From an uncultured virus (IMG/VR IMGVR_UViG_3300028498_000018) (taxonomy: Duplodnaviria > Heunggongvirae > Uroviricota > Caudoviricetes): 20,000 bases of DNA. Within the stretch, counting starts at the first letter, position 1; every line of letters starts with the position of its first letter. The DNA is taken from IMG/VR virus record IMGVR_UViG_3300028498_000018. One strand, given 5' to 3'. The translations under genes were made by a program, and so were the position numbers. Below, one piece after another: positions 1 to 20,000 of this stretch. The notes under the pieces were generated by a model that worked only from the letters and a program-made list of their open reading frames with translations, searched no databases and was not told the DNA's origin.

Positions 1-145
1 TAACCCGGTGGTCCCGCGCTTGAAGAAACAAGGTGTAGACGCTACTGCCTAACGGGCAGTTAGGCTGCTCCAGCTCCTTCTCTAGCTGGGCTGTCAGCCC
101 GAAGGACCCAGCAGTGATCTTGGAGATGTTGAGTTCGTCAGCCAT
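1..145 (-). CDS. N-terminus of a gene running off the window; probable portal protein
   Basis: ATG at 145 (minus strand) opens a frame with no stop to position 1 (MADELNISKITAGSFGLTAQLEKELEQPNCPLGSSVYTLFLQARDHRV). It lies directly downstream of terL, the usual portal position. Product inferred from synteny. Confidence 0.5.
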   Translation of the reverse strand, partial: MADELNISKITAGSFGLTAQLEKELEQPNCPLGSSVYTLFLQARDHRV

Positions 146-178
146 AAAAGGGATAATACTAGATGTGTTGGTTAAAGG

Positions 179-1774
179 TCAAACCAGAGGGCCGGTGCTA
201 AAGTCCTCCCTCTGCTGGCGCACCGGGCCGCCGGCCTGGCGCATCTCGTTGTACTGCCGGTCAATCTCAGAAACGCCCGCGGCCGCCCACGTTACTAGGT
301 ACTGAGCTCCGTCCTGGACATGGGAGAACTCATTTTTCTCAGCGTCCGGCAGCATCTTGTAGTGTTCGGTGTTCTTGATCTTGTCCCGGTTGTAGCGGCC
401 CCGAAACCCGCCGATCAGCCACGTACACTCCTTGGCCACCAGCAGTTGCCGGGTGATCAGGGCCTTCTTAACCGCCCCCTGCCGCTTGACCGGATCGTTG
501 GTTGGCGCATACACCGTCTTGAACCCGCGCTTCATCAGCATCTTCCGCGTGGTGTTGCCGGTGCGGTCCAAGCCGTCGGCCGGGTCGAGTATGACGATCA
601 GGTCCTTCTTGTCGTACCCCTTGAGGTTGTTGAACGGGATGAACACGTCCTCGATGAAGTCCTCGACAATACACTCGCCGATGTAGAGCTCGTGCAGAAA
701 CACCATACCGTTGACCACAGACTGGCCGTAGACCATCGCGGGGTGGATACCTGAGTGGTCGAACCCAACCGATATGCGCCGGCCGGCCACAGCCACCAGA
801 GAGGTTTTAGCAATGTGATACTCGTCGGCCCATTCCGGGTATACGGGTTTACCCTCTTGGTTCGTGCCGTATTCACCGAACACGTCAACCTTCAGCTTGC
901 CGCCAGTGCCGGGGCGTTGCAGCAAGTCACGCGCCTTGTTGACCCAGTAGTCGTAGCCAGACGGCTGCTTCTCAGCGTAGTCTGCCAGCGGGTTAGGCTC
1001 AACGTCAATGATCGTACCCTCTGCGTCGAGGATCGGTAGCACTGGGGGCGGGTAGGCGTAGAACTTCCACGCGTCGGGGCGCTGGCCCATCTCCAACTTG
1101 TAGAGCCAGTGCAGGTCATCTGGTGGGTTGAAGTCCGAGTAGATCATCTTCTGGCCCATGTACGAGTTGGACGTCTTCGAGCCAAACTCATCGCGTGTCG
1201 CCAGAGGGTACCGGCCCAGTCGGTCGTCCACCTCGTCGACAATCCACGGCCCATCGTAATACTGGATCTCGTTGATGATCGCGCACGTCGCCTCAAACGA
1301 ACGCAGCTTCGAAGCATCCTCTCGAGAGGCCACACCCATGAACACCCACTCAATTAAGACAGTGCGCTCCACGCCGTCAACCTCGCCCACGAACGGCACG
1401 TCCTTGATCACGATCGGGTACAACATGGATGTCAGGTCATCAGTCACCGCGCTGAACCACATGCGAAACGACGCCAAGATTGTCGACTTCAGTTTCGTCT
1501 GGTCCTGCCGCACGACCAACACTCGCGCCCGTCCCGGCTTCCCCTTCTTGCTCATTGGGACCACACGCAGGCAGAACTCCGCCGCGCCAAAGATCGCAGT
1601 GACCGTCTTACCAGTACCCACTGATGAGCGCATGAGCTTCACCCGCGGCCCGTCATCGTCGAGAATCTTCCGTGAGAAATTGTCCTCGATATAGATGACC
1701 TCTTCGTCTTTACCCTCTATCTCCTGCTCCTGCTCTTCAGGGTCGCTCTCGATATACAACTTATCATCAATCAT
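179..1774 (-). CDS. terL: Phage terminase large subunit (~531 aa)
   Basis: Walker A SSVGTGKT, Walker B AIINE, coupling-motif region DFNPP, RNase H-like nuclease acidic motifs GFDHSG, LDPA and SHVQDGAQY. Start placed at MIDDK (1774), which overlaps the upstream stop; the 1909 start adds an implausible extension overlapping another ORF. Confidence 0.92.
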   Translation of the reverse strand: MIDDKLYIESDPEEQEQEIEGKDEEVIYIEDNFSRKILDDDGPRVKLMRSSVGTGKTVTAIFGAAEFCLRVVPMSKKGKPGRARVLVVRQDQTKLKSTILASFRMWFSAVTDDLTSMLYPIVIKDVPFVGEVDGVERTVLIEWVFMGVASREDASKLRSFEATCAIINEIQYYDGPWIVDEVDDRLGRYPLATRDEFGSKTSNSYMGQKMIYSDFNPPDDLHWLYKLEMGQRPDAWKFYAYPPPVLPILDAEGTIIDVEPNPLADYAEKQPSGYDYWVNKARDLLQRPGTGGKLKVDVFGEYGTNQEGKPVYPEWADEYHIAKTSLVAVAGRRISVGFDHSGIHPAMVYGQSVVNGMVFLHELYIGECIVEDFIEDVFIPFNNLKGYDKKDLIVILDPADGLDRTGNTTRKMLMKRGFKTVYAPTNDPVKRQGAVKKALITRQLLVAKECTWLIGGFRGRYNRDKIKNTEHYKMLPDAEKNEFSHVQDGAQYLVTWAAAGVSEIDRQYNEMRQAGGPVRQQREDFSTGPLV

Positions 1775-1955
1775 CGTGGGCCTGTATTTCATACTCAATA
1801 GGGGGCAGCATCTCAACGACTGCTGGCTCGGGCTTGGCCGCGTGGGCCGGAAGACCTCTGCGTCGCCGCTCGTCTTTCGCCATTGTCGCCCTGTCCTTGT
1901 AGAACCCACAGCGCTTGTGGGCTGCGGTCTCCTGCTCGCTCATGGGGTACAGCAT
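1767..1955 (-). CDS. Hypothetical protein (62 aa)
   Basis: Fills the gap exactly: TGATG overlap with the upstream gene and an 8-nt overlap with the terL start. Confidence 0.5.
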   Translation of the reverse strand: MLYPMSEQETAAHKRCGFYKDRATMAKDERRRRGLPAHAAKPEPAVVEMLPPIEYEIQAHDD

Positions 1956-3106
1956 CAGCCGCCTCGTTTCTGTTTGTACAGCTCAAGGGCTATGCGCCGC
2001 TTCTCCAGCCGGATCGTGGCCCGCTCCTCTTTAGTCAGTGGGGGCAAGATCGGTTTCGGCTCTTTTCTGGGCCGCTCGTCTGGCAGCGGTTTACTAAACG
2101 CTTTGGGCAAGGGCTTGATCGAGACCAGAGGCGGGGGAATAGGAGCAACTAGCTCGGGGCTTTCGACCTGCTCGCCCATGACAAAGCCTTCGTTCCGGCT
2201 GGCCCGGATCGCTTTCAACTCGGACGAGTCAACGGATACGCCTTTATGGACAGTCACGCCCGTGGCCGCTAACGGAATATTAACGCTGTCTGCGTGGGGG
2301 GTCACCGAAGGTTTGTTGTTCTTCCGCGTTGAGGCCCAGTGCTCCTCGCCTGTTGGCGTCTCATATGGAGCTGCGTCGCCCTCGTTGGTCGGCATCTCGA
2401 TCTCGCCAATCTGGGGCACCAGCTCCAAGAGCTCTGTCAAGTCGTAGTCTGCCACGTAGCCTGGGATGTAGTCGAGCCGATCTCGCAGCACGTCCTCCAG
2501 CAGCCGTTGCGCCATCACCGGGAGAGCAGCGACTCGAACCTCTAACTCGATCGGGGTAACGCTCACGATGACCGGCACAGGCTCGTCGTCTATCTCCTCG
2601 TCAGAAAGCATTTCGATGAATGGCTCGCGCTGCGCCTCAGTGGTCTTTGGTCCTATGCGCCGAGCAACTTCTTCGTTGATCCTTTCCTGTGAGGAGGGCA
2701 CTCGCCCGCCGATAACCTTTGGCCCCAGCGGGGTCTGCGCCGTTGGCGACTCACCCACTATCTGGCTGGCTCGGGTCTTAACCGCACGGATGTAGATGCT
2801 CTTGGTGCCGGTTTTCTTCTTGCTTGAGGACTCCTCGCCGAACGACTTGGCCAGCTGGGTGCAGTTCTCCATGATCAGCTTGCAGGTGTTCAGGTGTGTT
2901 GGTATCCTGTACGCCTCGGACGAATACTTGCTCACCACGGCAATCAACCAGTCGTCGATGAGTCTGCCGCGCTGGTCGTCAGTCAGGCTCCTGATCGCTC
3001 CGATGATCTCGGACAATGGGTGCCCGTCAATCTCGGCCAGGATCGCGCCATCGCGCATCTCCATGAAGATGCGTTGGTTCTGCTCGTTGCTTGTAAGTTC
3101 GGCCAT
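1955..3106 (-). CDS. Hypothetical protein (383 aa) with Pro/Glu-rich C-terminal half; possible atypical terminase small subunit
   Basis: Long ORF in the terminase operon with a helical N-terminal ~110 aa and a low-complexity C-terminal region. TerS suggestion is from position only. Confidence 0.7.
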   Translation of the reverse strand: MAELTSNEQNQRIFMEMRDGAILAEIDGHPLSEIIGAIRSLTDDQRGRLIDDWLIAVVSKYSSEAYRIPTHLNTCKLIMENCTQLAKSFGEESSSKKKTGTKSIYIRAVKTRASQIVGESPTAQTPLGPKVIGGRVPSSQERINEEVARRIGPKTTEAQREPFIEMLSDEEIDDEPVPVIVSVTPIELEVRVAALPVMAQRLLEDVLRDRLDYIPGYVADYDLTELLELVPQIGEIEMPTNEGDAAPYETPTGEEHWASTRKNNKPSVTPHADSVNIPLAATGVTVHKGVSVDSSELKAIRASRNEGFVMGEQVESPELVAPIPPPLVSIKPLPKAFSKPLPDERPRKEPKPILPPLTKEERATIRLEKRRIALELYKQKRGG

Positions 3107-3123
3107 GTTGGGAGTTTATAGTG

Positions 3124-3363
3124 TCACGGCTTTTTGTTGTGGAAGTCGCGCTCCCAGTTCTTGCGCCTCTCAATGATGCGCTGAAGAAGCTCGTAGTCTT
3201 CGCTAGTAGCAAACGTGGAGCTGGTGAACTTTACCTTTGGAAAAAAACCGCCGAAGAACGTGTACACCTGCCGCAGTTCGTAGAACGGAGAGTATCCTTT
3301 GAATGCCCGCTTCGTGATGCGCCATTCGTCGTTGTTAAAAACAATTTCTTCTAACTCAGTCAT
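3124..3363 (-). CDS. Hypothetical protein (79 aa)
   Basis: ATGA overlap with the upstream gene; co-oriented with the packaging operon. Confidence 0.65.
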   Translation of the reverse strand: MTELEEIVFNNDEWRITKRAFKGYSPFYELRQVYTFFGGFFPKVKFTSSTFATSEDYELLQRIIERRKNWERDFHNKKP

Positions 3364-3977
3364 ACGGCCAACTGGGAGATCAAGTGCGTCTTCGTGATTG
3401 CTTTGCGGGCGATCGTCATCCGCCCAGTGGTCTGAAGGTCGTCGTGCGCGTCCGCTACGCTCTGGGCCAATACAATACTGCGGTCGTCTTCGTACACTTT
3501 ATAGCCAACAGACACCACGGTCGCTGGCCCTTGGTGGCCCTTTTGTGTAGCGGCGATGCGCTCCCAGTCCGCAGACGGCTGCCGGCTGTCGTGCCATTCA
3601 ATCATCAGCAGTGGGTACGGCACAAACGTGATGTCGCGCAGAATGTTCTTCGGGGGCACACCGGCCACCTTTGGCCCTAGCAGCTTGTCAATGGTCGGTT
3701 CCAGTTTTGACCACCAGTTGGTTGTCGCTTTGAAGGATTCACCGCCGTCAAACGGGGGCGGGACGGTGCGGGCACCCTCGTCGATATAGTACGTTGCTTT
3801 GCCCGCGGCCTTCATCGATTTTAGCGCTTGAACAATAGAGCTTTGGTCGTGGCTTTGGGGGGCGGCTGTAGCGGGCGATAAGCCCACGCGTTTTTTAAGC
3901 TCGTTTATGCGGTCCGATGCTGCGGTCTCTTCTAGCTGAGTGAGCGCTTCCTTGAACGGGTCTGAGTACGTGTGCAT
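3360..3977 (-). CDS. Hypothetical protein (~205 aa) with a C-terminal conserved phage domain (IEWHDS...W...SVGY...EDDRSIVLAQS...MTI)
   Basis: Start at MHTYSD (3977) follows an RBS-like GAAAGG. The C-terminal pattern resembles a widespread small phage domain of unknown function. Confidence 0.7.
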   Translation of the reverse strand: MHTYSDPFKEALTQLEETAASDRINELKKRVGLSPATAAPQSHDQSSIVQALKSMKAAGKATYYIDEGARTVPPPFDGGESFKATTNWWSKLEPTIDKLLGPKVAGVPPKNILRDITFVPYPLLMIEWHDSRQPSADWERIAATQKGHQGPATVVSVGYKVYEDDRSIVLAQSVADAHDDLQTTGRMTIARKAITKTHLISQLAV

Positions 3978-4087
3978 GGTTGGCCTTTCATTGTGGAGCC
4001 GCATTCTGGCACGGGGCGGCCTGGTTGTCAACGGCTCTGGGGATCGCTGGCCGCGGGCGGTTTCGTTTACAACCTTGTCTGAGGGCC

Positions 4088-4246
4088 TGGAAAAATTTTG
4101 GGGTCTGGGTTTGCACCGGGGGCTTGGAAAAATTTTGGGGGTCTGGGGATAGCCGGGGGCGACGGAGCTGTCGTGTGGAAGAGGTAGGGGTAAGAGGGAC
4201 ACCCCCGCCCCCCTATGCCGCGCCGACTCCCCACACCCCCCGCCCT
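4088..4246. repeat. Direct repeat TGGAAAAATTTTGGGG(G)TCTGGG x2 followed by G tracts then C tracts; pac/cos/terminus-like region
   Basis: Copies at 4088-4109 and 4125-4147. G runs continue to ~4198 and C runs span 4202-4245. Located just upstream of the terminase operon. Confidence 0.6.
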
Positions 4247-4557
4247 CTTCATCGTCGCCGCTCCACACACGATCGACCTGCTTCATGTTAGTAAGGACTC
4301 ACTATGATAAGCCTATGCAAAGCTTGACAAGCCTCAAGGCATAGGGAACGGGTACATTTAGAGGGTTTTAGTGGCCATAGGAGGCTCGCCACGCGATTCT
4401 GTGGAGGGTCAAGCTACCTACCCACCACCCGAAAACCCGAAACGTTGGCAGGGCGCTATTACGCGGCTCCTACGATCTGCCATAGGTGAAGCCATGCGGC
4501 ATAGGCATAAGGTTTGAAGCATAGGGGAACGGCCACGCTATGCGATCAAGGCATAAC
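4212..4557. repeat. Cluster of SCATAGG-like heptamers
   Basis: Plus strand at 4339, 4375, 4480, 4499, 4519, with variants at 4505 and 4551. Minus strand (CCTATGC) at 4212 and 4312. Confidence 0.6.
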
Positions 4558-4559
4558 GT

Positions 4560-5097
4560 CGGAAAACCGCATGTAATAAGGGTTCGAACGTCGGAAAACT
4601 GACGTGATGAAGACATCGCGCGCCACGTTTCAAGGGTCCGGGCGTCAAACCAACCTCAAAATGTTGCACCGCAGCACAAAATCAGGCAAAAACCAAGGTT
4701 GTAAGGAAAGTTCAAACAACCCTAAAACCTCTGTAACAGCGGAAAACTCCGCTCCATGCGGTTTTCCGTTTTCTGTTACGCGATGTTACAAAATGTTGTA
4801 ACAACAAAACTACTGTGCGTTAACCCAGCGTTTCACTCGGAAAACCGCATCCAGCAGTCACAAATTAGACTACCTTATTATTATTATTTGCTCTGTTACA
4901 TGTTACAAACAAAATGTACTGGAGTGTCAGGGTTCGTTTTGTTTTGTTGGTCGTTCCCTCCTTCCATCCTCCTAAAACACCGACGAAAACTTTGTAACAA
5001 GAAAACTCGACTTGTTTTGACGTAAGCCATTGAAACATAAGGGAAATTTTGTTACGCGGGTTTGTAACATCGTGAAACAAAGCGCCGAAAACCGCAT
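4560..5097. repeat. GAAAACCGCAT repeat, 4 copies
   Basis: 4562-4572 (+), 4756-4766 (-), 4840-4850 (+), 5087-5097 (+). In addition AACGTCGGAAAAC occurs at 4555 and 4587. Confidence 0.75.
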
Positions 5098-5143
5098 CCA
5101 CACGTGAGAATTTTGTTACAAAACCAAGCGGCACTTTGTAACA
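4732..5143. promoter_or_regulatory. Array of 11 TGTWAC(A/G) sites with an AT-rich core; putative replication origin/iteron or partition-site array
   Basis: Sites at 4732, 4774, 4784, 4797, 4894, 4901, 4993, 5050, 5063, 5114, 5137. TTATTATTATTATTT at ~4875-4889. IHF-like AAGCCATTGAAA at ~5024. Function inferred. Confidence 0.65.
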
Positions 5144-5247
5144 GGCTGGAAGCCCCTAAAATCAATGGTCCCGGTGCTGAACAGCTCAAGAATCGTTTAG
5201 GACCACGTAGAAACCACGCCAAAATCCACGTTTATTTTCGTTTCTAA

Positions 5248-5288
5248 GGGTTTCCCCTATCAAATCCATCGTTTTGCCGTGAGACATT
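5248..5288 (+). promoter_or_regulatory. Putative activator-dependent promoter, copy 1
   Basis: GGGTTTCCCCTA (5248-5259), 23 nt, GACATT (5283-5288), upstream of the first early gene. Confidence 0.65.
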
Positions 5289-5330
5289 ACATACATCGGC
5301 TCTAAGCCACAACACGAAAGCGAAACGATC

Positions 5331-5684
5331 ATGCAAAAGTTCATCCTCAATATCGGTCACGACACACGTTCAGGCAAGCTGCTTAATGCCGCACGCATCG
5401 CCAAAATCGTTGAGTTGTTCGTGGGTTTCGAAGTCACACAGAAACGCGTGGTTGTTGGCGAATACAACGGCAAAGCGGAGAAAACCAGCGTCATCTTTTG
5501 TCAGACCAAGAACTATGCCGGGAGCGTAGTGTTCAACGCTATATCAGGCGAATGTGATCAGGAGTGTATAGCGGTCGTAGAGCTGGGGAGCCGCGATAAC
5601 TTCGGCTCGACAACCGCCGTGGGTGATCTGTACGGGCACAATCCTAGCGGGTTATCGTTTGACTGGGCACATTTCAGAATCTAG
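5331..5684 (+). CDS. Putative S-adenosylmethionine lyase (SAMase, T3 gp0.3-like) anti-restriction protein
   Basis: VGEYNGKAEKTSVIFC and ECDQECIAV align by eye with T3 SAMase TGCY...EEKTVRVRC and EWEQDCVLV. It is the first gene of the early region, as 0.3 is in T3. Confidence 0.6.
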   Translation: MQKFILNIGHDTRSGKLLNAARIAKIVELFVGFEVTQKRVVVGEYNGKAEKTSVIFCQTKNYAGSVVFNAISGECDQECIAVVELGSRDNFGSTTAVGDLYGHNPSGLSFDWAHFRI

Positions 5685-5686
5685 TC

Positions 5687-5748
5687 AGAATCTTGTTTGT
5701 ATGCCCTACAACGGGCATACAGGCGGCGATTTTGCCGGTTAACGAAAG
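5687..5748 (+). ncRNA. Conserved intergenic RNA hairpin plus RBS tail, copy 1 (RNase III-site-like)
   Basis: AGAATC-TTGTTTGTATGCCC-tacaac-GGGCATACAGGCGG-c-GATTTT, followed by GCCGGTTAACGAAAG. Confidence 0.65.
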
Positions 5749-5754
5749 AATCAT

Positions 5755-5886
5755 ATGTGCGCAAACGATGTTGCTACTTGCTACGCCGTCGTCTTCGGCG
5801 TAGCGTTCCTCCTCGCAAGCTTCGGGGCGACCGTCGGGATTGTGTGGTGTATCTGCGACATCCTGAAAAGCTGTCGCGGCCAATAG
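5755..5886 (+). CDS. Small Cys-rich single-pass membrane protein (43 aa; not in ORF track)
   Basis: MCANDVATCYAVVFGVAFLLASFGATVGIVWCICDILKSCRGQ. Fits exactly between hairpin copies 1 and 2, behind the GAAAG RBS. Confidence 0.7.
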   Translation: MCANDVATCYAVVFGVAFLLASFGATVGIVWCICDILKSCRGQ

Positions 5887-5889
5887 AAC

Positions 5890-5952
5890 AGAATTCTGTC
5901 CGTGCGCCTACATGCTGGGCGCACAGGCGGCGATTTTGCCGGTTAACGAAAG
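5890..5952 (+). ncRNA. Conserved intergenic RNA hairpin plus RBS tail, copy 2
   Basis: AGAATT-CTGTCCGTGCGCCT-acatgct-GGGCGCACAGGCGG-c-GATTTT, followed by GCCGGTTAACGAAAG. Confidence 0.65.
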
Positions 5953-5959
5953 AACCATC

Positions 5960-6301
5960 ATGGCCAACGACATCACAACCACAACGCCGCTTCCTCATCT
6001 AGACCGTGACAACAAACGGGCGATCATCGCGTTCAGGACATCAAAAGCATCGGGAGGCGGACTATACGCGGCCGCGTCCGTGTATTTTCAAGACGGTCAA
6101 TTCATCACGTTTGAAATATTCGGAGATTTTCGGGTCAACGTGAAGCGTGCGCCTGAACTGCGGGCGACGGCGAAGAACATCGCAAACCTTCATGCCGAAG
6201 CGTTCAACGCGGGCGCACAGGCGGCACTTATTGAACAGGCCAACGCTTTTTATGCGAACAAGGCGCAGTCAGACGCGAATCGTGCAAGGGTTGCCGCGTA
6301 G
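5960..6301 (+). CDS. Hypothetical early protein (113 aa)
   Basis: Start MANDIT directly after the repeat's RBS tail. Confidence 0.8.
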   Translation: MANDITTTTPLPHLDRDNKRAIIAFRTSKASGGGLYAAASVYFQDGQFITFEIFGDFRVNVKRAPELRATAKNIANLHAEAFNAGAQAALIEQANAFYANKAQSDANRARVAA

Positions 6302-6341
6302 GGTTTGCCCTAATGACAACACCGGGTCAACGCGCTACTGT
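6301..6341 (+). promoter_or_regulatory. Putative activator-dependent promoter, copy 2
   Basis: GGGTTTGCCCTA (6301-6312) abutting ATGACA-17 nt-TACTGT (6336-6341). Confidence 0.7.
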
Positions 6342-6352
6342 TGACCCCTACA

Positions 6353-6382
6353 CCACACACCACCAGCGGAGAATCTACTATG
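6353..6382 (+). repeat. 30-nt start-associated repeat, copy 1
   Basis: CCACACACCACCAGCGGAGAATCTACTATG; contains GGAG RBS and the start codon. Confidence 0.9.
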
Positions 6383-6655
6383 AACATCATTAGCAACAAC
6401 ACACCACGCGACCTTATTTCATTCGCCGATCTGCCGGCGGACGCACAGGCGGAGTTTGATTACGTCGGCACGGACGAACGCTACGTCTGCCGATTTGCCC
6501 GATATAAGGGCAACTTCTACGACGTGGGCGACATCGCGTGCGCACCGGACAGTTTGCCGGGATGGCACGGCATACAGAACGAGTCCTACTTCAGCGGCGT
6601 GTTGTTTCACCTGTTGCCAAATGAGCGGGTCATCGTCGGCGCTTATTTCAACTAA
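6380..6655 (+). CDS. Hypothetical early protein (91 aa)
   Basis: Starts at the ATG of the repeat (MNIISNN). Confidence 0.85.
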   Translation: MNIISNNTPRDLISFADLPADAQAEFDYVGTDERYVCRFARYKGNFYDVGDIACAPDSLPGWHGIQNESYFSGVLFHLLPNERVIVGAYFN

Positions 6656-6656
6656 T

Positions 6657-6686
6657 CCACACAACACCAGCGGAGAATCTACTATG
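6657..6686 (+). repeat. 30-nt start-associated repeat, copy 2
   Basis: CCACACAACACCAGCGGAGAATCTACTATG; 1 mismatch to copy 1. Confidence 0.9.
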
Positions 6687-7028
6687 AACGAAAACATCGG
6701 TTACCACACGCGCCTATACACCGACAACTCGCAGAAGGTTGTAGGGGGAAGCTTCGGCGGACGGATCGACTCAGAAACCGTGGAGCGCCTAACCAAGGCG
6801 CACTTCTCGGTAGCCATCAAACCTAGCGGCACGGTTGTTTTCGTGGACAAACAAGGTAGGGAAGTGTGGTTGTATCTAACTGTTGACGCGGGATCGACGA
6901 CACAGGGGCGTGCGCTGGCTGTGCAGCACCGCAAGACGGTCGAAGCAGCTCAAGAGCAGCAACGAGTGCGGATCGATGAGCTGCTTGATTCGTTAAGCCC
7001 CGAAGAGATCATTGCTAGGCTGTCGTAA
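6684..7028 (+). CDS. Hypothetical early protein (114 aa)
   Basis: Starts at the ATG of the repeat (MNENIGY). Confidence 0.85.
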   Translation: MNENIGYHTRLYTDNSQKVVGGSFGGRIDSETVERLTKAHFSVAIKPSGTVVFVDKQGREVWLYLTVDAGSTTQGRALAVQHRKTVEAAQEQQRVRIDELLDSLSPEEIIARLS

Positions 7029-7036
7029 TCCCTACG

Positions 7037-7066
7037 CCACACACCACCAGCGGAGAATCTACCATG
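7037..7066 (+). repeat. 30-nt start-associated repeat, copy 3
   Basis: CCACACACCACCAGCGGAGAATCTACCATG; 1 mismatch to copy 1. Confidence 0.9.
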
Positions 7067-7468
7067 AGAACACACGAACTAATCAACAAGGCGGCGGACT
7101 TGATCGAGGCAACGGGCTGGACGCAGGGCGCGGGCGCTCGCGATGCGTACGGGAACTGTTGTTTCGTTAACCCGGGAGCTAATGACCCCGAACCCGTTTG
7201 TTTCTGCGCAAGTGGCGCGATAACCCGCGTGTTCGCTATCGAGCGGCAAGGGTTCACCGCAGGCGGACAGAAACTAGAGTCTCGCGCCCACAAAGCGCTG
7301 AACGCGGCAACGAGTTATCTCGACATCATCGCGTTCAACGACGCGCCGGGGCGCTCCGCCGATGAGGTCGTGGCGGTCCTACGCACGACGGCGGCCAAGC
7401 TTGCGGCGGAGGAAGAGGCGGTGGACGCAGCGCTACTGACTGAATTGCAACAGGGCACTACACAGTGA
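7064..7468 (+). CDS. DUF6197-like phage protein (134 aa)
   Basis: Pattern AADLIEATGWTQG...CASGAI...FNDAPGRSADEVVAVL resembles the DUF6197 family (recognised by eye). Confidence 0.7.
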   Translation: MRTHELINKAADLIEATGWTQGAGARDAYGNCCFVNPGANDPEPVCFCASGAITRVFAIERQGFTAGGQKLESRAHKALNAATSYLDIIAFNDAPGRSADEVVAVLRTTAAKLAAEEEAVDAALLTELQQGTTQ

Positions 7469-7683
7469 AGCCTAGAAACGCAAGCACAATCAGCGACGGG
7501 GCACTGCGGACTCTCCTTAGAGGGTTTGCGCTGCTCCTTAATGTGGAGATAACAGAGACCCCGGATAAGGTCGTTGTAATCGAAACGCATCTGCGGCGGG
7601 GCGTCATAGTCACGCTAACGGCGCAGCGACGGGGCAACGTGTGGGACATCGAGGTTGTAGTCGTGCCCCTGAAAGACATCTAG
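7465..7683 (+). CDS. Hypothetical protein (72 aa)
   Basis: GTGA overlap with the upstream gene; ends immediately before hairpin copy 3. Confidence 0.65.
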   Translation: MKPRNASTISDGALRTLLRGFALLLNVEITETPDKVVVIETHLRRGVIVTLTAQRRGNVWDIEVVVVPLKDI

Positions 7684-7742
7684 AGTTCTGTCCATGTGCC
7701 CGCATCGGGTACATCGGCGGTAATTTTACCGGGCAACGAAAG
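7682..7742 (+). ncRNA. Conserved intergenic RNA hairpin plus RBS tail, copy 3
   Basis: AGAGTT-CTGTCCATGTGCCC-gcatc-GGGTACATCGGCGG-t-AATTTT, followed by ACCGGGCAACGAAAG. Confidence 0.65.
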
Positions 7743-7749
7743 GCTGATC

Positions 7750-7920
7750 ATGTGGACGATATACGATAGAAAAGAGGGCTGTTATGTTGGCAAACCCTAC
7801 GGCAACCGGCGGCGGGCACAGTCTCGCGCTGAACGACTGGACCTGATATATGGGGCCTATCGCTACAACGTGCGGGCACTTACGAAACCCGAAACGAGCG
7901 AGGCAAGCTATGTTGACTGA
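7750..7920 (+). CDS. Small basic hypothetical protein (56 aa)
   Basis: MWTIYDRKEG... follows the GAAAGG RBS of the repeat. Confidence 0.75.
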   Translation: MWTIYDRKEGCYVGKPYGNRRRAQSRAERLDLIYGAYRYNVRALTKPETSEASYVD

Positions 7921-8059
7921 GACGCAACGACGCAAACCCTATGTAAAGCCCATTACATATAACGGCGTGTTAGTCGGTTGGCGCGTATACGTGCGCCATG
8001 CAAATAGCCTGTTTGGCGCATCATTTCTTAAACATATCTGGAAAGAACCAACAAAATGA
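7910..8059 (+). CDS. Hypothetical protein (49 aa)
   Basis: MLTETQRRKP... after GAGG; overlaps both neighbours. Confidence 0.6.
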   Translation: MLTETQRRKPYVKPITYNGVLVGWRVYVRHANSLFGASFLKHIWKEPTK

Positions 8060-8771
8060 AAACCAACAAAGTTCAACAGTGGACCGCAAAACTAAACAGC
8101 GGATTTTTAGATGGCGTATTTTGGACGCCAACGGATACCGCTTCATTGAAGCGAGCAACAAACAATTCAAACCGGACGCTAGAAGTCACGGCGCAAGACA
8201 TAGAGGGCCTGATCGAGGCGGCCAACGAGCTGGACAAACNNNNNNNNNNNNNNNNNNNNNNNNNNNNNNNNNNNNNNNNNNNNNNNNNNNNNNNNNNNNN
8301 NNNNNNNNNNNNNNNNNNNNNNNNNNNNNNNNNNNNNNNGTCACGGCGCAAGACATAGAGGGCCTGATCGAGGCGGCCAACGAGCTGGACAAACCGCTGC
8401 CGGTCAACGGACACCACGAAGACAAAGCGTTCAAATTTTGGCGCGACACCGTTTTAAAACCCGACGGCGGACTGCGTAGGACGGCGGAGGTTAAGAGCCT
8501 CAGCACGGCGGAGCTGAAGGTCATCCTTGCGTATCTTGAGTGGCACGCGGGGAAAAAATACTTGGTTGCCGACGAACAAGTCAATCGCCCGCATCATGCG
8601 TTCAACGGGTTACATGACGCCACCAGCGAAGCGAGATACCGGCATAGCGGAGGGTTAACGCGTGACGTGGTCCCCGTGTGGCGCATGATCGTTCCGGGCG
8701 TGGGTTATCTGGACTATACCTACGGCGGCACGCTGGCGATTCTTCAGGTGGTACTAACCGAAGCAGAATAA
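8056..8771 (+). CDS. Hypothetical protein (~186 aa once the scaffold gap is collapsed)
   Basis: MKTNKVQ...VTAQDIEGLIEAANELDK joins PLPVNGHH...VLTEAE in one frame after removing the 100 N and one copy of the 55-nt overlap. Confidence 0.75.
8240..8339. other. Scaffold gap (100 N) flanked by an identical 55-nt overlap
   Basis: 8185-8239 is identical to 8340-8394, typical of a k=55 assembler join. Confidence 0.9.
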
Positions 8772-8784
8772 TTTTAAGGCTTGC

Positions 8785-8825
8785 GGGTTTTCCCTAATGT
8801 AATTCATTGAGAACCCGCAGACAAT
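8785..8825 (+). promoter_or_regulatory. Putative activator-dependent promoter, copy 3
   Basis: GGGTTTTCCCTA (8785-8796), 23 nt, GACAAT (8820-8825). Confidence 0.7.
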
Positions 8826-8855
8826 AGAGTTATCAACACAAACAGGACAACGATC

Positions 8856-9023
8856 ATGACAACGGAAAGAACGATTCAAGGAGCATGGCGCGTCTCGGAC
8901 GTGATCGACGGCCAGCTCGAAACCCGGCAGTATTTTGGGTACACGAAACGCGAAGCTGTCGAAGCATTTAAGGTGGTCATTGCTGACGCACAATCTAAAA
9001 TCATCAGGGAGCAACGCGCATGA
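8856..9023 (+). CDS. Hypothetical protein (55 aa; not in ORF track)
   Basis: MTTERTIQGAWRVSDVIDGQLETRQYFGYTKREAVEAF... with an AGGA RBS; ATGA overlap with the next gene. Confidence 0.8.
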   Translation: MTTERTIQGAWRVSDVIDGQLETRQYFGYTKREAVEAFKVVIADAQSKIIREQRA

Positions 9024-9316
9024 ACACAACAGAATTCGGCGGACGCGTTGAGTCCGTGTATGACCCTGAACTCCACGACGGAGACCTTGAGAACGTACAT
9101 GCTATTTGTCTGGACTTCGATGGCAGCATCATCGACTCTGATGATGACCTAGAGTTCATGGAGTTCGGCGATTACTTCAGCGTCTTCCTGCACTTGCGCG
9201 ACGGCGGCATGGACTGCGTCGGCAACTTCAAAACCCTGAAGGAAGCGCAAGCTTACCGCGACGGGCACGCAACCAATTACATCAATGGACAACGCAATGA
9301 ACACCAAAATATTTGA
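9020..9316 (+). CDS. Acidic hypothetical protein (98 aa)
   Basis: ATGA-coupled, GGGAG RBS, Asp/Glu-rich. Confidence 0.75.
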   Translation: MNTTEFGGRVESVYDPELHDGDLENVHAICLDFDGSIIDSDDDLEFMEFGDYFSVFLHLRDGGMDCVGNFKTLKEAQAYRDGHATNYINGQRNEHQNI

Positions 9317-9560
9317 CAAGTACGGGCGAATCACCCGGCACGACACGGACCACCAGCTGCTGCGCGACTATGCGCGGGTCAACATTGTAAACACGGTTGA
9401 GATCATAGCCAACGGCACCGGCACCGCGACGGTCGTGGTGGCGTACGCCAACGGGGCAACGGGCACATCCCAGAATCTGACACTGGCAGACGCAAACCAG
9501 TTCTGCGTCGGCCGCAACGGGTTCCCGCACGCAATAGTTCGCGCAGAGGTAACAGTATGA
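9297..9560 (+). CDS. Hypothetical protein (87 aa)
   Basis: MNTKIFDK... after GGA; overlapping chain. Confidence 0.7.
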   Translation: MNTKIFDKYGRITRHDTDHQLLRDYARVNIVNTVEIIANGTGTATVVVAYANGATGTSQNLTLADANQFCVGRNGFPHAIVRAEVTV

Positions 9561-9802
9561 CGAGGGCCCAAAAAATAAACGTGTGGCTCGCTGCCGTTGA
9601 GGCGGTGAACTACACCTCAGTGCCGTACGGCATAAAAATCGCGGTCGCAGTTGATGTTGCCAAGGCGCTTAGGTTTCAAGCGTACCGAGCGCCGCTTGGG
9701 TCTCAAGCAGCGGAGTGTGTCGAACTGTACGCGGTTCGGGGCATTTGCCCGATCAAACGAATTGCGCACACTTCATTTGTCGTAAACCCTTCGAGGAACT
9801 AA
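9557..9802 (+). CDS. Hypothetical protein (81 aa)
   Basis: GAGG RBS; ATGA overlap. Confidence 0.7.
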   Translation: MTRAQKINVWLAAVEAVNYTSVPYGIKIAVAVDVAKALRFQAYRAPLGSQAAECVELYAVRGICPIKRIAHTSFVVNPSRN

Positions 9803-9803
9803 T

Positions 9804-10241
9804 ATGTCAATCAAATTTTTATCGCTCTGGGCGGACGTACCAGAGCAGACCATCGAAGCGGGCCGACGTTTGTCCACACTTGGCCTGCAATGCGATGCCT
9901 TTGGGCACATTAACTATGCCGCGACACCATCACGGCACTATGCCGGGCACTCAGCGGACGGTGGCGGCGTTCAACAGCACTCGTGCGGCGCGGACTATCC
10001 CTATGTGATCGGGCAACGTGAGACGGGCCTAGAAGACGGCACCGTGTACCACTACGTGGTCGGCGGACGCGCAGGAAGCACGCCTAACATCCTCTTCAGC
10101 ACTTTGGAGCGGGCCCGGCAGTTCGTTGGGTTCCTGAAGGCGAGTGACATACTGGACGCACAGGACGCATCAGACCGACGCGCAGGTAAACATATTGCGG
10201 CGGCGATTCAGCTCGCGGCAGTTCGCGCTCTGGGGCACTGA
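9804..10241 (+). CDS. Hypothetical protein (145 aa)
   Basis: GAGGA RBS; starts 1 nt after the previous stop. Confidence 0.75.
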   Translation: MSIKFLSLWADVPEQTIEAGRRLSTLGLQCDAFGHINYAATPSRHYAGHSADGGGVQQHSCGADYPYVIGQRETGLEDGTVYHYVVGGRAGSTPNILFSTLERARQFVGFLKASDILDAQDASDRRAGKHIAAAIQLAAVRALGH

Positions 10242-10242
10242 G

Positions 10243-10461
10243 GTGATCAAAGCAATAACCGCATACATCACAGAAGACGAGCATATTTTCTCTACTCATA
10301 AGGAGGCAGAGGAGCACGAGACTGAGATGGCGGACGTGTCACTGCGAGACGCCATCACTTCTTTTTTGTCGGCCAACTACCGCGAAGGGAGCTTGGATTT
10401 TGACGGGTTCATCGACAACCTTACCGACGCCTACATAATCACACTAAAGGAACCAACATGA
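10243..10461 (+). CDS. Acidic hypothetical protein (~72 aa)
   Basis: GTG start just after the previous stop (VIKAITAYITEDEHIF...). Confidence 0.65.
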   Translation: MIKAITAYITEDEHIFSTHKEAEEHETEMADVSLRDAITSFLSANYREGSLDFDGFIDNLTDAYIITLKEPT

Positions 10462-10781
10462 ACACGTACATGGTCCAGTACCAATTGCCATACACCCACA
10501 TTGTGACTGTGGGTGTGGTGGCGGCTAACGAGCAGGAGGCATGTGCTAAAGCGCGGGTCGCGTTCGAAGAGGGCACTATCTGGAACAACACCGAGGAGAT
10601 GCCTCTTCTGCAAGACTGCTACGAGGAGAGTTCGGAGTCGGACGTGCTCGAATTCAGCGCCATTGCCGTGCCGTCTGAGATGCTGGGGATCGCATCGGGC
10701 ACACGCGTGGAGTCACAAGAGGTACACAACAGCTACATCGACATAGCCAACGAGACATGGACGAAGGAAGAACAAACATGA
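10458..10781 (+). CDS. Acidic hypothetical protein (107 aa)
   Basis: AAGGA RBS; ATGA overlap. Confidence 0.75.
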   Translation: MNTYMVQYQLPYTHIVTVGVVAANEQEACAKARVAFEEGTIWNNTEEMPLLQDCYEESSESDVLEFSAIAVPSEMLGIASGTRVESQEVHNSYIDIANETWTKEEQT

Positions 10782-11062
10782 TTGAGAAAACTTACACCGT
10801 TAGCGGAACCGTAGCGGGTCAACACTCGAAGACGGGCGAAGTTGTCTATTGGGAGCGCGAAGTCTATGCTCGTAATGGCACGTCGTGCGCAGTCAAGAGC
10901 TATATCAACCAGAACCTGCACATCATTGCGTCTTTCCCAACGCGCAAAGACGCAGAACGCTTCGAGAGGTTTCGTGAGGACGCCACTTCGCCCGTGCTTT
11001 ATGAACGGCCAGCGGACCAACCAGCTGACTCTCAAGTAGACCCCTACCTTCAGACGAGATAG
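10778..11062 (+). CDS. Hypothetical protein (94 aa)
   Basis: MIEKTYTV...; ATGA overlap. Confidence 0.7.
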   Translation: MIEKTYTVSGTVAGQHSKTGEVVYWEREVYARNGTSCAVKSYINQNLHIIASFPTRKDAERFERFREDATSPVLYERPADQPADSQVDPYLQTR

Positions 11063-11066
11063 TGCC

Positions 11067-11324
11067 ATGCCTGTGCTCAGGTACGTTGACGACCTGTTCC
11101 GCATAGTACGCGACGAGCTGGGGCGGCCTATAGAAGTGCGTCCGCCCGGCGGCCGACTCATCCATCTTTCATACACGAAGATGGGTTATGTTCGGGTATA
11201 CAAACTACCCCAACAAAATATTTACAACTTGTCTATTGACAACCTTGCAGAACACGAATACATTGAGAACCTGGGCAACAAGCCCAATCAACACTACGGA
11301 GATACAAATGCGCGGCAGTCCTGA
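11067..11324 (+). CDS. Hypothetical protein (85 aa)
   Basis: Fills the gap in the co-directional chain. Confidence 0.6.
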   Translation: MPVLRYVDDLFRIVRDELGRPIEVRPPGGRLIHLSYTKMGYVRVYKLPQQNIYNLSIDNLAEHEYIENLGNKPNQHYGDTNARQS

Positions 11325-11520
11325 ATACGACCGAAAGTCATACCCTTACCGAGTTGACAACACGAACGGTTTTGCGTTTGATGTTATCGACCAACGCACC
11401 CGTCAGAAAGTATTCTCTGGTGGGACAGGCGCTGCACCCGGCAGCGCTATCGAGTATGCCAACGAGCACAACACCGCCTACTGGGGTCGGGTTGATGCTG
11501 GACAGGTTAGCACCGACTAA
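11308..11520 (+). CDS. Hypothetical protein (70 aa)
   Basis: GGAG RBS before MRGSPEYDRK. Confidence 0.7.
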   Translation: MRGSPEYDRKSYPYRVDNTNGFAFDVIDQRTRQKVFSGGTGAAPGSAIEYANEHNTAYWGRVDAGQVSTD

Positions 11521-11527
11521 ATTTACC

Positions 11528-11551
11528 GGGCACTGCGGTGCCCTTTCTTTT
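11528..11551 (+). terminator. Rho-independent terminator
   Basis: GGGCAC-tgcg-GTGCCC followed by TTTCTTTT, 7 nt after a stop codon. Confidence 0.75.
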
Positions 11552-11566
11552 CTCATAAAGGCCATT

Positions 11567-11761
11567 ATGAAAATATATCTCAGCACGGGCGAAGCCATTG
11601 ACAACGGGCGCATCGCCCGCTCTACCCAAGAACACGAGGGCTGGTATTCTGGCAAACTCGTAGTGGACCGGGAGGAGCCCAAATTCCCTTGGTGGGTCTC
11701 CAGCGCTGCTGTGATCCTTCTCTGCATCTCGGTGATCCTCCTCTGCACGGGGGCGAAGTGA
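11567..11761 (+). CDS. Small protein with C-terminal membrane anchor (64 aa)
   Basis: AAAGG RBS; hydrophobic tail FPWWVSSAAVILLCISVILLC. Confidence 0.7.
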   Translation: MKIYLSTGEAIDNGRIARSTQEHEGWYSGKLVVDREEPKFPWWVSSAAVILLCISVILLCTGAK

Positions 11762-12390
11762 GCGCGCTAGTCAGGCACCAGCACTACGGCCTAGTCCTAG
11801 AACGGGCTCGCCAACTCGTGTCAGGTGAAACTGCTGCCGGGTGGTGGCGGTGGGAGTACAAGACACCCGTTGGCAAGCAGGGCTGCCACTGGATGGAGAC
11901 TGAATTTCCGGCATTCGACTCGTGGGTATACCGATGCACTGCGACCGACAAACACCCGGACTACGAGTCCATGAATCCCAAGCTGAAGCTGGAGCTTCGG
12001 CTGATTGACATGAGCAAACTCCCTCCCGGGTCAGAGGTTAGAGTGCAGTATGGGGAGGACGACACCCCAACACGGTTCAAGGTGCTGTCAGCAGGGGCCA
12101 TCAACCTGACTATTTTGAGCCACAACCTCCTCCGGGTCGAAGTGTGGCCCAAGGGCTACCTACGCCTCATGGAGCAGAACGAGTTTACTTTCTGGAGTGG
12201 ATGTGCGTGCCCCGTGCCGGAGGGTGTAGAGGTCGAAGCGATAGTACGAGCAGGCACTAGCAGTAGGTTTCATGGAGCACGCAGCGGGTACTGGCACCAC
12301 GGTGGCAACCCTGACAACAACAACATCATCGGCTACCGCATCATAGGTGCGGCTGATGGCTGGACAGATGACCCGGAGAAAGCGAAATGA
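11758..12390 (+). CDS. Hypothetical protein, paralog A (~210 aa)
   Basis: GTGA overlap start; C-terminal WSGCACPVP...WHH...IIGYRI phage domain. Confidence 0.8.
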   Translation: MSALVRHQHYGLVLERARQLVSGETAAGWWRWEYKTPVGKQGCHWMETEFPAFDSWVYRCTATDKHPDYESMNPKLKLELRLIDMSKLPPGSEVRVQYGEDDTPTRFKVLSAGAINLTILSHNLLRVEVWPKGYLRLMEQNEFTFWSGCACPVPEGVEVEAIVRAGTSSRFHGARSGYWHHGGNPDNNNIIGYRIIGAADGWTDDPEKAK

Positions 12391-12989
12391 ACACACTGAC
12401 GCAGCACAAACACCACGACCTAATCATAGAGCGCGCTCGTCAAGATGCCAGCGGGGAGACTGCTGCTGGGTGGTGGAAATGGGACGTTCGGCTAAAAAAA
12501 CAGCCCCAGTATCTGCCGCTCGCAGCAGATTACCCGGCGTGGCACGCCAACAGTGACTACCAGTACCGCATGACACCCGCCCACCCGTATTACGAGGCAC
12601 CGAAGCCCAAGCTGATTAACATGAGCAAGTTGCCGAAGGGTAGCGTTGTGTTAGGAGACTACGGCGCGCACGCGGTTGTAGTTAAATGCAACCCCGGCAC
12701 AGAGTACACATGGGTACTGGACGGCGCATTGATCCCATCAAACGTTAAGAGTGGCGACCTGCGCATCGCCGAGCAGAAAGACTTTACTTACTGGGGCGGC
12801 GGCGAGTGCCCTGTGCCGGACGGTGTGAATGTGCAGGTGGTGTTCCGAAGTGGGCAGACGCTGGCGTTCACAAACCCTACTGTGCAGACGTGGGCACACG
12901 CAGCACAACACAAAATCATAGATGTTATCGGTTACCGCATCATAGGCGCGGCTGATGGCTGGACAGATGACCCGGAGCAAGCAAAATGA
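12387..12989 (+). CDS. Hypothetical protein, paralog B (200 aa)
   Basis: Colinear with paralog A (ERARQxxSGETAAGWW, LIxMSKLP, WGGGECPVP, IGYRIIGAADGWTDDPE). Confidence 0.85.
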   Translation: MNTLTQHKHHDLIIERARQDASGETAAGWWKWDVRLKKQPQYLPLAADYPAWHANSDYQYRMTPAHPYYEAPKPKLINMSKLPKGSVVLGDYGAHAVVVKCNPGTEYTWVLDGALIPSNVKSGDLRIAEQKDFTYWGGGECPVPDGVNVQVVFRSGQTLAFTNPTVQTWAHAAQHKIIDVIGYRIIGAADGWTDDPEQAK

Positions 12990-13210
12990 AGATCGAAGTA
13001 AACGAGTACCTAGTTATTTTTGGGCTAGTGTCATTCACTCTGGGGCTGGTGGCCCCGGCAATAAGCGTACTGTGTGTGGCCTTTCTCGGGTGTCCAACAA
13101 CGCACCGAGTAGTGCGATGGGCTGATGGAGTCGGTGTCGTGGGCTTTATCGGGGTAGGGTTGACATTCCTCCTTAGCCTCTGGACATATGTCTTGAGGGG
13201 GCTAGTATGA
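12986..13210 (+). CDS. Two-TM membrane protein (74 aa)
   Basis: Two hydrophobic segments; ATGA overlaps on both sides. Confidence 0.7.
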   Translation: MKIEVNEYLVIFGLVSFTLGLVAPAISVLCVAFLGCPTTHRVVRWADGVGVVGFIGVGLTFLLSLWTYVLRGLV

Positions 13211-13551
13211 CATACGCTAGCGCTTACCCCAACGGTTCAACTCGCGAGACCATGAAGAACGACAGCGACGGCAAGGTCCACGGAGACTGGTGCCAGTTCT
13301 ACCCCAACGGCACTCCGAAGATGACGGCCAGCTACCAGCACGGCGTGCTTCATGGGGATGTCAGTCATTACCGCGAAGACGGCAGGCTTGAGCGAACCGC
13401 CACGTATCAGGACGGCGTTCAGGTGTATGCAGCTGGGGCCGACGAGCAGATGCTGATCAACATCGACAGCCACTCTTCGCGTTACCCCGGTGAGTTCCCT
13501 AATTACCTGGCAGGACTACAAAACCCCAAGGAACTAGATGGCCTCAAATAA
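13207..13551 (+). CDS. MORN-variant repeat protein (YwqK antitoxin-like, 114 aa)
   Basis: Repeats YPNGSTRE / GKVHGDWCQFYPNGTPK / YQHGVLHGDVSHYREDGRLE / YQDG. Confidence 0.8.
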   Translation: MTYASAYPNGSTRETMKNDSDGKVHGDWCQFYPNGTPKMTASYQHGVLHGDVSHYREDGRLERTATYQDGVQVYAAGADEQMLINIDSHSSRYPGEFPNYLAGLQNPKELDGLK

Positions 13552-14425
13552 ACTACGGGCTCTGCCGGGCGTCAAGCGCGGCGCGGACTTCATTCTGGCC
13601 CCACTGGCTCTCATCGAGCCCGATGACGGCTGGAACGTACGCCACGAGGACGACGACCTTCAGGCCCACATCAAGCGCATCGCCGAATCAATCCTCAACG
13701 GCGGGACAGTACCACCTCTACAGGTGTACGAACGAAACGGCAAATTGATATTGGTCGACGGCCACTGCCGCACCCGGGCGTACCAGATAGCTAAAGAAAA
13801 CGGCGCGGACATTGACTTAGTGCCCATCATTGAGTTTGTGGGCGACGACGCGGACCGCCTGTCGTTCATGTTCACCAGCTCGCAAGGCAAGGCGCTCACC
13901 CCCTACGAGCAGTCAGTGGTGTTCAAGCGGCTGCAAAAGTTCAATTGGACCACGGCCGCTATCGCGCTGCGGGTGGGGCGTTCTGTCAAGTTCGTCAACG
14001 ATATGCTCAAGCTCGCCAACTCTGACACCGAGGTCAAAGAGCTTGTGGCCTCGGGCCAAGTGGCCGTCACGGCTGCGGTCAAGGTTGTCAAGGAGGCCGG
14101 GGCAGGCGCAGCAGCAGAGCTACGCGAGAAGATTAAGAAGGTCAACGCTAACGTGAAGGAAGGCGAGAAGCCTATCCGCGTGACCGACAGGCACGTCGAC
14201 ACGCCCGGCATATCGAAGTCCCTGCAACTCAGGGTCATCGAAATGTTTGACAACCTGCCGAGCCTAGTTGGCGAAGAGGTGTATGCGCTGGCGCTGCCTA
14301 ACGTTGGGGCGAATGCGAACCAGCTCGACGAGGCCGACATCGACGTGAGCCTGTTTGCTATCGTGCAGCTCATCCAGATGCAAATAGAAATTAACCGCGA
14401 ACGAGAGGATCGAATCAATGGCTAA
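13538..14425 (+). CDS. ParB/Srx N-terminal domain protein with HTH (295 aa)
   Basis: IAESILNGGTVPPLQV...LVDGHCRTRAY (ParB box-like), LTPYEQ and the HTH TTAAIALRVGRSVKFVNDMLKL. Confidence 0.85.
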   Translation: MASNKLRALPGVKRGADFILAPLALIEPDDGWNVRHEDDDLQAHIKRIAESILNGGTVPPLQVYERNGKLILVDGHCRTRAYQIAKENGADIDLVPIIEFVGDDADRLSFMFTSSQGKALTPYEQSVVFKRLQKFNWTTAAIALRVGRSVKFVNDMLKLANSDTEVKELVASGQVAVTAAVKVVKEAGAGAAAELREKIKKVNANVKEGEKPIRVTDRHVDTPGISKSLQLRVIEMFDNLPSLVGEEVYALALPNVGANANQLDEADIDVSLFAIVQLIQMQIEINREREDRING

Positions 14426-14705
14426 GGCATTAACCAGCTCCAGAAACGGAGCGAATCACCCGGCTGCAAAGCTGTCATCCGCCAAGCTACGGGACGTTGA
14501 CGCGATGCTGGAGTTTGGCGAACACTCGCAGGCAGACATCGCCCGCAAGATGGGGGTCACGGCAGCAGTCATCACCCGCTACGCACGCGGCCAATCCTAT
14601 AAGGACGCAGTCAAGCTACCACCCACTGAGGCCACGTTGAAACGGCGGGCGTCGATGGTGAAGCGGAAGCTCAAAGAGGCGCTGGGCCAAGGGAAAAAGA
14701 AATGA
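14418..14705 (+). CDS. HTH DNA-binding protein (95 aa)
   Basis: NGANHPAAKLS followed by the HTH SQADIARKMGVTAAVITRYARG. Confidence 0.8.
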   Translation: MAKALTSSRNGANHPAAKLSSAKLRDVDAMLEFGEHSQADIARKMGVTAAVITRYARGQSYKDAVKLPPTEATLKRRASMVKRKLKEALGQGKKK

Positions 14706-14869
14706 AATACTTCGCTGCAACGCTTTCATTCCTGACCGCGCTCGCTCTCATCTATTTTATGAGCGGCAGCGTAGCTCGTGCGGGGGTATTGATGCACCTG
14801 CCATTCGTTTTGAGCGGGTTCTTTGCTGGGCTGCTTAGCGTGTTTATTATTGAGTGGGGCGGCGAATGA
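14702..14869 (+). CDS. Two-TM membrane protein (55 aa; not in ORF track)
   Basis: MKYFAATLSFLTALALIYFMSGSVARAGVLMHLPFVLSGFFAGLLSVFIIEWGGE; ATGA overlaps on both sides. Confidence 0.7.
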   Translation: MKYFAATLSFLTALALIYFMSGSVARAGVLMHLPFVLSGFFAGLLSVFIIEWGGE

Positions 14870-15048
14870 CTAGCCAGCAAGCAATTGATGCACAGTACGC
14901 GGTCCGAGCAGCCATCGAGTTCGGCGAAGCAATAGCCATAGCAGGCGGGATGCCGTTGCTCACGTACGGGCGCGACATATCTCTGATCGAACTGTTCGAT
15001 CTGATGGGACGCAACAACATTCACTTTGTACACAAGGACACACTATGA
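14866..15048 (+). CDS. Hypothetical protein (60 aa)
   Basis: MTSQQAID...; ATGA overlaps. Confidence 0.7.
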   Translation: MTSQQAIDAQYAVRAAIEFGEAIAIAGGMPLLTYGRDISLIELFDLMGRNNIHFVHKDTL

Positions 15049-15305
15049 GCGGCTTTAAGAAATTCTTCGGTGGCTTCGGCCGTCTGATTGTTGCGATGAC
15101 AACCGCGACGAACTACAACGACAAGATTACGGGGATCAGTCGGACCATTCGCGCATGGGGCAAGACGCTTCGCGTCCGGCCTGATGACTGGTACGCAATC
15201 GAGCGCAATAAATACGCGCCTTGGGGTCGTGGCCGTCTGGGTGGGCGTGACCTTAGCGAGCAGGGCGGCAACCGCGTCAAGCCCGCAAGTCGTGAGTACG
15301 CATGA
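15045..15305 (+). CDS. Basic hypothetical protein (86 aa)
   Basis: AAGGA RBS; ATGA overlaps. Confidence 0.7.
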   Translation: MSGFKKFFGGFGRLIVAMTTATNYNDKITGISRTIRAWGKTLRVRPDDWYAIERNKYAPWGRGRLGGRDLSEQGGNRVKPASREYA

Positions 15306-15622
15306 TGGACTCGTTCGTAGCCGTCGTGGGTTGGCTGGTCGTTCTGGGCCTGGTCACCTCTCTTGCCGCGCTCCTGTGTATCTCCGTGTTCTACGGCGCG
15401 ATGATACTGGTGGACGCGATGAAGGAACGCGGGGAGCACGAAGCCCGCACCCGTTTGTACCAGCAATTCATCAGCGCGTCGCACTGGTTCAGCGAACACC
15501 CGCCAACAAGTAGGCTAATGCGGGCACACGCAGACCACCTCGTCCAATACTGCGGCGGGGATTTTAGTGGCCTGCGCGACGAGTGGCGCAAAGACATGAA
15601 AAAAGAAAAGGACCCGACATGA
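15302..15622 (+). CDS. Protein with N-terminal TM segment (106 aa)
   Basis: Hydrophobic residues ~5-37; ATGA overlaps. Confidence 0.7.
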   Translation: MMDSFVAVVGWLVVLGLVTSLAALLCISVFYGAMILVDAMKERGEHEARTRLYQQFISASHWFSEHPPTSRLMRAHADHLVQYCGGDFSGLRDEWRKDMKKEKDPT

Positions 15623-16470
15623 AACCCCTAGTTATCTATCACGGCAACTGCGCCGATGGATTTGCTGCCGCGTGGTGCTTCCACCACTTGCGTCCTGACG
15701 TATTTGATTTCCACCCTGGAGTGTACGGTGACCCCCCACCGGACGTAGAGGGGCGAGACGTGTTCTTGGTTGACTTCAGCTACAAGCGCGAGACCGTTGA
15801 GATCATGCTCAGCGAGGCGCTGTCGGTCACGTTGATTGACCACCACATCTCTGCGATCAGGGACCTGGAAGAGGTTCGTGGGCTCACACAGTACACAGAC
15901 ATTGAGCGCAGTGGCGCGATGCTGGCATGGGACTTCCTGAACCACAACTTCACACCTGTGAAGTTCGGCGGCACACGGGTCGAACCACCCCGCCTGCTCG
16001 AACACATCCAAGACCGCGACCTGTGGCGGTTCGCTCTGCCAATGACCCGTGAGATACAGTCAAACGTGTTCAGCCATCCGTACACCTTCGAGGTGTACGA
16101 CAAGCTCATGGCGTTGAAGGGCCTGGACCTGGCAGAGTTCGCGGCTGCTGGTGCGGCAATCGACCGGAAGCAATCGAAGGACCTGGCGGAGCTAATCCCT
16201 CAGCTGACCAGGACCATGAACATCGGCGGGCATGATGTGCCCGTTGCGAACCTCCCTTATATGATGGCCTCCGAGGCGGGAAACATGCTCAGCGTCCACC
16301 ACGCATTCGCTGGCACTTACTTCGACACCCAGACACACCGCAAGTTCTCGCTCCGCTCGCAAAAGGGCAAGCAGGACGTTAGCGTTATTGCTGTCAAGTA
16401 CGGCGGCGGAGGCCACGCCAATGCAGCGGGGTTTCAGGTCGAACGCGCTCACTATCTAGCACTATCATGA
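15619..16470 (+). CDS. DHH/DHHA1 family phosphoesterase (283 aa)
   Basis: YHGNCADG, LVDFS, LIDHH, QDRDLW, SLRS and GGGGHANAAG motifs. AAAGGA RBS before MKPLVIY. Confidence 0.92.
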   Translation: MKPLVIYHGNCADGFAAAWCFHHLRPDVFDFHPGVYGDPPPDVEGRDVFLVDFSYKRETVEIMLSEALSVTLIDHHISAIRDLEEVRGLTQYTDIERSGAMLAWDFLNHNFTPVKFGGTRVEPPRLLEHIQDRDLWRFALPMTREIQSNVFSHPYTFEVYDKLMALKGLDLAEFAAAGAAIDRKQSKDLAELIPQLTRTMNIGGHDVPVANLPYMMASEAGNMLSVHHAFAGTYFDTQTHRKFSLRSQKGKQDVSVIAVKYGGGGHANAAGFQVERAHYLALS

Positions 16471-16658
16471 GCGACACGTGTGTTGGCTGTGACAACCTTG
16501 AACTACCCAGCGATGGCGGGCATTGTTATATGTTCGCTACCGCACCTACTGACGGGTTTTGCGGCCAGCACACGGCGGTTCAGAGGGCTATACGGTCCTC
16601 CCCCACACTGACCAAAATAATTCTGTCGGCAGCGGTGCTGGCGGCAATACGAAGGTGA
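16467..16658 (+). CDS. Small Cys/His protein, possible metal-binding (63 aa)
   Basis: CVGC...HC...CGQH pattern. Confidence 0.6.
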   Translation: MSDTCVGCDNLELPSDGGHCYMFATAPTDGFCGQHTAVQRAIRSSPTLTKIILSAAVLAAIRR

Positions 16659-16665
16659 AACCAAA

Positions 16666-16881
16666 ATGAAAACAATTGATATAGTTTTGTTACTGCTTGC
16701 AACAATAAGTGCAACTGCGTTCATATTTAGCATGATGATAGACACCCTCTATATGAAAATGCGAAGAGAACCGCACGCTATTTTTGACGTGCTTCTTTTT
16801 GGTAGCGCGGCTTTAACAATAGTTGGAGTGCTAGGCTTGGCATGGGTTGGAGTTGCCAGGGCGATAGGTTGTATGGTATGA
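16666..16881 (+). CDS. Two-TM membrane protein (71 aa)
   Basis: Two hydrophobic segments; AAGGTG RBS. Confidence 0.7.
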   Translation: MKTIDIVLLLLATISATAFIFSMMIDTLYMKMRREPHAIFDVLLFGSAALTIVGVLGLAWVGVARAIGCMV

Positions 16882-17225
16882 ACCAGCTTGAGATAGAGTT
16901 TGTGGCCCAGAGGCCGAACAGACTTGTGCGGGTGAGCAGGCCCTATTCAGCAGGCGGCAAAGTGTTTACGTTTGACGTGCATAGTACGGCGGGCGAATAC
17001 TTACCCAAATCAAGGTTTAAGTTTTTGTACGTGGTTGAGTACATGCCGAGGCTAAAGTGTCATAGAGTCCGGCGCGGTGTTCCTCTTGGTAGCCACGGGT
17101 GGGTGAACAATGACTTTATAAGTCTCAGTAAGCACTGGAACAAACACGTCGACACGCCCTCAATGAGTGATGCGATGTCGGTACTCGAAGACATGATTAG
17201 CGAAGAGGTAATGAAATGGAAGTGA
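16878..17225 (+). CDS. Hypothetical protein (~115 aa)
   Basis: MNQLEIEF...; ATGA overlap. Confidence 0.7.
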   Translation: MNQLEIEFVAQRPNRLVRVSRPYSAGGKVFTFDVHSTAGEYLPKSRFKFLYVVEYMPRLKCHRVRRGVPLGSHGWVNNDFISLSKHWNKHVDTPSMSDAMSVLEDMISEEVMKWK

Positions 17226-17932
17226 ATTGCGACCTTATGAAACGGGTTATAGAAATTCTTGAAGGGTATGACGATGCAGGGCCTTACGATATTGGTGGTG
17301 CCCCCAGCGATACGCAGGAAGTCACCAGCGAGCTGAAGGATTTGTTGGCCGCTGACCCAGTGAGCAGTCTTATGTCTGTCCTCTATGAAAAACGAACGGA
17401 AAGCTTCGTAATTAAGTACCGCAACAAGCGAGGCGACCCAGTAATAAACGGCAATGGGTTCAATGACATCGTGGTTGGCGGTCCATATGGTCTGGTCGAG
17501 GGGGTTAGCGGGCCTGAAGGTCAGGCTGAGAAATTTATCAATTGGGTTAATGGGCATATCGTTCGGCCTTATTTGATCGAAGCCCATGAATACCGCTCCA
17601 AGAACAAAGCCGCTGATCGTTGCAGGGCAGTGGCCAACTATTATGGACAACGAAGATCAGCACTACCCGAGCCTTGTGAAGAGCGGTCATGGTGTATTGC
17701 TTCGGAGCAAGCCGCAGATAAATGTATAAAGGCCGTGCTTGGTAAGCCCGACGAAGATATTTTTGGTAGCCTGCCAGCTAGCTCGTTCATAATTACGGTA
17801 GACGACACCAACGAAAACATTACTGTGACTGGCAACGGGTTTAAAGTAGCCCTCAACGGAGCAAACGAGCGCGATAAGATTGCCAACTTATTCAGGTGGA
17901 TCAACCGCCAGATTGAAAAGGCTCACGAGTGA
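17216..17932 (+). CDS. Hypothetical protein (238 aa)
   Basis: GAGG RBS; GTGA overlap with the polymerase start. Confidence 0.75.
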   Translation: MEVNCDLMKRVIEILEGYDDAGPYDIGGAPSDTQEVTSELKDLLAADPVSSLMSVLYEKRTESFVIKYRNKRGDPVINGNGFNDIVVGGPYGLVEGVSGPEGQAEKFINWVNGHIVRPYLIEAHEYRSKNKAADRCRAVANYYGQRRSALPEPCEERSWCIASEQAADKCIKAVLGKPDEDIFGSLPASSFIITVDDTNENITVTGNGFKVALNGANERDKIANLFRWINRQIEKAHE

Positions 17933-20000
17933 TCATCGTTGGCCTGGACGTTGAGTCCTACTATAAGATGGGCGAGTTCGGACTCAGGTCTCACACAACC
18001 GAGGAGTACATCCGAGACCCACGGTTCGAGGCCATCTGCATCTCGATCAAGATCGGGGACGCACCTGTTATCGTGTACGACCAACCAGACATCGTGCGGG
18101 GGCTCGACACTATCCCCTGGGATCAGGCTCTTCTCACGGCGCACAACTGCGCATGGGACGCGGCCGTGTGCAGCTTCATCTACGACCGAGTGCCGAAGGC
18201 GTATGCCTGCACCCTGTCGATTGCTCGGGCACTGGGCCAGAACCTGTACGGCGGGGCGTCCCTTGGTGCGCAGGTGAAAGTGGCAAACATGTTTGGCGCT
18301 GATCTACCTGAGAAGGACAACGAGATCGTTGGTGAGTTCAACGGCTACAGGCGCAATAACTTTAACGCGGACCAGATCGCACGATACATGCACTATTGCG
18401 GCGACGACACGATCAGCACGGTTGGCTTGCTGCACTTCTACTGTGACGTGCTGGGGTTCCCATCATTTGAATTGCAGGCGTGCTCTGAGGTCATAGACAT
18501 GTTCGCCCGACCACGGCTGCGCCTGGACAAGCAACTGCTTGCTGATCGCCTTGTAGCAGTGCGTAATCGCCGGGATTCACTATTGCAGCGGCTGGGTGTA
18601 ACCATCGCACAGATCCGTAGTGACTCAGTGTTCGCCAACCTGCTGATGGACGCGGGCGTTGATCCCCCAACCAAGCTGTCTCCGAAGAGGAAGGACGACA
18701 AAGGTAACCCGCTTGAGGTGTATGCGTTCGCTAAGTCTGACGAGGGCTTTGTCGCGCTTCAGTCACACGATAGCGACCTGGTTCAATCCCTGGTGGCGGC
18801 ACGACTGAAGGCGAAGTCAACGCTCGAAGAGGGTAGGATGACCCGGCTGATAGGCGTTGCCTCTCGCGGCCTGTTGCCTATGCCCTACCAATACTACGCT
18901 GCACACACGGGCAGGGTTGCATCAATGGGTGGGTCAAAGATCAACGTGGCGAACATGCCGCGCCCAGTCAACCCCACCAAGCTGGATGAGGGGATGATCG
19001 TCAAGATGGGCACTGAGTACCCGGCGATCTCTCTCATCAACAACACCGGCACGAAGTTCATGATCGACGGCAGTGACGAGGTGTTCTTCTCGAAGAAGTT
19101 CAAGCTCGCCGGGTTGCGCGACTGCATCGTGGCCCCGAAGGGCGAGCTGCTGGTGGTGGCTGACTCCTCACAGATCGAGGCCCGCATCCTGGCCTGGATC
19201 ACACAGGAAGAGTATCTTCTCGAACTGTTCAGGAAGTTCAATGCGGACCCGAAGGGCGAAGAGGACACGTATACAACCCTGGCGTCTGACATCTACGGCG
19301 TGCGGGTTACGAAGGACGACAAAGACAAACGGTTCGTGGGCAAGGAGGCGCGACTCGGGCTCGGGTATCAGATGGGTTGGGCCGAGTTCCAGCGCACGAT
19401 CAAAGTCAAGACAAGGCTCGACCTTGATGACGAGTTCTGCAAGGGTGTCGTGGCGGTGTATCGCGCAGTCAACCCGATGACCACTGCGTTCTGGAAGCGG
19501 GCCAGTAACGCGTTGCAACAACTGATCGACGGCGAGGCTGTCGACCTGGGGCGACCCGGCATGGCGATAGCGCTGCCCGCGAGCGACAAGGACCCGATGC
19601 CGCGTATCCAGCTGCCGAACGGCATGTGCTTGCGCTACCCCGGGCTGGACGTGGAGCGAGGCGAGCGTGGCAAGAAATACTTCTACATGCAGGCCAAAGG
19701 AAAGAACCAAGTCAAGTCCAACATCTACGGCGGCAAGATGACTGAGGGCATATGTCAAGCATCAGCGCGAATAGTTATCACAGACCAGTGGCTTCGGATC
19801 AAGAAGCGTGCTATTAAGGAAGGCATCAGTGCCCGGTCCCCGATTGTCGGCCACACCTATGACGAGATCATAGGCTCTGTGAAAGCAGAGATGGCTACCG
19901 ACTTCATGGGGATCATGGTCGAAGAGATGTCAAAGGCACCGAGCTTCATGCCCGGTATCCCAGTGGCCTGTGAAGCAGGCATATCAGAACGTTATGGAGA
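17929..20000 (+). CDS. polA: Family A DNA polymerase with 3'-5' exonuclease domain (runs off the window, nearly complete)
   Basis: GTG at 17929, open to the window end. ExoI LDVES, ExoII AHNCAWD, ExoIII YCGDD; HTGR; motif A ADSSQIEARILAW; motif B RFVGKEARLGLGYQMG; motif C HTYDE. Confidence 0.95.
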   Translation, partial: MIIVGLDVESYYKMGEFGLRSHTTEEYIRDPRFEAICISIKIGDAPVIVYDQPDIVRGLDTIPWDQALLTAHNCAWDAAVCSFIYDRVPKAYACTLSIARALGQNLYGGASLGAQVKVANMFGADLPEKDNEIVGEFNGYRRNNFNADQIARYMHYCGDDTISTVGLLHFYCDVLGFPSFELQACSEVIDMFARPRLRLDKQLLADRLVAVRNRRDSLLQRLGVTIAQIRSDSVFANLLMDAGVDPPTKLSPKRKDDKGNPLEVYAFAKSDEGFVALQSHDSDLVQSLVAARLKAKSTLEEGRMTRLIGVASRGLLPMPYQYYAAHTGRVASMGGSKINVANMPRPVNPTKLDEGMIVKMGTEYPAISLINNTGTKFMIDGSDEVFFSKKFKLAGLRDCIVAPKGELLVVADSSQIEARILAWITQEEYLLELFRKFNADPKGEEDTYTTLASDIYGVRVTKDDKDKRFVGKEARLGLGYQMGWAEFQRTIKVKTRLDLDDEFCKGVVAVYRAVNPMTTAFWKRASNALQQLIDGEAVDLGRPGMAIALPASDKDPMPRIQLPNGMCLRYPGLDVERGERGKKYFYMQAKGKNQVKSNIYGGKMTEGICQASARIVITDQWLRIKKRAIKEGISARSPIVGHTYDEIIGSVKAEMATDFMGIMVEEMSKAPSFMPGIPVACEAGISERYG

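Follow-up and report, generated by a model that had tools for sequence, protein, structure and literature searches.

What kind of signal is a hairpin that recurs, with the same leader behind it, in three gaps between small genes of an uncultured phage? The stretch of DNA analysed here, called the window, is 20,000 nucleotides long, belongs to a 73.6 kb contig and represents the early region of a new lytic phage; the proteins of this phage are at most about 31% identical to those of any GenBank phage. A 1-kb non-coding region lies upstream of a run of small genes on one strand, and in this run the hairpin copies c1, c2 and c3 occupy stop-to-start gaps of 66-73 nt. Among the 33 proteins of the window, most of them outside any family, no integrase, recombinase, RNA-binding protein or RNA polymerase family was found. 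A second family of repeated leaders stands upstream of three other genes. An earlier note, made from the sequence, had placed three hairpins at 5687, 5890 and 7682 and had proposed an mRNA-processing or stabilising element, a protein-binding RNA, or a single-stranded DNA recombination hairpin.

Folding and pair counts confirmed the three copies at these places, all on the plus strand. Copy c1 (5686-5734) has 21 pairs, with 7 basal pairs, a bulged C and 14 further pairs, and a 6-nt loop; in c2 (5889-5938) a C.A mismatch comes on top of the 21 pairs, and the loop is 5 nt long; c3 (7681-7728), again with 21 pairs, has a C.C mismatch, a U as its bulged base and a loop of 3 nt. The single 3' bulged pyrimidine and the 14-position stem that had been described are present in all three, and the mismatches of c2 and c3 share one column, as had also been noticed. 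The basal stem, given as 6 bp, is present but carries an additional seventh pair (C-G, C-G and U-A), which puts the starts 1 nt earlier. With the covariance model the copies score 92.5, 91.7 and 86.3 bits, respectively. As the note had it, each begins at or near a stop codon: c1 starts 1 nt after the TAG at 5682-5684 of a 117-aa gene, c2 starts 2 nt after the TAG at 5884-5886, and the TAG at 7681-7683 of a 72-aa upstream ORF is itself the first three bases of c3.

Each hairpin is followed by a leader of 20-21 nt made up of CCGGKYAACGAAAG and a further 6-7 nt, and then by ATG. The c1 leader, CCGGTTAACGAAAGAATCAT, occupies 5735-5754 up to the ATG at 5755 of a 43-aa hydrophobic ORF; that of c2 occupies 5939-5959 up to the ATG at 5960 of a 113-aa gene; and that of c3, CCGGGCAACGAAAGGCTGATC, occupies 7729-7749 up to the ATG at 7750 of a 56-aa gene, all on the plus strand. 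The AAAG of the tail ends 6, 7 and 7 nt from the ATG in c1, c2 and c3, in line with the 6-7 nt reported before, and the tail pattern has three occurrences in the window against 0.00 expected.

The hairpin is a plus-strand RNA structure kept by compensatory changes. As plus-strand RNA all three copies fold into a single unbranched hairpin of 21 pairs, with energies of -28.3, -30.4 and -26.5 kcal/mol and z of -3.9, -2.8 and -1.5 for c1, c2 and c3; the minus-strand RNAs fold more weakly (-23.6, -28.5 and -17.1 kcal/mol) and form no single long stem, which bears out the claim that the G-U pairs are effective on the plus strand only. Pairing had been said to persist despite differences in the upper stem, and in the three-copy alignment (A1) standard pairs are found in 61 of 63 pair cells. 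Ten of the 21 pairs are invariant, five vary on one side, five have changed on both sides and one is broken (C.A in c2, C.C in c3); the 5'-arm differences outside the double compensations are all C or U facing G, or A or G facing U. When partners were shifted by 1-3 columns, 35-44% of cells paired and no double changes remained. The observed number of double changes was reached by 3 of 500 shuffles, a count that gives no probability, and the sample for covariation is small, consisting of three paralogous copies and no orthologues. The helix is constant at 21 pairs while the sequence of the upper stem and the loop (3-6 nt) differ between copies. Near-invariance is confined to the lower stem, the bulge and the tail, with the upper eight pairs and the loop variable; the last 34 nt at the 3' end are identical in c1 and c2, and c3 departs from them at 8 of the 34 positions.

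Chance was assessed by counting unbranched helices, a test that replaced one based on folding energy in 60-nt windows, which was not discriminating: by that energy the copies are no outlier in the GC-rich DNA of the window. With a minimum of 18 pairs and no more than two defects allowed, the plus strand has four unbranched hairpins, c1-c3 among them, and the minus strand none, and ten Markov-random sequences yielded 0-1 each. Nor does the repeat accompany related genes. In an all-against-all comparison of 14 proteins the best E was 0.14, so that the genes flanking the copies are not paralogues and the repeated hairpin is no by-product of gene duplication.

The same element beside unrelated genes is one argument for a recombination module, that is, a patch of homology or a single-stranded DNA hairpin site at which early-gene cassettes are swapped. 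The 43-aa ORF between two copies with 34 identical 3' nucleotides fits this reading, as do a 9-nt direct repeat, TCAGAATCT, on either side of the stop codon at c1, and the repeated leaders of the second family. In addition, part of the gene at 6684-7028 has a counterpart, 72% identical, in Burkholderia phage BcepSauron, and there the stretch has on its flanks repeated promoter-hairpin cassettes that belong to BcepSauron itself. The DNA hairpin proposed in the earlier note is nevertheless disfavoured, since the long stem is lost with DNA parameters in all six folds on either strand and no integrase or recombinase was found among the 33 proteins; the long stem depends on G-U pairs, which work as plus-strand RNA only. 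Homology by itself does not explain selection for RNA pairing, and the elements contain no promoter-like site. As an account of function, recombination is decidedly unlikely; it concerns evolution more than function and is compatible with a role in RNA.

The tentatively favoured answer is a signal for mRNA processing or stability, probably addressed to host RNase III, and the processing or stabilising role put forward earlier remains the best fit, given a layout like that of phage T7 and a helix two turns long. The early genes would form a polycistronic operon, one transcript across the elements being suggested by the same-strand packing of the genes, and the elements would act in cis in its plus-strand mRNA. 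Each unit would consist of the 21-pair helix, about two turns of A-form RNA, running from the stop codon of the upstream cistron, and of the conserved single-stranded leader of 20-21 nt with the ribosome-binding site of the next. Host RNase III, which is specific for double strands, may bind the helix and cleave it, so that the cistrons come apart, and the single 3' bulge and the mismatch may confine cutting to one strand. A protective 3' hairpin would then close the upstream message, and the message downstream would begin just before the unstructured leader. Both RNase III as the reader and these consequences of cutting are inferred; its cuts would leave a 5' phosphate and a 2-nt 3' overhang geometry.

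E. coli RNase III substrates are typically two helical turns long, and loops or bulges can restrict cleavage to one phosphodiester, leaving protective 3' hairpins, according to PMC1540722. The present helices have 21 pairs in three of three copies, within the range of about 20-22 pairs, possibly coaxial, for RNase III substrates, a range that is that of E. coli and may not be the host's. Because helix length is constant while sequence varies, the element suits a reader that measures length. Irregularities in the helix are limited to the 1-nt 3' bulge in all three copies and one mismatch in two of them, and the internal loops of T7 are larger. Against RNase III stands the near continuity of the helix here, the T7 sites having an internal loop of 2-5 nt; a near-continuous helix is usually cut by RNase III on both strands, and the protective hairpin is then lost. 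Furthermore, RNase III requires no conserved sequence, and the near-invariant lower stem, bulge and tail would fit a sequence-specific binder or recent common descent.

Such a binder is the substance of a less probable reading that still deserves weight, in which the element is an operator for a sequence-specific RNA-binding protein, encoded by the phage or by its host. Recognition would rest on the G-U-rich lower stem (CUGUC/GGCGG), on the bulged pyrimidine and on the single-stranded CCGGKYAACGAAAG next to the stem, and the three downstream genes would be jointly repressed or activated at translation, in the manner of T4 RegA or the gene 43 and gene 32 operators. The pattern of conservation points this way, in that conservation covers the basal and lower stem, the tail and the place of the bulge, whereas the upper eight pairs and the loop vary freely with compensation, and the tail lies only 6-7 nt from the start codon. 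A further locus on the plus strand, at 16620-16665, is probably, if weakly, a degenerate fourth copy. It is a weak match to the covariance model (9.6 bits, E 0.85) whose sequence, read by eye, retains the core UUCUGUC...GGCGG, the bulged C and AAU with 12 pairs only; its fold is not distinctive (z -0.4), and it sits in the final codons of a putative 63-aa ORF, with ACGAAGG...ATG (16666) downstream. This candidate preserves exactly the conserved core, and, if functional, its 12 pairs would fall short of what RNase III requires. On the other side, no RNA-binding family was recognised among the 33 window proteins, most of which fall in no family; the 3' half may be conserved through recent duplication or gene conversion; and at the first early gene a similar leader occurs with no hairpin.

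That leader, at 5311-5330 on the plus strand, has ACGAAAG...GATC-ATG as in the hairpin tails and no hairpin of the c1-c3 family. (The gene behind it was considered as a possible S-adenosylmethionine lyase; its Pfam match, at 18.6 bits, is below the cut-off of 28, and no solved-structure relative was found.) Use of the leader motif ACGAAAG...ATC-ATG without a hairpin at 5331 is also consistent with a passive structural spacer, which would block 3'-to-5' exonucleases after cuts made elsewhere and insulate the cistrons with no dedicated nuclease or binder, the conserved tail being a good translation-initiation region copied along. The stability of the hairpins (-26 to -30 kcal/mol) agrees with this, and every spacer of at least 66 nt in 5685-8855 contains a hairpin beginning at or near the stop codon. 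One of these, at 8766-8834 within 8766-8855 on the plus strand, is unrelated in sequence and alike in layout: a lower stem, an internal loop and an upper stem fold with -25.4 kcal/mol (z -4.71), equalled by none of 200 shuffles, and the hairpin overlaps the stop codon TAA at 8769-8771 and is followed by a 21-nt leader and the ATG at 8856. Stop-codon-starting structured spacers are thus a habit of this operon, which counts in favour of the processing signal as well. A mere barrier, however, needs neither a constant length of 21 pairs nor a conserved position of bulge or mismatch, and a GC-rich stem of nine pairs would suffice, so that a passive spacer is unlikely.

The position of the stop codon is also the starting point for a two-state intercistronic switch that would sense ribosome traffic on the upstream gene, a model we regard as quite unlikely. 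The 3' arm would pair either with the 5' arm, giving the 21-pair helix, or, together with the first bases of the tail, form a small hairpin CGGYR-AUUU-URCCG, and a ribosome paused at the stop codon would cover the 5' arm. If the first 13 nt are kept from pairing, the predicted fold of each of the three copies becomes the upper hairpin with the small hairpin. The pyrimidine that is 'bulged' in the long helix is paired in the small hairpin, and in c3 it and its partner there have changed jointly from C-G to U-A, so that one set of two 3'-arm substitutions is compensated in either fold. On this model the long helix, a candidate nuclease substrate, would be present on untranslated messages only, and, if it is true, decay or processing of an early cistron, or access to the next start, would be tied to translation of the cistron before it.

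Two transcriptional readings draw on the 3' half of the element. In the first, very unlikely, a stem of 14-16 pairs followed by UUUU would be a leaky intrinsic terminator or attenuator that grades transcription along the early operon, its A-rich upstream base pairing with the U-run. The 3' arm does end in AUUUUG/A opposite a 5' base AGAAU/AGAGU, the A-tract/U-tract arrangement of many terminators, but there are only four U, the stem beside them is the weakest and mostly G-U, and the like-layout hairpin at 8766-8834 has no U-run. A consensus scan requiring at least 5 T in 8 called none at c1-c3, its two sites in 4200-9200 lying elsewhere on the minus strand, and three terminators within 2 kb ahead of well-led genes would be odd. 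The second reading, highly improbable, takes the conserved 3' half, GGCGGYRATTTTRCCGGKYAACGAAAG, as a promoter for a phage-encoded RNA polymerase and assigns the hairpin to the upstream transcript. About 27 nt are conserved as sequence, near the size of promoters of single-subunit polymerases, and the T7 record lists phi1.1A, phi1.1B and phi1.3 in spacers with RNase III hairpins. The 20 kb window, however, yielded no RNA polymerase family, the other 53 kb of the contig being unseen, and several of the 8 differences of c3 in 34 positions preserve pairing, which a promoter leaves unexplained.

The possible novelty of the motif was followed by searches with the covariance model, with Rfam and in phage and metagenome collections, and within these searches the description as undescribed holds: no Rfam family, no homologue in the collections searched and no copy outside the window were found. 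Rfam 15 gave no match at E up to 1 to either strand of the whole window. An exact scan of viral contigs with three tail/leader patterns gave no matches, and a gapped stem pattern gave three loci there, none of this hairpin type. The pattern scan of metagenome contigs gave 51 loci, all single chance matches with no arms upstream and the window's own contig not among them, and that of genome contigs gave none. Against phages, blastn gave no more than a 156-nt match in coding sequence, to BcepSauron, and two chance matches of 18-23 nt; against plasmids neither the region nor a single element matched. Relatives were also approached through proteins. Single-protein queries of viral contigs with the ParB-like protein and TerL gave no loci. 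A TerL alignment recovered three IMG/VR fragments at 49-54% identity and nothing in genome contigs, and a DHH alignment recovered 80 loci at 43-58% identity. The covariance model matched none of the three TerL fragments, which end about 0.6-1.8 kb upstream of TerL, without the early region; on all 83 loci (1.30 Mb) the model (R1) gave three matches at E up to 10, the best, at E 0.89, inside coding sequence. Closer relatives are on record outside the DNA searched (TerL 87, 69 and 66%; DHH 84, 75 and 74%). In the first 50 kb of a distant relative, Rhizobium phage RHph_TM3_14A, scanned for long unbranched hairpins only, 18 of at least 17 pairs were found, the longest having 24 pairs at 26161-26213 between two annotated CDSs. 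Within these searches the hairpin with its leader is lineage-specific and not described in detail before, and it is probably of a kind familiar from T7.

Structured spacers let T7-like phages split one long early transcript into messages of differing lifetimes and yields, and to our knowledge such spacer signals have rarely been mapped outside a few model phages. The present elements offer a clean, covarying, lineage-specific case in a phage remote from those in GenBank. They are ready-made substrates on which RNase III from a non-model host can be tested, and they mark the early operon in this group of phages, and, if the two-fold reading were true, they would be a simple natural device coupling the fate of mRNA to upstream translation.

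Among known systems, integron attC sites fold as single-stranded DNA and need an integrase. They share with the present elements an imperfect hairpin, an extrahelical base, a variable centre and a place at the bounds of gene cassettes; here, in contrast, the DNA stem fails, no integrase is seen and no R/L box pattern was found by eye. Rho-independent terminators likewise have a hairpin whose 5' foot is rich in A and whose 3' foot carries a U-run, but the elements here have only 4 U, a weak G-U base to a 21-pair stem, and no call in the scan. The PeSLs of T4-like phages are also repeated short intergenic stem-loop cassettes of variable early regions that may serve as exchange points between unrelated genes; they are composite terminator/promoter DNA signals (PMC4122927; PeSLs are also the subject of PMC2839356), in which an early sigma-70 promoter is joined to a terminator stem-loop. 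In the present elements no sigma-70-like promoter or terminator was called, only 20-21 nt separate hairpin and ATG, and none of the seven promoter-like or two terminator-like sites in 4200-9200 falls inside them; having no promoter-like site, they are not PeSLs.

The start-associated sequences with extended inverted repeats (SAS/ESAS) of Cluster K mycobacteriophages are also alike in layout. According to Pope et al. 2011 (PMC3203893), a conserved asymmetric motif stands a few nucleotides before non-structural starts in one orientation, in a subset an inverted repeat, imperfect and with a spacer that varies, comes before it, and the motifs occur before unrelated genes and are limited to one phage lineage. 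Departures in the 17-bp ESAS repeat do not support RNA pairing, and a DNA-binding protein is favoured by those authors; in the hairpins here the departures keep RNA pairing, with five double and five single compensations in 21 pairs. The 13-nt SAS consensus had no match in the window with up to two mismatches. A layout of this type, an inverted repeat with a start-associated motif, can therefore be an RNA structure rather than a DNA site.

The closest comparison is with the RNase III processing sites of the T7 early mRNA (R0.3, R0.5, R1, R1.1 and R1.3). Four of the T7 early spacers (62-80 nt), which we take to be the mapped sites R0.3, R0.5, R1 and R1.3 (Dunn and Studier 1983), were folded and gave in order a stop codon, a lower stem, an internal loop, an upper stem, a leader of about 20 nt and AUG; they form a sequence family with a mean column identity of 66%. 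No sequence similarity links them to the phage hairpins here. The T7 sites have an internal loop of 2-5 nt between a lower stem of 5-6 pairs and an upper stem of 9-13 pairs, whereas in the present helices the 21 pairs run on with no interruption other than a 1-nt bulge on the 3' side and, in two of three copies, one mismatch; here, too, the tail is conserved as sequence and cleavage is putative. In both phages, however, multiple sequence-related hairpins lie between early genes, begin at the stop codon or on it, and a stretch of about 20 nt containing a Shine-Dalgarno sequence leads from them to AUG, and in both the upper stems covary between copies within a total helix of about two turns.

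Folding of the + strand as RNA showed that the three intergenic copies claimed in the earlier note each form one unbranched hairpin of 21 pairs: c1 at 5686-5734 (-28.3 kcal/mol, z -3.9), c2 at 5889-5938 (-30.4 kcal/mol, z -2.8) and c3 at 7681-7728 (-26.5 kcal/mol, z -1.5). The single 3' bulged pyrimidine and 14-position stem are present in all three, above 7 basal pairs, and c2 and c3 are indeed mismatched in the same column of that stem. The placement was also borne out, with c1 starting 1 nt after a stop codon, c2 2 nt after and c3 on it, and each hairpin being followed by a leader of 20-21 nt (CCGGKYAACGAAAG and 6-7 nt) and then ATG. Of unbranched helices with 18 or more pairs, the + strand of the window has four (three of them c1-c3) and the - strand none; ten random sequences matched in first-order composition have 0-1 each. 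By folding energy alone the copies do not stand out in this GC-rich DNA (55% G+C over the 20 kb window), and the genes flanking the copies are mutually unrelated (14 proteins all-against-all, best E 0.14). What supports the element is its geometry, repetition, position and compensation, in a small sample of three paralogous copies. Two copies of a 9-nt direct repeat, TCAGAATCT, separated by 2 nt, lie around the first early gene's stop codon (5674-5693); the second is the 5' foot of hairpin c1, and the repeat may be a trace of the element's insertion or duplication.

Pair statistics were taken from the alignment of the three copies. As had been claimed, pairing is kept despite sequence differences, with standard pairs in 61 of 63 pair cells; 10 of the 21 pairs are invariant, 5 vary in one partner and 5 in both, and 1 is broken. 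The observed count of double changes was reached by just 3 of 500 shuffles, and sliding of the partners by 1-3 columns reduced pairing to 35-44% and double changes to 0. Outside the doubly compensated pairs, all 5'-arm differences are C/U opposite G or A/G opposite U, changes silent for RNA pairing on the + strand only, in agreement with the strand-specific G-U pairs reported before. The - strand of the copies folds worse and without a single stem, and a search of the window with a covariance model of c1-c3 returned only these copies at E < 1e-17, the next match, at 13 bits, being c1 on the opposite strand. There is good evidence that the element is a + strand RNA structure under selection. 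With DNA parameters the long stem is absent on both strands (6 of 6 folds), which disfavours the ssDNA hairpin among the functions listed in the earlier note and led to rejection of an attC-like DNA hairpin identity; a recombination module, itself compatible with an RNA role, is quite improbable. A leaky terminator is very improbable, the copies having only four U, a weak stem base and no call in the terminator scan, and a standard terminator identity was rejected on the same grounds.

Forcing the first 13 nt of the 5' arm to stay unpaired, as they would be with a ribosome at the stop codon, gave the same predicted refolding in c1, c2 and c3: the upper hairpin and a small hairpin (CGGYR-AUUU-URCCG) made of 3'-arm bases and the first bases of the tail. 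In this alternative fold 43 of 45 cells pair, and in c3 the 'bulged' base and its small-hairpin partner are changed together; the co-change, one event in one copy, is weak support for it. A translation-sensing switch between two folds would be the boldest reading, and an improbable one.

The window belongs to a novel, apparently lytic phage and covers its early and replication genes, as judged from gene content, distant GenBank phage matches, the lack of a megablast match of the whole window to 50,697 phage records, and the 73,604-base contig on which the window's own DHH protein is recorded. On the - strand lie the large terminase (179-1909, phrog_2; 25-29% identity to its best GenBank phage matches) and two further ORFs upstream of it. 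The dense + strand gene run from 5331 consists mostly of small genes without family; after them come a ParB-like protein (13538-14425) and a DHH phosphoesterase (15583-16470), and then a family-A DNA polymerase that extends from 17929 to the end of the window (best GenBank phage matches about 31% identical, in Pseudomonas phages Rollin and KPP25 and Rhizobium phages). The hairpin copies fall within the first 2.5 kb of the run. DHH homologues in Paraburkholderia and Burkholderia genomes (56-58% identity) and a 156-nt stretch 72% identical to Burkholderia phage BcepSauron (blastn) hint at Burkholderiales as the host group.

Separating the - strand structural genes from the + strand early genes is a 1-kb stretch (about 4290-5330) without long ORFs and full of short repeats. 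Its repeats are words of the CATAGG type (4300-4560) and, in both orientations, of the CGGAAAACCGCAT type, as well as TTGTTAC/GTAACA palindromes and an inverted repeat of 49 nt (4756-4804 / 5049-5097); the stretch may be the site of early promoters or operators, an origin, or a genome end. Contigs of terminase relatives terminate near this stretch. The first early gene (5331-5684, 117 aa; phrog_11722) has a sub-threshold match to the Pfam S-adenosylmethionine lyase family (18.6 bits, cut-off 28), and no relative of solved structure was found for it; if the match is real, it would be an anti-restriction gene in the same position as T3 gene 0.3. Adjacent paralogues within 11689-12989 (233 and 200 aa) have the same C-terminal domain, phrog_9174, and both end in a 64-nt repeat (12328-12391 and 12927-12990, 94% identical) running into the next start codon.

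What is probably a decayed fourth copy, at 16620-16648 (+ strand), keeps the core UUCUGUC...GGCGG, a bulged C and the AAU foot, with only 12 pairs, a shortened tail (ACGAAGG...ATG 16666) and a fold that is not distinctive. At the first early gene (5331), the leader has ACGAAAG...GATC-ATG in common with the copies, without the hairpin. A second leader family, CA-rich and then GGAGAATCTACYATG, precedes ATG 6380, 6684 and 7064; its copies (6346-6383, 6650-6687 and 7030-7067, the CA-rich stretch then CAGCGGAGAATCTACYATG) are 87-95% identical, adjoin three consecutive unrelated genes and have no hairpin of their own, a separate 9-pair hairpin at 6324-6347 preceding the first. The other long spacers of the gene run likewise contain hairpins starting at the stop codon. 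The strongest, at 8766-8834 (+ strand, z -4.7), is of unrelated sequence, overlaps stop TAA 8769-8771 and is built as in T7 from a lower stem, an internal loop and an upper stem, before a 21-nt leader to ATG 8856; by eye, its lower stem (AAUUUUA / UAGAGUU) is the c3 basal helix with arms exchanged. A 7-pair hairpin, GGCGCGU...GUGCGCC (7979-7998), ends right at ATG 7998 and would bury the ribosome-binding region of that gene. The 257-aa ORF starting there (7998-8771) is probably a join artefact and truly shorter, since a run of 100 N (8240-8339) between two identical 55-nt stretches (8185-8239 and 8340-8394) looks like a scaffold gap with overlapping sides.

The element matches no Rfam family, and IMG/VR pattern scans (no real match), a metagenome scan (51 chance matches, no hairpins), a scan of a genome collection in which a terminase relative is also absent, and blastn against phages and plasmids found no further copy, these searches covering material outside the assemblies with terminase relatives (87, 69, 66 and 60% identity) and DHH relatives (84, 75 and 74%) on record. 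Three IMG/VR fragments with terminase identity of 49-54% stop before the early region, and 80 loci near DHH genes of lower similarity have no match either; in the 1.30 Mb searched with the covariance model the lowest E was 0.89, for a site within a coding sequence.

As to what reads the RNA structure, we infer rather than observe, and the closest working model would be the T7 early operon. Four of its early spacers, folded from the RefSeq record, are each 62-80 nt and form a sequence family (66% mean column identity). In each, a lower stem that includes the stop codon comes first, then an internal loop, an upper stem of 9-13 pairs, and about 20 nt with a Shine-Dalgarno before AUG. We take them to be the RNase III sites mapped by Dunn and Studier (1983), although the RefSeq record does not mark them. 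The interruptions of the present helix are smaller than those of the T7 spacers. PMC1540722 describes RNase III substrates as helices of about two turns, in which loops or bulges can confine cutting to one strand, and the 3' hairpin left by cutting as protective against exonucleases. RNase III-type processing or stability control is tentatively ranked first because the helix length is exactly and constantly that of such a substrate and the element lies in the same place as the T7 sites; the mRNA-processing or stabilising role proposed in the earlier note would thus be the favoured one. The element would be akin to the T7 sites in its working, and T7-type membership could be claimed only with cleavage. 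RNase III-type processing leaves unexplained the near-invariant lower stem, bulge and tail, and the short fourth copy. Both would favour a sequence-specific binder, a possible if unlikely explanation, or simply recent duplication. That the helix is a passive barrier is rather unlikely, and a phage-polymerase promoter within the conserved half is the least probable reading.

Among other known systems, the SAS/ESAS repeats of Cluster K mycobacteriophages are similar in layout, combining an inverted repeat with a start-associated motif before unrelated non-structural genes. According to PMC3203893, departures from the repeat do not support RNA pairing there, and its authors favour DNA binding; the SAS consensus is absent from the window. 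PeSL identity was rejected, no promoter having been called in the elements. The stretch in common with BcepSauron (window 6693-6848, in gene 6684-7028) lies in a hypothetical gene of that jumbo phage (MK552141.1), flanked on both sides (620-700 and 1085-1165) by the phage's own repeated cassette of TTGACG, a GC-rich hairpin as spacer and TATACT, a promoter that contains its own stem-loop. In the two phages the ORF is thus accompanied by different regulatory cassettes, each specific to its phage. In summary, the element is real and of a familiar kind, a covarying, lineage-specific RNA element that belongs with the intercistronic hairpins of phage early operons.
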